From Candidatus Poribacteria bacterium (GTDB taxonomy: Bacteria; Poribacteria; WGA-4E; PCPOR2b), in contig OZ242326.1 in the NCBI GenBank assembly GCA_965208325.1, positions 224,001 to 288,000 on the forward strand: a stretch of DNA of 64,000 nucleotides, read 5' to 3'. The position numbers and the translations under genes were made by a program. A model generated the notes under the pieces. That model made no database searches, was not told where the DNA came from, and was given only the letters and a program-made list of their open reading frames with translations. Below, piece after piece: positions 1-64,000 of the stretch. Numbering within the stretch: position 1 is the first letter of the stretch; the number at the start of each line of letters is the position of its first letter.

Positions 1-275
1 GTTATAATTTGCGTTGCGGCTGAATCCTTATTCTAGCACAGCTCGTCAGGGATGTCAATTCAGTCTTGATACCGGGCGGCAATGATTTTTCCTGACTGGT
101 CTCGATGAATTCCACCCGGACTCTACCCCGAAAAAAACTTAAGCGCCCAGGCACCTCCCGGAAAATCTGTTCGGTATTTACGCGGTTAATGCGGTTCCAT
201 GATGTACGCATTCCAAAACGAGCGCAAACCTAGTTTACGGCATATTCCAAACATATTTTAGAACGCATTGACTGT

Positions 276-1433
276 ATGAATTACCTTCAACCGATTGCAT
301 TGCGGATTAACACGTACGTCAATAACGTCATCACTGGAAGGCAAAAGGGTCCTATGCCCGTCCTTATCCAATTCGTGCTAATGCCGATGAGTTGGCTTTA
401 CAGTGTTGTCGTCAGGGTTCGGAACAGACTCTACAGTTCAGGGATGCTCAAAATAAAGCGGTTGCCCTGTCCCGTTATCAGCGTGGGGAACATCGTTGCC
501 GGCGGCACCGGTAAAACGCCAACCGTAATCTGGATTGCTAAGCATCTACAAGCCAAGGGATACCCTGTAGCGGTGTTGCTGCGGGGATATGGGCGGCAAT
601 ACCGAACGGCAACGACAGTTGTCTCGGATGGGGTCCAAATGCTCGGTGGCGTTGAGGAATGCGGCGATGAGGCGATGATGATTGCCCGAGCCGTGCCCGG
701 ATGCATCGTCATCGTCAGCAAAAATCGATACGGTGCAGGGTGCGCTGCCATCCGGATGATGGGCGTCTCGACGGGGGTACTAATCTTGGACGACGGCTTT
801 CAACATCGCCGCCTGTATCGCGGCCTCGACATCGTCACGGTGGACAGCACACAACCGGTTGGTACCGGTAATTTGCTGCCGGCGGGCACATTGAGAGAGA
901 CGAACGCTGCGTTGAAACGCGCTGACGTCGTTTTGCTCACGCGAACCGATCAGCAGTTAGCTCCAACTTGTCAATCTACTAGACCCGCTGATCAGAAGAG
1001 CGCCGCGTTGGAAGGCATCGTTGATCCGGACAATATTTACGAAAGCTGCCATTGTCCTACGGCGCTCTACGAATTGAAATCGAGGCAACCCGCCCCGCTG
1101 GATCGGCTGAACGGGAAGCGAATACTCGCCGTGTGCGGCATCGGTGCGCCCGACGCCTTCGCCGAAACCCTTCGCCAACATGGCGCCGCGCAGGTTACTC
1201 TCATCGCATTCCCCGACCACCATCGGTACCGCTCGGACGACTATAGGCATATTAGCGCCCAATTCGGCGAGATCGGCGCTGATATGATAGTGACGACTGA
1301 AAAGGACGCCCAACGAATGGCCGGTTTCGAAGGGTTGGGGTGCTTTGTGTTAGCAGTTACACTGGAGATTACCAAGAACCAAATCGGGTTCAGCCGCCGG
1401 CTGATGCACGCTATTCGCCCGACGCATTCTTAA
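276..1433 (+). CDS. lpxK: Tetraacyldisaccharide 4'-kinase
   Basis: Motifs PVISVGNIVAGGTGKTP, LLRGYG, GDEA, ILDDGFQHRRL, FPDHHRY, TTEKDA. Confidence 0.97.
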   Translation: MNYLQPIALRINTYVNNVITGRQKGPMPVLIQFVLMPMSWLYSVVVRVRNRLYSSGMLKIKRLPCPVISVGNIVAGGTGKTPTVIWIAKHLQAKGYPVAVLLRGYGRQYRTATTVVSDGVQMLGGVEECGDEAMMIARAVPGCIVIVSKNRYGAGCAAIRMMGVSTGVLILDDGFQHRRLYRGLDIVTVDSTQPVGTGNLLPAGTLRETNAALKRADVVLLTRTDQQLAPTCQSTRPADQKSAALEGIVDPDNIYESCHCPTALYELKSRQPAPLDRLNGKRILAVCGIGAPDAFAETLRQHGAAQVTLIAFPDHHRYRSDDYRHISAQFGEIGADMIVTTEKDAQRMAGFEGLGCFVLAVTLEITKNQIGFSRRLMHAIRPTHS

Positions 1434-1536
1434 CACACCTCGCACGTCTCATGTTTAAATTCGACATTTGACACAAATTGTGGTAAACTACGGCACAGGC
1501 GTCAACGGCGAAACGCCCAAAAAGGAGAGGTACGGC

Positions 1537-1854
1537 ATGTACGTTATCATCGCACCAATTCAGATTAAGGATGGACACAGAGATGCCTTCATAGAAGCCA
1601 TGCTGGACGATGCTAAAGGCTCAATGAAAAATGAGCCCGGCTGTCTGAGATTTGATGTGATTCAAGACAGCGGCGACCCGAATCGCATATGGCTCTACGA
1701 GGTTTACGTAGATGAGGCAGCGTTTGAAGCCCATCGTCAAGCCCCCCACTTCATTAAGTGGCGTAATACCGTCGAGGACTGGCGCGATGAAGGCCCCAAG
1801 GGCGCCGGTTTGGGTAGTTACAACATTTGGCCCTCGGACAGCGACTGGAAATAG
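1537..1854 (+). CDS. ABM-family putative quinol monooxygenase (YgiN/LsrG-like)
   Basis: NEPGCLRFDVIQD...YEVY...AFEAHRQAPHF; AGGAGAGG RBS before ATG at 1537. Confidence 0.88.
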   Translation: MYVIIAPIQIKDGHRDAFIEAMLDDAKGSMKNEPGCLRFDVIQDSGDPNRIWLYEVYVDEAAFEAHRQAPHFIKWRNTVEDWRDEGPKGAGLGSYNIWPSDSDWK

Positions 1855-1894
1855 AACTTGTTAGTAACATCACAATCCAACGCAGCACCACACG

Positions 1895-1919
1895 GTTGGA
1901 GCGATCTCCGAATCGCGAC
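1895..1919 (+). repeat. REP-like short hairpin (GTTGGA-GCGAT-ctccga-ATCGC-GAC)
   Basis: GTAG-like leader followed by a 5-bp inverted repeat, in a convergent intergenic gap. Confidence 0.35.
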
Positions 1920-1952
1920 ACACTCCCCAAACGTACTTTCCCTTACCAACAG

Positions 1953-1986
1953 GAATCAACCGACCGAAAAGGGAGGGCGATAGTTT
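1953..1986 (+). repeat. 34-bp dispersed repeat, copy A
   Basis: GAATCAACCGACCGAAAAGGGAGGGCGATAGTTT; 31/34 identical to 30232-30265 and 29/34 to 30336-30369. Confidence 0.85.
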
Positions 1987-2019
1987 GCCTATAGTCTTCA
2001 CTTCTCCGCTCCCGAACGT

Positions 2020-2670
2020 TTAAGCGTCGGTTGACGCAGCCACCCAACGAATTGCTTGACTGACCAGCTTTCGGTAGTTTGGATTTCCGTACGCCATCGC
2101 GTCGTGCCCGTGTTGGATGTATACAATCGGGGAGTTTCCATAACGATGCGTCCAGCCTAGTACCGGCGCGCTGTCCCGATGCTCTGTGCGAAGCAGGACA
2201 TGTACCTTTGCGTCGACGGCATAACCCTTGTAAGTTTCGTCCTGTATCTCAAAATCCGTGATTCCCTCCGTCACAGGGTGATTGGGGTCGGCAATTTTTA
2301 CACTGTATCGGACATCGTGCCTGACCGTATTTTCGCCTGTTGTCCAGACACCGCCGACAATTCGATTGAATTCATCCCATTCCCGGAACGAGATTAGCGC
2401 GTGGTGCAGTGAGACTATGCCAACGCCGTGATTTAACAGATCCACGTATGCCGCACGCTGCGCGGGTGTGATTTCCTGCCACATGTCGTAAAACACAAGC
2501 GCATCATAATCCTTTGCGCCTTCTATACTCAGATGTTGGAACGCATTTGGGAAGGTCTCGGCTTCATAGCTGAGATTTTCAAGGCTGTCGAACATTTCCC
2601 AGAACGGTTCCGGTTGGAAATCGTGTCCGCCGGTAATCACTAACACGTGGCTGTTTTGCTTTGCGGTCAT
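2020..2670 (-). CDS. ThuA-like domain protein (class I GATase-like fold)
   Basis: VLVITGGHDF, YDALVFYDM, GIVSLHHAL, HPVTEGITDFEIQDETY, YIQHGHD. Confidence 0.85.
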   Translation of the reverse strand: MTAKQNSHVLVITGGHDFQPEPFWEMFDSLENLSYEAETFPNAFQHLSIEGAKDYDALVFYDMWQEITPAQRAAYVDLLNHGVGIVSLHHALISFREWDEFNRIVGGVWTTGENTVRHDVRYSVKIADPNHPVTEGITDFEIQDETYKGYAVDAKVHVLLRTEHRDSAPVLGWTHRYGNSPIVYIQHGHDAMAYGNPNYRKLVSQAIRWVAASTDA

Positions 2671-2724
2671 TGTTTAGCTCCTGAGTTGATAACAATTGGA
2701 AAAACCGTATAAAGTTCGATCCAC

Positions 2725-3396
2725 TTAAATCTTTTTTCGTTTGCGAATTAAAGCCGGAATGAGCGATATGAGAACAATGAAGACGCCTGCGCCCGCTAGA
2801 TACAGCAACGTCAACGTGATATTTCCTTCGCCGACGTTTACAGCAGCACCGAGTTGGACGAAAGCAACTGTACCGGGCAGCATGCAGATCCACGAAACCA
2901 GAATGTACGTGGAAAACCGGATTTGCGTGAGTCCGTAGGCGTAATTCTGTAAATTGAAGGGAAAGATTGGAACAAGCCGCGTTATCATCAACATACGCCA
3001 GCCCTGTTCCTTAACCCCGTTGTCAATCTTTTGAAAATGAGCGTTGCTCGCAACCCAAGATGCAACCATCTCACGGGCGGTATATCGGGCAATCAGAAAT
3101 GCGCACGACACCCCAATTGCCGATCCGATTGAGGCGTAGACCGTGCCCCAGAGCGGCCCAAACGCGAGCCCGGACAGTGCGGTTACGGGCAAGCCCGGCA
3201 AAAAGAACACAACTGCAGCCACATAAAAGCCGATAAAAGTCAGCGGTCCGATTGCGCCAAAGCTGTCAATCTTTTCCTTAATTTTCGGGATATTTTCTAA
3301 ATTTAGATATTCAGCCGCGCCCGAAAATCTCAAACCCCCGTACACAACACCAATTGCAGCCAAGGCGATAGTCAGTTTGATTAAGTTTTTGTTCAT
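2725..3396 (-). CDS. TVP38/TMEM64 (VTT/DedA-family) membrane protein
   Basis: TRLVPIFPFNLQNYAYGLT and GLAFGPLWG motifs; several TM segments. Confidence 0.92.
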   Translation of the reverse strand: MNKNLIKLTIALAAIGVVYGGLRFSGAAEYLNLENIPKIKEKIDSFGAIGPLTFIGFYVAAVVFFLPGLPVTALSGLAFGPLWGTVYASIGSAIGVSCAFLIARYTAREMVASWVASNAHFQKIDNGVKEQGWRMLMITRLVPIFPFNLQNYAYGLTQIRFSTYILVSWICMLPGTVAFVQLGAAVNVGEGNITLTLLYLAGAGVFIVLISLIPALIRKRKKI

Positions 3397-3440
3397 CCTG
3401 CTATTCTATTTGAGAACGCCATTCCCAGAATCCAGCCATT

Positions 3441-4238
3441 TCAACGGTTTTCCAAGAACCCTCTGATTTTCGGGACATTGTCCGTCCACATACCGCCAAT
3501 CTCGTTCCGCAGCAACCACGCAACATCACGGCGGGAGTGAACGAATCCGCCTTCAACCATAATGTTCCTCGCTTTGAGTTTCCTGACGTTGCGTTTCAGG
3601 CAACGGCTGAAAAAGTCGCAGAGCGAGAAGTGATTCACCTTGTTCCAACCGATTATGATTCTGTTGGCGCTAATGGATTCCGCCGCCTTTAGGAGATTTG
3701 CCGCGGGATTAATAATGATTGCGCTTGTATGAAGTGTTGGTTCAAGCTGTTTGGCTTGGACGAGGAGGTGTTTCCGAGAATAGAATGTCAAAAGGCCAAC
3801 CAGGTGGACAAGATTAAATCGCCGAATCCGTTCTACAACGATACCGATAAGTTCTTCTGAATCCTCCTTCGGTTCAATGAAACACGGCATTTGGGTTTCC
3901 GCGGCGAACGAGAGTGTCTGGTCGAGATGTGCGACAGGTTCATCGGAATCGAGCACCCGGTGCGTTTGCACGTCGTGCCAAGTAAGTTCATTGAGCGGTG
4001 ATGAACATCCTGTGACTTCCTGAATACTTCCGCGGTTAAAACCGGTATGGATGATAATCGGCTCTTTGTCTTTGGTCAAACGGACATCGCACTCGAAAGC
4101 GTCAGCCCCGTCTTCAAACGCCTGCCTGAAGGCGGCTATTGTGTTCTCAGGCCCCCGTTCCAACCCGCCGCGGTGCGCCAGTATTTGGGGCGTTACAACG
4201 GAATTTCCACTGTTGAGTTCGTGATGGGTGTGGCGCAC
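3441..4238 (-). CDS. Glycerophosphodiester phosphodiesterase family protein
   Basis: ILAHRGG...PENTIAAF...FECDVRLTKD; C-terminal GMWTDN. Confidence 0.9.
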   Translation of the reverse strand: MRHTHHELNSGNSVVTPQILAHRGGLERGPENTIAAFRQAFEDGADAFECDVRLTKDKEPIIIHTGFNRGSIQEVTGCSSPLNELTWHDVQTHRVLDSDEPVAHLDQTLSFAAETQMPCFIEPKEDSEELIGIVVERIRRFNLVHLVGLLTFYSRKHLLVQAKQLEPTLHTSAIIINPAANLLKAAESISANRIIIGWNKVNHFSLCDFFSRCLKRNVRKLKARNIMVEGGFVHSRRDVAWLLRNEIGGMWTDNVPKIRGFLENR

Positions 4239-4280
4239 AGTTATTTTCTTTCGGCGTAAGTTGACGGTTCCCGATTGGTG

Positions 4281-5072
4281 TCACATCGCAATAATCCGCC
4301 GCATCCGTTCCGCAACATCAACCTGATGCGCCCAATCTCCGCCGACTTCGTGGATAACATATCCATCGTAACCGACTGCTCTTAAATTGCGCATCACGGA
4401 CGGCCAATTCGTGTCCCCGTCAAGCAGGTTCACAAATTGATGTTGGTCGCGTTTAAAGTCCTTGAAATGCACGCGCACGATTCGTGCCCCAAGCTCGCGA
4501 ATCCAATGTTCAGGGTACCCGTAAGCCATCATGTTGGCGGTGTCGAGGTAGGAGCGGACCCATTCGCTGTCAATTTCATCAATGAAGTCACACATCTCTC
4601 TGGAGCTAAGCAAAAATTTATTCCATACATTCTCCAAACCGATGACCGCCCCATGTGACTCGGCAATAGGCGCCAAATCACTCAAAATGGACGATAAGTT
4701 TTCCCAAACCCCCAGATATGTGCCTTCGTCGGTCAGTTGTCCCGGGTGCAACAGAATTACGTCGACACCGAGCGCCTCGGCAATTTCAAGGCTCCGGACG
4801 ACCGATTTGATGCCTTTCGCCCGTTGTCCGGAGTTGAGGCTGAGCAGGTTTCCACGATCTTGATAATTGGCGGCGACGCTGCTAATTTCGATTCCCGCTG
4901 CGGCACAACTTTCGCGAACCGCTTTTAGTTCAGATTCGCTCATATTGATGTCCGTATCCCTGTCCTCTTCAAAGCACAGTTCAGCTGCGTCATATCCCGC
5001 CTCTTGGCATAGTGCGAGCGTGTTGGCAAGAGGCATATTTCCAAGGATGATTTGGGTAACACCTATTTTCAT
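4281..5072 (-). CDS. Sugar phosphate isomerase/epimerase (xylose-isomerase-like TIM barrel)
   Basis: IGLENVWNKFLLS, YLDTAN, VHFKDF, GYDGYVIHE. Confidence 0.9.
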   Translation of the reverse strand: MKIGVTQIILGNMPLANTLALCQEAGYDAAELCFEEDRDTDINMSESELKAVRESCAAAGIEISSVAANYQDRGNLLSLNSGQRAKGIKSVVRSLEIAEALGVDVILLHPGQLTDEGTYLGVWENLSSILSDLAPIAESHGAVIGLENVWNKFLLSSREMCDFIDEIDSEWVRSYLDTANMMAYGYPEHWIRELGARIVRVHFKDFKRDQHQFVNLLDGDTNWPSVMRNLRAVGYDGYVIHEVGGDWAHQVDVAERMRRIIAM

Positions 5073-5312
5073 CTTTTCTCCTAATTAAACGACATTGCGG
5101 CGCTTTATTGCACGTCGCTATGACTGTCGCTGCCGGAATTATATCACAGCCGGTGTCAATGCACAATAAAATCACAGACACGGAACGCTCAACCTTCCGT
5201 ATCTCAAACAACGCCGCGAATAGGGCTTGTCATTTGAAAATACATATGATATCGTTGTGACGAAGAGGATTACGGTTGCGGTAAGCGTCGTTTAAATTTC
5301 CTATGTGATCGG

Positions 5313-5813
5313 GTGGGTTCGGTGGCTAAACAACCGGAAGAGGTAACAGCGCTCAAAAGTGTTCTCGCCAATCGGACCCGAGAGGGCATCCTTTACGAAA
5401 AACTCCCCGGCAAAAAAGATTGGGTTCACTGTTTCGCTTGCGGGCACAACTGCCGAATTCCGCCGGGCAGAGATGGTATCTGCCGCGTTCGGTTTAATAG
5501 AGGCGGCGCGCTATACGTGCCGTGGGGTTACGTGGGCGGGCTGCAAATCGACCCCGTCGAGAAGAAGCCGTTCTTCCACGCTCATCCGTGCGGCGGATAT
5601 TGGATATGATGCTCGGCTACACTAGTGCACGCAGGCAATTTGCCCGGGCGCGTTGGGCGGTATGAGAATACCTATTGTCCGGGCTGTAATGCGTTGCTTA
5701 TTCAGCGGTGGAGATTTAAGGTGCTGATGAATCGGGTGGAAGACGGTGCGTGCCCCAATTGTGAGACCAAGATTCGCGGTGTGTGGAACAAGGCAATGCT
5801 GAATTCCTCATGA
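5313..5813 (+). pseudogene. AmmeMemoRadiSam radical SAM enzyme (AmrS-like) pseudogene with the catalytic core deleted
   Basis: N-terminus CFACGHNC...GICRVR...IDPVEKKPFFH joins out of frame to C-terminal TLIRAADIG...AGNLPG...ENTYCPGC...CPNC...IRGVW; no CxxxCxxC; extra frameshift near 5625. Confidence 0.85.
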
Positions 5814-5838
5814 GACAAATTCAGTCAGCTCGCGGGCA

Positions 5839-7074
5839 TCAAACATTGCGTAGTCCCTGCTGAATGACCTCCGCTGTCTCTTTAGCCACAATAATCTCCT
5901 CGTTCGCCGGTATAACGAGAATCTTTGCCCGGCTTTCAGGCGTGGAGACCTCACCTTCGCCGGTGTGCGCCTCGTTCTTTTGCGGATCCAAATGAATGCC
6001 TTGCCATTCTAGCCCATCGCAGATTGCCCTGCGGGCACTTGCGCTTTTTTCGCCAATTCCGCCGGTGAACGCAATGATGTCAACCCCGCCGAGTGCGGCA
6101 ATATATGCGCCGATGTACTTTTTGACGCCGTAATAATAGGTCTCCAGCGCCAAGCGGGCGTCATCGTTGCCCGCTTTTGCCGCTGCTTCAATGTCGCGAA
6201 CGTCGCCGCTGACTCCGGAGATTCCAAGCAACCCGGATTCATCGATCAATTGGCGGCGAATCTCCGTTGTGTTCCACCCCTCCTCGTCCATGACATAAAG
6301 CATCGCGAACGGATCAAAATCACCGCTCCTTGTCGCCTGGATGAGTCCGTATTGAGTTGAAACCCCCATTGTTGTGTCAATAGACCTGCCGTCGCGGATG
6401 GCGCATATTGAAGAACTCCCGCCGAGGTGGCAAGAGATGATTCGGGGGGAAGCGGTTTTTCGAGTCGGGTCGTCTCCGTTGAGCGATGCACCAAGAAGCT
6501 GCGGCGCGCGCTCTGCGATGTAGCGGTGCGAGGCACCGTGAAACCCATAGCGGCGGATGTGGTGTTTCTCCACCCATGTACGTGGCACGCCGAATTCGTA
6601 AGCGTAGTCAGGGATGGTCTGGTGAAACCATGTCTCTAAAACGGCGACTAAAGGTGTATTTCGCGCCAATTCTTGAAACGCGCGGATGGACGCGATGTAT
6701 GCGGAATTGTGCAGCGGAACTAGCGGAACGTATGCCTCTAGCGCTTCCATTACCTGTTCCGTAATGAGGGCGGAACGCCGGATACCCTTGGCAAAAACAG
6801 TTTTGAAGCCTACACCCCCCAAGGCACCAAGATTGCCAATCGCACCCGCTTTGGGATGGGCAATCATCTTGATGCTGTGTGCGATGGCAGCGTCATGGTT
6901 CGGTGCCTCAATTGTGCCGCGCAAAACCAGTTTGTTAGGCGCGGTGTGCGTGAACGGCGACGGGGAATTGCCTATCCTTTCTACAACTCCCTTGATAAGC
7001 GTCTCTGACGTTTTAACATCAATAATCTGGTATTTGAACGATGTGCTGCCAACGTTGGCGCAGAGTATCAGCAT
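5839..7074 (-). CDS. ackA: Acetate/propionate kinase
   Basis: NVGSTSFKY, PLHN, RRYGFHGASH, CHLGGSSS, FTGGIGE, PANEE. Confidence 0.95.
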   Translation of the reverse strand: MLILCANVGSTSFKYQIIDVKTSETLIKGVVERIGNSPSPFTHTAPNKLVLRGTIEAPNHDAAIAHSIKMIAHPKAGAIGNLGALGGVGFKTVFAKGIRRSALITEQVMEALEAYVPLVPLHNSAYIASIRAFQELARNTPLVAVLETWFHQTIPDYAYEFGVPRTWVEKHHIRRYGFHGASHRYIAERAPQLLGASLNGDDPTRKTASPRIISCHLGGSSSICAIRDGRSIDTTMGVSTQYGLIQATRSGDFDPFAMLYVMDEEGWNTTEIRRQLIDESGLLGISGVSGDVRDIEAAAKAGNDDARLALETYYYGVKKYIGAYIAALGGVDIIAFTGGIGEKSASARRAICDGLEWQGIHLDPQKNEAHTGEGEVSTPESRAKILVIPANEEIIVAKETAEVIQQGLRNV

Positions 7075-7493
7075 AATGCGTCTCGCAAATCTGGATGTTG
7101 CCGCTTCGGCAACAGTTAAATCGTAATTGATTTTTTCGGAGTTGTTTCAATCGGGGAGGCGTCTGTGCGCGTCCGGTAGGGCCCTAAGTTGCGGCATGCG
7201 TGATTTATTTCAGCAGTTAATCGGCCCTGATTGATTCCACGAATCAAAATAATAACGCAGTATACATAGTTTATCAAGCCGAAAATGCTGGCCAATCGTC
7301 TACGCAAAATCGACAGCTTTTTCCATAAAGTCGCGGCAATAGGTATTGCGAATTGTAGATGTGCTAGACCATGTTTACCAATAAAGAAAAAGCAACTTTT
7401 GTAAACCATTCAACATATCGTGTGAACCTGTTTGAAAATTCCTTTTATACAGTCCTAGCGGAGCAAAACGTATATATCACGCCGCCACCCTCC

Positions 7494-7556
7494 GTAGGCG
7501 TGGCATCTTTTCCTGCGTGCGTCACGACGTCCTGTAGGCGGGGCATCTTGCCCCGC
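7494..7556 (+). repeat. Tandem pair of GTAG-type REP-like units (7494-7516, 7534-7556)
   Basis: GTAGGCGTGGCATCTTTTCCTGC and GTAGGCGGGGCATCTTGCCCCGC; the second forms a perfect GCGGGGCA/TGCCCCGC stem. Confidence 0.7.
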
Positions 7557-7851
7557 ACCATGCGGGAATATGGTATTTGGTGGGCTCAAACGACCGAATA
7601 GAATCAACTGTGCAAATAGCGAAAGCCATAGTGAATCCCGTGCGATAGAAGTTCCAACGAAAATTAGAAACTCAAAAGCCCAAGAATGGTTTCGTCACCC
7701 ATTATCCAAACAGGCTTTAAACCTTATCAGTAGAATTCAATCATTTTGTGGATTGGTTGAGATTCGATTCGGTTTGTGATAAAATACAGGGCGCAAATAC
7801 GATTAAAGTCGCTTGGCGCCAAAATGCGGTACCAAGTTGGAAAATGCAGGC

Positions 7852-8802
7852 ATGACGGAGCAGCCAGAAAACGACACAATTACCGCTGTCGAAGGAATTA
7901 AAGTTGGTCACGTAACAGACCCAATCGCACGTACGGGTTGCACAGTTATTTTGTGCGAGTCCGGCGCTGTCGCGGGAGTAGATGTTCGCGGTTCTGCGCC
8001 GGGTACTAGGGAAACCGATGCAATCCGCCCGGGGAATTTGATTGAAAACGCTCACGCGGTGTTGCTCACCGGCGGCAGTGCGTTCGGCCTTGATGCGGCG
8101 GGAGGTGTGATGCAGTATCTTGCAGAACGCCGCATAGGATTTCCCGCCGGTCCGGTGCGCGTACCGATAGTTCCGGCCGCAGTGATTTTTGATTTAGGAG
8201 TTGGTGATCCCGCTGCGTATCCGAATCGTGAGATGGGCTATCGCGCTTGTATGAACGCCGCCAGCGATTCGGTAAAGATGGGGCAATTGGGCGCAGGTAC
8301 TGGCGCAACAGTTGGTAAGATTCCAGGGTTTAAGCCATCAAATGGTGGCATTGGTTCTGCGTGCCGGGTACTCAAATCAGGGTTAATTGTCGCCGCAATT
8401 GTCGTTGTCAACGCCTGGGGTAATATCGTCGACCCAACTTCCGGACGGATTGTGGCAGGAGCAAAAAATAAGGATACCGGCGAATTTGTGGATTTGGTCG
8501 AACAATTATGTACTCAGGATAATGAGGTATGCCTTGCGAACCATGCACTAGGAACTAACACAACGGTCGGCGTCGTTGCGACGAACGCCGCACTTAGTGC
8601 CGCAGAAGCGGCAAAGGTCGCACAGATGGCTCACGATGGCTTGGCGAGGGTGATTCGCCCGGTTCACACCATGTTCGACGGTGATACAGTCTTTGTGCTA
8701 TCTCTGGCTACGAAGGAGGCGGCCGTAAACACCGTCGGAATCGTTGCTGTGGAAGTAGTGGTAGAGGCAATTTTGCGGGCAGTAATTCCTGAAAGTGACT
8801 AA
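7852..8802 (+). CDS. P1/S58 (DmpA-like) aminopeptidase
   Basis: VDVRGSAPGTRETD, LTGGSAFGLDAA, GAGTGATVGK, NTT autoprocessing site, HTMFDGDTVF. Confidence 0.93.
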   Translation: MTEQPENDTITAVEGIKVGHVTDPIARTGCTVILCESGAVAGVDVRGSAPGTRETDAIRPGNLIENAHAVLLTGGSAFGLDAAGGVMQYLAERRIGFPAGPVRVPIVPAAVIFDLGVGDPAAYPNREMGYRACMNAASDSVKMGQLGAGTGATVGKIPGFKPSNGGIGSACRVLKSGLIVAAIVVVNAWGNIVDPTSGRIVAGAKNKDTGEFVDLVEQLCTQDNEVCLANHALGTNTTVGVVATNAALSAAEAAKVAQMAHDGLARVIRPVHTMFDGDTVFVLSLATKEAAVNTVGIVAVEVVVEAILRAVIPESD

Positions 8803-8957
8803 ACTACGAAATGCTGCTGTAACCTATGATCAGCGTTTCGCGAGAGCGTGTAGAGAGGGATGTTATCCAATGAAATGCAAGCTCACATGGATTCGACCTG
8901 CATCACGATGGAAATCGAAGCATCAAGCATTTGTTGTGTTTTTTTGATTTTATTAAT

Positions 8958-9455
8958 CTATGCTTCCTCAATGCTGATTGGTGAGTAGACTGAAACATCG
9001 GTTTTTAAGTTCCGTTTAGTCCGCAGAAAAGGAAGTTTGGATTTTAGTTGCCGAATTGCACCAGCGATGCCTTGGTAATCTTTTAGAATTTCGATGTGTT
9101 CAGCCTGGTTTTCAACCTGTTTGCTTAATTGCATTATAATCGCATCCGCACGCTTGCTTGATTCCTCGGATGCAGCTTGCATCTGCTCAATCAGAGCATC
9201 AGATTTTTTGATTCCGTCTTCACCTTGAGCGCGAAGTTGATCAAGTTCCGCGTAAAGATACTTGTTCTCTTGGGTCAACTGCTCAATGCGGGCGTCCCTT
9301 ACACAGATTAGGCTCTTTAAAGTAGTGATTTCTTTCTGGCGTGTGAATTCACCGGACGGTTCATTACTTGGAGTTTGCCGTGCAGTGTTTTCGCCTCTCA
9401 TGAACGCCCTCGGAGGTTGAATTGACGTTTCTACGGACGAAATAAATGTCTCCAT
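8958..9455 (-). CDS. Hypothetical coiled-coil protein
   Basis: 165-aa ORF with AGGAG RBS and heptad-rich central region. Confidence 0.6.
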   Translation of the reverse strand: METFISSVETSIQPPRAFMRGENTARQTPSNEPSGEFTRQKEITTLKSLICVRDARIEQLTQENKYLYAELDQLRAQGEDGIKKSDALIEQMQAASEESSKRADAIIMQLSKQVENQAEHIEILKDYQGIAGAIRQLKSKLPFLRTKRNLKTDVSVYSPISIEEA

Positions 9456-9719
9456 TTTATCTGTTCTCCTTTTTCACTCGATCACGGTAGCGTTAAATCA
9501 AACCGATAGCAGTCCAGTACGCTGCGAGATTAAGCGCAGGCTGATATTTCGGTAGGCGATTTCGCTACAACCAAAACGTTATTGCAAATGATAGCGTTTC
9601 ACCTTTTTCAATAAAACATGTTTTTGCTGTTGTCGCAATCAAGTCTACATAACGTACCCCGATAAGGGATTGAGATGGTTTAACTAACCGAAGTTGGAAC
9701 CCTATAGGAGTACAAATCT

Positions 9720-12700
9720 ATGACATCAATTCTCAATCCAAAAGATTTGATTCTTGCGCATGATCTTGTGACGGATGACGTTGAAGATTTCCTCAAGATT
9801 TACGGTCTCCACGATCTTCCCCGCGCCAACCGTAATCTACACAGTCTGACAGGAGTATCGCCGGCGCGTGAAGCGTGTGCTGAGATTATGGAAACTTTAC
9901 TCGAATGCGTAGCAGATTCGGCTAATCCAGATTCTGCTTTGCACAATTTTGCACGGTTTGCCGATGCGGTATCCGATCCACTGCGGCTGTATCAGAATCT
10001 TCGTGACACGCCATTCTTGATTTCCATACTGGCGAAATCCTTTGGATCAAGCACCTATTTTTCAGATATCCTGATCCGCAATCCGGAGTATATTGATTGC
10101 CTCGTTGAGGACGGCAAAGTGGCACCTCGCAAGCCGCGAGAAGTTATGGACAGCGAATTATCTCAATATATGCGGCCGGTCGATTCCGTCGAACAAAAAT
10201 TGGATGCGCTCCGGCGTTACAAACGGAAGGAGAGTTTGCGCATTGGCGTCCGAGATCTCATCGGCGCCGCAGATTTGGAAACAACTACCTTAGAGTTATC
10301 CAATCTGGCGGAAGCTGCGCTTCAGAAGTGCTGTGAAATTGGTGAGCATGAACTCACATCAAGATTTGGAACGCCGCAAGCTGAAGTGCACAACGGCGAG
10401 AAAAATGGGAGCACATTTGCCGTAATAGGAATGGGAAAATTTGGCGGCCGCGAATTAAATTTTAGCTCGGATATTGATGTGATGTTCGTTTATTCGAGAG
10501 ACGGAACGACGAATCAGGGCGTTGAGAACCGCCAATACTTCAATAAACTATCCGAGTTCATCATTAACGGGCTTAGCGAGATTACAGGGGAAGGGTATGT
10601 CTTTCGTGTTGACGCCCGCCTGCGGCCCGAAAGCAGTGCAGGAAGCATAGCGCGCTCCATAGATAGTTACGAAGCGTACTACGAGGGTTGGGGGGAAATT
10701 TGGGAACGCCAAGCGTTAATCAAGGCGCGTCCCGTAGCTGGAGATCTCCAACTCGGTAGACATTTCATTGACACCATTCAGCCGTTCGTATATCAACGAT
10801 ATCTTGATGAGTTTTCGATTGCTGAAATCAAGATGGATATACGGCAGACGAAATCGAGAATTGAGGATCGTATTCGTGAAAAAGGCTCGTTTGTGAATAA
10901 CCACGTTAAACTCGGCATCGGCTGCATTCGCGATATCGAGTTCACGATTCAGTGTATGCAACTCATTTATGGCGGTCCAATTCCTGCCTTGCGGAACTGT
11001 AACTCGCTACAGACGATAGACCTCCTTCATCAACATAAATTTCTGAGCCCCAGGAATCGCGATGTTTTCGCGGACGCGTACCGGTTTTTGCGAATGGTCG
11101 AACATCGCCTCCAGATGGAAGCTGACCAGCAGCGGTATTCCCTTCCTTCGAAGACATCAGAGCTGGTTAAACTCGCTAGGTCCGCGGGGTATAGAGATAC
11201 GAAATCTGTCTTGGCTTTGGAGGCGTTCCATGCCGATTATCGCCAGCACACGCACGCCGTGCGCTTAATCTTCGAAAAAATCTTGGAAATTCCTGTGCCG
11301 GATGGAGGAATAGATTTGGCATCTCTGTTCACCACGACGGATACCGGGGTGGTCCGCGAAATTTTGAATCCTTATGGATTTGCGGATCCTCATGAAGCGC
11401 GAAGGCGATTAAAGACTATGGCGGAAGGATCTGATGGCGTGCGATTTTCGCCCACTGTGCGGCGGTTATTTGTCCAACTCGCGCCCGTCCTGTTACATTT
11501 TCTCGCCGAATCTCCGGATCCGGACATGGCAATCCGATACATTGACGTTTTTACGAGCAAAGTCGGAGCGCGCGCCTCATATTACACCCTGTTTCGTGAC
11601 AATCCTTCGATTATTGAGATGCTGACGAAGATATGCGGCACCAGCCGGTTTTTGGCTGAATTGCTCATTGAGCACCCGGAGTCGTTCGATGTGTTGACCG
11701 TGTCCGCGGTCATGGCACGTCCCAAGACATTAACCGAAAAGCAGCAAGAAACGCTTGAGATGGTCGCTAATACTACGCCCGATCGCATATTTGATAGACT
11801 GCGGCAATATAAAAACAGCGAAATCTTGCGTATCGGAATGCGTAGTATCCTTGCGCAAGCTGAACTTGAATCCGAGGATTGGGACGAGAAGCCTAGCATC
11901 AAAGCCGATTTGTGGACGACAACCGCTGAACTCTCCGATCTCGCCGAGGCAACGCTTAAAGCGATGTATGCTCACGTCAAGGATATTTTCAGTGCGGAAC
12001 ACGGAAGACCCATGGTGGACGATGGGAGTGAAGCCACCCTTACCATCATTGGAATGGGAAAATTCGGCGGCGGCGAATTAAACTTCAGCTCGGATTTGGA
12101 CGTTATGTTAGTTTATTCAGCCGATGGTAAAACTACCAAAGGGGCAACCAATGCTGACTATTTCAGCGATTTTGGCTTGGCGTTAGTAAACCGGTTGAAA
12201 GGAAGCACCGGAGGTGGATCCATCTACGAACTCGATTTACGGTTGCGTCCGTTTGGCAACGGTGGGGCGATTGCCATGCCGTTAGCCGCATACCAAAACT
12301 ACTACAACAAAAATGCCGAAACCTGGGAACGCCAAGCCTTAACCCGCGCCCGCCCGGTCGCAGGCGATATGGAACTGGGCGAACGGTTCATCGCCCAAGC
12401 GCACGCTTTCGCTTATCGCCATCCGTTGACCCCTGATGAAATTACTCAGATTGCGCATACCCGGAAACGAAAAGAGGCGCAAGCTACCCGCCCCGCTGCA
12501 ACACGGCGGCGAAGGAGGAGTCGGACGAAAGATGTGAAAGCCGGCTACGGCGGACTTGTCGATATTGAGTTTGCCGTGCAGATAATCCAGTTAATTCATG
12601 GCACGGATTCGCCGCAGATGAGGGTGCAGCACACGGTGGAAGCCATTAAGCAGTTACATGAAATCAACGCATTGTCAAAAATACAAAAAACTCAACTACT

Positions 12701-12926
12701 TGAAGCTTACGGATTTCTCAGACGCGTGGAAAACAGCCTTAGAATCGTCCATGATCGACCGCTGGATGCGCTGCCCGATAAAGCTGCGGAGTTGGAGAAA
12801 CTCGCCAGACGGCTCGGTTACATCGATCAGAATGGGGAAGAGTCAAACCGGTTTTTAAAAGACTATCACGAATGTACAGAGCGCACACGCAAGCTGTTTC
12901 ATGAACTGCTAGGCTTTCAAAATTGA
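9720..12926 (+). CDS. glnE: Bifunctional glutamine synthetase adenylyltransferase/adenylyl-removing enzyme
   Basis: Two NTase domains with GMGKFGGxELNFSSDxD, D.RLRP and WERQAL.ARP motifs. Confidence 0.97.
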   Translation: MTSILNPKDLILAHDLVTDDVEDFLKIYGLHDLPRANRNLHSLTGVSPAREACAEIMETLLECVADSANPDSALHNFARFADAVSDPLRLYQNLRDTPFLISILAKSFGSSTYFSDILIRNPEYIDCLVEDGKVAPRKPREVMDSELSQYMRPVDSVEQKLDALRRYKRKESLRIGVRDLIGAADLETTTLELSNLAEAALQKCCEIGEHELTSRFGTPQAEVHNGEKNGSTFAVIGMGKFGGRELNFSSDIDVMFVYSRDGTTNQGVENRQYFNKLSEFIINGLSEITGEGYVFRVDARLRPESSAGSIARSIDSYEAYYEGWGEIWERQALIKARPVAGDLQLGRHFIDTIQPFVYQRYLDEFSIAEIKMDIRQTKSRIEDRIREKGSFVNNHVKLGIGCIRDIEFTIQCMQLIYGGPIPALRNCNSLQTIDLLHQHKFLSPRNRDVFADAYRFLRMVEHRLQMEADQQRYSLPSKTSELVKLARSAGYRDTKSVLALEAFHADYRQHTHAVRLIFEKILEIPVPDGGIDLASLFTTTDTGVVREILNPYGFADPHEARRRLKTMAEGSDGVRFSPTVRRLFVQLAPVLLHFLAESPDPDMAIRYIDVFTSKVGARASYYTLFRDNPSIIEMLTKICGTSRFLAELLIEHPESFDVLTVSAVMARPKTLTEKQQETLEMVANTTPDRIFDRLRQYKNSEILRIGMRSILAQAELESEDWDEKPSIKADLWTTTAELSDLAEATLKAMYAHVKDIFSAEHGRPMVDDGSEATLTIIGMGKFGGGELNFSSDLDVMLVYSADGKTTKGATNADYFSDFGLALVNRLKGSTGGGSIYELDLRLRPFGNGGAIAMPLAAYQNYYNKNAETWERQALTRARPVAGDMELGERFIAQAHAFAYRHPLTPDEITQIAHTRKRKEAQATRPAATRRRRRSRTKDVKAGYGGLVDIEFAVQIIQLIHGTDSPQMRVQHTVEAIKQLHEINALSKIQKTQLLEAYGFLRRVENSLRIVHDRPLDALPDKAAELEKLARRLGYIDQNGEESNRFLKDYHECTERTRKLFHELLGFQN

Positions 12927-13184
12927 AGGATTTTGAAACCAAATCGCAATACCGTGTGCGCCGGAGAAAATTCAGATCCTGAATCGTAGTTTAGTGCCCT
13001 AGGCATGGCGGTATGGCTTGCCTAATTCCTGTGAATTACTAATAATTTTTATAGTATTTTACCGGCATTCGGCGGCAATCTCATCTGTAAAATCCGCACG
13101 GATAACCCCGGAATTAATCGGAAAACCAACCTGCATTTTGTGCTTGTACCTGAGTGTGCATCGGTCTCTGTTGGGAGATAAGAC

Positions 13185-14237
13185 ATGTCTGAAAAATATC
13201 GCCTCGGAATAATTGGCTGCGGTAGTATCGCCAATTTGCACGCCGACAGTTTCCGGAACGTGGACGAGATTGATGTCGTCGCAATCTCTGACCCGGTGGA
13301 CGAAGCGCGCAATGAATTTGGCGAACGCCACAATATCGCGAACCGGTATCATGAAGCCCGAGAAATGCTCGACAAAGAAAATTTGCGTATTGTTATCATT
13401 ACGACTTGGCCCAAGCTGCACGCACCCATGACTGCAGCCGCATGTGCGCGGAAACCGTACGCCGTAATTTGCGAGAAGCCCATGGCAGCGACGCTCGGCG
13501 AATGCGATGAAATGTTGACCGTCGCTTCACGCTACAATGTAAAATTGGCGGTTGGCCACCAGCGGCGGTTCGTTTCAACCTGGACAACGGCTCGCGGGCT
13601 AATCGCCAGCGGAACAATTGGTGAACCGCGGCAGATTGTCTGCAGAGGTGGTCAGGGGTTGCTGAACGACTGCTCTCACCTGATTGATATGATGCGGTAC
13701 GTACTTGGCGATCCCAACGCGTCGTGGGTTATCGGAAACGTCGAACGCAAAACCGAACGGTATGAGCGCGATATACCGATTGAAGATCGAAGCGCAGGGA
13801 TAATTGGATTTGACAATGGCTGCGTCGGTTTATTGCTTCAGGAGATCGCTGGTCCCAACGAGTACGGCGGCTTAATCTACGGGTCAGAGGGAATGATTGA
13901 TCTGACTGAGTCGCGGGTGCGCGTGCTCAACAGCCGGTCCGCGGAGTGGGAGGAGCGTCAGGCGGATGACGGAAATCCATGGGAGGCGCAAATTCGGGAG
14001 TTAATCTCATGGATTGAAGAGGGCACAGAGCATCGCGGCAATGCAAAACACGGACGTGCAGCCATTGAAATCATCATGGCGATTTACGAATCTGCGCGGA
14101 TGCACGAGGTAGTGCAGATGCCCGTCCGAACGCTCTGTTCACCGCTAGAATTGATGATTGAAAGTGGTGAACTACCAGTTGAACGCCCTGGGCGGTACGA
14201 TATACGCGCATTTCTGCTTCGTGGGGAGGAGAGGTAA
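13185..14237 (+). CDS. Gfo/Idh/MocA family oxidoreductase
   Basis: GIIGCGSIA, CEKPMA, VGHQRRF, HLIDM. Confidence 0.95.
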   Translation: MSEKYRLGIIGCGSIANLHADSFRNVDEIDVVAISDPVDEARNEFGERHNIANRYHEAREMLDKENLRIVIITTWPKLHAPMTAAACARKPYAVICEKPMAATLGECDEMLTVASRYNVKLAVGHQRRFVSTWTTARGLIASGTIGEPRQIVCRGGQGLLNDCSHLIDMMRYVLGDPNASWVIGNVERKTERYERDIPIEDRSAGIIGFDNGCVGLLLQEIAGPNEYGGLIYGSEGMIDLTESRVRVLNSRSAEWEERQADDGNPWEAQIRELISWIEEGTEHRGNAKHGRAAIEIIMAIYESARMHEVVQMPVRTLCSPLELMIESGELPVERPGRYDIRAFLLRGEER

Positions 14238-14331
14238 TCTTCGTAAGGCAACGGCACCGGTGGTGGCTGATTCCGATTACAGAGATTCATGGTGTATGCG
14301 TGAAAGCCAAACGTTCAAAAAAGGGCGTTGA

Positions 14332-15150
14332 ATGACCATTATTGATGCAATTTTGCTTGGCGTACTGCAAGGGTTGACCGAATTTTTGCCCGTAAGCAGT
14401 TCTGGGCATTTGGTGTTGATGCAGCATTTTCTCGGTATGGAGGAGCCGCAGGTCTTATTTGACGTGATGCTTCACCTGGGGACGCTCGGTGCCGTCGTGG
14501 TTGTGTATCGCCAATCGATTTGGTCGCTGGCACTTACTAGTATTTCTACTTCTGTAGACCGTAATTTCTACCGGCACCCAATTGGCGCAGTCAAAAGCAA
14601 CATGAACCGCAAACTAGTCTGGCTTATCCTGGTCGGCTCGATACCAACTGGATTGATCGCTATTGCATTTAAAGATCAGTTCGAAGCGCTGTTTACAAAA
14701 CCCGGGACTGTAGCCGCCATGCTAATCGTTACCGGCCTGATGCTGCAACTACCGCGTGTGCGTAGAGACAAGGCTAACGCCAATCTTCCGCTGCGGACCT
14801 GGCATACACCGCTCATCGGCATTGCTCAAGGATTCGCCGTTGCGCCGGGTATTTCCAGATCGGGGTCAACAATTTCCGTTTCTTTGATGCTAGGAATCTC
14901 TCCTCAAATTGCAGCGCAGTATTCTTTTCTTCTTGCCATCCCCGCGATACTAGGCGCACTTGTTCTCAAGCTTAAGGACATAGCTAAAGTCACGCCCGCC
15001 GCCGCTATCGTCGGTACGCTGACTGCGTTTGTTGCGGGTTACATCGCTTTGCGCATCTTGCTTGCCATGCTAAATCGGGGAAAGTTTTACGTGTTTTCCT
15101 ACTACTGCTTTGCGCTAGGCGGCGCAGTTCTCATTAAGATGGCGTGGTAA
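14332..15150 (+). CDS. uppP: Undecaprenyl-diphosphate phosphatase
   Basis: QGLTEFLPVSSSGH, PGISRSGST, YSFLLAIP. Confidence 0.97.
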   Translation: MTIIDAILLGVLQGLTEFLPVSSSGHLVLMQHFLGMEEPQVLFDVMLHLGTLGAVVVVYRQSIWSLALTSISTSVDRNFYRHPIGAVKSNMNRKLVWLILVGSIPTGLIAIAFKDQFEALFTKPGTVAAMLIVTGLMLQLPRVRRDKANANLPLRTWHTPLIGIAQGFAVAPGISRSGSTISVSLMLGISPQIAAQYSFLLAIPAILGALVLKLKDIAKVTPAAAIVGTLTAFVAGYIALRILLAMLNRGKFYVFSYYCFALGGAVLIKMAW

Positions 15151-15198
15151 GTTGTAGTCGCTGGCGTATCGTGGCGGTGCCTCGAATTTCCGCCATAT

Positions 15199-16287
15199 TT
15201 ACACATTAAACCGAATTGTTAACACCTCTCCATCCTGGACGACGTAATCTCTCCCTTCCAGCCGCAGTAATCCAAGTGCCTTGGCTTTCGCCATATTCCC
15301 GCCGTGCACGAGCTTTTTCCAGTGGATTGTCTCCGCGCAGATGAAACCGCGCGCCATATCGGTGTGGATAGTGGCGGCGGCATCTACTGCCGTATGACCT
15401 TGCCTAAGCGTCCAAGCCCGCATTTCTCTTGAAACGACAGTGAAAAATGTAATCAGTCCTAACAAGCGGTATGATGCCTGAATTACTCGATTCAACGCGG
15501 ATTCTTCTAATCCCATTTCAGCCAGAAAAATCCGTGCATCTTCCGCTTCCAACTGAGCGATTTCCATCTCGAGTTTTGCGGAAATCGTGGTAAACTCAGT
15601 CTGGGTTTTGTCTCCATATTCTGCAAACCTGCCGTGTATCTGTTCTGCTTCATCCAATTGGTTTTCCCCGATATTTAAAATTACCAAAATCGGTTTCTGT
15701 GTCAAAAATCCGTATCCACGAATCATCTGTTTTTTTTCAGGCGTGATGTCAATCTCTCGTAGAGGGAGGCCGCGCTCAAGCGCCGCCTTGCACTGTTCCA
15801 ACACGCCGTGCTCATTTTCAAGGACTGGAGACTTTTTGGCGCGCAGTTCGCGGTTTAACCGCTCCAATCTTTTGTCGATAATGTGTATGTCAGCAAGTGT
15901 TAGCTCTAATTCTAAAGTTTCAATATCTCGCTTCGGATCGACGTTGCCATCGGTGTGGGGTACGGAATCATCTTCAAATACGCGCACAACATGCGCGAGT
16001 GCATCGGCTTGACGAAGATCGGCAATGACCTCCGTTCCCAGTCCACTCCGCTCAATTTCGCCCTTGGAAAGCCACGCAACGTCGACATAATCAATTCGCA
16101 CTGGCGTTATCTGCTTCGGGTTAAAAAGTTCAGCCAGCAAATTCAAGCGCTCGTCGGGCACGGTAACCGCACTGATGTTTGATTGCTTTTTCCCAGTATA
16201 GGTTCCTGTCTCCGCCCCGGATTGTGTCAGTGCATTGAAAATAGATGTCTTTCCAACATAGGGTAGACCTACGATGCCAATTTTCAT
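15199..16287 (-). CDS. ychF: YchF/Ola1-family ATPase, divergent
   Basis: GIVGLPYVGKT, VPDERL, LGLITFFT, IHTDMARGF, RLEGRDYVVQDG..IRFNV; GGAG RBS before 16287. Confidence 0.9.
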   Translation of the reverse strand: MKIGIVGLPYVGKTSIFNALTQSGAETGTYTGKKQSNISAVTVPDERLNLLAELFNPKQITPVRIDYVDVAWLSKGEIERSGLGTEVIADLRQADALAHVVRVFEDDSVPHTDGNVDPKRDIETLELELTLADIHIIDKRLERLNRELRAKKSPVLENEHGVLEQCKAALERGLPLREIDITPEKKQMIRGYGFLTQKPILVILNIGENQLDEAEQIHGRFAEYGDKTQTEFTTISAKLEMEIAQLEAEDARIFLAEMGLEESALNRVIQASYRLLGLITFFTVVSREMRAWTLRQGHTAVDAAATIHTDMARGFICAETIHWKKLVHGGNMAKAKALGLLRLEGRDYVVQDGEVLTIRFNV

Positions 16288-16527
16288 TGATTTCTCCAGC
16301 CGAAAATGTGCCACTAGCATAACACCTTGAAATAGATTGCGTCAACGGGATTTGTCTGAATAACACATGCGATAATGAACGATGTAAAGGCTGTTCCCGT
16401 CGTTGCTCAAAGCGGAATATTGATCATCCGAATGCGTTGGATCGCGCCGTTTTACGGTCGGCATCCTCCGGTAACAAGCTGTCGGGTTTCAGATTGTAAA
16501 GATTGTGCCGACGCGCCGAAAAAGTCC

Positions 16528-16557
16528 TTGACATCCGATTCTTTCCTTTGTTATCAT
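16528..16557 (+). promoter_or_regulatory. Sigma70-type promoter of the tRNA pair
   Basis: TTGACA-18 nt-TATCAT with extended TG, 17 nt upstream of tRNA-Phe. Confidence 0.7.
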
Positions 16558-16574
16558 TCTAGCCTAGTTAATCC

Positions 16575-16647
16575 GCCGAGGTAGCTCAGTTGGTAGAGCA
16601 GTGGACTGAAAATCCATGTGTCGGCAGTTCGATTCTGCCCTTCGGCA
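16575..16647 (+). tRNA. tRNA-Phe (GAA)
   Basis: Cloverleaf with GCCGAGG/CTTCGGC acceptor stem, CTGAAAA anticodon loop and TTCGATT T-loop; CCA not encoded. Confidence 0.97.
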
Positions 16648-16660
16648 CTTGAAATCTCTA

Positions 16661-16686
16661 CAGCCCCATCATGCATGATGGGGCTG
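16661..16686. repeat. Perfect 26-bp palindrome in the tRNA spacer
   Basis: CAGCCCCATCATG-CATGATGGGGCTG. Confidence 0.9.
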
Positions 16687-16699
16687 CATTCTATCGTAA

Positions 16700-16772
16700 G
16701 CCGGTGTAGCTCAGTGGTCAGAGCAACTGATTCGTAATCAGTAGGTCGGAGGTTCAAATCCCCTCACCGGCT
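16700..16772 (+). tRNA. tRNA-Thr (CGT)
   Basis: GCCGGTG/CACCGGC acceptor stem, ACTGA-TTCGTAA-TCAGT anticodon arm, TTCAAAT T-loop; CCA not encoded. Confidence 0.96.
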
Positions 16773-16878
16773 TTCCCAATAACATCCTTCCAAAGCCGCG
16801 TTGAAATCCATTTTCTAATTTATCTCTTCAATCCAACCAAGGCATTCATTTATTCGTATATTTGCCTTTCGGCGCCCC

Positions 16879-16905
16879 TAAACCTTTTACAACTTGACAC
16901 GTCTA
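16879..16905 (+). promoter_or_regulatory. Putative autoregulatory ECF-sigma promoter
   Basis: TAAAC-16 nt-CGTCTA directly upstream of the ECF sigma RBS; matches the AAC/CGT ECF pattern. Confidence 0.6.
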
Positions 16906-16922
16906 CAACGGAAGGATTGTTC

Positions 16923-17495
16923 ATGAAAGCCGACCCGGATCGATTTCTCATTCAGTGCGCACAGAATGGGGACATTGATGCCTTTGGAGAGCTCGTTCAG
17001 AAGTATCAGAAACGAATTTACGAGCTAGCCTATCGCTTTACACACCATCCAGAAGATGCCGCCGATCTTTGCCAAGAAATTTTTCTAAAAGCCTTCAATG
17101 CTTTGGGGAAATTTGAGAACAAATCGACGTTCTACACGTGGATTTATCAGATTGCGAAGAATCGATGCATTGATTATTCGCGGCGGAGATCAGGGCGCTA
17201 CGATGTTTCCTTTGTTGAAGAAATTGCTCCGGACGATTCGCTGTTCCAATCTCATTACTCTGAGGATCAGGCGTCTCGTCGTTTGGAACAGGTTGAACTT
17301 GAAACTGAAATTAGGAAAGCCATTGATCAGTTATCCCCCCGCCAGAAACAGGTCTTTGTCTTGAGGCATTATGAGGGATTAGCCTTGAGGGAGATTGCAG
17401 AAACGCTTGGCCTGCGTGTTGGAAGCGTCAAGGCGCATCTGTTTAACGCAACGCGGAAACTACGGATGTTGCTTACACCTTATTTGGACGAATAA
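16923..17495 (+). CDS. ECF-family RNA polymerase sigma factor
   Basis: GDIDAFGELV...DLCQEIFLKAF...FYTWIYQIAKNRCID; region 4 REIAETLGLRVGSVKAHLFNA. Confidence 0.95.
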   Translation: MKADPDRFLIQCAQNGDIDAFGELVQKYQKRIYELAYRFTHHPEDAADLCQEIFLKAFNALGKFENKSTFYTWIYQIAKNRCIDYSRRRSGRYDVSFVEEIAPDDSLFQSHYSEDQASRRLEQVELETEIRKAIDQLSPRQKQVFVLRHYEGLALREIAETLGLRVGSVKAHLFNATRKLRMLLTPYLDE

Positions 17496-17501
17496 TCTAC
17501 C

Positions 17502-18167
17502 ATGAAATGTAAGCCGGCAGAAAAATTGATGCTCGACTATATTGAAGGGACGTTGCAACCAAAAAAGCAAGACCTATTGGAGATTCATCTGGGTACATGC
17601 CCTCATTGTCAAAAAGTTTTAGCCGACTATGAGAAAACTCTTCAACTTGCCGGTAGTTTGCCGGTCAAATTTCCTTCCCCGGACGCCTGGGGAGACTTTT
17701 GGCAAAAACTGAAAAGCAAAATATCGCAGGTCGTGCCTGATGACCAACCGGTGTGGGTCGTTGCGCACAAATGGAAAATCGCCGGCGTAGGTTTTGTTTT
17801 GGTCGCTCTCCTAGGCTTGGCGGGATTATGGAGCTACGGCGTAATCAATAACTCGGCGGCAGATCCAAGCGCATCTTTAGATAAACACATCTTCCAGAAT
17901 TTCATGGGGGGAATTTCTACCGTGCATTTACAAGAGGTCCTAAGTCAAGAACTTCAACGCCTAGACGGGGCGAGCTTGACCTGGAGCGGTGAGAATTTGC
18001 TCATGGAGGAAGCCGGGTCGCCGCAACCATCGGGAACAAACAGTCTAGTAGGTCAACTGTTTGAGGTAATTGACACCGAAGTCGCTCTGGAACATTTCGA
18101 GGATGACGAGTTGACGATTCTCGTCGCGTCAATTGAGAACAAACTCATCCTCGCTTCATCACGCTAA
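17502..18167 (+). CDS. Zinc-finger (zf-HC2) anti-sigma factor, single TM
   Basis: MKC...HLGTCPHC, then one TM helix; directly follows the ECF sigma gene. Confidence 0.88.
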   Translation: MKCKPAEKLMLDYIEGTLQPKKQDLLEIHLGTCPHCQKVLADYEKTLQLAGSLPVKFPSPDAWGDFWQKLKSKISQVVPDDQPVWVVAHKWKIAGVGFVLVALLGLAGLWSYGVINNSAADPSASLDKHIFQNFMGGISTVHLQEVLSQELQRLDGASLTWSGENLLMEEAGSPQPSGTNSLVGQLFEVIDTEVALEHFEDDELTILVASIENKLILASSR

Positions 18168-18287
18168 AGGGAGTTTCAAATTAGACGCGAAACACATGAG
18201 GTAAGCCAACCAAGAGCGGCGTCGGCAGCTGGAGAGTTCACCGATCTAATCTGAACGAATAACAATTTATAAAGGAGGAATGCGACT

Positions 18288-18809
18288 ATGAATCGCCGGT
18301 ATGTACTATTCTTTGCGCTGTTGCCGCTAGCGTTAGCGCTTGTGATTGTGATTCCGAGAATTACGGCTGAGGCGCCGCCCGCTCAACCGGCGTCGCAAAA
18401 CGCCACGGCCGAATTGGTCGAACTGCTTAAAATCTGGAAACTCATTGATGCGGTGTCGCCGGAATCTGAGCAATCTGTGCAATTGTTAACGAAATTCAAC
18501 AAGTTAGAAGACCTGAAAGCACAGTATCGGCGAGAACACCGAAGCGCGATAAATCAGCTAAAGCAATTAAAAGCGGCGAAACTTGATTCTGAGGAGAAAA
18601 TTGCTGAACTTCAGACTGCGCTAGATGAGTATCGTCAAGTCGAGGACAACTTCATTGCGGGGAGAAAAAAGATTAAGGATGAAATTAGCAAAATTTTGAC
18701 CGTCGAGCAACAGGCGAAATTCGAGGTTTTCAGTTACAGTTACCGCCAAGATCTAAAGCTAACGCTGCAATCCCTAATTGCTCTGCAAGACCAGCCGCGG
18801 TCGAAGTGA
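18288..18809 (+). CDS. Periplasmic Spy/CpxP-like helical protein
   Basis: Signal peptide, all-alpha, ILTVEQQAKF (LTxxQ) motif; third gene of the ECF operon. Confidence 0.7.
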   Translation: MNRRYVLFFALLPLALALVIVIPRITAEAPPAQPASQNATAELVELLKIWKLIDAVSPESEQSVQLLTKFNKLEDLKAQYRREHRSAINQLKQLKAAKLDSEEKIAELQTALDEYRQVEDNFIAGRKKIKDEISKILTVEQQAKFEVFSYSYRQDLKLTLQSLIALQDQPRSK

Positions 18810-18882
18810 GTGCATCGAAATTTGGTGAGAATTGGACCCGTTAAACTTGAAGTAGTGTCAATTAAGGCTGATCCGTCAATCG

Positions 18883-20664
18883 CTAAAACACATGACCGAT
18901 TCCGTAGGTGATTACGGGCTTGAGCGAGAATTTCCCGGTAATGTCCAGAGGGTAGGCCAAATCCAATCGATATACGCGAGATTCGGTCAATTTGGGAAGG
19001 CTAAACCTTAATCCAAAACCGATGCTCCGCTTTGACGCCCGAAGGTTGAACGCTGCTCCATTCCAGACGTACCCTACATCTGCAAAGATAGCCGATCCAA
19101 GCACAATCAGCGGCTCCACCTTTTTGAAAATTCCGCCTCTAAAGATTGTTCTGCTTTCGAGATTCAGTAGCATTTTTTTCTCTCCGCTAAACGCCCAACT
19201 GCTATAGCCGCGCAGCCCGCTCGTCCCGCCGAGAATCACCTGCCGTCGCCCGCCAAGGTCGAATCCCATCACTGTTGAGATTTGCGCGACAAGCGTCTGA
19301 TACAGCAAATCCTTGCATGTCGTTTTAATTTTCGCCGTGAGAACCGAGTCGCCAAGCTGTTCTGTCAATCGCGTTGCAAATTCAGTATGCGCATTCAGAA
19401 AAAGGAAATCTTGATGCGCATGAGATTGCGCGAGTCTCACACTTAAGTTTGTCTGTGTCCGATCCGAATCGAATAGTCGCGAGGCATGACCAATCGAAAC
19501 ACCGTACCTATATCCGACTTCAAAATCTTCGACGCGTCCCATCTGATTCAGGAAACGGGTGCGAATAAAATCAACATGCCTCCGTCCTAACGTTATCCCT
19601 ACGATTTTTAAATTGCGATTCTCAAAATTGGCATCAGATTGTGCAATTTTCTCAATTAGATTAAAGTCGGATTTCTGAGAGGATGCCCAGAGGGAAACCT
19701 GCGTTTGCTTGTGACGGCTGCCAAAGTAATGCGTGGCTCTGGCGGAATGGATTTGCTGGCTGCGTGTATAGGTGTCAGTTTTTTTGCCGTTCTCATACCA
19801 CCGAATTTCATCAATGGACTCGGATAACGTAAAATCAGCGCTCCATCGGGTTTTCAGGGAGTATTGCGGGCGCCGCAACCGAACCTGCCACGAATCCCCT
19901 TCCCGTTTCTGCGTAAATTGTCCATCAAATTCCCAGTAAGAATCGAACATGCGCGATGCTGTATAACGGCTTCTGATTAAACTGCGCGGCTCTTCCCCTT
20001 CCTCGCGGATGAGCTGGTAACGAATCCGTCCCCTATTCCCGGATCCGAACAAGTTTGAATCCGAAAGCATGATTAACAAGTTGGAACTATCTTTGTTAAA
20101 TGCGGGTAAATCTAACGCGGGTATAAATGACCATAAATCGGCGACTTCAACTTGAATCCGGACAAGCTGCGTTTCCGAATCTCGGCTGGCTACAATCTCG
20201 GCTTTTCCTAGATACGGCTTTCGGCGAAGGATACGCTCACTTTCCAATTCATCCTCCACCGTGTACGTATCGCCGACCTGGAAGAGAAGTTCTCGTTGAA
20301 TCACGTGATCGTTCGATCGAGTGTTCCCCGTCACGGTAATTTTCCCGATTTTACCTTCGTCAATGGGAATACGTAGGTAAACACCATCAGAGAACCGTTT
20401 GATCGCTACCTGTTCTTCATCAATGCGTGCGAATTGAAATCCATTACTCTGATAAAACACCACAATCTGTTCGAGGTCTTGCTTTAGATTTCCCGCGTCG
20501 TAATCCGCCCCGATTTGGCTGTGCATCACATCACTAATCTGATCCTCTGTATACGCCTCATTCCCGACAAGGACAATATTGCGGATGAGATCGGAATTTG
20601 CATGTATGGATTTGGGAAGCACAGCGGTTATGACAATTAGTGCGAGAAGTTCAAATAGCTTCAT
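18883..20664 (-). CDS. Omp85 (BamA/TamA-like) outer-membrane protein with two POTRA domains
   Basis: IVLVGN and ITVTGNTRSNDHVIQRELLF POTRAs, LRGY lid motif, FADVGYVW, SIGFGLRF, C-terminal F; signal-like MKLFELLAL start. Confidence 0.85.
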   Translation of the reverse strand: MKLFELLALIVITAVLPKSIHANSDLIRNIVLVGNEAYTEDQISDVMHSQIGADYDAGNLKQDLEQIVVFYQSNGFQFARIDEEQVAIKRFSDGVYLRIPIDEGKIGKITVTGNTRSNDHVIQRELLFQVGDTYTVEDELESERILRRKPYLGKAEIVASRDSETQLVRIQVEVADLWSFIPALDLPAFNKDSSNLLIMLSDSNLFGSGNRGRIRYQLIREEGEEPRSLIRSRYTASRMFDSYWEFDGQFTQKREGDSWQVRLRRPQYSLKTRWSADFTLSESIDEIRWYENGKKTDTYTRSQQIHSARATHYFGSRHKQTQVSLWASSQKSDFNLIEKIAQSDANFENRNLKIVGITLGRRHVDFIRTRFLNQMGRVEDFEVGYRYGVSIGHASRLFDSDRTQTNLSVRLAQSHAHQDFLFLNAHTEFATRLTEQLGDSVLTAKIKTTCKDLLYQTLVAQISTVMGFDLGGRRQVILGGTSGLRGYSSWAFSGEKKMLLNLESRTIFRGGIFKKVEPLIVLGSAIFADVGYVWNGAAFNLRASKRSIGFGLRFSLPKLTESRVYRLDLAYPLDITGKFSLKPVITYGIGHVF

Positions 20665-20701
20665 CGGCGAGTTTAATCGTGAATTGACGCACCGCGCAAT
20701 C

Positions 20702-22837
20702 CTAGATTCTACTAGAGGTTTGTCTGGCTTGAACAGTGTCATCGGGGATTGCACGTTTGTGATTGGATAGGATGGTTTCAACCAACATGAGAACAAGGGC
20801 GATTAGCAGCAGTTCACCCCAAATCTCCTTACCGACTCGATAGTCTTTGAGCGTTTGCCTCAACGACTCTTGGGTTACCGAGATGTCTCCCATGGCACCA
20901 ATTCTTTTGGATGCATCGTGAATCGGTATCTGCCGAAGACGCGATTCTGTTGGATCGACGTTGACCGCAAAAAAATCACGTATCCGCCTATTGTTGCCCT
21001 CGATTTCAACCTGATAAATCCCTGGCGTATCCGTACCGCCAAAAATCACCGTTCCATCTTCCGCAATTGGTACCGGCGTGGTTTTCGTTTCACCTGCATG
21101 TCCCACTGAAGCAGTCGCCGCAACCCCTTGCCGGTAACCTGCTGCGAAAGGTTGCCCGACAAGCAGAGATTTGTGCCGGGCCGATTGAACCGCCTTCGCG
21201 TAAAGCACAGTTTGCTGTAACAACGGCAAAAATAGGGGATTGACAAGCAAAGTTGAAGCTTTTCTGTCGGTTGCCGAAACATTAAACAGCAGTGCAGTCC
21301 CTAACGCAATTGGGCGTTCGATAAGAAAAGGTGTCGCATCGCTGAATTGTGCGATCACTTTCCCTTGTTCGCTAGGCTGTAGCGTCAAACCGCTAATAAA
21401 CTGTGGGGCGTATTCGCCGGAAAAGTCGCTTGGTTGATAAACTTCAACAATCGCGTGATCCAAATGGCTTCCAGATACCGTTAGCGGAGTGTCCCACCGG
21501 CGCGGCGGACCAAAACTTGCTGGAAGCCAGTCAGCAAACTCATTGTAGGTCGTTAGGTCGAGATCGGCATTGACAAAAATGATTACACTCTTTCCAGCAC
21601 GCATGAACGATTGGAGCTGCTGCCGCGCAGACGGTGAAAGCGTAGGCAAGTCCGCTAAAATTAGAACATCATAGTCGTCTAGCGGGTAATCGTCAAACGC
21701 CGTAACTGAACAACTTGCGGGCAGAATCGTATAATCCACACCTGGTTTGAGTTGGGCTTCGGGATTCAATGCAAGGGTTAAATATAGTGTCTCATCGCCC
21801 ACGCAAAGCACACGAATTTGACCGTAGGCGCAAAGCGTAAAATAGCGGCGATTATCGGCGGTCAATCGATCCGCCGACAATTCAACATAACCCGTGTGGG
21901 TACTAGGAGATTTAAAACGATGCGTAAAGGCCGCTTTGGTCGACTGATGTAATGCCGATTCAGATTGATCGCTTTGAGTAATCTTCAAGTCGGGAACAAT
22001 GGATTGCCGCTTTTCGCCGTTAACAAATAGCGTTAAAACCGTTTCCGGCAACGACCCGTCAGAATGAACGCCGACTTTAGTGTTCAGTTGAAACGGGCGA
22101 TTTACACCAATTAGTTGGGTAGATTCGCCAAGTTCTTCAATACTAATGTTATCTCCAGCTTCCTCCCCGACGGGAAGTAGAAAAATCCGCGCACCTGATC
22201 GATTGGGCGCGCGAACCCAGTTATCCCAGCCATTCTGATTAAAATCGGAAATGAGGTAAATCTCCTTATTCCGATCGATTGACTTTTCGAGAATATCATG
22301 CGCCATTTCGATGCTGGACGGTACGTACGTCGAGCGAAACGAAACCTGTGCTTCGTCAATGGCGGACATCACCTGTTCAAGATCTTTTGTTAATTGCCGG
22401 AATATTGGGTTGGGAATGTCAGACATCAATATGAGAGCTGCACTGTCGCCGCGTGGGAGCAATTGGACAACTTCGCGCGCCATCGCCCTCGCCGTTTCAA
22501 ACCGTTCTCCCTGAATGCCTTTATACCCCATGCTATAAGAGTTATCCAGTATGATGACGTTGCTTGCGTTCGCTCTGGCGTCCGCGAGGAGAAACGGACT
22601 CTTGAGCAATGGCCGAGCCAGTGCGAGAGCAATAAGAATGATTATCGCCATGCGGAGAAACAGAATCAATAGATGTTTAAGCTGAATACGCCGAACGCTT
22701 TGTCGATGCGCGGCCAACAAAAACATCAAGCTGCTAAAATCCACTGTCTTTGCTTGTCGGCGGCTCCACAAATGGATAATCAGCGGCACGGCAGCAGCAA
22801 GCATTCCAAGCAGAAAAATCGGGTTAAGAAATCCCAC
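20702..22837 (-). CDS. BatA N-terminal plus VWA domain membrane protein
   Basis: FLNP..L...PLIIHLW BatA motif, LARP, MIDAS DNSYSM, C-terminal FAVNVDPTES and EIWGELL TM. Confidence 0.9.
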   Translation of the reverse strand: MGFLNPIFLLGMLAAAVPLIIHLWSRRQAKTVDFSSLMFLLAAHRQSVRRIQLKHLLILFLRMAIIILIALALARPLLKSPFLLADARANASNVIILDNSYSMGYKGIQGERFETARAMAREVVQLLPRGDSAALILMSDIPNPIFRQLTKDLEQVMSAIDEAQVSFRSTYVPSSIEMAHDILEKSIDRNKEIYLISDFNQNGWDNWVRAPNRSGARIFLLPVGEEAGDNISIEELGESTQLIGVNRPFQLNTKVGVHSDGSLPETVLTLFVNGEKRQSIVPDLKITQSDQSESALHQSTKAAFTHRFKSPSTHTGYVELSADRLTADNRRYFTLCAYGQIRVLCVGDETLYLTLALNPEAQLKPGVDYTILPASCSVTAFDDYPLDDYDVLILADLPTLSPSARQQLQSFMRAGKSVIIFVNADLDLTTYNEFADWLPASFGPPRRWDTPLTVSGSHLDHAIVEVYQPSDFSGEYAPQFISGLTLQPSEQGKVIAQFSDATPFLIERPIALGTALLFNVSATDRKASTLLVNPLFLPLLQQTVLYAKAVQSARHKSLLVGQPFAAGYRQGVAATASVGHAGETKTTPVPIAEDGTVIFGGTDTPGIYQVEIEGNNRRIRDFFAVNVDPTESRLRQIPIHDASKRIGAMGDISVTQESLRQTLKDYRVGKEIWGELLLIALVLMLVETILSNHKRAIPDDTVQARQTSSRI

Positions 22838-23272
22838 AGTTTCTCTCTTCTCTATGAATTACGGCGATTAAACCAAAATGCGCCTAACCTAAAATTATAG
22901 TTTAAACACTGAACAAAGTTCAAGGCGAAAATAGGGGCCAATTCGCCGACTAAATGGGACCGAAAGACAGTGGCAACAGACGATTGGGGATTCAAAATAG
23001 GCGGCGATCCGCCGCATTCTACCGCTGGCGGTTCAGCGAGAGCTGAATGACTGTATTTTGTTGTTGCGTCTGCACGCCGTTTATGATATATTGTGAATTA
23101 TCTGCGTTTGTGCCGTGTAGCATTGCCGGTTAGAATTTTGAAAAAAGATTCGTCACTGAAGTAAATGAGAGGCAAACGATTTAATTGATTTTATTCACGA
23201 TGCAGGAACTACGTAGTGGTTCGCAAAAAAGGGCAAGACATTAAGGAAGTTGAAATCCGAAAGGAGTTCGCG

Positions 23273-24289
23273 ATGCGGATGAAATACACAACGGCCCTGT
23301 ACATGGTAACGCTCATCTCTGCAGCGTTATTTAACGGAATGATGCTAAGCGAAGTGCTTGCAGAGGCGCCCAAGGATGAACTGATTGCTTTCTCGACAAA
23401 TCCGGTTCAGGAGAGTGGAATCTGGTTGATGGATCCTGATGGTAAGAACCAACGCGCACTTCTAGTAATAGAGGGGAAGCCAGTGCCGCTCGGGTTGGTT
23501 TGGTCACTAGACGGAACCCGAATTGCATTTCACACCGAAATAAATGAAAACATCGATGTTTATGTAGTTGATGCTAATGGTCAAAATCTTTTGCAGCTCA
23601 CCAACCATGAGGCGGAAGATAGCTGGCCCACATGGCATCCGGGCGGTCAGAAACTCGCCTTTTGCACCAACCGCGATGGTAATTATGAAATTTATGCGGT
23701 CACATTGGCTGGACAAGGATTGGTCAACCTCACCAACGACCCCGTTAGGGACAGAGAGCCGGCATGGTCCCCGGATGGCCGAAAGATTGCCTTCGCTTCC
23801 AAGCGAGGCAAGAGCCTAGGAGATATCTGGGTGATGGACAATCATGGCGGCAACCTTCAAAATCTTACAAATGTCCGTGGTCAAGACTTACAACCTAGAT
23901 GGTCGACAGACGGTGAGAAGGTTGGGTGGACCTCGCGTCGTGACGGCTCGGAGGAGATTTGGGCAATGGACGCAGACGGCGCCAACGAGTTGAAAGTCAG
24001 CAGCAAGCAAGACCCAAATCCCGGCGGCAGTTTCGACTGTTCAGAGCCAAGTTGGAAACCCAACGGTAAAGAGATTGCGTCAACCGCGCTAGGCGGGGGT
24101 AGTGCAACTATCCGCATTCACGCTGCGAACGGTAGTCTACAGCGGTTAGACCTTACACGCCAGGGCAGGCAAAACCGTTCTCCCGCGTGGTTTGACCCAG
24201 ACTTCGCTATAGTGGAATTTTCAGTATCTCCAGCCGAGAAACAGGTTTTAACCTGGGGTTGGCTCAAGCGGATGGGGCAGGAAAATTGA
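23273..24289 (+). CDS. Secreted TolB-like PD40 beta-propeller, paralog 1
   Basis: Signal peptide, repeated P.WSPDG.KIAF, C-terminal SVSPAEKQVLTWGWLK; AAGGAG RBS. Confidence 0.9.
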   Translation: MRMKYTTALYMVTLISAALFNGMMLSEVLAEAPKDELIAFSTNPVQESGIWLMDPDGKNQRALLVIEGKPVPLGLVWSLDGTRIAFHTEINENIDVYVVDANGQNLLQLTNHEAEDSWPTWHPGGQKLAFCTNRDGNYEIYAVTLAGQGLVNLTNDPVRDREPAWSPDGRKIAFASKRGKSLGDIWVMDNHGGNLQNLTNVRGQDLQPRWSTDGEKVGWTSRRDGSEEIWAMDADGANELKVSSKQDPNPGGSFDCSEPSWKPNGKEIASTALGGGSATIRIHAANGSLQRLDLTRQGRQNRSPAWFDPDFAIVEFSVSPAEKQVLTWGWLKRMGQEN

Positions 24290-24365
24290 AACGCTCCTAT
24301 CCACTCAGTTTTCGGCCTCCTCCTTATCGAAACTCGCTTCATGACGCCAAGCAATGAGGCGGTCT

Positions 24366-25415
24366 ATGCGATTTAAAAACACGTTGTCCATTCACATGAC
24401 AGTGTTCGCTGTTGTTTTTCTTGCCAGCTTTTTCACGATGGTCGTCGCATTTGCGCAAGCACCCGATAGGGCAACTATTGCATTCTCCACCAACGACGAA
24501 GCCCAAGGCGGCATCTGGTTGGTAGACATTGATGTGCGCGGTGGACAGGGAAAAGGCGATGTCCATGTCCAAAATCAGCGCGTTCTTCTGGCAATTGATG
24601 GAAACCCCATTCCATTGGGTTTGGTGTGGTCGCCGGAAGGGCGAAGAATTGCCTTCCATACGCAGATTGATGAAAATATTGATGTTTATGCGGTCGACAG
24701 CGATGGACAAAACCTGCGTCGACTCACCGACCATGAGGCGGAAGATAGTTGGCCGAGTTGGCATCCGGGCGGTGAAAAAATTGCTTTCTGCACAAACCGA
24801 GATGGGAATTTCGAAATCTACGTGATGTCGTCAACTGGGCAGGGGTTATTCAATCTCACCAACGACCCCGCCAAGGATAGGGAACCCGACTGGTCGCGAA
24901 ATGGACGCCTAATTGCATTTGCTTCCAAGCGCGGAAAAAGCTTGGGGGACATATGGGTGATGGATAGCAGCGGTGGAAACCTGAAAAATATAACGAATGT
25001 CCGCGGTGAAGATATGCAGCCTAGGTGGTCGTGGGACGGTCAGAAAATTGCTTGGACATCTCGCCGAAACGGGAACGATGAAATTATGACGATGGACGCC
25101 GCAGACGGCGGCAATCTACTAAAGATTAGCGATCTCAAGGATGCGAGATCGCAGGGGCGACCCAATCGGGAACCGAGCTGGAAACCCGACGGCAGGGCAA
25201 TCGCCGCGCCTGCCCTTGGCGGCGGCAAGTCGTTCATCATGATTCATCCGGCAGATGGGAGTTTGCAATGGCAGGACCTTCCCGCTGTGGGCATTCAAAA
25301 CCGTTCCCCGACATGGTTCGATCCTGAGTATGTTATAGAAGAATTCTCCGTATCCCCCGCCGAGAAACAAGTCTCAACATGGGGTCGGATTAAACAGGCG
25401 GTACAAAACAATTAA
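24366..25415 (+). CDS. Secreted TolB-like PD40 beta-propeller, paralog 2
   Basis: Same repeats; C-terminal SVSPAEKQVSTWGRIK. Confidence 0.9.
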   Translation: MRFKNTLSIHMTVFAVVFLASFFTMVVAFAQAPDRATIAFSTNDEAQGGIWLVDIDVRGGQGKGDVHVQNQRVLLAIDGNPIPLGLVWSPEGRRIAFHTQIDENIDVYAVDSDGQNLRRLTDHEAEDSWPSWHPGGEKIAFCTNRDGNFEIYVMSSTGQGLFNLTNDPAKDREPDWSRNGRLIAFASKRGKSLGDIWVMDSSGGNLKNITNVRGEDMQPRWSWDGQKIAWTSRRNGNDEIMTMDAADGGNLLKISDLKDARSQGRPNREPSWKPDGRAIAAPALGGGKSFIMIHPADGSLQWQDLPAVGIQNRSPTWFDPEYVIEEFSVSPAEKQVSTWGRIKQAVQNN

Positions 25416-25495
25416 CGTATCTCTCGTCATGAATGTACCTGAAAACCCTGGTCTCCAATCCGCTTAAAGGCTTGGAGCTCGAAAGGAGATGAGCT

Positions 25496-26476
25496 ATGCG
25501 CGTGGTTAAATTTGTCGCTTTCGTGCTCCTTAGCGGCATGTTAGCAAGCGTGGAGTCGGCAGAAGCACCCAAAGAAGAGACGATGGCGTTTTCCACCAAT
25601 CACGTTGGGGAAGCCGGCATCTGGTTAATGGATCCTGACGGGGGTAACCAACGCCCGCTTCTGGTAATAGGAGGCAACCCAATACCGCTGGGTATAGTGT
25701 GGTCTTCTGACGGCAGCAAAATTGCCTTCCATACAGAAATAAATAAAAATATAGACATCTATGTGGTTAATGCCGACGGGCAAAATCTTCGGCAACTCAC
25801 CGACCATGAGGCAGAGGATAGTTGGCCAACCTGGCACCCCGCCGGTCAAAAACTTGCCTTTTGCACCAACCGAGATGGGAATTTTGAAATCTATTCGGTC
25901 ACGTTGATCGGGCAGGCATTGAATAACCTCACCAATGATGCGGTTAAGGACAGGGAACCGGCGTGGTCCCCAGACGGTCGTCAGATTGCTTTCGCTTCGA
26001 AGCGAGGCAAAAGCCTTGGGGATATATGGGTCATGGATAACAGTGGCGGAAACCTGAAAAACCTTACAGACGTTCGCGGGCAGGACACAGAACCTAGATG
26101 GTCATGGGACGGTCAGAAAATAGGGTGGACCTCCCGACGAAATGGAAACGACGAAATCTGGATTATGGACAGTGCTGATGGCGGAAATCTGTTGCAAATT
26201 TCGGACGTCAAGGATAATAGCGACCCGAATCGGGAACCAACCTGGAAACCGGATGGGAAAAAAATCGCTTCGCCGGCGCTGGGAGGTGGCTCCGCGACTA
26301 TTCGCGTACACCCGACAGACGGTAGTCTAAAGTGGAATAACCTCCAACGCGTCGGCACGCAAAATCGTTCCCCAGCTTGGTTTGACCCGGACTTTGTTGA
26401 AGAATTTGCCGTATTCCCCGCCGATAAAAAAGTTTTGACTTGGGGTTGGCTAAAACAGGCCGGAACGGAAAATTGA
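25496..26476 (+). CDS. Secreted TolB-like PD40 beta-propeller, paralog 3
   Basis: Same repeats; C-terminal AVFPADKKVLTWGWLK; AAGGAG RBS. Confidence 0.9.
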   Translation: MRVVKFVAFVLLSGMLASVESAEAPKEETMAFSTNHVGEAGIWLMDPDGGNQRPLLVIGGNPIPLGIVWSSDGSKIAFHTEINKNIDIYVVNADGQNLRQLTDHEAEDSWPTWHPAGQKLAFCTNRDGNFEIYSVTLIGQALNNLTNDAVKDREPAWSPDGRQIAFASKRGKSLGDIWVMDNSGGNLKNLTDVRGQDTEPRWSWDGQKIGWTSRRNGNDEIWIMDSADGGNLLQISDVKDNSDPNREPTWKPDGKKIASPALGGGSATIRVHPTDGSLKWNNLQRVGTQNRSPAWFDPDFVEEFAVFPADKKVLTWGWLKQAGTEN

Positions 26477-26659
26477 GTCGTATTTCGCAGCTAATTTAAT
26501 CAGTCAATGTTTGGTCTGCTGACACCAACGTGCCGCGATGATTCACCATGCGCGCGATCTGTCGTTATGTGGATTGAAAAGCCGTCGGCAGCTTAACGCT
26601 TGTCTTGAACTCGTTTCGAAATCGGTTAATGAGGTTGATTCCACAGAAAGAGGCTGAAC

Positions 26660-27391
26660 GTGCAAATTCTCCATCTTGAAGCGGGGACTCCGTTCAAAAT
26701 GGGAAAGGGGCAAAACTGGCGCGTCGTACATCCAGACATGGGTGCAAAACAATTGACGCTAAATCACGGCGTGCACGCACCAGGGCAAGAATTTACACAA
26801 CATTTCCACGACAATTCTGAGGATATGATTGTAGTTCTTGAAGGCGGAAGCAGCGTGCGCCAGGGAGATGTCTACACACCCGTTTCTGCCCGAGAAGCTA
26901 TTTTTGTTCCGGTAGGCGAGGTTCACGGCACAGTCAACGATACGGGCAAAATGGCGCGCCTCATCAGTTTCCAATCTCCGCCGGACATGGCGCTATACCG
27001 CGGGGAACGTGATCACGCACCCAATCAAATCCCTACACCCAAACACGGCCACCAAAGCGCCGTGCAGGTTGTCGACATGGCGCGGAGCGGGCCAGTTTTT
27101 GGAAAATCGGGCGACTGGCGTTGTGTAATCTCGCCAGAGCGAGGATCGAAACACATCTCGCTTGAGTATATACGGCTGTCTTCGGGTGAAGGATTTGAAC
27201 ACGAACAAGGTGCCGCAGAAGCTATTTATGTGCTGGTTGATGGCAAAGCTGAAGTCAAAGCCGGCCGCCAGACATGGAACTTGGCGGCGAAAGATGTTAT
27301 GTTTCTCAAACCGGAAGAATCTTGCTCGATTTCACCGGTTATAGGCGGTCAGTTGCTTACATTGTTGCATTGTCGGGCTGTCGGTGGGTAG
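26660..27391 (+). CDS. Bicupin protein
   Basis: QHFHDNSED...GEVHG metal site in domain 1; degenerate second cupin. Confidence 0.82.
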   Translation: MQILHLEAGTPFKMGKGQNWRVVHPDMGAKQLTLNHGVHAPGQEFTQHFHDNSEDMIVVLEGGSSVRQGDVYTPVSAREAIFVPVGEVHGTVNDTGKMARLISFQSPPDMALYRGERDHAPNQIPTPKHGHQSAVQVVDMARSGPVFGKSGDWRCVISPERGSKHISLEYIRLSSGEGFEHEQGAAEAIYVLVDGKAEVKAGRQTWNLAAKDVMFLKPEESCSISPVIGGQLLTLLHCRAVGG

Positions 27392-27512
27392 TATTGCGTA
27401 GAAAAGCCGAAATTTTGTGGCAAAATTTGCTTACGACCGTGATTTGACATTGCGCCTGAACGAAAACGAGTAGCATTCAGTGGTGCTGATAACAAAAAAG
27501 GAGAAATCCAAA

Positions 27513-28277
27513 ATGCTGACAGAAAAACAGGTGGAGGCTTATAAACGGGATGGCCATGTCAAAGTTGAGGGTGTTTTTACTCCGGAGGAGATTGAAGAAC
27601 TCAAGAGCGAGATGATTCGGATTATTGAGGAGTGGGGTGAAGAAACCATCGGATGGCACGGTCCGTGGCGTGACCGCTATTTGCCCGAAGATGAACGCCA
27701 GAACACTAGGGCTGTTCTTCTTCATAGACCCCATTATTATTCATCGGCTTGGGGGCGTGTCCTCTTTCACCAGCGTTTAATTGGCTGCGTTCAAGCATTA
27801 ATCGGTCCCAATGTCCAGTGGCATCACACATGTCTGCATGCGAAACCGCCGGAGTTGGGTACCCCGTTCCCAATGCACCAAGATTACCCCTTTTACCCGC
27901 ATGACGGTCCAGACTTCGTGGATTGCCTAGTTCACCTTGATGACACACCGCTCGAAAGCGGCTGTCTTCGAGTGGTTCCGGGCAGTCATAAGCACGGTCC
28001 GTTGGAACACATCACAGGGTCGCATACCTCACCCCATCTCCCGCCCGAAAAATACCATCCGGACTGGGTAGACTCGGTCGCTGTTCCCGCAAAGTCCGGT
28101 GACGTGATTTTCTTTAGTTACTATACGATTCACTGGTCCGACGTCAATCGGACGCACGAATGGCGAAAGTCGGTGCGATTCGGCTATCACGCGCCCGAGA
28201 TGCGCCCGGTCGGTAGTGATCCGAGCCAACCTTACGAAAATATCATCACCGGCGGCTTTAAGGAACATAAAGCGTGA
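27513..28277 (+). CDS. PhyH-family Fe(II)/2OG dioxygenase
   Basis: MHQD...GCLRVVPGSHK...IHWS..N....R triad. Confidence 0.93.
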   Translation: MLTEKQVEAYKRDGHVKVEGVFTPEEIEELKSEMIRIIEEWGEETIGWHGPWRDRYLPEDERQNTRAVLLHRPHYYSSAWGRVLFHQRLIGCVQALIGPNVQWHHTCLHAKPPELGTPFPMHQDYPFYPHDGPDFVDCLVHLDDTPLESGCLRVVPGSHKHGPLEHITGSHTSPHLPPEKYHPDWVDSVAVPAKSGDVIFFSYYTIHWSDVNRTHEWRKSVRFGYHAPEMRPVGSDPSQPYENIITGGFKEHKA

Positions 28278-28434
28278 GTCGAAACGGCGCAAAGCCGTTT
28301 ATTCGCTGCCCACCACCCGCCGTCAGTCCTTATCAAAGTGACGTTTCCTTTCTGTTTGACGCGCGGCAGCGCTCCCCGTTGATCGTTCGGTCGAATAAAG
28401 TTACCCACGGCGTGGAATACTGAGTCGAAATCCA

Positions 28435-30096
28435 ATGAGACAGAATTTATTACAAGCGCACCGTGACGCGGTGAATCGGAGCCGGCGAGTCATTGTCAAC
28501 TATGACACCAATTTTGGAGCTCCGTCTGTAATTTGTCCGTTGGCTGGCATGGAAATAGATCGCTTGGTGAAGGGCTACTTCAGCATGATCGATGAAGCCG
28601 GCGTTCAGGTAGACAGCATCTGGTGGTGTTGGCTGGACGGCAATTTCGCAAATTATCCGAGCCAGATTCTACCCGTTTGGGAACTGCCCGGATACCAGAA
28701 GTGGTGGGATGCCGGAATTGACCCGGTGCAGATTTTCGCCGAGGAGACCAAGAAGCGCGATAAAGAAGTTTTCTTCTCTTACCGCCTGAATGGGACCGAT
28801 ATGGCGAGTATTGTACCGTTAAGTAAGCCGTTATTGAAAGAAGCTCACCCCGAATGGTTAATCCCTACTTGGGAGGCGTTTCAAAATCCCGGTTACTGGA
28901 ACTTCACCGTGCCACAAGTGCGCGATTACAAGGTGAGCATCCTACGCGAGGTGGCGGAAAACTACGATTACGACGGTATAGAGATAGACTTTTCTAGGGT
29001 ACCTGTGACACTGCCGCCTGGGCACCAATGGGAAAACCGAGAGTGCTTGACCGAATTTATGCGCGCCGTGCGTGCCATGACGCTCGAAATCGAAAAGAAA
29101 CGGGATCACCCGTTTCTGCTGGCTGCTCGAATTCCGGAGAACCTAGAAGGTTGTCATTTTGACGGAATGGATGTCGAAACTTGGGCGAGCGAAGGCTTGC
29201 TGGATATCTTCGTTTTGGGCAATCGCTCATTCGACGTGGATATCTCCGCTTTTCGTCGAATCACGGCAGGAACTGGGATAAAGCTCTATCCGTGCATGGA
29301 CGATCATCACGCGTCGGACGGTTATCTGCACCCACCAATCTCAGTTTTCCGCGGCGTTTTTGCCAACTGGCGGCATCAAGGTGCGGATGGCATTCAGACG
29401 TTTAACTTTAGCAATTGGACCCCGGTTGGTGCTGCACTTCTCGGTTGGGATGCGATTGACCCCGTGTGGGCGGCGCACCTTCAAGTCTACCGAGAGATGA
29501 CAGTTCTGGAGTCGCTCGAATACAAGGACAAAACGTTTGTTGCCGAGCGGCGTGGGGGAGGACATGGTCCCACAGTAGTGCCTAATCCCGAAGATTGGAC
29601 GACACCGAGGTGGATGTATTTTATCACAAATATGTTCGCTCCGTTGCCAGCCGCTTTGGCGAACGACGGAAAAGCTGACACCTTATTAAAACTCTACGTC
29701 TCCGATAAACTCGCTGATGAAGCCGAACACATTGAGCGAGTTACCATTCGCGTTTTGCTGTCCGATCCGGGGGCGGAACACCTCCCGTCCAGTCAGCGCC
29801 TTGAGGTCGTCACAGTTGCAACCAAAGCGCACACCCTCCAAAACATCCCCCCAGCAGTAGGGATTGGCAACCAGATTGAGTTAAGGCTAAACAACACTCT
29901 CCTGCACCCACCGGTAATTGAAAAAGGCTGGTTGGTCTTTTCAGCACAACCAAATCAATTCGCAGTGGGCAACAACCTCCTTGGATTGCGCGTCACCGAC
30001 CGGGCGCCAGATGCCCAAGGCGAAGTCTTGATTGAGAAGTTGGAAGTCCATGTAAACTACCACAAACCCACAAAGGACAGAAAAAACCGAAAATAA
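28435..30096 (+). CDS. GHL10/DUF187-like TIM-barrel putative glycoside hydrolase with C-terminal beta-domain
   Basis: FFSYRLN, HPEW, WNFTVPQVRDY...EVAENYDYDGIEIDFSR, GADGIQTFN. Confidence 0.65.
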   Translation: MRQNLLQAHRDAVNRSRRVIVNYDTNFGAPSVICPLAGMEIDRLVKGYFSMIDEAGVQVDSIWWCWLDGNFANYPSQILPVWELPGYQKWWDAGIDPVQIFAEETKKRDKEVFFSYRLNGTDMASIVPLSKPLLKEAHPEWLIPTWEAFQNPGYWNFTVPQVRDYKVSILREVAENYDYDGIEIDFSRVPVTLPPGHQWENRECLTEFMRAVRAMTLEIEKKRDHPFLLAARIPENLEGCHFDGMDVETWASEGLLDIFVLGNRSFDVDISAFRRITAGTGIKLYPCMDDHHASDGYLHPPISVFRGVFANWRHQGADGIQTFNFSNWTPVGAALLGWDAIDPVWAAHLQVYREMTVLESLEYKDKTFVAERRGGGHGPTVVPNPEDWTTPRWMYFITNMFAPLPAALANDGKADTLLKLYVSDKLADEAEHIERVTIRVLLSDPGAEHLPSSQRLEVVTVATKAHTLQNIPPAVGIGNQIELRLNNTLLHPPVIEKGWLVFSAQPNQFAVGNNLLGLRVTDRAPDAQGEVLIEKLEVHVNYHKPTKDRKNRK

Positions 30097-30142
30097 CATA
30101 AAGATTTTAGCCATTTACACGATGTTTACACACATTTAAATA

Positions 30143-30450
30143 CCCCCCTGATAAGGCTTACTATTACCCATAAATCTAGAAATTCCCCGAGATCCACGCT
30201 GTGGGAGGAAAATCCTTCTCCCAATTGTCGAGAATCAAGCGACCGAATAGGGAGCGCGATAGTTTTAAATGCCTCTACCGCAGTGAAGACACCTTGTCGG
30301 TGCATTACAATTACCATTCCCCGCCTTACTAAGGAGGATCAACTGACCGATTAGGGAAGGCGATAGTTTTAATAATTCTTATCGGTTGGGTTAAGCGCTG
30401 ATTCTAGCACCGACATTAGGATGTAGGTAATAGTAAGCAGGTTAGGGGGG
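30143..30450. mobile_element. Inverted-repeat-bounded non-coding element (MITE/REPIN-like)
   Basis: CCCCCCT-N6-GCTTACTATTACC (30143-30168) versus GGTAATAGTAAGC-N5-AGGGGGG (30426-30450); contains 34-bp repeat copies at 30232-30265 and 30336-30369. Confidence 0.55.
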
Positions 30451-30526
30451 CTAGGGGGGGTGGCATCCCTTTGTAATCGGATTAATATGTGTAATTTTCG
30501 GTTGCGGCGACTTTAGGAACAAAAAC

Positions 30527-31630
30527 ATGGATCTTACGGATGCGAAACTGCAGTTGGAGGATGAAGGGTATTGCTTACTGGAAAATCAACTCGACCCGCG
30601 CCAAGCTGAACACCTCGACACCCTCGCACGGACCTTAATGGAACCTCGTGACGGGTATATCAGTATGGAGACCTCTCTGAATCACATTCCTGAGTTGGCT
30701 CCACTGTGCATTCATTCCACGCTAGTAGAACTTGCCGAAATGATGCTGGGGAAGGACCTTATACTTGCGAACAATGTGGCGATGAAATGGTGCAAGCCCG
30801 GTGCACCGGAAGGGCCGTTGCATTGGGGCGGACGGTTCAAGGATATTCCCCAACTGACAGAGTTTCAGGTCTTCTGGATGCTCACGGACTTCACCGCCGA
30901 GAACGGCGCTACGCTTGTCGTACCGTTTAGTCATCACACCGGGCGTCCGCCCGCACGCACTGCCTATCCCCAAGAGATTCCACTCGTCGGGACAAAAGGG
31001 TCGGTATTAATCTTTGATGGCAGAATTTGGCATCGCAGCGGCGCCAACACAACGAGCGGCAAACATCGTATGGCTGCCAATATGATGTATCTGCCCGGCA
31101 GCGTCGATCGCGGCGGAGAGTGGCCGCTCGTGGCGCGTGAACGCTATAATGAATTCCCGCCGCAGTTGCAAGCCATGCTCCTGCAATCGGTTGCGTCGTC
31201 GGTCACACCGCCGCCCGCCGCGCACCACCCAAATATTTGGACGATGCTCGATTATCAGGGGGTTAAGCACGCCGCAGGCGGCAAGCTTGCGGTGAACTTA
31301 ACCATTAAATCAGGTTTCGAATTCTCGACCGCAGTACGCTTCCCGCAAGCGTCCGCGTTGGAAGTAAAGCAGACGCAAGATTGCTGGGTGTTTTTAGAGC
31401 GAGCCAGCGCTATTGGCGGTAATTCTAAGGTCGAACTGTACGTAAACGATGTAAAGGTTTCACATTTCACAGTCGCCGTGGGCGAAAATGACGCACAAGT
31501 TCAGACCTTAACGGAGCAAGTGACCTCACGCATAACCGATACAACTGTGCTGTACAACATCACATTCAAGAACGTAGGCGGTCACGACGCGTTTATCCGC
31601 GAACTTAGTATCCGATGGCTGGCGAGCTAG
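30527..31630 (+). CDS. PhyH-family Fe/2OG enzyme with HxG site, fused to a C-terminal beta-sandwich domain
   Basis: LHWGG in place of HxD, WMLTDFTAENGATLVVPFSH, IWHRSGAN....HR; about 130-aa beta-rich tail after a Pro linker. Confidence 0.85.
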   Translation: MDLTDAKLQLEDEGYCLLENQLDPRQAEHLDTLARTLMEPRDGYISMETSLNHIPELAPLCIHSTLVELAEMMLGKDLILANNVAMKWCKPGAPEGPLHWGGRFKDIPQLTEFQVFWMLTDFTAENGATLVVPFSHHTGRPPARTAYPQEIPLVGTKGSVLIFDGRIWHRSGANTTSGKHRMAANMMYLPGSVDRGGEWPLVARERYNEFPPQLQAMLLQSVASSVTPPPAAHHPNIWTMLDYQGVKHAAGGKLAVNLTIKSGFEFSTAVRFPQASALEVKQTQDCWVFLERASAIGGNSKVELYVNDVKVSHFTVAVGENDAQVQTLTEQVTSRITDTTVLYNITFKNVGGHDAFIRELSIRWLAS

Positions 31631-31742
31631 AGCATTATCAGAACCGCTGAATTATTCCATCGCGGGGTGTAACCTCCATGTCCGGACAATCAGGCCTGAA
31701 CCACCTTTTCCACCGATGTAGCGGAGCGGTCCTCTGCCGTAA

Positions 31743-32570
31743 TTACCAAAGACGGGCGCCTTTTATGAGATTGAACGCCCAATTTATGACCCCCTCATCC
31801 GCATGGATGACAAATTCTTGACCTCGACCGGCTGATTGGAAGTACCCTTCTTTCCAAGAATTCTCTGAATGGTGTGAAATTCGCACGTGCTGGAAGATTT
31901 TCGAATCGAGATCCCAGCGACTTCGGTTGGTTTCTCCCTCTTTGGTTAACATCAAACGTTCATCAAACTGGAATGTCCCGCCTCCAGGGGTGTTCGGCAA
32001 AAAGCTTAACATCTCCGTGCAAACATAGATTCGATTATTCGTGGTTCTTCCCCGATAATGAGGTGAAGCATTGGGATGATCTTGTAACCAACTGGGCAGG
32101 TGAGTTTCCTCACCGACTTTAACGATTTCACCTATCTCCATGTAACCGAAAATAGCGTGGAAACCTTTGTTCTCGCCGTCATAGCATAACCGCCCATTAA
32201 ACTCTTTGGTATGCCGAAACCAGCCGAAAAACAGAAAAAGATCGCCTTCAGACACACATTGATTATCTAGATGACTTGCGGGTCTCATGCTTGTCCCAAA
32301 CGAGGGACGCCAACCTTGTTCACGGTGGCGAACGCTAGAAACAAGATCCGGATCCAGATGAGCTCCTTGCCCGACAGTGTTAGCTTTAGGGCAAAGATCG
32401 TTGATAATCTGTTCGAAATTCTTGTCTCCGGGTGCATGAATATTCTTAAACTCCAACTCGTCCGCCCAACTTGGAATCGGTAGATTCAGCATTTTCCCGT
32501 CGGGCAAAATCGGGCTAGCATGGCCTCCACTGCTACTGTCAAATCCTTTTCGGCTAAGAATAATCTTCAC
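31743..32570 (-). CDS. Nucleotide-modification-associated domain 3 (Nmad3)-like protein
   Basis: KIILSRKGFDSSSGG..SPILPDG.MLNLPIP, HLDPDL, GDLFLFFGWF, GRGQEFV; GGAG RBS before GTG at 32570. Confidence 0.75.
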   Translation of the reverse strand: MKIILSRKGFDSSSGGHASPILPDGKMLNLPIPSWADELEFKNIHAPGDKNFEQIINDLCPKANTVGQGAHLDPDLVSSVRHREQGWRPSFGTSMRPASHLDNQCVSEGDLFLFFGWFRHTKEFNGRLCYDGENKGFHAIFGYMEIGEIVKVGEETHLPSWLQDHPNASPHYRGRTTNNRIYVCTEMLSFLPNTPGGGTFQFDERLMLTKEGETNRSRWDLDSKIFQHVRISHHSENSWKEGYFQSAGRGQEFVIHADEGVINWAFNLIKGARLW

Positions 32571-32639
32571 GGTGTAATCTCCATTTGTTTTGGCAATTAG
32601 AAATACGTGAAACTGTTTTTCAAATCTATAAGCCAATTC

Positions 32640-33572
32640 TCATTCATTCTCAAGGTTGTTTTCATCAGTATCCACACCCCCTGATGTTGATGGAGATTCG
32701 TGTTTGTCAATCGTCCGAACTATACCGTCCCCATTCTGCGAAACCGCCAAGTCAACCTTGTTTTTCCCGTCCTTACCTTGAACGCTTACGTGACCGCCTT
32801 GTTCGTTGATACTCAAGGAAACATCACTTTTTCCGTCTTTACCCGCTACGAACGCGAACCCGCCATCTTCATTTATTCCTAACGCAGCTTGACTGTTCTC
32901 GTTTTTTCCCGAGACGCCTATGGCCCCACCATGTTCGATCATCGCCAATCCAGCAAGGCTCTGTCCGTCTTTGCCGCAGACGTTTACAACCCCGCCATCC
33001 TCGCGGGTATTCATGAAAACTCGACTATTCTCATCTTTTCCCTGGGCAACTACACACCCCCCATGTTCATCAATTGATAAGCTTGCGTGGCTATTCTCGT
33101 CATTACCCCGTACGCGCACAGCTCCGCCATTCTCAAGGATCATTAGGACTGCCTGACTTTTCCCGTCATTTCCCTGAACGAGTACACCCCCGCCATCTTC
33201 AAAAATTCCCAACGTAGCAGCACTCTTCCCGCCTTTCCCTTCGGTGGTCACTACACCGCCATCCTCACCAAAAGTTAATGCGACATGACTATTGCGGTCA
33301 TTATCGAAAAGTCTTACCTTTGCGCCATCTTCAAAAATGCCAACATCAATCCTGCAATTTTCGTGTTCATCGAACACCTGCACAATCCCGCCATATTCAG
33401 AACTGCCTAGGACAACTCGAGTTGACCCGTCCGTCGGATTTACGATGGTTAAGTGGGCACATTCAAAATCACCAAGGTCATATCTATTTGACTTCGATAG
33501 AAACATCATCACGGCAGTTCCCCCTAACAACCCACCCAATATTATGAAAATTATGTAGGCGGTACCGTCCAT
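32640..33572 (-). CDS. Membrane-anchored protein with 11 x 22-aa beta repeats
   Basis: N-terminal TM; repeat consensus S.A.L.I.E.GG.V.V.GKDG; GAGGAG RBS. Confidence 0.85.
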   Translation of the reverse strand: MDGTAYIIFIILGGLLGGTAVMMFLSKSNRYDLGDFECAHLTIVNPTDGSTRVVLGSSEYGGIVQVFDEHENCRIDVGIFEDGAKVRLFDNDRNSHVALTFGEDGGVVTTEGKGGKSAATLGIFEDGGGVLVQGNDGKSQAVLMILENGGAVRVRGNDENSHASLSIDEHGGCVVAQGKDENSRVFMNTREDGGVVNVCGKDGQSLAGLAMIEHGGAIGVSGKNENSQAALGINEDGGFAFVAGKDGKSDVSLSINEQGGHVSVQGKDGKNKVDLAVSQNGDGIVRTIDKHESPSTSGGVDTDENNLENE

Positions 33573-33819
33573 ATAAATCTCCTCTCTTTAGTTTGAAGCA
33601 ATCTTGCTTTATAAATCCGATGTCCGCTAATTCGCGTACTCTTACCGGGTGCAACGTCAAAACTTTAACATAGACGAATTCATCAGAATTTGCTCTTGGG
33701 ATTAGTAGGCGGCTCTTACCTTAGTTGGAAAGTCCCGTACGCTTCCCAAAATACCCATCACACGATTCGCTGCGAAATTCCTAAATGGCAGCCGGCAAAT
33801 CTCAGGCTATTCTCAATCA

Positions 33820-34431
33820 TTAAAAATCGGCTTCTTGACATAGAAAGCTATCATTTTCCGTTACGATACGGTCCAGCGGGACATCCCACGCCTGTGGCAG
33901 CGTATCTTCGATAAGCTGTGTCTCGTAGGCGAGACCAATCCGTACTGCCTGCGTACACTGGCGAAGAAACCGGTCGTAATAACCGCCGCCGTATCCGAGG
34001 CGGTGACCCTTGCGATCAAAAGCGGCACCCGGGACGATGATTAGATCAATCTCATCCGGCGGAAAGGCCTTGCAGGAATTCTGGTTTGGCTCGCGCATAC
34101 CGTAAGGGTGGGAAACGAAATCTGTTTGTGGGTTCGAAATACGGTGCGGAGTTAGATTTCGTCGGTGGGTATCCGTCACCGGTGCAAGCGCGGTTTTTTC
34201 GTGCGTGACCAGATAATCAAGCAGTCCATCGGTTTCCACTTCACTCCGCATGTTCAAGTAGATATGAACCGAATTAATTGCATTACCCTCAATCCAATCA
34301 TTTACACGGTTGGTAATCCTCTGGCTTAATTCAGCCCTTAACGCCCGGGGAATACTGTCGCGCCTACGAATCGCTTCCGCGCGAAGACGTTTTCGCAATC
34401 TTCTTTCACCGTAGTCTGGTATTCTCGCCAT
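33820..34431 (-). CDS. ygfA: 5-formyltetrahydrofolate cyclo-ligase
   Basis: SEVET, YGMREP, DLIIVPGAAFDRKGHRLGYGGGYYDRFL, WDVPLD.IVTE. Confidence 0.96.
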   Translation of the reverse strand: MARIPDYGERRLRKRLRAEAIRRRDSIPRALRAELSQRITNRVNDWIEGNAINSVHIYLNMRSEVETDGLLDYLVTHEKTALAPVTDTHRRNLTPHRISNPQTDFVSHPYGMREPNQNSCKAFPPDEIDLIIVPGAAFDRKGHRLGYGGGYYDRFLRQCTQAVRIGLAYETQLIEDTLPQAWDVPLDRIVTENDSFLCQEADF

Positions 34432-34475
34432 TATTTTGAGATTTCAGCCTAACTGTGAACCAAGAATCAAGCGTC

Positions 34476-35825
34476 TCATTCAATCTGGCCAATGTTCTTG
34501 GTGAGTGCGTCGCGGAAGGTTGAGGGTTTCATCTTGAGCAGTTTCGCTGCTTGCGTTTTGTTTCCGTTCGTTTTTTTCATCGCCCACGCGATGAGTTCGC
34601 GCTCGGTAGAACGGATAATTTCATGGAATGAAACCTCGCTCATTGAATCATTCAGATGGATATGGGTTCCGAGTTTCAAATCTATCGGAATTGCGTCGGC
34701 TGTGATTTCCCTTCCGCCGCTAACCGCTACAAGCCGTTCAACCATGTTCTCAAGCTCGCGTACATTGCCCGGCCACGCATAACCCGCCAACAGTTCAACA
34801 GCTTGCTGGGCGATTGGGATAGGTTGATTTGGAGAAAAAAGTTCCACGAAATGATTGATGAGTAGCGCAATGTCCTCGACGCGCTCTCGCAGCGGCGGCA
34901 GAAAGATTGGGACAACATTAAGGCGATAAAACAGGTCCCTTATATACGTCCCGCATTTTACCTTCTCCCGTAGATTCACCGTCGTTGCTGCAATAACCCT
35001 GACATCAACCTCGATTTGCGCCTCGCCGCCAACACGTTCAAACGCACCTATTTCCAGCGCACGCAAGAGTTTAATTTGTAAACTCATCGGGAGCGAATCT
35101 ACATCGTCTAGGAAGAGCGTCCCCTTATGTGCTAATTCAATTCGTCCAACCCTGTGTTCTTCTGTCGGACGCTCACGGCCGAATATCTCAAGCTCCAACA
35201 TCTCGTCCGAAACGCTTGCGCAGTTGACAGACACGAAAGCGTGATGTCCGCGCGGACTGTTGAGATGGATGGATTTTGCCAGAAGTTCTTTCCCTGTGCC
35301 GCTTTCACCAGAGACGAGCACATTGCCGTTTGACTCAGAAATCGTCTCAATCAAGGTAAGAATTTCCTGCATTGACCGGCTTTTTCCGATGATGTTTTGG
35401 TAAAGGCGCCACGGCTCAGGGTGGGACATTTGAGCGTGGGCTTCAAGCCCGCCTTTGTCTATCCCTTCCCGAATCTCCTTTAGTTTATCAAGCATGGCAA
35501 TCAACTCGCCGCTCGAAAACGGCTTCTTGATGTAGTTATATGCCCCCCATTTCATGGCTTCGACAGCGGTTTCCACGCTGGCATAAGCCGTCATGATAAT
35601 CACTGTGACGTGAGGGTGGTCCTTTTTGACGCGCTTGAGAAATTCGATGCCGTGCATCTTCGGCATGCGGAGATCTGTTACGAGAACGTCGAAGTGTTCA
35701 TTCTGGAATAACTGCAACGCAATCGCCGGGGACTCCACCGCAATTGTGTCGTAGTTTTCCTCACGCAAATCGTCTCGCAGCGTGATGCGTTTAATTTTTT
35801 CGTCGTCAACAACCAGTATTTTCAC
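34476..35825 (-). CDS. NtrC-family response regulator (REC-AAA-Fis HTH) lacking GAFTGA
   Basis: ILVVDDE, TDLRMP, GESGTGKE, DLFYRLNV, WPGNVRELEN, GNKTQAAKLL. Confidence 0.93.
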   Translation of the reverse strand: MKILVVDDEKIKRITLRDDLREENYDTIAVESPAIALQLFQNEHFDVLVTDLRMPKMHGIEFLKRVKKDHPHVTVIIMTAYASVETAVEAMKWGAYNYIKKPFSSGELIAMLDKLKEIREGIDKGGLEAHAQMSHPEPWRLYQNIIGKSRSMQEILTLIETISESNGNVLVSGESGTGKELLAKSIHLNSPRGHHAFVSVNCASVSDEMLELEIFGRERPTEEHRVGRIELAHKGTLFLDDVDSLPMSLQIKLLRALEIGAFERVGGEAQIEVDVRVIAATTVNLREKVKCGTYIRDLFYRLNVVPIFLPPLRERVEDIALLINHFVELFSPNQPIPIAQQAVELLAGYAWPGNVRELENMVERLVAVSGGREITADAIPIDLKLGTHIHLNDSMSEVSFHEIIRSTERELIAWAMKKTNGNKTQAAKLLKMKPSTFRDALTKNIGQIE

Positions 35826-37552
35826 CCTTCAACCTCAGCCTGCGGTATGGGTAGTTTTATGGTGAACACAGAACCTTGCCCCTCTTCGCTCTCGAATTCG
35901 ATGACACCGCCATGCTCCCTAACAATTCGATTGGATACAGAAAGCCCTAGCCCTGTGCCTTTTCCCGTAATTTTCGTCGTGTAAAATGGATCCAAAATCC
36001 GATCTCGAACCGAACTCGGAATACCTATTCCGGTATCCGTGACTTGAACGTATGCTACTGCTTCGTCTAGCAACGAATCAAATTCAATAGTACCGGTTTT
36101 GAAGGTCAGCACGCCCCCGTTCGGCATTGCTGCAATAGCGTTTAGTCCTAGATTCAGTGCAACCTGCTCCAGCAAGTGTTTGTCTCCTAGGATGGGCGTA
36201 AGACTCTCTTGAAACTGTCTTTCGATTTGAATGAGCTTTTCTTCCGCACTGTATTCTATCAGCCCAATGGCCTCATTTATCACTTCGTTTAACGACACCG
36301 ACGTGAGGGTTAGTTCATGTTTTCGTGAAAAGTTCAAAAGTTGCCTAACCGTGGATTCAATTCGCCGTATGGCTTCTTCCATAAGATCTAGGTATTCTTG
36401 AATTTGCGCTTCGTTCTTGGGATTGCGTCGAATTCGAAGCGTACAGTTGAGTAACCCGTCGAGCGGATTATTGATTTCATGCGCAACGCCAGCCGCTAAT
36501 TCTCCGATCGCCGCCATCTTTTCGGATTGGATCATCTGTACCTCCATCCGCTTCCGATCCGTTACGTCTCGGCAGACTAACACTGTTCCCAAATAGACGC
36601 CGTTGTCATCGCGAACTGCAGCGTACGTATTTTCGAAGAATTTATCCCTGATTTGGGCGCTCTGTTGTTCAATTACATCGCCTCCTTCAGACAAGTCTTT
36701 TGCAATTTGCGGATGAATGCCGTACGTCTCAGGGGACATGCTGTCGTCACCCTCGAGTCCGAATTGCTCTTTTCTAATCTGCTGTGCTGCCTTGTTGAAA
36801 AGCGACACACGGTTTCCGCTATCAACGAAAACCACTCCCTCCTGCATACACTCAATAATAGACTCAAGTTTATTCCGTTCAAACAGCACCTCGCGCCGCG
36901 CCTCTTCTAGTTCAACCACCTTTTCCTCAAGGCTCTCTTTCAGCTCAAACGTTTCCCCTTCACGCGCCCGTGCTGTATCCATTATTGAGGTCGCCAAGTA
37001 AACGGAAAAAAACAGTGTGCTCGTGAAAACAAAGAACACGCTTGCAATGTAGATTGGATTTCGCCATAGGTCTTCCGGCAAAAAACCTAAATGGTAATGG
37101 TGGATAATACCGTAGTGCTCAAGGAAAATGAGGGAACTCAACAAAAGCGTGTTTAGCGTTGCGAGGATATAGCTGACTTTCTTAGAAAGGAGAATGCTTG
37201 CAATCACCAAGTGAAAGATGAAATAAAATATGAACGGGTTTTCGATACCGCCGCTGAAATGGATGAGCGCAGTTAACGATAGCAAGTCCAAAACGATATG
37301 CGTGCCGGCGTGCCGTGTGATTGATGAGAGCGGCTTCTCAGCAATATGCCTCGGGTATATTTGCGCCTCAAGGTTGTAGAGTACCATCAACCCGGCAATG
37401 AGGAATAGCGGCAGCGAAGGCGCAATTATATTGAATCCCCAGCTTGCGACGCTGACGGTAAGAAAGACTCCCGCGATTGCTATCCAACGGAGTTTGACTA
37501 ACCATCCAATCCGCTGAATTAGTTCAGATTTGAGCGATAATTCCCGAGCCAT
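35822..37552 (-). CDS. Membrane sensor histidine kinase with PAS domain
   Basis: Multi-TM N-terminus, AGVAHEINNPL, DTGIGI, PFYTTK, GTGLGL; 4-nt overlap with the regulator. Confidence 0.95.
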   Translation of the reverse strand: MARELSLKSELIQRIGWLVKLRWIAIAGVFLTVSVASWGFNIIAPSLPLFLIAGLMVLYNLEAQIYPRHIAEKPLSSITRHAGTHIVLDLLSLTALIHFSGGIENPFIFYFIFHLVIASILLSKKVSYILATLNTLLLSSLIFLEHYGIIHHYHLGFLPEDLWRNPIYIASVFFVFTSTLFFSVYLATSIMDTARAREGETFELKESLEEKVVELEEARREVLFERNKLESIIECMQEGVVFVDSGNRVSLFNKAAQQIRKEQFGLEGDDSMSPETYGIHPQIAKDLSEGGDVIEQQSAQIRDKFFENTYAAVRDDNGVYLGTVLVCRDVTDRKRMEVQMIQSEKMAAIGELAAGVAHEINNPLDGLLNCTLRIRRNPKNEAQIQEYLDLMEEAIRRIESTVRQLLNFSRKHELTLTSVSLNEVINEAIGLIEYSAEEKLIQIERQFQESLTPILGDKHLLEQVALNLGLNAIAAMPNGGVLTFKTGTIEFDSLLDEAVAYVQVTDTGIGIPSSVRDRILDPFYTTKITGKGTGLGLSVSNRIVREHGGVIEFESEEGQGSVFTIKLPIPQAEVEG

Positions 37553-37750
37553 AACTGTTCATACCCTAATATTTATCGAATTTAGAAAGTGTTCAGATCC
37601 TGCCGGCAACGGGCGCCGTGGCAGAGAAATAAACTCGCAATCCAAATTGAACGTCTATTAGTACAATCCCGCGTATTGTATTATCTTTGTTGTTGGGTAT
37701 CAATACAAAAACGCATCGGCGTGATTTCTTTGTCCTTGTTGAATTTTGGC

Positions 37751-37780
37751 TTGACATACCTAAAGCTTGTGTCCTATTAT
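37751..37780 (+). promoter_or_regulatory. Sigma70-type promoter upstream of the ClpX-like gene
   Basis: TTGACA-18 nt-TATTAT. Confidence 0.5.
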
Positions 37781-37923
37781 CACTGTGCCCTAAGGTTTCA
37801 CGGCTAAATCTGTGATTGTGGTTATCGCTAGTGCTCCGTTGTTTTACGGTGGACACCAGTGATAGCTTCGAACCCTTGCGTTTCACCCGCTGCGGGACAA
37901 TATGCTGTGAATGGAGAATGACA

Positions 37924-39525
37924 ATGTCAAAAGATTCAGAAAACAAAAAAATTCCCACCGCAGAAGAGCTTCAAAGAGAATTTGAGTCGTTTGTGAAAGA
38001 CAAATACGGCGGCACAGTCCGATTTGTCACACCAAAAGTAAACCCATCTAAGGTCACACCGGCGGATGCTGAAGCACCGCCGCCGAAAGAGTCGTTCGAC
38101 CTGAAATTTGATCTCAAACCAAAAGACATCAAGAATTACCTAGATCGTTACATCATCAGGCAAGATGAAGCCAAGAAAGCCTTGGCAATCGCAGTGTGCG
38201 ACCACTACAACCATGTGCGTGAATGTCATGAGAATCCCAAAATCGCCGACACCGACTATTCGAAACAGAATGTCATCATGCTCGGTCCTACAGGAGTGGG
38301 TAAAACCTATCTAATCCGCCATGTCGCCAAACTGATTGGCGTTCCGTTCGTGAAGGCGGACGCGACTCGATTCAGCGAGACCGGTTACGTCGGCGCAAAT
38401 GTCGATGATCTCATCCGAGATCTTCTGACGCAAGCGGAAGGCGACATTGAACTGGCGCAATATGGGATTGTCTATCTCGACGAAGCGGACAAATTAGCGA
38501 CGCCGCCAAACCTTATTGGACGCGACGTTAGCGGAAGAGGTGTGCAGATTGGGCTGCTCAAACTGATGGAGGAGACGGAGGTCGATCTCCGCGCCGGTCA
38601 CGATGTATCTTCTCAAATTCAAGCCGTCATGGAATTTCAAAACAAGGGTAAAGTTGAAAAGCAATTAATCAACACACGTCACATTCTATTTATCGTTAGC
38701 GGCGCATTTAACGGACTCGACGACATCATCAAAAAGCGGCTAAATGAAAGAAATATCGGATTTAGCGCAACGTTAACCGCGCAAGACGAAATGGACGATT
38801 GGCTGGAACACGTTACACCGCAAGATTTCATCGAGTTCGGTCTTGAGCCCGAATTCATTGGGCGATTACCGGTTCATGTCGTCTGTCAAGATTTATCCGC
38901 CGACGATCTCTACCAGATTTTGAAAGGATCGGAGGGATCGATTATCCGTCAGTATGAGGGGGCATTCCGGGCATATGGGATTGACGTACTGTTCTCTGAT
39001 GAGGGGCTCCGGAGCATTGCGGAAAAAGCGCACACCCACAAGACTGGAGCGCGCGCCTTGATGACGGTGTGCGAGAAAATTCTGCGCGACTACAAGTTTG
39101 AACTGCCGTCATCTAGCGTTCATGAATTTGTCGTGACCGAAAGAACGGTGGAAGCATCAAAAAGTGAGTTGATTAGGCTGATTGAGGATGACAATTACAA
39201 TCGTCAACATGTAATTCGGGAATGTGTTCGGCGTTACGAGGAAAATTTCCGTCAGAAATACCAAATGTCCATTCATTTCGATGATGAAGCGACAAATCTC
39301 ATCTGCCAAAGCGCCATTGACGAGGGAAGGACGCCGCAAGAGATTTGTGAAGATCTACTTAAGACCTATCAACACGGCCTAAATCTCGTGAAACAGAACA
39401 CTGGTCAATTCGAGTTTAACCTTACCAGAGAGGTTGTGGAGCATCCTGACGCAGCGCTTGAACGTTGGATTCGCAATTCCTATGCGGGAAAATCGAAGGA
39501 GGGTGAAGAAACCGCAGATGGCTAA
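37924..39525 (+). CDS. clpX: ClpX-like AAA+ unfoldase without zinc-binding domain, with C-terminal extension
   Basis: GPTGVGKT, ETGYVG, YLDEADK, RDVSGRGVQ, IGF loop, PEFIGRLP, TGARAL. Confidence 0.85.
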   Translation: MSKDSENKKIPTAEELQREFESFVKDKYGGTVRFVTPKVNPSKVTPADAEAPPPKESFDLKFDLKPKDIKNYLDRYIIRQDEAKKALAIAVCDHYNHVRECHENPKIADTDYSKQNVIMLGPTGVGKTYLIRHVAKLIGVPFVKADATRFSETGYVGANVDDLIRDLLTQAEGDIELAQYGIVYLDEADKLATPPNLIGRDVSGRGVQIGLLKLMEETEVDLRAGHDVSSQIQAVMEFQNKGKVEKQLINTRHILFIVSGAFNGLDDIIKKRLNERNIGFSATLTAQDEMDDWLEHVTPQDFIEFGLEPEFIGRLPVHVVCQDLSADDLYQILKGSEGSIIRQYEGAFRAYGIDVLFSDEGLRSIAEKAHTHKTGARALMTVCEKILRDYKFELPSSSVHEFVVTERTVEASKSELIRLIEDDNYNRQHVIRECVRRYEENFRQKYQMSIHFDDEATNLICQSAIDEGRTPQEICEDLLKTYQHGLNLVKQNTGQFEFNLTREVVEHPDAALERWIRNSYAGKSKEGEETADG

Positions 39526-39561
39526 TTCGGCATCGCACCGCGTAAATCTAATCCCTTGTGC

Positions 39562-42159
39562 TTACCGAAGGATTGCCAATCGCCCTAAAGCTTGAGTGTT
39601 TTCGCTGTCGGCAACCGCGTAGACTTTGTAAAGATAAACTCCATTGGCAAGCATTGTTCCGTGTTCATCTCGCCCGTCCCACATTGCCTCATTGTAACCT
39701 TCCCGTGCCGAAACTCCCTTTAAAACGCGAACGCGGCGGCCGGCTTTGGAATAGATTGAGATTGACGCTTCATCAGCATCTTTTGTCAATTCGTACATCA
39801 ACGTCGTTTCTTCATCGAACGGGTTAGGGTAATTGCGCAGCGTGTCGATTTTAAGTGCGGACTTTTGCGGAGAATCGTAAACAGCGTCCCGAATCAGTAT
39901 TTGCGGGTCAAAATTTGACAACCAGGTAATCTCTTCATTAATCTGCTTGAGCAGAATGGCTTCATTAATTTGCCGATTGTAGCCGAAGATTGTGACGAAA
40001 GTATGGAAGGACTTGACGGCGGAGGTCAACGATTTGGAATATTCTATGGCACTGTGCAGCTTTGTGCGAATTAGGTTTTCCTTGCCCTCCTCGTATCCTG
40101 CCTGAACCGCTTCCGTTAAACGGAGGCGGCTCTCAAAAAACTGCACCCAAAGGCGCATCAGGCCGACCGCGTCTTCCAGATGTCGCGCAGCCTCTTCGGA
40201 AACAGGTCTTGCAATTCTCAATGCGCTTTCAATTTCATTGGCGGCGCGCTGCTGTTGCGGAAGAAGAGATGAAAAACGGCCCGCGGCAGACCGGGCAGCC
40301 TTTAAATTAGGCATTGACAGCGTATCGGCTACCGCTTCCGGTCCGATTATGTCCCAAAACCGAGTGGCAAGCCCCGCGGACCCGCGACCGTAGTTCCCAG
40401 CAATGGAAAGCGAACCCGCGTAGTCGCTAAAATAGCTCTCCAAAACCCATGTGTTTATCCGCAGCGCGTTAAGAATGAGCTTAGCGGCGTCAGCACCATA
40501 CTGATTGACCAGGTAGTTTTCCATGAGCTGGAGGTGATTTGTCTCAACGTCCCAATTTATCCTCGCACTCACGAGTCGGTCCAAATGCCCCAAGTTGTTT
40601 TGAGTACCTTGGACTGTAAACCCCCCTAAACCAGTCACGGCAGGATTATTCGACAACTCACGGACACCATGAACGAATAGGTCGCCTTCAACCATCCAAA
40701 ACGGAACGACCTCTTCGACATCGTGTGAGAGAACAATTAGGCGGTGTCCCAATTCGCCCAGCGTATTAATTCGATCGATTGAAATCCGCGCATCCGCGGT
40801 CGGCTCGCCGTCCGCTCCCCATTTTTGTGAAAAGATTGTGCCTGTTGGCAACTGGCGCGCGTAGTCGCTGTCGGGATCTTTCAGCCAAAATCTATCGTAC
40901 CCTGAGATATAGAATTTTAAATCCGGGCGTACCTGCTGCGCAGCCTCAATGATTGTGAACATCACCTGCCACAGCAGATCTTGCCCTTTTTCCGATGTGT
41001 CGCCGCACTCCGGACAGTGGCAAGCGCGGGTTTCGACGCCCCAAGCCCGCAAGTGGAAACCCGCAAGCGTCGGATAGGTCTTCACAATCTCTTGAATCAA
41101 CTCCCGCGCGAAACTGTGAAATTCGGGCTTGGACCAACAAAACGGGCGATAATCAACGCGGTTCCGCGAGCCGCTGTAGGGCACTCGCGGTCCCAGAACA
41201 TCTGGACGCCGTTCAATCACCGCTTTTGTCGGCTCGCCCGTAACATACATAAAGAGGTACGAGTCGATTCCCCGCCGATGCAATGCCTGGAAGCGGTTTC
41301 GGAGTTTTTGGATGCGCTGCCGGCGTTGGTTGAGTGGCTCGTCCTGCAGCGATTCAAAGTCCGGTGAATTGATGTATTTGACGGCTGTACCTAGTCCATC
41401 ATCAATACCCGTTCCCGTCCATACGCCTTCGCCGCCGCTCATGTTGAGCCGATGCCGTGCAAACCAATTCACATTTTCAACCTCCAATCCCGCCCTGACC
41501 GGGTAAAATGGCTGTGACGTTTTTTCCAATAAAGGTAGGTCAAGATTTGGCGAGGGCTGAACTACGAAATCAAGATCTGCCGGCGAAAGGCCAGTCAGCC
41601 GCGTGATGCACGCTTCAATCAGATCGTAAGCGCCGTAGAGTACGCCGCGGGATGCGTTGCCTGCGATTGCAATAACCAATTCGTTGTCCAATTCGACTGT
41701 TTTTAGCACATATCCCTCGTCGCCGATATCGGGGTTGAGGTGGAGCAGTCCTTCAGCCATCATCAGGCGAATAGCGGGATTCGAGTCGGGGGTGCCCAGC
41801 GCAATCGCCGTTGGAGTTGTCGTCGTTTGACGATTGGTAAAGATGTCCAGTTCAGCTCCGGTGAATCGCCGAATAAATGTCTGAATCTCCTCGGCTGCAA
41901 ATTCCTCCTGCGCAGACGCGGTGGCGCCGATTTGAACTGTCGCCATTGGTCGTCCTGACCGAACGATTGGAACTTCTGCCGCATTTGCCCAGCCATGCAC
42001 GCATACAAGGGTTATGTATAACAGAAGATAAGCAATAACCGAATAAATTGTACGTTCCATGCACTTGCGTTGCCTAGAAAGCGCACCTCTTTCCAAATGC
42101 CGCACCGGATTCCTTATGCACTTTAGTGCATCAACCCAACTGCGATGAATTTGCGTCAT
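39562..42159 (-). CDS. Secreted putative glycoside-hydrolase-like protein with C-terminal FlgD-Ig / T9SS-type-A-like domain
   Basis: GH20/GH67-type N-domain (GDEGYVL...RGVLYGAYDL); C-terminal NYPNPF...IYSKAGRRVR...WDGRDEHG.MLANGVYLY. Confidence 0.75.
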   Translation of the reverse strand: MTQIHRSWVDALKCIRNPVRHLERGALSRQRKCMERTIYSVIAYLLLYITLVCVHGWANAAEVPIVRSGRPMATVQIGATASAQEEFAAEEIQTFIRRFTGAELDIFTNRQTTTTPTAIALGTPDSNPAIRLMMAEGLLHLNPDIGDEGYVLKTVELDNELVIAIAGNASRGVLYGAYDLIEACITRLTGLSPADLDFVVQPSPNLDLPLLEKTSQPFYPVRAGLEVENVNWFARHRLNMSGGEGVWTGTGIDDGLGTAVKYINSPDFESLQDEPLNQRRQRIQKLRNRFQALHRRGIDSYLFMYVTGEPTKAVIERRPDVLGPRVPYSGSRNRVDYRPFCWSKPEFHSFARELIQEIVKTYPTLAGFHLRAWGVETRACHCPECGDTSEKGQDLLWQVMFTIIEAAQQVRPDLKFYISGYDRFWLKDPDSDYARQLPTGTIFSQKWGADGEPTADARISIDRINTLGELGHRLIVLSHDVEEVVPFWMVEGDLFVHGVRELSNNPAVTGLGGFTVQGTQNNLGHLDRLVSARINWDVETNHLQLMENYLVNQYGADAAKLILNALRINTWVLESYFSDYAGSLSIAGNYGRGSAGLATRFWDIIGPEAVADTLSMPNLKAARSAAGRFSSLLPQQQRAANEIESALRIARPVSEEAARHLEDAVGLMRLWVQFFESRLRLTEAVQAGYEEGKENLIRTKLHSAIEYSKSLTSAVKSFHTFVTIFGYNRQINEAILLKQINEEITWLSNFDPQILIRDAVYDSPQKSALKIDTLRNYPNPFDEETTLMYELTKDADEASISIYSKAGRRVRVLKGVSAREGYNEAMWDGRDEHGTMLANGVYLYKVYAVADSENTQALGRLAILR

Positions 42160-43571
42160 AGTGCTGTCTCCCTTTTGGCAATGTTAACTACGGTGGGAAG
42201 CAGGCCGTAGATTATCCAGAAGGGTACCCCAATTCTATCTCCGTTCAACAGGTTGTTGACGGTAAAATGTACAAGCAGTGATAATTCCGCTGTCATCAGG
42301 CCAATGATAACGAATCGATAAAATCCATCGTCAATACCCGATAGTGCACGCAGTCCAAAGCTGAAGAAAGCGAAAATCACCCACATCCAAACCGCAAATC
42401 CCACAATACCCAACTCCGCTAGAACTTGTAGATATTCGCTGTGCGCCCCTAACCGGTATTGCGCCACAAACTCTCCGATGAGAGACACGTTGGGTTCATA
42501 GATCATGGCAAATGCTCCGTATCCATTCCCAATGATGGGACTCTGCAGAAACATGATGATCGCTTGACCCCAACGCAGCAGACGCGACTGATTGGAGGCA
42601 AACTCTAAACTGAATGCGGTTGAGATTCGATTAAACACCACATTGGAAACTCCGGGCACGGAAAAAATAAAAAGTAAAATCCCGCCAACCAATACCACAA
42701 AAAGAATTCTTTTGTGTTGCTCACCGGTCAACATCAGCAGAAAAGTGACTGCGGCAATCGCGGACAGCCATACACCTCGAGAGAAACACATCATGAGTCC
42801 CACACCGAAGACTATAAACATGACGGTCCACAGCACTCGATCGTAGTGGGTGCGATCGAGTAGCAATCGGCTAAGCACGATTAAAAAGAAGATTGCCGTG
42901 AACGATCCGTAAACAGAGTAGTTCGTAAACGGGGATCCTCGATATGCAGAAGTCCACTGCCACTCATCGATATTGTAGATTAAAACCACTGCTGTCCAGA
43001 TAACTGCAATCAATGCGGATGGGAAGGCGGCAACGAAAAGCCTTCGCAAATCGCGGCGGTTCTTAATCAACTCATAAGCTAAGAAACACGACATTATGTA
43101 AACAGCCGCTCGAAATGCACCCTTCGCTGAGACAAAGAGTTGGGGTGCGTTGAATATCGGCAGAAAGTGTACGAAAATATAAATGCACACCGGAACGCGG
43201 AATGGAAATCGTCCATCCGTCGTATCGTCCCTTTCGCGCACTTTCGCACGCATCACTCGGTCAACAACCTTTCGAATGAAAAAGGCAAACACAAGCATTC
43301 CCAATAGCGGTTCGGTGGGCGTCTGGACTTCGGCTTCAGCTGGCAGGATGTATCTGCGTGAGAAAGGCAAACAGAGGAGCAGGGCGTAAAGCGAGAAATC
43401 CATCGACAAAAACACCAAAAACCCTACGATTGCTAGACCGAGCAAGATGACAATCGGCGACTCGGCGAAAATTGCGAATGCTGCACCCAGCAGAATACAC
43501 GCGATTCCATAGGCGGCTAGGTAAACATGATGATTCAGATATTTTGAATAATGGGTTAGGTCTGTTTGCAT
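42156..43571 (-). CDS. O-antigen ligase/Wzy-family membrane protein
   Basis: FSRGVWL, SRLLRW, PIIGNGYGAF, AHSEYLQVLAELGIVG. Confidence 0.9.
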   Translation of the reverse strand: MQTDLTHYSKYLNHHVYLAAYGIACILLGAAFAIFAESPIVILLGLAIVGFLVFLSMDFSLYALLLCLPFSRRYILPAEAEVQTPTEPLLGMLVFAFFIRKVVDRVMRAKVRERDDTTDGRFPFRVPVCIYIFVHFLPIFNAPQLFVSAKGAFRAAVYIMSCFLAYELIKNRRDLRRLFVAAFPSALIAVIWTAVVLIYNIDEWQWTSAYRGSPFTNYSVYGSFTAIFFLIVLSRLLLDRTHYDRVLWTVMFIVFGVGLMMCFSRGVWLSAIAAVTFLLMLTGEQHKRILFVVLVGGILLFIFSVPGVSNVVFNRISTAFSLEFASNQSRLLRWGQAIIMFLQSPIIGNGYGAFAMIYEPNVSLIGEFVAQYRLGAHSEYLQVLAELGIVGFAVWMWVIFAFFSFGLRALSGIDDGFYRFVIIGLMTAELSLLVHFTVNNLLNGDRIGVPFWIIYGLLPTVVNIAKRETAL

Positions 43572-43765
43572 AAAAAATATGCTGAAGGATGGCAACCCAC
43601 AACATCGGCAAAGCACACGCCTATGGTCTAGCGAGTCAGCCTGCCGAATCTGTGAGATAATCCTGAAGTGATTGGTGGGAACTGGCGTGAAGCCGAGAAT
43701 GTGAATTGCTAACCGCTTGAGGCGAGATTTTGACCATTAGGTGTTCCGCACAGGACTAGCTATCT

Positions 43766-44494
43766 CTATTCAATCTTTAGCGCTCCCCATGCCGTCGCCA
43801 GATTGTCTTTGGGTTGCACCGCAATTTCAATCTCTTCGGTTGCAACATCGTAGCTGACGAGTTCAAACGTGACATCTCTTCTATCAATCGTTTTCACGAT
43901 ACCCACATTGGGAGCCAACCACATCGTCATATCCACTTCGACGTTTCCAATTAATACAACGTTCGTGACTGTCTGCTCGATTTTAAGCGAATTTGGGAAG
44001 CTTCCCGCCGGAACGGTGACATCGTCAATAGCAACGACTTCCGACTCTATGATGCTTTGAATTGTGCCGAGAAGCGGAACCGAGGCTTCACCCTCAATAG
44101 TCCACTTCGTGCCGAGATCCAATGGATTGGGTAAATAATCCTGCGGTGGCGTAATGTCATAAACCACCTCACCTATCAGAGGAACCTCCGCTACCAACCG
44201 GTACAATTTAATCCCATCCGTTTCCGTTTTAATATACAGTTTACTCAAATCTTCCGGTGACTGATCCATTATTATTCTGAGTTCCTCGCCGTTGACGATT
44301 TCGGGACCTTCAATCGTCACGATTTTCTCTTCAACACCGTCGGTGCTGCGTAAACGCCATGTATTTCCAAATTCATCCGGATAATAGTTTTGGGCATAGC
44401 ATTGTGGCGGGAAGTCAAATACACCCGAAATACAGATGGCGCAGACGACTGCGTAAACTAGCCGAAGCAACATTTTATCTATCTTGATATTCAT
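43766..44494 (-). CDS. Secreted beta-rich protein with C-terminal WG-K tail
   Basis: Signal peptide, VTVPAGSF, WLAPNVGIVK; ends AVQPKDNLATAWGALKIE. Confidence 0.8.
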   Translation of the reverse strand: MNIKIDKMLLRLVYAVVCAICISGVFDFPPQCYAQNYYPDEFGNTWRLRSTDGVEEKIVTIEGPEIVNGEELRIIMDQSPEDLSKLYIKTETDGIKLYRLVAEVPLIGEVVYDITPPQDYLPNPLDLGTKWTIEGEASVPLLGTIQSIIESEVVAIDDVTVPAGSFPNSLKIEQTVTNVVLIGNVEVDMTMWLAPNVGIVKTIDRRDVTFELVSYDVATEEIEIAVQPKDNLATAWGALKIE

Positions 44495-44524
44495 AAAATC
44501 ACTCCTATTCGTTAAAAATTGGAC

Positions 44525-45547
44525 TTACAAATGAACCTCGACATGGTGTAACTGCCAGAAGATGATTCTCCAATACGAAGACTCCTTGCTAAAATCCATG
44601 CGGCAATCAGCAGAGAGACGGCCCATGTCAAGTTGAGGTTCTTTCTGTGAAATAACATCAAGCATAAGCCGCGTGGATACCTCCCGGGCGTGAGCTGCAT
44701 TTACATGAATATCGTGGAATTGAAATTCAAGCACGCTATATTTTTGAAACAGTTCGGTTACGAGAGGAATAACATGTTCATAATCTGCAGGAATGCTTCC
44801 AGACTCCACACCGAAGCGCGTGATAGGATCGTCCGCGGCTCGGTAGGATTCCGAGAATTGGTTCTGGATGATTTCAAGATTGTTAACATCCGTTGATGCA
44901 ATCATCGCTGAAAACCCGTTGAGAAATTCGCCAATCTCCGCTTCGGTGTTGGTCAACGGTCTCAGCGGAATCTTTAGCACCGTGCGTTCAACGTCTAGGG
45001 TGAAAGTGTGCGTACTCCCTTGGTAATCTGCATCGCTGGCAGTCAACATTAAGCCTTCCGAGTACGGAATGTGAATAAAATTGTACCGCCCATTGCTATC
45101 CGTTGTTACCAACTGATCCAATAAACCGACAGTTACACCTGGGACGGGGTTTCCTGTTCTTGTATCAGTAACTATGCCGGAAACTGCGCCGAATAACCGC
45201 TCTAAAGAAACATCCAGCGTGAGATTTTCGGCATTGAAGGAGAAGCCCCGCACTTCTGTGTCGTAGTGCTTTGCTTCGACCGTGAGATTTAAGGAGTCTG
45301 AATGCTGAATGTGCGTGAACACATACCTTCCGTCACTGTCGGCTTCCACACGCTGGTCCAACAGGGACACCCTCGCCCCGGGGATAGAATCGCCCGTTGC
45401 CGCATCGCTGATGATACCCGACACATTGCCAAATCCCGTGGTTTCTGGCGGCTGAATTTCAGGAACCGGTGAGTTTTCGCTGCACCCAACGTAAGCAACC
45501 GTCAAGCTGAGTATGGTGAGAAGCCGGTAAGTGTTCTTAATTTTCAT
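44525..45547 (-). CDS. Lipoprotein with two carboxypeptidase-regulatory-like (Cna-B type) domains
   Basis: Lipobox AYVGC; repeated VSG.I.D..TG..IPG..V.L...DS.GRY.F; GAGGTG RBS. Confidence 0.82.
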   Translation of the reverse strand: MKIKNTYRLLTILSLTVAYVGCSENSPVPEIQPPETTGFGNVSGIISDAATGDSIPGARVSLLDQRVEADSDGRYVFTHIQHSDSLNLTVEAKHYDTEVRGFSFNAENLTLDVSLERLFGAVSGIVTDTRTGNPVPGVTVGLLDQLVTTDSNGRYNFIHIPYSEGLMLTASDADYQGSTHTFTLDVERTVLKIPLRPLTNTEAEIGEFLNGFSAMIASTDVNNLEIIQNQFSESYRAADDPITRFGVESGSIPADYEHVIPLVTELFQKYSVLEFQFHDIHVNAAHAREVSTRLMLDVISQKEPQLDMGRLSADCRMDFSKESSYWRIIFWQLHHVEVHL

Positions 45548-45612
45548 GCTCACCTCTACATCAGCGGCGGGAAACCGAATCACTGTCGTCCGGTGAGATT
45601 CCATGGTGAATG

Positions 45613-46755
45613 CTATCCTGCAGCGATGCCAACCGACGCAACTTGTGACCCGCGAATGGCTTCGCAGAGGTAGCTTATGCCTTCCGGAATGTCATCAACA
45701 TGGCAATAGGCGTAAGCGAGGCGGATACACTTGATGGGAAGGCTTTGATAGTGGAACGCACTGCCGTGCGAGAAACCGACCTTTTTCTCCGCTGCAAGCA
45801 TGTCTAGAATGTCCATTTCCGTTGTTTCTGGTAGATGTATCCAGAGAAACAGCCCGCCTCGGGGTTTCGTCCAAGTACAGATGTCGCTGACATGGCTCGC
45901 AAGTGTTTCGATGACGGCGCGGCACTTTGCTCTTACGGCGGCATTGGTAACAGCGAGATGCTCGTCAAGGTGTTTCTTGAAAAAGCTCGCCACAATTGCG
46001 CTCGCCAACGCGCTTGTGCCCGCATCCCAACGGTTCTCATGAATCATACGGTGATACGGCGGCCTGGCAACGAAATATCCCTGGCGTACGCCCGCGCCGA
46101 GTATTTTTGAAAACGTCCCAACAAAAATGACGCGGTTCGCACGGTCTAGTTTGAATAGCGAATCTGGTGTTGGGTTCGGCACAAAATCAATGTCGCCGTA
46201 ACAATCATCCTCAACAATCAGGAGGTCATACTCATTCGCCAACGCTAGTAGGTGTTTACGGCGATCCAGCGAAAGAATTGCGCTCGTAGGGTTTTGATGA
46301 TTTGGCGTGGTATAGATTATCTTGGGATGGATGTGCTGCGTTCTTAAATCTTTAAGGATTCCCTCAAGTGCATCAATGTCCATACCGTCACTGTAGTCCA
46401 TCGGCACACCGACTAGATTAGCATTTAGGTGCCGCAAAAGACCAAGCGTTCCACTGTAGGTTAGCTCTTCCGTAAGAACAGTGTCTCCCGGATTCAAGAA
46501 GGTCCCCAACACAAGATCCAGTGCCTGCATGGAACCGGACGTAATCGAGATGTAATCAATAGGCAGCGGTATGTCCTCTCGCCTTTCAAAGCGCATTGAA
46601 GCTAACTCGCGCATGCCGAGAAACCCATTGTCGCCAGGATAGTTGACGAGACTGCCGCCTAACTCGCGCAGCGCTTCAGCACTCGCTTCAATCAAACCAT
46701 CCGTTGGAAATGTGTACGGGTCGGGGCGGCCGCCAGTGAACGCAAAGTTTTTCAT
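45613..46755 (-). CDS. PLP-dependent class I/II aminotransferase (MocR-like, no HTH)
   Basis: TSGSMQALD, YTTPNHQNPT, VEDDCY, GTFSKILGAGVRQG, GGLFLW. Confidence 0.92.
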   Translation of the reverse strand: MKNFAFTGGRPDPYTFPTDGLIEASAEALRELGGSLVNYPGDNGFLGMRELASMRFERREDIPLPIDYISITSGSMQALDLVLGTFLNPGDTVLTEELTYSGTLGLLRHLNANLVGVPMDYSDGMDIDALEGILKDLRTQHIHPKIIYTTPNHQNPTSAILSLDRRKHLLALANEYDLLIVEDDCYGDIDFVPNPTPDSLFKLDRANRVIFVGTFSKILGAGVRQGYFVARPPYHRMIHENRWDAGTSALASAIVASFFKKHLDEHLAVTNAAVRAKCRAVIETLASHVSDICTWTKPRGGLFLWIHLPETTEMDILDMLAAEKKVGFSHGSAFHYQSLPIKCIRLAYAYCHVDDIPEGISYLCEAIRGSQVASVGIAAG

Positions 46756-47039
46756 ACCAGTTCCCTCCGTTCAAAAGTTCGCCGTTTACTTGGAGTTCAG
46801 CGTTGAATGTAGGCAACATCGCAATTATATCACATTACACACCAAAATCCTATGCCAAATGATTTAACAGTTCACAGACAACCTTTCGATACAAAATATA
46901 AAATCACGGATTTCCGTGACGCGACAAATTTCAGGCGATCTTTATGGATTGCTTTAAGTGAAATTTTCATGTTATAATTACCGTGAACGTTCTTCCACCG
47001 CATTAGATAATCTTGCCCCGATAAAGAAGGAGCTCTTGA

Positions 47040-47498
47040 ATGGCATACTATATTACAGACGAATGTATTGGGTGCATGGCGTGTCTGACGAATTGTCCCG
47101 TTGATGCAATTACCGGCGAACGTAATAAACTGCATGACATAGATGCGGATATCTGTATTGATTGCAGTGCTTGCGGAATGGTTTGCCCTGTTGAAGCAAT
47201 TCGAGATCAATACGGGAATGTTTGCAAGTTCATTAGGCGCCCAACCAACCGACCGATCGCTGTAATTTATGAAGAACTCTGCTCAGGTTGTGATTTCTGC
47301 GTGCACATTTGTCCGTGGGAATGCCTTGAACTCCTAGATCCGGCAACAGGGGAACATGCTGAAAGTTTCTTTGGCATTTGCGAGCTTGTCAAACCCAAGG
47401 ATTGCACCGGCTGTAAGCTGTGTGAAGAAGTGTGCATTAAGGATGCAATCCGCGTTGAGTCGCCGGTTTTGACTCAGTTGGAGGAAGCGGCGGATTGA
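47040..47498 (+). CDS. Polyferredoxin with four 4Fe-4S motifs
   Basis: CIGCMAC...CP, CIDCSAC...CP, CSGCDFC...CP, CTGCKLC...C. Confidence 0.92.
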   Translation: MAYYITDECIGCMACLTNCPVDAITGERNKLHDIDADICIDCSACGMVCPVEAIRDQYGNVCKFIRRPTNRPIAVIYEELCSGCDFCVHICPWECLELLDPATGEHAESFFGICELVKPKDCTGCKLCEEVCIKDAIRVESPVLTQLEEAAD

Positions 47499-47501
47499 TC
47501 G

Positions 47502-48386
47502 ATGATAAAAAGCATGACGGGTTACAGCCGATTTTCATCTGAAACCCGGTTCGGTGCATTGACAATTGAACTGAAAGCTTGGAACCATCGATATTGCAAC
47601 GTTACTGTTCGCTCACCCAACTCCCTCTCCCAATTTGAACATCGCATACAAAATCTGATAAAGCACCAAGTCTCCAGAGGACAAATCCAAGTTTCAATCG
47701 AGTTAGTTAAGACTAGCTCATCTTCGGCTGGCAGTCTCATTCTTGATTTGGCGTTAGCGAAGCAGTATTACCAGAAACTTGTGCGGCTGCAAAACGAATT
47801 GGAATTGAGTAGCGATATTTCAGTGAGTCTTTTGGCGGGTCTCCCCGGTGTCTTTGTCCTTCAGGAACCGGCCGTAGCCGAAGAAGAGACATGGGCTGAA
47901 CTAAAATCCATACTAGAAACCGCTTTGGATCAACTAAATGTAGCGAGGCAAACCGAAGGCAATGCGATGTGCGAAGCCTTAAGCCAACATCTCGGTTCGG
48001 TGCGTTCATTAGCAAAGGAAGTCCAATCCTGCAGTGAGGGTATAATGCAGGAGGTTCAGGAAAAACTGGAAACTCGCTTGAATGAACTGCTGTCGAACCG
48101 CATTGAGATTGATCCGGATCGGATAGTGATGGAAGCCGGTCTAGTTGCTTCCCGATCAGACATCTCCGAAGAACTGGTCAGACTTGATAGCCATTGCAAG
48201 CAGTTTGAACAAACTCTACAGGTGAGCGAACCAGTCGGTCGGCGTTTAGATTTTTTGAGCCAAGAGATGAATCGTGAGGTGAATACCATCGCCTCTAAAA
48301 CCGCATCGCGGGCTGCGTCATCCCTCTGTGTCTCGCTCAAAGCCGAGATTGAAAAAATTCGGGAGTTGGTTCAGAATGTGGAGTGA
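47502..48386 (+). CDS. yicC: YicC/YloC family endoribonuclease
   Basis: MIKSMTGY, NHRY, DISEELVRLDSH, GRRLDFLSQEMNREVNTIASK, RELVQNVE. Confidence 0.96.
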   Translation: MIKSMTGYSRFSSETRFGALTIELKAWNHRYCNVTVRSPNSLSQFEHRIQNLIKHQVSRGQIQVSIELVKTSSSSAGSLILDLALAKQYYQKLVRLQNELELSSDISVSLLAGLPGVFVLQEPAVAEEETWAELKSILETALDQLNVARQTEGNAMCEALSQHLGSVRSLAKEVQSCSEGIMQEVQEKLETRLNELLSNRIEIDPDRIVMEAGLVASRSDISEELVRLDSHCKQFEQTLQVSEPVGRRLDFLSQEMNREVNTIASKTASRAASSLCVSLKAEIEKIRELVQNVE

Positions 48387-49020
48387 ACAGATTTCCCGCC
48401 AGGGCTTACTCATCGTTATATCGGGACCTTCTGGATCCGGCAAAACTAGTGTTGTCAAAGCGCTCTGTCAAGCCGATCCGGCGTTGACGCACTCTACCTC
48501 CGCAACAACCCGCCCGCCTCGACCCGACGAAGTTAATGGGGTCAACTATCATTTTTTGTCCTCCTCCGAATTTGATGAGTTAGTCAAGCAGGATGGCTTT
48601 CTTGAATCGGCAAAATATGGCAACCATTACTACGGCACCTTAAGATCGGAAGTTGAGCCCAAGTTAAGGGAAGGCAAAAATGTTGTCGTAGAAATTGATG
48701 TTCATGGAGGCATGCAGGTCAAGGAACTTCCTTTAAAACACGTGTGCATCTTTATATTGCCGCCAACATTTACTGTGTTGGAAAAACGGCTTCGCGGTCG
48801 AAAAACCGAGTCCGATCCGGAACTACAGCAACGCTTGCAGAGAGCGCAATCAGAGATTGTGTACATGAAAAACTACGATTTTTACGTCGTCAACTTGGAA
48901 AACAGCATAGACCAAGCTGTCAAAAACATCCGTGCCATCATCACCGCCGAGCACAGCCGAATTGACGATCAGCTTTTCAATGCAATTTCTCAAGAGTTTT
49001 CCCCATCTCGTGCTTCGTAG
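48376..49020 (+). CDS. gmk: Guanylate kinase
   Basis: ISGPSGSGKT, SATTRPPRPDEVNGVNYHF, YYGT, FILPP. Confidence 0.97.
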   Translation: MWSEQISRQGLLIVISGPSGSGKTSVVKALCQADPALTHSTSATTRPPRPDEVNGVNYHFLSSSEFDELVKQDGFLESAKYGNHYYGTLRSEVEPKLREGKNVVVEIDVHGGMQVKELPLKHVCIFILPPTFTVLEKRLRGRKTESDPELQQRLQRAQSEIVYMKNYDFYVVNLENSIDQAVKNIRAIITAEHSRIDDQLFNAISQEFSPSRAS

Positions 49021-49083
49021 TCAATTTTTGAAATTCAACGGGATATCGCGCATCAAGAGGAATTCCATTCACAAAGAAATCAG

Positions 49084-49890
49084 ATGAACACTTCACCGAA
49101 GCCAAATTCCCGCTCCGGCGATCCTGAATCTCAACAGTCGGCGCATCGGACTGGAAAACAGCGTGCGCAGTCGCAGACGGAGGAAGAACTACATCATAGC
49201 CGCCTCGCCGAGAATCGGGACATTGGGAGAAAGCGTACGATAAAACGTGTAACAGCTTGGGTTGGCTTGATTCTCGGGCTAATTTTTTTGGTATTCGGCC
49301 TGATTTTCGTCACAGACAACCCCGAACTGGAAACATCGCCGGAAGGACTTCATGTAGTGCCGGCCTCCGAATGGGTCCTAGGCAATCTCGACGCCGCGGT
49401 CACTTTAGTAAAATATAGCGATTATCAGTGCGATCGGTGCGCATACTATCACTTGATTGTGACGAAGCTCGTGGAGGAGTTGGACGGACAGTTTCGGTTC
49501 AATTTTCGCCACTTTCCGCTGCGTAACCATGCAAATGCCAAAGCGGCAGCGACAGCGGCGGAAGCCGCAGGCCGCCAAGGGAAGTTCTGGGAAATGCATG
49601 ATTTGCTGTTTTCCCAACAGGAGCATTGGGGGTGGAAAGCGCAGTCCGAAGCGTACGAGATTTTTTTGCAATTTGCGGTCTCGCTCAATTTAGATATAAA
49701 CCAATTTCAAGAAGATTTTATATCGACGGAGATTTCGGACAAGATCGCCAATGACTATTTGGATGGCCGCCGCGCAGGTGTGCGGTCAACACCAACCTTT
49801 TTCTTGAATGGCGAGAAAATCATGAATAAACCGCCGACATATGAGGGATTTAAAGCGCTTATTCTCGAATCAAAATCTGAACTCGATTGA
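49084..49890 (+). CDS. Membrane-anchored DsbA-family thioredoxin
   Basis: YSDYQCDRC, FRHFPL, QGKFWEMHD, GVRSTPTFFLNG. Confidence 0.92.
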   Translation: MNTSPKPNSRSGDPESQQSAHRTGKQRAQSQTEEELHHSRLAENRDIGRKRTIKRVTAWVGLILGLIFLVFGLIFVTDNPELETSPEGLHVVPASEWVLGNLDAAVTLVKYSDYQCDRCAYYHLIVTKLVEELDGQFRFNFRHFPLRNHANAKAAATAAEAAGRQGKFWEMHDLLFSQQEHWGWKAQSEAYEIFLQFAVSLNLDINQFQEDFISTEISDKIANDYLDGRRAGVRSTPTFFLNGEKIMNKPPTYEGFKALILESKSELD

Positions 49891-50317
49891 ATGGATAACG
49901 GTGGGCTGGTTGACCGTTGGTCTGATTGGCTTTGTAGACGCCACATATCTCACCATTCAACATTATCGCGGCGCGTCACTGGACTGCTACCTTCTGAGAG
50001 GATGCGAGGAGGTTACCACTAGCCGATATGCTACAATTGGCTCTATTTCGATTGCCTTACTGGGTGCACTATACTACTTGTCAGTCATTTTGTTATCCGC
50101 GGCGTATCTAGATACCAAACGCAACTGGTTGTTAACAATCATCTCCTCCTTAACAACTGTGGGCTTTTTGGTGTCGATTTTCCTAGTTTACCTGCAAATC
50201 TTTGTCATCCGCGCCCTCTGCTCGCATTGCCTACTCTCGGCGTTTGTAGCCGCTGCACTTTTTGTATTGGCTGTGATTCTCGCAAGAATCTCTGGAAAAC
50301 CGACAGTTAGTTCGTAG
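49841..50317 (+). CDS. Vitamin K epoxide reductase (VKOR) family protein
   Basis: C.....GCEEVTTSRY loop, LCSHC redox motif, four TM; overlaps dsbA end; start uncertain. Confidence 0.9.
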   Translation: MRDLKRLFSNQNLNSIEWITVGWLTVGLIGFVDATYLTIQHYRGASLDCYLLRGCEEVTTSRYATIGSISIALLGALYYLSVILLSAAYLDTKRNWLLTIISSLTTVGFLVSIFLVYLQIFVIRALCSHCLLSAFVAAALFVLAVILARISGKPTVSS

Positions 50318-50372
50318 TTGTTTTGCGTCAAATGAAAAAGGAAAAGATGTCAATCACATCAATTAAAAACCG

Positions 50373-50876
50373 ATGCGCAAGGCAAATCCCTTTGGAGTAA
50401 TTGACGTGTTAGAGCTGCACCGTGAAACACTAAATCAAATCCACGACCACGCCAAAAGGGAATTCCCCTACGAATGCTGCGGTATTATCTTGAGCGGCGG
50501 AAATCAGGAGTTTGTGAGAGTGTGCAGGAATATTCAAAACCAGCGCCATGCCGAAGATCCGGAAACATATACACGCGATGCGCGTACAGCATATCTGATG
50601 GATCCAAACGATCAGATGAGTGTCTATAAAGAGTCTGAAACCGAAAACCGGCCCATCAAGGCATTCTATCACTCTCACCCCGACCACGATGCGTACTTTT
50701 CTGATAAAGATAAAGAAGACGCGACAGCGTGGGGCGAACCGACATATCCCAATGCGGCTTACATCGTAATATCCGTCTACAATCGGGTGATTAAGGCCAC
50801 GCGAGCTTACGCTTGGTGTGTAGCAGAGACGGATTTCGTCGAGGCGCCGATAATCGTGAAGCATCGGTTGGAATAG
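50373..50876 (+). CDS. JAB/Mov34 (M67) metallopeptidase, Mec/CysO-cysteine-peptidase-like
   Basis: FPYECCG and JAMM motif YHSHPDHDAYFSDKD. Confidence 0.92.
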   Translation: MRKANPFGVIDVLELHRETLNQIHDHAKREFPYECCGIILSGGNQEFVRVCRNIQNQRHAEDPETYTRDARTAYLMDPNDQMSVYKESETENRPIKAFYHSHPDHDAYFSDKDKEDATAWGEPTYPNAAYIVISVYNRVIKATRAYAWCVAETDFVEAPIIVKHRLE

Positions 50877-50916
50877 CGGTGAATTTAACTCATCATTTTC
50901 GGCAGGGACTGTACAT

Positions 50917-51156
50917 ATGGCAAATTTAAGAGTGCGCTTGACTTTTCCGCCGGAGCGCGTCACCGAGCCTGTAGTCTACAACATCGGGCATCAATACAAT
51001 GTTGTCACCAACATCCGGCGTGCTAACGTCACGGCTGACGAAGGGTGGATTATTTTGGAATTGATCGGCGACACGGACGAACTTGAACGGGTGGTCGATC
51101 ATCTCAGATACATTAGAGTACAAGTCGAGCCGGTCGAAGGTGACGTAGTCTTGTAA
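50917..51156 (+). CDS. NIL domain protein
   Basis: RLTFP....EPVVY......VVTNIRRANV....GWIILEL.G; VEPVEGDVV end. Confidence 0.85.
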   Translation: MANLRVRLTFPPERVTEPVVYNIGHQYNVVTNIRRANVTADEGWIILELIGDTDELERVVDHLRYIRVQVEPVEGDVVL

Positions 51157-51197
51157 CTGTTTTGTTAAAGGCGCGCCGCCCCGGTCGTGGCGTCTTG

Positions 51198-53093
51198 CTA
51201 CAGCTTCTTCAACGTTACCTCTAGCACAAAGTCGGGAACGAGGTCGAAAAATAGCACCAAGTGGAACTCGCTGTCCGTGTTCTTTGCAATGATGAACTCT
51301 TTGGCGTTGGTTTCGACCCTGAATAGATCAGGGTTACTTGCAAATTCGTCCGGCAACTCCCAAAACGCAATCGCATAATCTGGAAATTCCGCTTCGGTGA
51401 GCATTCTCAACTCTATCCGAAACCCCTCCTCGACCGGCATCCATTTCGGTTTTGACCGAAGCGTGGGAATTCTTGCCGGATCGACGCCCGAATAGACGGG
51501 CCAGGTCCGGTTTGACTGGAAGAAACCCACATCAGGCGTCTCCACGTGTGAAATCGAACTCCCTTCAGGTCCAATCATTGCTTCCTGGTTCGTGTAGTCG
51601 AACCACCAGATGGGGTTGAGACATTCCCGCTCGAACCGGATGGAACGGCGCTGGTCCTCGACGACGATGTACTCGTAAGACCACGGGTCTTTGCCGCCGT
51701 AGCGCGTATTTTTCCTCAAATCCATGATGGGTGGGATGCGCGTATTCCAAGGGAGCCGCTCGCGTGTCAACAATATATGCGCGCCAGCCCACCCGTTAAT
51801 CCAGTTCATGTCGTAGAAGATGTGATCAGTCTTGCTGACGAATACAGTGCGCGGGGTAACTTTATAGTGGCGGCGATAGTAGTCGGCGACATCAAGCGAT
51901 CGCGCGTAGACTAGCTTGAAGGCTTTGGGTATTTCGAAAGCCATGTAACGCTGGAATCGTTCTACAAACTGAAACACCGGGTACAAATTGTGCTCAACTC
52001 CCCAATCGCTGTCATCTAACGGGCAACGGAGTGCGCTGTCGCGAAGCTGGCAAGTAAAGGCAGCGTCATAGAGCGGGAACAAAAACGCCGGGTGCTCGCT
52101 CATCTCCGCAAGATTCTTTGCCTCATTCACACCCTGGCGAAAACACGTCTCAGCCTCGTCCCAATGGTTTTCTGACGTGTCAAACTGGTTGTGCCAAGTC
52201 ACAGGTCCCAAGAAATGCCAGCCGGTACAGAAATCCCATTGATTCGCCACGACCGAACCGCCTTCAGCCTGATTGGTCTTGCGGAAATCCAACGGCGAAG
52301 CGAAGTAGGGAAATTCCGGCATTCCGAGCCAGGATCCCCCGTTTGCCATCTGTAGTCCGAAGTGGCTGTTGATACCGAGGTTCATGAACGTTGCCGCATA
52401 ACCGGGGTCGTTTGAATGCCACATTTCAACCCGTCCCGCACGGGTGTCGTTTGTATCGGGTAGAAGCTGCTTGACTCGGTCCAGCGCTTCACCGTACACT
52501 CTCACGCGCTCTTCTTGACTGAGCCTCGGCGTGTCCGGATATTGCGGAACGACTGCATCGCCGTAATATCGGTGGAACTCCAGAAATTTTTGGCACAGCG
52601 GATCGCCCGGATCGTAACTCACGGTATAGTCGATTTTCGCAATTTTCTCGTAATATCTCTCTACCGGGAGAGGATAGTCAATTGGAATGCCGGTGGCGTG
52701 CAAAGTCGGTCGCTGCAAGGCGGGGTAACCGCTGAAGCGTATTACAATCCAATCATCTTCGATCGCCGCGAAATAACGGTAGAACACCTCGTCGCCAGCA
52801 CACCACCGCGCGATGTAGTTGCCGGGAGCCGGTGGCTGATAGCTGAAAAACGCACGCCCATTGTCGAATCTCAATTCAAACCGTTTTGACTCGAGTGTGT
52901 CCAACCATCCCAAATCTCCGCCCGCAGTAAAGGCATCCCCCGGTTCCGCGAGTTCGAGATATCGCGGGAATATGGTTAGCGGCTCGGCTTCGATTCCATC
53001 CGGGAGGTAAAAGGTGAATTCTACGCTTTCCCCCATCTGCAAAAGCCTGGCGCCCGTAATCCATTGCGGTTTTTTCAAAAGATTCTCATTCAT
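51198..53093 (-). CDS. Hypothetical 631-aa protein
   Basis: Long ORF rich in aromatic residues; no family recognised. Confidence 0.7.
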   Translation of the reverse strand: MNENLLKKPQWITGARLLQMGESVEFTFYLPDGIEAEPLTIFPRYLELAEPGDAFTAGGDLGWLDTLESKRFELRFDNGRAFFSYQPPAPGNYIARWCAGDEVFYRYFAAIEDDWIVIRFSGYPALQRPTLHATGIPIDYPLPVERYYEKIAKIDYTVSYDPGDPLCQKFLEFHRYYGDAVVPQYPDTPRLSQEERVRVYGEALDRVKQLLPDTNDTRAGRVEMWHSNDPGYAATFMNLGINSHFGLQMANGGSWLGMPEFPYFASPLDFRKTNQAEGGSVVANQWDFCTGWHFLGPVTWHNQFDTSENHWDEAETCFRQGVNEAKNLAEMSEHPAFLFPLYDAAFTCQLRDSALRCPLDDSDWGVEHNLYPVFQFVERFQRYMAFEIPKAFKLVYARSLDVADYYRRHYKVTPRTVFVSKTDHIFYDMNWINGWAGAHILLTRERLPWNTRIPPIMDLRKNTRYGGKDPWSYEYIVVEDQRRSIRFERECLNPIWWFDYTNQEAMIGPEGSSISHVETPDVGFFQSNRTWPVYSGVDPARIPTLRSKPKWMPVEEGFRIELRMLTEAEFPDYAIAFWELPDEFASNPDLFRVETNAKEFIIAKNTDSEFHLVLFFDLVPDFVLEVTLKKL

Positions 53094-53140
53094 CTGATAT
53101 CGCTCTGGCTGCAGGTAGCCTTCCAGTTGCTTTGACGCAA

Positions 53141-53773
53141 TTAAATCGCTAGACGAATCAAGGGTTTGACAGTCGGACGTGAATAGGTGCGCTTTGAGAC
53201 AGTGTCAGCAAAGAACGGCGCAAAAAAGGCATCGTGACAGGTCAGAAATTCATTTAAGTTAATTCCCATATACATGGTTGGGTTGCCAAGGTTCGTCCGC
53301 ACGCGGCGGACCTTATCGCGTCCGGCTGTTGAAAGGCTTCGCAACGGTCGGAGTTGACGCGAATGGAATTTGATTAGCGAAGCTGAAATTTGAATCAACC
53401 CCTGCAAAAACAGCCGGTATTCATCTTCAGCTATCTGCCACAGTCCCTCCCACGCCTCGTGCGCTTCCCACCAAAAAGCAAAGTTGTAGAGGTCTACGCC
53501 GTAGAGGTAATCCTCATTCTCGCGCCACGCCTCCGCCGGCGGGATATGCTCGTGGGCTTCTTCGTTCAATCCGTAACTATGACCATGAACGTCGTTGATT
53601 GGGTGAGGCGTGGTGCCCGGCACATGGCGATACGATGGAAAGGGTCGTTGCGGACAGTAACGTATCCAGTCAGGATCAAACGGCACAGGTTGCGGGATAC
53701 GCGAATCTCTTTCCTCGGTGCGTCGAACAACGCGCTTTCGGCGCCTGAGAAATCCTAGTCCCGTGATTTTCAT
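53141..53773 (-). CDS. DUF309 domain protein
   Basis: GVDLYNFAFWWEAHEAWEGLW...FLQGLIQ. Confidence 0.88.
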   Translation of the reverse strand: MKITGLGFLRRRKRVVRRTEERDSRIPQPVPFDPDWIRYCPQRPFPSYRHVPGTTPHPINDVHGHSYGLNEEAHEHIPPAEAWRENEDYLYGVDLYNFAFWWEAHEAWEGLWQIAEDEYRLFLQGLIQISASLIKFHSRQLRPLRSLSTAGRDKVRRVRTNLGNPTMYMGINLNEFLTCHDAFFAPFFADTVSKRTYSRPTVKPLIRLAI

Positions 53774-53832
53774 GAAGCTAACCACCTCAAGATTGAATCG
53801 GGGAGTGCTGGCGGGATTGGTGCGGGAAGTTC

Positions 53833-54099
53833 CTATGCAGTATCATCGCGTTTTTTATCTAGATCAAAGCCGTCCTTTATCCAATACACAAACTTGCATA
53901 TACCTTTTGGTAAGAAGTACAATGTGGCGCCGCCAGTTAAGGTGAAAAACAAGCAAATTGATGCGTCACTACGACTGTGATGCATAAGACTGTAGACTAA
54001 GCATAAACACCCGAAAGCCGCCCATAAACCACTTAATCCAACCGAACACGCGGCAACAATTCTTCTAACGCCCTCGGATCGAGGTTGCTTGCTCTTCAA
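53833..54099 (-). CDS. Small two-TM hypothetical protein
   Basis: Two hydrophobic segments, ends WIKDGF; GGAGG upstream of TTG. Confidence 0.55.
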   Translation of the reverse strand: MKSKQPRSEGVRRIVAACSVGLSGLWAAFGCLCLVYSLMHHSRSDASICLFFTLTGGATLYFLPKGICKFVYWIKDGFDLDKKRDDTA

Positions 54100-54115
54100 T
54101 CTAGGCCTCCGGTTG

Positions 54116-54502
54116 TCACCATTCTCGATCGACCCCGTAAGCGTTATATCCCGTGTCTACGCTAATTATTGGAAATCCTTCAACCAGTCCTTGAGCGATT
54201 ATCATGCGGTCAAATGGATCTCGGTGATGATATGGTAAATTGGTTAGCTTGATGAGGCTATCAACCGTAATATCCAATATCTCAATTTGATTCAGATGTA
54301 GTTCATCTGGAAACATCTGGTCAAACGGTCTGTCTAACTCAAGTTTCCCTAAACCCGTTTTAACTGCAATCTCCCATAGACTCGCAACACTGAATACACT
54401 TTCGTGGCTGGAATTCTCGATTAACTGTCGTGCTCTGCGGCTCAGTTTTTTGTCGTCAGCAAGAAACCAAAGCAGCGTATGTGTATCAAGCAGATACTTC
54501 AT
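54116..54502 (-). CDS. vapC: PIN-domain VapC toxin
   Basis: YLLDTHTLLWF, SLWEIAVK, HHRDPFDRMIIAQ, ISVD; acidic tetrad intact. Confidence 0.95.
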   Translation of the reverse strand: MKYLLDTHTLLWFLADDKKLSRRARQLIENSSHESVFSVASLWEIAVKTGLGKLELDRPFDQMFPDELHLNQIEILDITVDSLIKLTNLPYHHRDPFDRMIIAQGLVEGFPIISVDTGYNAYGVDREW

Positions 54503-55317
54503 TCCATATACTCTTTGAAATCCGGGAGTTCATCGTCAAAATCTTCGCGAATGTGAATAAGTCCTTTTGCGCTGCCAGCTACAGCCTTTAACCACGGTTC
54601 CAGAAAGACGGTCTTCCACTTAAATTGGTAGGTTGGCATCGTCGTGTTTATTGACTCAGCATAAAACAGGAAGTGATACTTTACATAAGTCTGGTCCAGC
54701 AATTTCATGCAATCATCCAGTTCCCCAAATGTCGGAACATCTTCCGAATCGTCCATGTCCCAATGTGCAATACGTTTATCAGCGATCGCTTCATGAATTT
54801 CTACGGCGGATTTGAGCCGTTTCAAATCGGCTTCTACCATCGTGGGGCACACATGCTTTCCGCTGGCATCTGTGTATCGCGCAAAGTCATTCATCTTAAT
54901 CAAATCTTTCGGTTTGGAGGTACCGGTAATCCCGACTTCTTCAAATTCGTTCCTTCCCTCTGTTTCTATTTGACTGATGTCAGGTCCATAAGGATAAGCA
55001 CAGAGGGAACGAAAGTAGTCGCGGGATAACTCTTCAGGGTTTTTCAAAATATCACCAAGCAATCCCACAAAGGATATACTGTCCTTTTGAGGTTTAATTT
55101 GTCGGAGCAGCCCAGCTAGTGCATGAGAAAGATAAGTCCGCCCAAGATAGCGGTAGAAGGCACTCGGTTTTTGGATACGCGGATTCGCGCGGATAATGTC
55201 TTGAACTTCCCAGAAAATATTCGCATCCACAACAAGACCCTGAATTTCGTCGCGAATCGCCTGCATCCATGTAAGCCACTTCTTGAGTTTCGGACTCGCC
55301 TTAAATTTCTGATTCAT
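54499..55317 (-). CDS. AbiU2/HEPN-like helical protein fused to a VapB/DUF2281-type antitoxin tail
   Basis: DSISF..LL and ADKRIAHWD HEPN-like motifs; tail GSAKGLIHIREDFDDELPDFKEYME; ATGA overlap with vapC. Confidence 0.7.
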   Translation of the reverse strand: MNQKFKASPKLKKWLTWMQAIRDEIQGLVVDANIFWEVQDIIRANPRIQKPSAFYRYLGRTYLSHALAGLLRQIKPQKDSISFVGLLGDILKNPEELSRDYFRSLCAYPYGPDISQIETEGRNEFEEVGITGTSKPKDLIKMNDFARYTDASGKHVCPTMVEADLKRLKSAVEIHEAIADKRIAHWDMDDSEDVPTFGELDDCMKLLDQTYVKYHFLFYAESINTTMPTYQFKWKTVFLEPWLKAVAGSAKGLIHIREDFDDELPDFKEYME

Positions 55318-55421
55318 GGTATAAGCCTTTCTCAAACGGAAAAGTTCAGTTTTTCGATTATATGATGAGTGTCGCGCCGTTGAAGGTTACAGTTTTCCTC
55401 TGTCGGCGCAACGTATTGAGA

Positions 55422-55682
55422 TTATGAGGGCTGCAACGGCTTGTCAGACTGAAATGCACTGTACGCATACACGGGTGTCTCGATGACGCGAACAGGGCGG
55501 TGCTGTCCCCATGCAGCTTGCTGTAAAAGTTCGACGGTTTCTGGGGAGAAGTATCTTTCTCCTGTTTCGGCATTTACTCGGGCGGGCACATCTTCAACAA
55601 TAACGAACCGCCCATTGACTTCAACACTATACGTTACCCTTTTCTCAACTAAAGTCTCATTCCACACATTATCGTCGACCAT
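55422..55682 (-). CDS. YgiT-type (MqsA-like) antitoxin-family protein lacking zinc cysteines
   Basis: VIVEDVPARVNAETGERYFSPETVE...IETPVY. Confidence 0.8.
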   Translation of the reverse strand: MVDDNVWNETLVEKRVTYSVEVNGRFVIVEDVPARVNAETGERYFSPETVELLQQAAWGQHRPVRVIETPVYAYSAFQSDKPLQPS

Positions 55683-55738
55683 GCTGCCTCTTCTCCGTCT
55701 TGAATTCAATCCATCGTATTATTCGGATTGATTGGATT

Positions 55739-55859
55739 TCAAAGTTGATTGAGCAATCCATCATATTCGGCGTGAGAGCCTATCCAAAACCGATAAATCC
55801 TATCATCTTCCCGCAAGCCCAAAGCACGCAAGAAAATCCTCTGCCAGATATGAGTTCAC
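55739..55859 (-). pseudogene. RelE/ParE-like toxin remnant with internal deletion
   Basis: GTGA overlap with antitoxin stop; MNSYLAEDFLACF joined out of frame to RALGLREDDRIYRFWIGSHAEYDGLLNQL*. Confidence 0.8.
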
Positions 55860-56074
55860 AACTCATCAATTCCCATCTTTTTGATGCGGCCTGCCTTAAT
55901 GTCAGTTCGGACTTTGAGGGCGAGTTTGGCAAGTTTATCATGTGATTCGGAAAAAGCCGCATCCCATCGTCCTTCATCGTCGAGTTCTTCAAGGATCAAC
56001 GCCGCAATGGTGTCCTGTTTTTCAGGTGGAAGTTTATAAACCTCAATGAGTGCTTTTTCAAGAAGTTGTGTCAT
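55856..56074 (-). CDS. Small antitoxin-like protein
   Basis: MTQLLEKAL..V.KLP..KQD.IAALILEELDDE.RWD..F..S..KL; strong RBS; coupled to the toxin remnant. Confidence 0.8.
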   Translation of the reverse strand: MTQLLEKALIEVYKLPPEKQDTIAALILEELDDEGRWDAAFSESHDKLAKLALKVRTDIKAGRIKKMGIDEL

Positions 56075-56119
56075 AATTGCTGTTCCTTCCTCTACTGGAT
56101 GTAGCGCGTTTAGCATTCG

Positions 56120-56384
56120 TTACGGGAAGTATCAAAATATGTCCCGGCGCGTTTGGCACCGTACAAACATTGTGCTGTCTTGGTTTAACGGTAGACCAAG
56201 CCATTATTCGCCAATCCAAAATCGATAGCAACTTCCACTGCCGCTGAGTTTTCGGACATTACTCACTTTTTTGAGGTCGTCTACTTCTTCAATTCGTTGT
56301 ATCGCTGGCCTGACAAAGAATTTCCCGGAATGCCCTGCTGCGTCTCATGACCCGGGTGAAGCTGTTTCAAAACTCAACTTTCAC
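56120..56384 (-). pseudogene. RelE-family toxin pseudogene
   Basis: MKVEF*NSFTR...(frameshift)...VRKLSGSGSCYRFWIGE*WLGL...FVRCQTRRDIF*YFP*; GTGA overlap with the upstream gene. Confidence 0.85.
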
Positions 56385-56590
56385 GATTCGGTTTCTAAAA
56401 TTTTGAAGACCTGTTTTCTAGGGACAATCCCGGTCTCTTCCCCGTCTTTGATTGCATTAGCTAGAGCCACATCTTCAAGAACTTCAATGAATACATCATA
56501 CAATAAATCTCTCCGTTCCTGTAACAGTTCGGCGGTCGCTTGTTTGAACACTTCCTTCAGTTGATTCTTATCATCAATTATCTGTTGCAT
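56381..56590 (-). CDS. Small RelB-like antitoxin
   Basis: Acidic 69 aa; EVLEDVALANAIKDGE...VPRKQVF; coupled to the relE pseudogene. Confidence 0.75.
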   Translation of the reverse strand: MQQIIDDKNQLKEVFKQATAELLQERRDLLYDVFIEVLEDVALANAIKDGEETGIVPRKQVFKILETES

Positions 56591-56623
56591 ATCAGGCTCT
56601 TAAATTACTTAATCTCAAGCGGT

Positions 56624-56848
56624 TTAAACATTGCCAAGCGAAAGTATCTTTGCTTGTACAGATTCCAAAATTGAATCTCGAATGAACGCACTAGCATTTA
56701 AAATTTCGATACCGATTAGTTCTCCGGCGTCATTTAATTCTACCGTAATATTGGGATTCAGTTCAATACTTCCCCTTTCGGGTTCATCAGAAATCTCCAA
56801 ATGCAATACGTCTTCTTGCTCAAAATATGCCATCTTTGTATTATTCAA
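56624..56848 (-). CDS. DUF2283 domain protein (antitoxin-like)
   Basis: YFEQEDVLHL.IS...SIEL.PNITVELN..GELIGIEILNAS; start at TTG 56848 or ATG 56833. Confidence 0.85.
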   Translation of the reverse strand: MNNTKMAYFEQEDVLHLEISDEPERGSIELNPNITVELNDAGELIGIEILNASAFIRDSILESVQAKILSLGNV

Positions 56849-56956
56849 GCGTATACCTCTGAATTGCAGCGATATAAGAATTCCAAAATTTCTGAGATTT
56901 TCTTCGAATCGTGATGATTTCAAGAGTTACCGGCAGAATAAACCATCTCCCGTGGG

Positions 56957-58495
56957 TTAATCTGAAAAACTATGTTCTGCTTTAGCGGAAGGGTAATCCA
57001 AGCACATAGACTCGTGCTCCGCACCCGCATCTATTTCATGAAGCAATACTTTATGGATTTCTACCATAGCAAGTGTGTCCATCCTGCAATAATTCTTCAA
57101 GTGATAAATCATATTGCCTTTTTCTACTTCCCCCGTGGTGTTAATCATCAAATCCCAGACAGCCTGGGCGTCATCGCCGTCTTGAACATCCAAAGTCTGG
57201 TAGGAAAGAGACGGTACCAAAATAGGAAGTACGTTCTTTAGAGAATTTGAACCACCAAAACCGGGGTGTTTATAGTGATTTTTAAAAATCAACAGCTGGT
57301 CCCATAGTCTGGAAACAACTGACTGAAGTGCTCCAGAGTATTCAGGGAAATATTGAGCCAATTCCTCAAATCTCTCGCGTTCAAAAGAAGCAGAATAGAC
57401 TACCACCGAACCGACATCGGAGATATGATTAAGCATAGATTCCACTAAAGGTAATCTTGGATCAGTTGTATCGGTGTGCAAGTATTCGTGATGTGTAATC
57501 GAACCGTCTGATTGCAAAATGTGGCAACTGTACTGAAATGGAAAGTGATTGTACGGACTTAAACCCTCAAACCTCGGAATCGCAGGGTTGAGCGTTTCAA
57601 AATCAAAGAAATGAATAGGATATTCTAATTCTGATAATTCGTTTCTGATTGCCGCAACATCAATCTCTGGCTGATTATTCAGAACCATATCAACGTAAGC
57701 GCGCTGATTTTGAGTCAATGCAAAATCGGCAGGGAGATCTTCAAGACTAAAGACTCCGCTTTCTATCAACTGGTTTTTTTTATCCCAACTAAGTCGCGGA
57801 ATAGTGAAAATTGAGGGTTCAGGAACGAACTCCCAACAATGGTCCTTAAACGGGCAAGTGTCGGGCTCGTCACACTGCTTTCCTATTGAGACGACCGGTT
57901 CAACGTCACCTTGAAGTATTGATTTGAATGTCTCTACATCGCCGGGGACATTTTCCATCAATGGGTCAACTCGATCGGTTACATCATCAAAAACAAACAA
58001 ATTAGAGAGGTCCGGATAAACACATTCTCGATTTATATGCATCAACTGTGTTCTAGAGATGGACACGCCGATTTCACTCAAGACGTACTTTAGGGCAGCT
58101 AGTTCATGCAAATGCGCTTCTTTGACATTTTTTGACGCGGTGACTTTAATGATTTTCCACGACTTTGAGTCTTTCTGAAGAACATCACACCGTGCCGAAA
58201 TACCATCAAAATTAAAGATAGGTTCAAAGATGTACGGTACGCCGCGTCGCATGGCATCTTGGGTTTGCTCTGAAGACTCCTCATGATCCAAGGAATCAAT
58301 CAACATGCCCCCCGGAAAATTATCTCGAGCAAGAACTCTGACCTCTGTGCTTTGATTGATAATTCGCTGTTGCGATCTGGATACTGTAGATGCTCTCTGT
58401 GGATGGCTCTTTTCACACCAAAGGCGTTCATACCATAGGCGTTTGTGACATTGCAGCCCGCTCATATATTTGGAATTCGTAACGAACATTTCCAT
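56957..58495 (-). CDS. DUF2779 family protein (Cas4/RecB-like N-part plus RNase H-like exonuclease C-part)
   Basis: SKYMSGLQCHKRLW, C....CPF...CW, FFDFET, PFQYSCH, GSNSLKNVLP, YCRMDT. Confidence 0.88.
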   Translation of the reverse strand: MEMFVTNSKYMSGLQCHKRLWYERLWCEKSHPQRASTVSRSQQRIINQSTEVRVLARDNFPGGMLIDSLDHEESSEQTQDAMRRGVPYIFEPIFNFDGISARCDVLQKDSKSWKIIKVTASKNVKEAHLHELAALKYVLSEIGVSISRTQLMHINRECVYPDLSNLFVFDDVTDRVDPLMENVPGDVETFKSILQGDVEPVVSIGKQCDEPDTCPFKDHCWEFVPEPSIFTIPRLSWDKKNQLIESGVFSLEDLPADFALTQNQRAYVDMVLNNQPEIDVAAIRNELSELEYPIHFFDFETLNPAIPRFEGLSPYNHFPFQYSCHILQSDGSITHHEYLHTDTTDPRLPLVESMLNHISDVGSVVVYSASFERERFEELAQYFPEYSGALQSVVSRLWDQLLIFKNHYKHPGFGGSNSLKNVLPILVPSLSYQTLDVQDGDDAQAVWDLMINTTGEVEKGNMIYHLKNYCRMDTLAMVEIHKVLLHEIDAGAEHESMCLDYPSAKAEHSFSD

Positions 58496-58807
58496 CTCAA
58501 TACTTACCTTGGAATATCAATTCAGTCTCCACAGTCCAAAAATCTACCCGTTGCCAGAAAGTGCCCTTATTTGTTCCCGTCGCTCTAGTTTTTTTTGGAT
58601 GTCGTTAGTATGGCTCAAGCGATTCATATTTGTTTTTTCATCTCCTGTTTCCACGTGCGCTTCGTCTCTGTCCGACACGCTGTTTATACCTACGTATCGC
58701 CTGTATTGCAATTGAAGGCTGCGTACTAATTCTCGCTGCTCCACTGTGTATCGTTTCATAATCATATCGAGTTGCACTATTCTTATCAAGCGTCACACAC
58801 CCACCCC

Positions 58808-58850
58808 AAAAAAGAAAAGCGTGACAAACCCCGTTTCCGTTCATCACGCT
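58808..58850 (-). terminator. Rho-independent terminator after the sulfite reductase gene
   Basis: Minus-strand AGCGTGA...TCACGCT stem followed by TTTCTTTTTT. Confidence 0.7.
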
Positions 58851-58880
58851 CTATATTGGCGACGCTAGACGCTTGATGAT

Positions 58881-61319
58881 TTATTCGCCTTTTCGAATCA
58901 TGAGGCGATAGTGGCTACCAATCTTCTTGGTGTCGGTAATCTCATGCCCGTCATTCGTCAGGCTCTTGGGGACGTTTTCAATCGGTTCGCCATCGTCAAT
59001 CGTGATTTCGAGGAGCTGGCCGGTATCCATCGTCTCCAAGCGGATTTTGGCTTGCACGTAGTTGAACGGACACGCAACGCCTTTGAGATCGAGGCTATCG
59101 ACGATTTCCTCGACCGGCTCAGTCTTGGGCTCTGCTTTCGGGATCCGGGCAGGACGGGCTTCCCGTTTCTTGCTCCCGGCTTCTTCCTCTTGACGAATCC
59201 GCATCCGTCCGTAGACGTTGTGTGCCTCCTCAACGAAGAGGGTCGCCTCTTCGACGCGCCGGTGGGTTAGCTCCCTATCAAACGCGCTGGTATCTTCCTC
59301 TACCGCCTTAAACAGGTGCGCTCCGAAACCGGGGAATACGATTCCCGGCTCGAAGAACCGAACTCGGAATTCCTTGACCGTCGTCTCATCGTCAATGTGC
59401 TGCAGCCCTTCTGTCGTTAGCAACGCGTCCGCAGCCTTTATCATAGCCTCAAAGGCGTGTTGGGCGGAATCGACATATTGATCTCGTTCGAGATCCACGC
59501 CCGCCTCATAAATCAGCCGGTCGGCTTCCTCAAGTATAAACGAGACCAACTCGACCAACTGTCCCGCGCACTCGCCAACAGCTTTCTTGAGCTGGAACTC
59601 CTTTGTGTCGCCGGTGTCGATGTAATAGCTGGGGTCTTCTTCAAAAGTGGGAATTTGGTCGTATTGGCGGAGTATCGACTTAACTTCGGCTTTACCCAGT
59701 TTTTCGATATAGTCCGTGAACGATTCATCGTCAGTGCGTTCATCAATGTACTTTCCGGTCAGGTGCTCGATAAATTGCGGTATGTTCTTACCGTGAATCT
59801 TTCCAGCGGCAAGTCCATAGGCGCCTGCGTTATCGGTGGCATGGCCGCCCAACATCACCTGATAGTACGGGGCGATATGTTCACCCATCCGCCGAGAGGA
59901 ACCGAAGAACCCAATGTTCGCAATGTGGTGCTGGCCGCACGAGTTGGGGCAGCCGCTAATCTTGATTCGCAGGTCTTGAATCTCGTCTTTCACGCCGGTA
60001 TCGAGGAGGTAATTTCTCAGATGCGCAGCCAACCCGCGCGACGACGAGATGCCGAGCTTGCAAGAATCTGTTCCCGGGCACGCCGTAATGTCAACCAAAG
60101 TCTCTGCACCCGAAGCCGCTAATCCTATCGCATCGAGATCTCGGTATAGGGCCGGCAAATCGCTCAAGCTGACCCATCGCAGCACGAGATTTTGCTCGAC
60201 CGTGGTACGAATCGTGTCTTTGACGTACTTACGGGAGATTCCCGCCAACGCCCGCGCCTGGTCCGCCGTAATGTCTCCAAGCGGCAGTGTGATGTTGACC
60301 ACCGTATAGCCCGGCTGGCGCTGCGTACGCACATTGGAAGCGTGCCACTGCTCGAATCCTTCAGGTTTCGAGGCGCCGTTAAGTTGTGACGGCGGTTTCA
60401 ACGGCGTTTCATCATACGCATCCAGATTGTCGAGATGTGCAGTCCACGCGGGGTCATGGCGCAACTGTTGCCGCTCCTCCAATACAAGGCGGCGAAACTC
60501 GTCAACGCCGAGTTTTGCCACGACGAACTTCATCCGAGCCTTGTTCCGGTTTTTACGTTCGCCCAACCGCGTGAACACCTTCGAAATCGCCTGCGAAATC
60601 GGCAATAACTCCTCTTCTGGCACAAATTCATCAAAGACTTTTGCCTGATGCGGCACTGCGCCAAGGCCGCCGCCAACAAGCAATTTAAACCCGCGCTTCA
60701 GCTTGCCGTCAACCTCTTTTAACACCGCAACCGCGCCGATATCGTGCATGTACCCCAAGCCGCAGGCGTGTTCATGGCATCCGGAAAATGCAATCTTAAA
60801 CTTACGTCCAAAGTCCTGCGCATCTTGATGCCCCAACAAAAATGCCGAAAGTGCCTTTGAATGCGGTGTAACATCAAACGGCTCGTCGTTGCAGACGCCG
60901 GCAAGCGGGCAAGCCGTAACATTGCGGACGACATTGCCGCACGCCTCCTTGGTAGTAATGCCGACGGACGCCAACCGCCGCATTAACTCAGGTGTGTTGT
61001 TTATATCGACGTAGTGGTACTGCACATCCTGCCGCGTCGTGATGTGGATGATATTGTCAGAAAATTCTTCAGCAATGTCGGCGAGCATTTCCAATTGAGA
61101 AGCGTCTAATCCGCCGAAAGGAATCTTCACGCGAATCATCTGAGAGCCGTCGTCGCGCTGTCCATAGACGCCGTGGCGCAGCCTGAATTCGAGGAAAATC
61201 TCTTCCGGCATTTGCCCCGCCTGTACACGGCCGAGTTGCATCTCATAAATCTCAATCGCGCGGTCGTCATCTGGCGCAATTGTACCGGGGTCATATGGGG
61301 CTAAACTATCTATCGTCAT
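58881..61319 (-). CDS. Siroheme nitrite/sulfite reductase fused to a HEPN-like helical domain and a C-terminal TusA/SirA domain
   Basis: HITTRQD, RKFKIAFSGC, ACPGTDSCKLG, KISGCPNSCGQHH; C-terminal LDLKGVACPFNYVQAK...DDGEPIENVP. Confidence 0.92.
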   Translation of the reverse strand: MTIDSLAPYDPGTIAPDDDRAIEIYEMQLGRVQAGQMPEEIFLEFRLRHGVYGQRDDGSQMIRVKIPFGGLDASQLEMLADIAEEFSDNIIHITTRQDVQYHYVDINNTPELMRRLASVGITTKEACGNVVRNVTACPLAGVCNDEPFDVTPHSKALSAFLLGHQDAQDFGRKFKIAFSGCHEHACGLGYMHDIGAVAVLKEVDGKLKRGFKLLVGGGLGAVPHQAKVFDEFVPEEELLPISQAISKVFTRLGERKNRNKARMKFVVAKLGVDEFRRLVLEERQQLRHDPAWTAHLDNLDAYDETPLKPPSQLNGASKPEGFEQWHASNVRTQRQPGYTVVNITLPLGDITADQARALAGISRKYVKDTIRTTVEQNLVLRWVSLSDLPALYRDLDAIGLAASGAETLVDITACPGTDSCKLGISSSRGLAAHLRNYLLDTGVKDEIQDLRIKISGCPNSCGQHHIANIGFFGSSRRMGEHIAPYYQVMLGGHATDNAGAYGLAAGKIHGKNIPQFIEHLTGKYIDERTDDESFTDYIEKLGKAEVKSILRQYDQIPTFEEDPSYYIDTGDTKEFQLKKAVGECAGQLVELVSFILEEADRLIYEAGVDLERDQYVDSAQHAFEAMIKAADALLTTEGLQHIDDETTVKEFRVRFFEPGIVFPGFGAHLFKAVEEDTSAFDRELTHRRVEEATLFVEEAHNVYGRMRIRQEEEAGSKKREARPARIPKAEPKTEPVEEIVDSLDLKGVACPFNYVQAKIRLETMDTGQLLEITIDDGEPIENVPKSLTNDGHEITDTKKIGSHYRLMIRKGE

Positions 61320-61424
61320 TATTTCTCTCCTTTGAACTATTCAACTTATGAAGAGTCCAATGCCTTACGAATGTCATGTTTAGAATGGGGGATATTGCAC
61401 GCTGCATAGATCTATCTGACTATA

Positions 61425-61453
61425 ACTATAACGCGAATGCCCGGAGAAGTCAA
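61425..61453 (-). promoter_or_regulatory. Sigma70-type promoter for the sulfite reductase gene
   Basis: TTGACT-17 nt-TATAGT on the minus strand. Confidence 0.65.
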
Positions 61454-61515
61454 GTCAAATTGTCTGTATATGGCATTTTGCACGTGCCCGCCGGTGTTGT
61501 TCCAACGAAAATGGC

Positions 61516-61544
61516 TTGACGGAAAATTTCCTGCGCATTAAACT
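61516..61544 (+). promoter_or_regulatory. Divergent sigma70-type promoter
   Basis: TTGACG-17 nt-TAAACT. Confidence 0.55.
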
Positions 61545-61675
61545 GTTATCATAGTCACGCCATTATTGCCCCTAACAGTGATTCGCGCACATTCGAGCTA
61601 AGCAGAATCCCATTTGAATTATTCCCATTCTTGCAAATTCGTTTTTTCCAACCATACCAACGCCTAGGTGCATTT

Positions 61676-61951
61676 ATGGAACCCTTAACGCTTAAACTGT
61701 ACACAAAACCTGATTGCCCGCTCTGCGATGATGCCAAAGACCTACTCAATGCGGTCGCAGCGGACTCACAAATTCAGATCGAGGAGATTGACATCACATC
61801 TAACCTTGGGTTGTTCACCAAGTACAAAGACACAATTCCTGTTTTGGAGATGAACGGCAAGCGGATGTTTGAACATCGCATTGATGTGCGGGTACTCAAG
61901 CGAAAGTTGAAGTGGAGGCGATTGTATCGGAAGTTTGTAGAATCACTTTGA
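61676..61951 (+). CDS. Glutaredoxin-like protein (DUF836)
   Basis: LYTKPDCPLCDDAK...EIDIT...Y...IPVL. Confidence 0.88.
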   Translation: MEPLTLKLYTKPDCPLCDDAKDLLNAVAADSQIQIEEIDITSNLGLFTKYKDTIPVLEMNGKRMFEHRIDVRVLKRKLKWRRLYRKFVESL

Positions 61952-62124
61952 GCGTTGAGCACAATTGCAGTATCCATGATTGAGGTGCAATGTTAGAGTT
62001 GACTATCTCGCCGGATTATGCTACATTGACAGTCGAAATATAGAAATCAAGTACATCCCAGACGTGGACTGCAGTTTGCAATGAATGATGAAGGCGTATA
62101 ATAAACACAACGGGAGGTCAAACT

Positions 62125-63147
62125 ATGGAATATCGTCCATTTGGGCGGACAGGGCTCCAAGTTTCTGCGATTGGATTCGGTTGCTGGGAGATGGGGGGCG
62201 ATTATGGGTCAATTGATGAATCAGAGGCGACGAATGCTGTGCATCGTGCCATTGATTTGGGCATAAACTGTTTTGATACTGCTGAAGCTTACGGTATGGG
62301 AAAATCAGAGGAGGCTTTGGCTAAAGCGTTGGGGCATCGGCGAAAAGATGTTATTATAGTCACGAAGTTCGGCGTTGGCTACGAGAACGACCGTCAGAAA
62401 GGGAAAGACAGCAGCCGAGAAATGGTGCATGCCGCTATTGATCGCAGCTTGAAAGCGCTAAACACCGACTATGTAGATGTTTATTTAGTCCACTGGCCCG
62501 ATCGCTCGACTCCATTTGAAGAAACGATGGGTGCGTTTGATGAGATCGTACAGCAGGGTAAAGTCCGTTACGTTGGGCTGTCGAATTTCACGCTCGATGA
62601 AATCAAGGCGTGCATGGCAATACGGCCAATTCATGTTTTGCAGTACGGCTGCAATCTGTTTGATAGGCGCATGGCAAAATGGATTTTCCCTTACGCTCAA
62701 GAGCAACAGATTGGCATAATGTCCTACGGATCGCTTGCCTACGGATTGTTATCCGGGACGTTCACGAAGGAGACAACTTTTGGCGACAAGGATTGGCGCA
62801 GCAGGGACGAATGGCTGCACTTGTTGAGGTTCTTTACACCAGAGGTATTCGAGCGTAACGTCGAGGTCGCCGTTGCGATTTCTGCCATTGCTGAACGGTT
62901 AGGAAAGAAACTGCCGCAATTTGCTCTCAATTGGGTTTTATCGCATCAGGCGGTTAGCACCGCGCTTGTTGGCGCAAGGCGGCCCCTCGAAGTTGAGGAA
63001 AACATGGGCGCTATCGGCTGGAGTTTGTCTGATGAAGTGATAGCCGAAATTGATAAAATCTTTGCGGATCACGATGTCGATCCCGCCCCGAACACGTGGG
63101 TGGAAGAGATTGAGACGCATGACACGGATACGACCGAATCTAACTAA
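62125..63147 (+). CDS. Aldo/keto reductase
   Basis: FDTAEAYG, TKFG, DVYLVHWPD, GKVRYVGLSNF; GGGAGG RBS. Confidence 0.96.
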   Translation: MEYRPFGRTGLQVSAIGFGCWEMGGDYGSIDESEATNAVHRAIDLGINCFDTAEAYGMGKSEEALAKALGHRRKDVIIVTKFGVGYENDRQKGKDSSREMVHAAIDRSLKALNTDYVDVYLVHWPDRSTPFEETMGAFDEIVQQGKVRYVGLSNFTLDEIKACMAIRPIHVLQYGCNLFDRRMAKWIFPYAQEQQIGIMSYGSLAYGLLSGTFTKETTFGDKDWRSRDEWLHLLRFFTPEVFERNVEVAVAISAIAERLGKKLPQFALNWVLSHQAVSTALVGARRPLEVEENMGAIGWSLSDEVIAEIDKIFADHDVDPAPNTWVEEIETHDTDTTESN

Positions 63148-64000
63148 CCGTCGTGCCACCCCATGTTATATGTCGCAACTCTGAACACCGCGCTAATAAT
63201 GCTCCAGATGCAGCCCATTGAGTAGTCCCCTAGAATCAATCCCGCAAAGAACGGGATGGCTCTCCGATATGCTTTCAACCCGCCGTACCGAAGGATCGAA
63301 AACTTCAGTGCCCAACTGATAAGGACTGGCACCCAAATATAGACCATCTCGCCCGGACTCATCCCCAGTACATAACCGACGGGGTGGAGCGGCCACCAGA
63401 GAAAACGCATCTTTAAAGCTAATAGTAGCGCGGTGATTCCCGTTCCCAGCCCCATGAATCCCATTGTCACGTAATCGTGTCCCTGTGGCAAACTTAACCA
63501 CAGTTGGAGGCGTTGGGTAAAAGTTTCGTATCCTACTCTCAAGATAAATGAACGCGAATTTGCTGCGCCGTGTTCATACAAGAGATGAAGGTATATCAAA
63601 AAAGTCAAAGGTATGCCGACAGCAAGCGTGATGAGCATCGCCCGCAGTAGTTTGCGGTTATTGATGCTTGCCTGCTCGCCAATCCGAAATGATTCTAGTT
63701 GGTTCGGCATGGGATGGTGGGGTTGGTCCCGACTCAACCAATAGAAGAAGGAGAGTACGGTCAAGTTGCGAGGTCCATACGTGCGCGTGCCGAGCGACGT
63801 CACCATCGTCCGCGCCGGATTCAAGAATAGTATCTCATGCACAGCGACGCCAAGGCCAGCTCTGACTTTAGTTACTCCAATGGCGCTGCAACAGTATATG
63901 CCAAAAAACAAAATCAAGACCCAAAAGGAAAGCCCAGCTTTATAGGCGAACCAGAGTAGAAACAGCAGACCGCCGACAATCCCCAACAGCGCAGTCCGGT
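63144..64000 (-). CDS. Multi-TM DUF6785/DUF6784-type membrane protein, 5'-truncated by the window edge
   Basis: RFLWWPLHPVGY, KFSILRYGG.KAYRRA.PFFAGLILGDY; frame runs to the window end. Confidence 0.75.
   Translation of the reverse strand, partial: RTALLGIVGGLLFLLWFAYKAGLSFWVLILFFGIYCCSAIGVTKVRAGLGVAVHEILFLNPARTMVTSLGTRTYGPRNLTVLSFFYWLSRDQPHHPMPNQLESFRIGEQASINNRKLLRAMLITLAVGIPLTFLIYLHLLYEHGAANSRSFILRVGYETFTQRLQLWLSLPQGHDYVTMGFMGLGTGITALLLALKMRFLWWPLHPVGYVLGMSPGEMVYIWVPVLISWALKFSILRYGGLKAYRRAIPFFAGLILGDYSMGCIWSIISAVFRVATYNMGWHDG

Follow-up and report, generated by a model that had tools for sequence, protein, structure and literature searches.

The gene at 54,499–55,317 (minus strand) of the window, the 64,000-nucleotide stretch of a Candidatus Poribacteria genome analysed here, encodes a 272-aa protein in which an AbiU2-like HEPN domain continues in frame into a VapB-type antitoxin tail and which is translationally coupled to an intact VapC toxin. 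The fusion is real and conserved, and as a type II toxin-antitoxin variant it is apparently undescribed. We favour, with somewhat more confidence than doubt, the reading that it is a chimeric antitoxin with two jobs, in which the HEPN part would retain a role of its own and carry the neutralising tail. The following features were identified at the locus.

54116..54502, minus strand: vapC, PIN-domain toxin gene, 128 aa, intact (PF01850 match; ATGA overlap with the fusion gene)
54499..55317, minus strand: gene of the 272-aa fusion, an AbiU2-like HEPN domain joined to a VapB-type tail (ORF list; homologues share the start Met)
54499..54585, minus strand: VapB-type tail, predicted to neutralise, residues 245–272, 28 aa plus stop (NF050009 match, likeness to donor antitoxins, model)
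54586..55317, minus strand: AbiU2-like HEPN domain, residues 1–244, helical bundle (ends at the W..IF..PW family motif, the stop point of tail-less homologues)
54763..54783, minus strand: ADKRIAH motif, residues 179–185 (His present, canonical Arg absent, as throughout the subfamily)
54892..55002, minus strand: variable lineage-specific insert, approximately residues 106–142 (low model confidence; contains all internal deletions of 120 homologues)
55102..55107, minus strand: conserved RR site, residues 71–72 (Leu71 in the window copy, Arg usual)
55422..55709, minus strand: YgiT-type zinc-finger ORF (profile match; neighbour)
55742..55858, minus strand: ParE-like toxin gene remnant (intact in genomes G010 and G003)
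55856..56116, minus strand: 86-aa ORF preceding the ParE-like remnant (ORF list; no family match), presumably an antitoxin gene
56126..56381, minus strand: ParE/RelE-type toxin pseudogene (intact in genome G018)
56381..56590, minus strand: RelB-like antitoxin gene, orphaned (PF25734 match)
56624..56833, minus strand: DUF2283 protein gene, orphan (profile match), which we take to encode an antitoxin

The reading frame of the fusion is uninterrupted from the ATG at 55,317 through ...WKTVFLEPWLK into AVAGSAKGLIHIREDFDDELPDFKEYME, and its TGA overlaps the ATG of vapC as ATGA (54,499–54,502). ORF coordinates and translation thus confirmed the in-frame fusion and the overlap described in an earlier note made from the sequence alone. 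A tblastn search found a single copy each of the fusion and VapC in the source genome. The junction was covered without mismatch by contigs from all of the four runs examined, which represent no more than two samples from a single study and could include the source material itself. The same note had counted uniqueness to this assembly as a refutation of its reading; the search of other genomes excluded this, since the fusion recurs in 51 genomes and its junction is supported by contigs. An assembly artefact or an accident of a single genome, for which no point was found in favour, is therefore refuted by recurrence and has a negligible probability.

A protein search with the full-length query, which biases the result toward tailed matches, gave 227 matches among 950 candidates, and the tail was present in all of the best 120. 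In the search of the phylum Poribacteria, 86 of 176 genomes matched. The fused forms were typed on the fetched loci, a set that excludes weak matches from G082 and G113 as well as 12 matches not listed. Type A, the form in the window, comprised 53 loci in 51 of the 176 genomes and in three families, with VapC downstream, and the ATGA overlap was found in 32 of the 34 type A loci with an intact VapC. Type B (18 loci in 18 genomes, for example L138 in G159, L140–L154 and L040:6395-7093) has a shorter domain, the junction PPRQAG and VapC downstream; its His is lost, its C-terminal domain motif is missing and its tail is highly conserved. Types A and B occur together in several genomes. Type C (7 loci in 7 genomes) carries an unrelated tail ending in WWN.EGD.EWDEW and is followed by PemK (PF02452), for example L033:4171-4881 and then L033:3848-4183 in G050.

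Beyond these loci, a third tail, helical and 54 aa long, was found in the protein P0202. Its metagenomic kin, at nine loci (L180–L188, for example L188:3001-4276), are 71–97% identical, and all eight that could be parsed have an HNH-type ORF 4–10 bases downstream; both of the HNH-type ORFs scanned passed PF01844. We assume that this tail is also an antitoxin. Its Atlas match (0.79), to short cyanobacterial hypothetical proteins, is a lead only, and no donor locus was found for it. The attachment point of the different tails coincides with, or lies close to, one shared C-terminal motif of the domain. Additionally, the entire fusion-vapC module is tandemly duplicated at L039:4814-7687 (G057), with two differing junction variants. 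At the type A junction (residues 244–248), xGFG and AVAG variants are found repeatedly in different families, a hint that modules may have recombined.

VapC matched the PIN profile PF01850 above the cut-off (E 5e-14), and the acidic residues D6, E44, D98 and D116, which we take to be catalytic, are all present. Fusion residues 240–271 matched positions 34–65, the C-terminal half, of NF050009 (TA_VapB; E 1.4e-8) at 35 bits, which falls under the whole-protein cut-off of 60 bits, and the DUF2281 match of the tail was weak (E 0.021). The earlier note was right that the tail corresponds to the C-terminal part of the short antitoxins, of Phd/DUF2281 type, that accompany this class of VapC; the same tail occurs in the donor antitoxins described below. 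With regard to the features of a VapBC pair, an intact and coupled PIN toxin lies directly 3' of the fusion, and a C-terminal toxin-binding tail is indicated by NF050009, the donor in G004 and the modelled interface; profile searches found no small N-terminal DNA-binding domain in the fusion (Phd, RHH, AbrB or HTH).

Modelling of the full-length fusion with VapC, suggested in the earlier note, placed the tail on VapC with a complex score of 0.68 versus 0.00 for the best of three controls; the mark for this score was attained by 116 of 157 solved pairs and 2 of 215 mismatched pairs, and the score may stem from resemblance to solved VapBC pairs. Contact agreement between runs was 95% or more, and partner pLDDT was 91 or higher. 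On the fusion side, the confident contacts comprised residues 241–271 and residue 47, residues not named being uncertain rather than excluded. The model supports binding of VapC by the tail rather than by the HEPN domain, and the tail would thereby neutralise the toxin. A PDB sequence search (E ≤ 0.01) gave no match for VapC and only designed repeat proteins for the domain.

Pfam profile searches gave no HEPN match for the fusion itself. Among the 140 members of its alignment, 98 matched PF18734 (HEPN_AbiU2) at E ≤ 0.001, which bears out the initial AbiU2-like assignment. Tail-less homologues with 47–49% identity passed this profile at 27.7 and 35.8 bits (cut-off 26.8), as did the fused protein P0073, and by transitivity the domain of the fusion would be a member of the family. 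The domain model is all-helical and matched an AbiU2 cluster in the Atlas (TM 0.73). In the fold comparison, 3jrt (Z 8.0, rmsd 5.9, 141 aligned) and 5yep (Z 7.0, rmsd 3.7, 118 aligned) were retrieved, with unrelated bundles scoring equally high; solved HEPN structures turned up only amid generic bundles, which head the VIA lists. Foldseek (E ≤ 0.001) gave no PDB or BFVD match.

The Arg of the Rx4-6H motif was carried by none of the 126 pattern-matching representatives (150 were surveyed, 24 of them without a pattern match) and by none of the 120 further homologues. Its place is taken by A/V/T/I/G/S, and the conserved motif of the subfamily is [DN]xx[IV]AH. Because tail-less members of the subfamily are also without this Arg, its absence is ancestral rather than an adaptation to fusion; the earlier suggestion that it was a feature of the fusion was not supported. 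The His is retained in types A and C and in the tail-less copies, and lost in type B. In the 90 stand-alone members the His, a Trp and an Arg equivalent to position 71 are invariant. All 90 stand-alone representatives and 114 of the 120 fused homologues have this Arg, the window copy having Leu, and we infer that it is a candidate stand-in for the catalytic Arg.

The subfamily is large (2906 representatives at E ≤ 0.001) and mostly tail-less. A recognisable antitoxin tail was found at none of 30 non-Poribacteria loci; it was found in 2 of 150 representatives, one of which is the Poribacteria PemK form, and in none of 120 further homologues, so that fusions are rare outside Poribacteria. Pfam searches detected no DUF4065/Panacea domain in the fusion or the 140 alignment members. 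PADLOC 2.0 had no model match for the fusion or VapC, and its search of the 90 stand-alone members gave one stray methyltransferase match only. The stand-alone copies shared no common neighbour in 103 of 106 flanking ORFs scanned (29 of 30 loci), and R-M, PIN, RES, nucleotidyltransferase, integrase and transposase genes were occasional neighbours. With the queries used, viral contigs, plasmids and phage records yielded no relative, and none of 8000 scored candidates was a longer fusion, which is weak evidence. Three further arrangements were seen: a minimal nucleotidyltransferase gene follows a stand-alone copy at L095:1344-1676, the sole HEPN-MNT-like pair among the scanned loci; a SIR2-like protein of more than 1100 aa is encoded immediately downstream of a tail-less HEPN copy at L031:1-3303 (G042); and P0183 joins the HEPN-like domain to an N-terminal piece weakly resembling CopG_antitoxin (E 0.016).

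Short antitoxins with the same tails indicate where the tails came from. In G004 and G067, a VapC 68–69% identical to that of the window is preceded by a short Phd-type protein with the same tail; 20 of 25 tail residues are identical between the fusion and the G004 antitoxin, and the phd_fam match of the donor is weak. At 13 of 14 other VapC loci, a short upstream protein bears a related tail, and the 14th lies at a contig start. In a per-genome check, 51 of the 55 close VapC matches belonged to genomes where a fusion is immediately followed by VapC; the remaining four comprise two with a Phd donor and two at contig ends. The 30 PemK loci were preceded by a short protein ending in the type C tail (21 loci; 75–106 aa as called), a HEPN fusion (5 loci) or something else (4 loci). 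Because such short donors precede both VapC and PemK, the HEPN gene, judging by the shared tails, took the place of the small head before both. The fusion probably arose by deletion, so the deletion-born chimera proposed beforehand is probably right: the donors were found, and we infer the deletion itself.

A single origin of the tailed HEPN domains was considered. In a quick tree, starred branches split the VapC-type from the PemK-type domain copies, and tail-less copies nest among tailed ones, yet an AU test (47 rows, one clade versus 10 outside rows) did not reject one clade (p 0.106). Since the tails of the VapC and PemK forms are unrelated, the tails were acquired separately, by new fusion or by swap; separate origins of the domain are not claimed.

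Upstream of the fusion, the array consists of decaying toxin-antitoxin cassettes, with a gene order partly common to relatives. Both toxin remnants were named through intact relatives, their own Pfam matches being uninformative. The claim that VapC is the only intact toxin of the island holds for the two neighbouring toxins that could be tested, both ParE-type remnants. Promoter and terminator scans at the locus gave chance-level results only, and no meaningful repeats were found. The array is bordered by a DUF2779 protein (window positions 56,957–58,495) with a weakly Cas4-like N-terminus, which also adjoins the fusion in G001. In six genomes, the YgiT finger, HEPN-like domain and VapB tail form a triple in-frame fusion (L006, L011, L012, L015, L017 and L021; P0025), so in-frame joins are not rare in these arrays.

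Under the codon model, dN/dS in type A was 0.25 for the domain (46 sequences; 0.22–0.29 in ten column resamples), 0.22 for the tail and 0.27 for VapC. The corresponding values in type B were 0.33, 0.07 and 0.26, and those of type C and of seven tail-less copies were 0.31 and 0.28; pairwise dN/dS of the core ranged from 0.10 to 0.26 in 10 pairs. The HEPN part is under purifying selection similar to that on VapC. Additionally, D180, R182, H185 and D187 were retained in 46 of 46 type A copies. The core dN/dS of about 0.25 and the invariant His did not support the proposal in the earlier note that the chimera is kept only because it neutralises VapC. The His is absent from 17 of 17 type B copies, and because their domain is nevertheless constrained, catalysis is not what every form retains. 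Internal gaps of the 120 homologues were confined to residues 109–142, and a large core deletion was seen once, in G168, with a truncated VapC adjoining. The window copy has 39 non-synonymous and 32 synonymous private changes, versus about 5 and 8 in each of two sisters; its own branch is somewhat relaxed.

The state of the toxin was scored at 78 fusion loci, which include non-independent kin and at least one 'broken' case that is a contig break: 48 have an intact toxin, 25 have lost it or carry a broken one, 4 have an altered one, and in 1 it lies at a contig edge. An open fusion frame was present at 46 of the 48 loci with an intact toxin and at 20 of the 25 toxin-less loci. Meanwhile, the HEPN gene is broken beside an intact VapC in G036 (stop codon) and G048 (insertion). 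Unless the tail is rescued by internal starts, these two loci argue against the full-length protein being strictly required. The insertion in G048 (L028 and L202) splits the HEPN gene, leaves vapC intact and carries a transposase that is presumably IS110-like.

In the favoured two-job reading, an in-frame deletion in the cassette array would have swapped the Phd-type DNA-binding head of VapB for the neighbouring AbiU2-like HEPN gene. The 28-aa tail, homologous to antitoxin tails and modelled on VapC, would bind and neutralise the translationally coupled toxin, and the HEPN part would contribute the start signal and serve as its stable, folded carrier. The selection observed on the HEPN part would reflect a stand-alone role that it keeps, most likely single-gene anti-phage defence, and the addictive linkage to the toxin would shield the HEPN gene from loss. 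The two jobs would not need mechanical coupling. Autorepression of the operon was probably lost, because there is no recognisable DNA-binding head. We favour this reading because tailed and tail-less copies of the domain are under equal selection and the domain often persists after the toxin is lost. A stand-alone HEPN_AbiU2 cassette of V. mimicus, whose subfamily may differ, is reported to confer T4 and T7 resistance in the accessible part of 10.64898/2026.03.17.712381, which also counts for it. Counting against it, the accessible part of PMC13064643 describes lactococcal AbiU1 as protecting alone and AbiU2 as lowering protection and not itself the protective gene. In PMC3985639, as far as accessible, lactococcal AbiU2 is among the genes without growth inhibition in E. 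coli. The lack of a conserved neighbour or PADLOC family in support of a defence role of the subfamily, the Leu71 and 39/32 private changes of the window copy, the loss of His in type B at a domain dN/dS of 0.33, and the broken HEPN genes beside VapC in G036 and G048 also weigh against the two-job reading. Moreover, finding three different tails on a single domain family points to more than accident.

These three tails, unrelated, each preceding its own toxin and joined near the same C-terminal motif, speak for a sensor or guard antitoxin, which we consider possible but clearly less probable. A phage product, counter-defence protein or protease would act on the domain, the tail would be pulled away or destroyed, and the toxin would be freed; the domain would then serve as a Panacea-like input module, with VapC, PemK and HNH as swappable outputs. 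The loss of the DNA-binding head makes another control input plausible, and PanA-Phd-C, in the accessible text of PMC10440598, offers a published precedent for the hypothesis. Gating gains further because the domain was repeatedly recruited and the type B core is constrained without His, although that loss, in one paralogous form, also counts against a sensor. Against gating, 25 of the 78 fusion loci have a lost or broken toxin, and most of these retain the domain; fused copies of the domain are not under stronger selection than tail-less ones; fusions are rare beyond Poribacteria (2/150 representatives and 0/120 further homologues); and the YgiT fingers fused to the gene in six genomes show in-frame joins to be common in arrays. 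Tentatively, the Arg-less AbiU2-like domain could be a reusable toxin-antitoxin input module that defends or senses alone and, when tailed, serves as a tripwire, freeing the coupled nuclease when infection engages or destroys the domain; it would have been wired to at least three unrelated toxins, VapC, PemK and HNH.

It is unlikely that the HEPN part is an inert carrier kept merely because, once translated and folded, it stabilises the tail in the manner of a SUMO tag. SUMO-Phd-C neutralises Doc without Panacea (PMC10440598, accessible text), type B has a tightly constrained tail (dN/dS 0.07) without the His or the C-terminal motif, and the window copy is without Arg71; against this stand the four residues retained in all 46 type A copies and the absence of large core deletions, to which a mere carrier could be tolerant, from the 120 best homologues, which are top scorers, with the one case (G168) beside a truncated VapC. 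Even less probable is a short product of 46 aa from an internal start at Met227, nested in the HEPN gene, as the working antitoxin, with the long fusion as read-through. Met227 is retained in 113 of 120 homologues, and the two loci with broken HEPN and intact VapC have internal Met codons with purine-rich leaders; however, no Shine-Dalgarno-like word precedes Met227 in the window copy, this residue is missing from types B and C, and promoter-like sites are no more frequent than by chance.

By architecture, the closest published analogue of the fusion is PanA-Phd-C. According to the accessible text of PMC10440598, PanA-Phd-C/Doc and the multidomain Panacea antitoxins, like the fusion, join a globular N-domain to a short borrowed neutralising C-terminal element, and one globular domain pairs with several toxin families, with a sensor role hypothesised and unproven. 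In the same text, Panacea can be accessory, Phd-C neutralises Doc and SUMO-Phd-C is enough. Unlike Panacea antitoxins, the fusion has an AbiU2-like HEPN instead of DUF4065, a domain that is mostly stand-alone elsewhere, with VapC, PemK and HNH as toxins, and there is no sign that the HEPN domain itself neutralises directly. Phd/DUF2281-type VapB-VapC pairs share with the fusion the tail motif, the VapC class, the antitoxin-first order and the ATGA coupling, whereas their DNA-binding head of about 50 aa is replaced by the 244-aa HEPN-like domain. A VapC/DUF2281 pair, with the toxin upstream, is validated in the accessible part of PMC12654330, and PIN-DUF2281 pairs are tabulated in that of PMC4963859.

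The likeness to HEPN_AbiU2 PF18734 (PMC3710099, accessible part) consists of the profile matches (98/140), the Atlas TM of 0.73 and [DN]xx[IV]AH; the subfamily differs in having A/V/T/I/G/S where the Rx4-6H motif has Arg, and in an invariant Arg located far upstream, at position 71. That part of the paper lists AbiU2 as a HEPN family, with a 'Yes' in a table column that we read as motif conservation, and gives Sel1-repeat and R-M contexts, antitoxin tails not being among them. HEPN-MNT systems (HepT/MntA), including fused forms, also have a HEPN within a toxin-antitoxin locus (PMC13000451, accessible part), but there the HEPN is the toxin, silenced by a nucleotidyltransferase, whereas here it is on the antitoxin side and has no conserved MNT partner. 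No description of HEPN-antitoxin-tail fusions was found in the literature searched, with subscription papers largely outside its reach.

The recurrence across toxins is of more interest than the window locus alone, and it brings to notice a large unstudied HEPN subfamily with a non-canonical motif. For most families of type II antitoxins, the way in which phage is perceived is an open question, and that accessory domains such as Panacea act as sensors is so far a hypothesis. The tail-less, three-tail and His+/His- forms, beside the short donors, make a ready control set for testing the gating of toxin release. If the HEPN part were an inert carrier, the fusions would still be a clear case of deletion-born antitoxins fixed across a phylum. 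If it were an input module, it would be a second Panacea-like hub, made from a defence effector fold, and the domain may link virus detection to toxin release.
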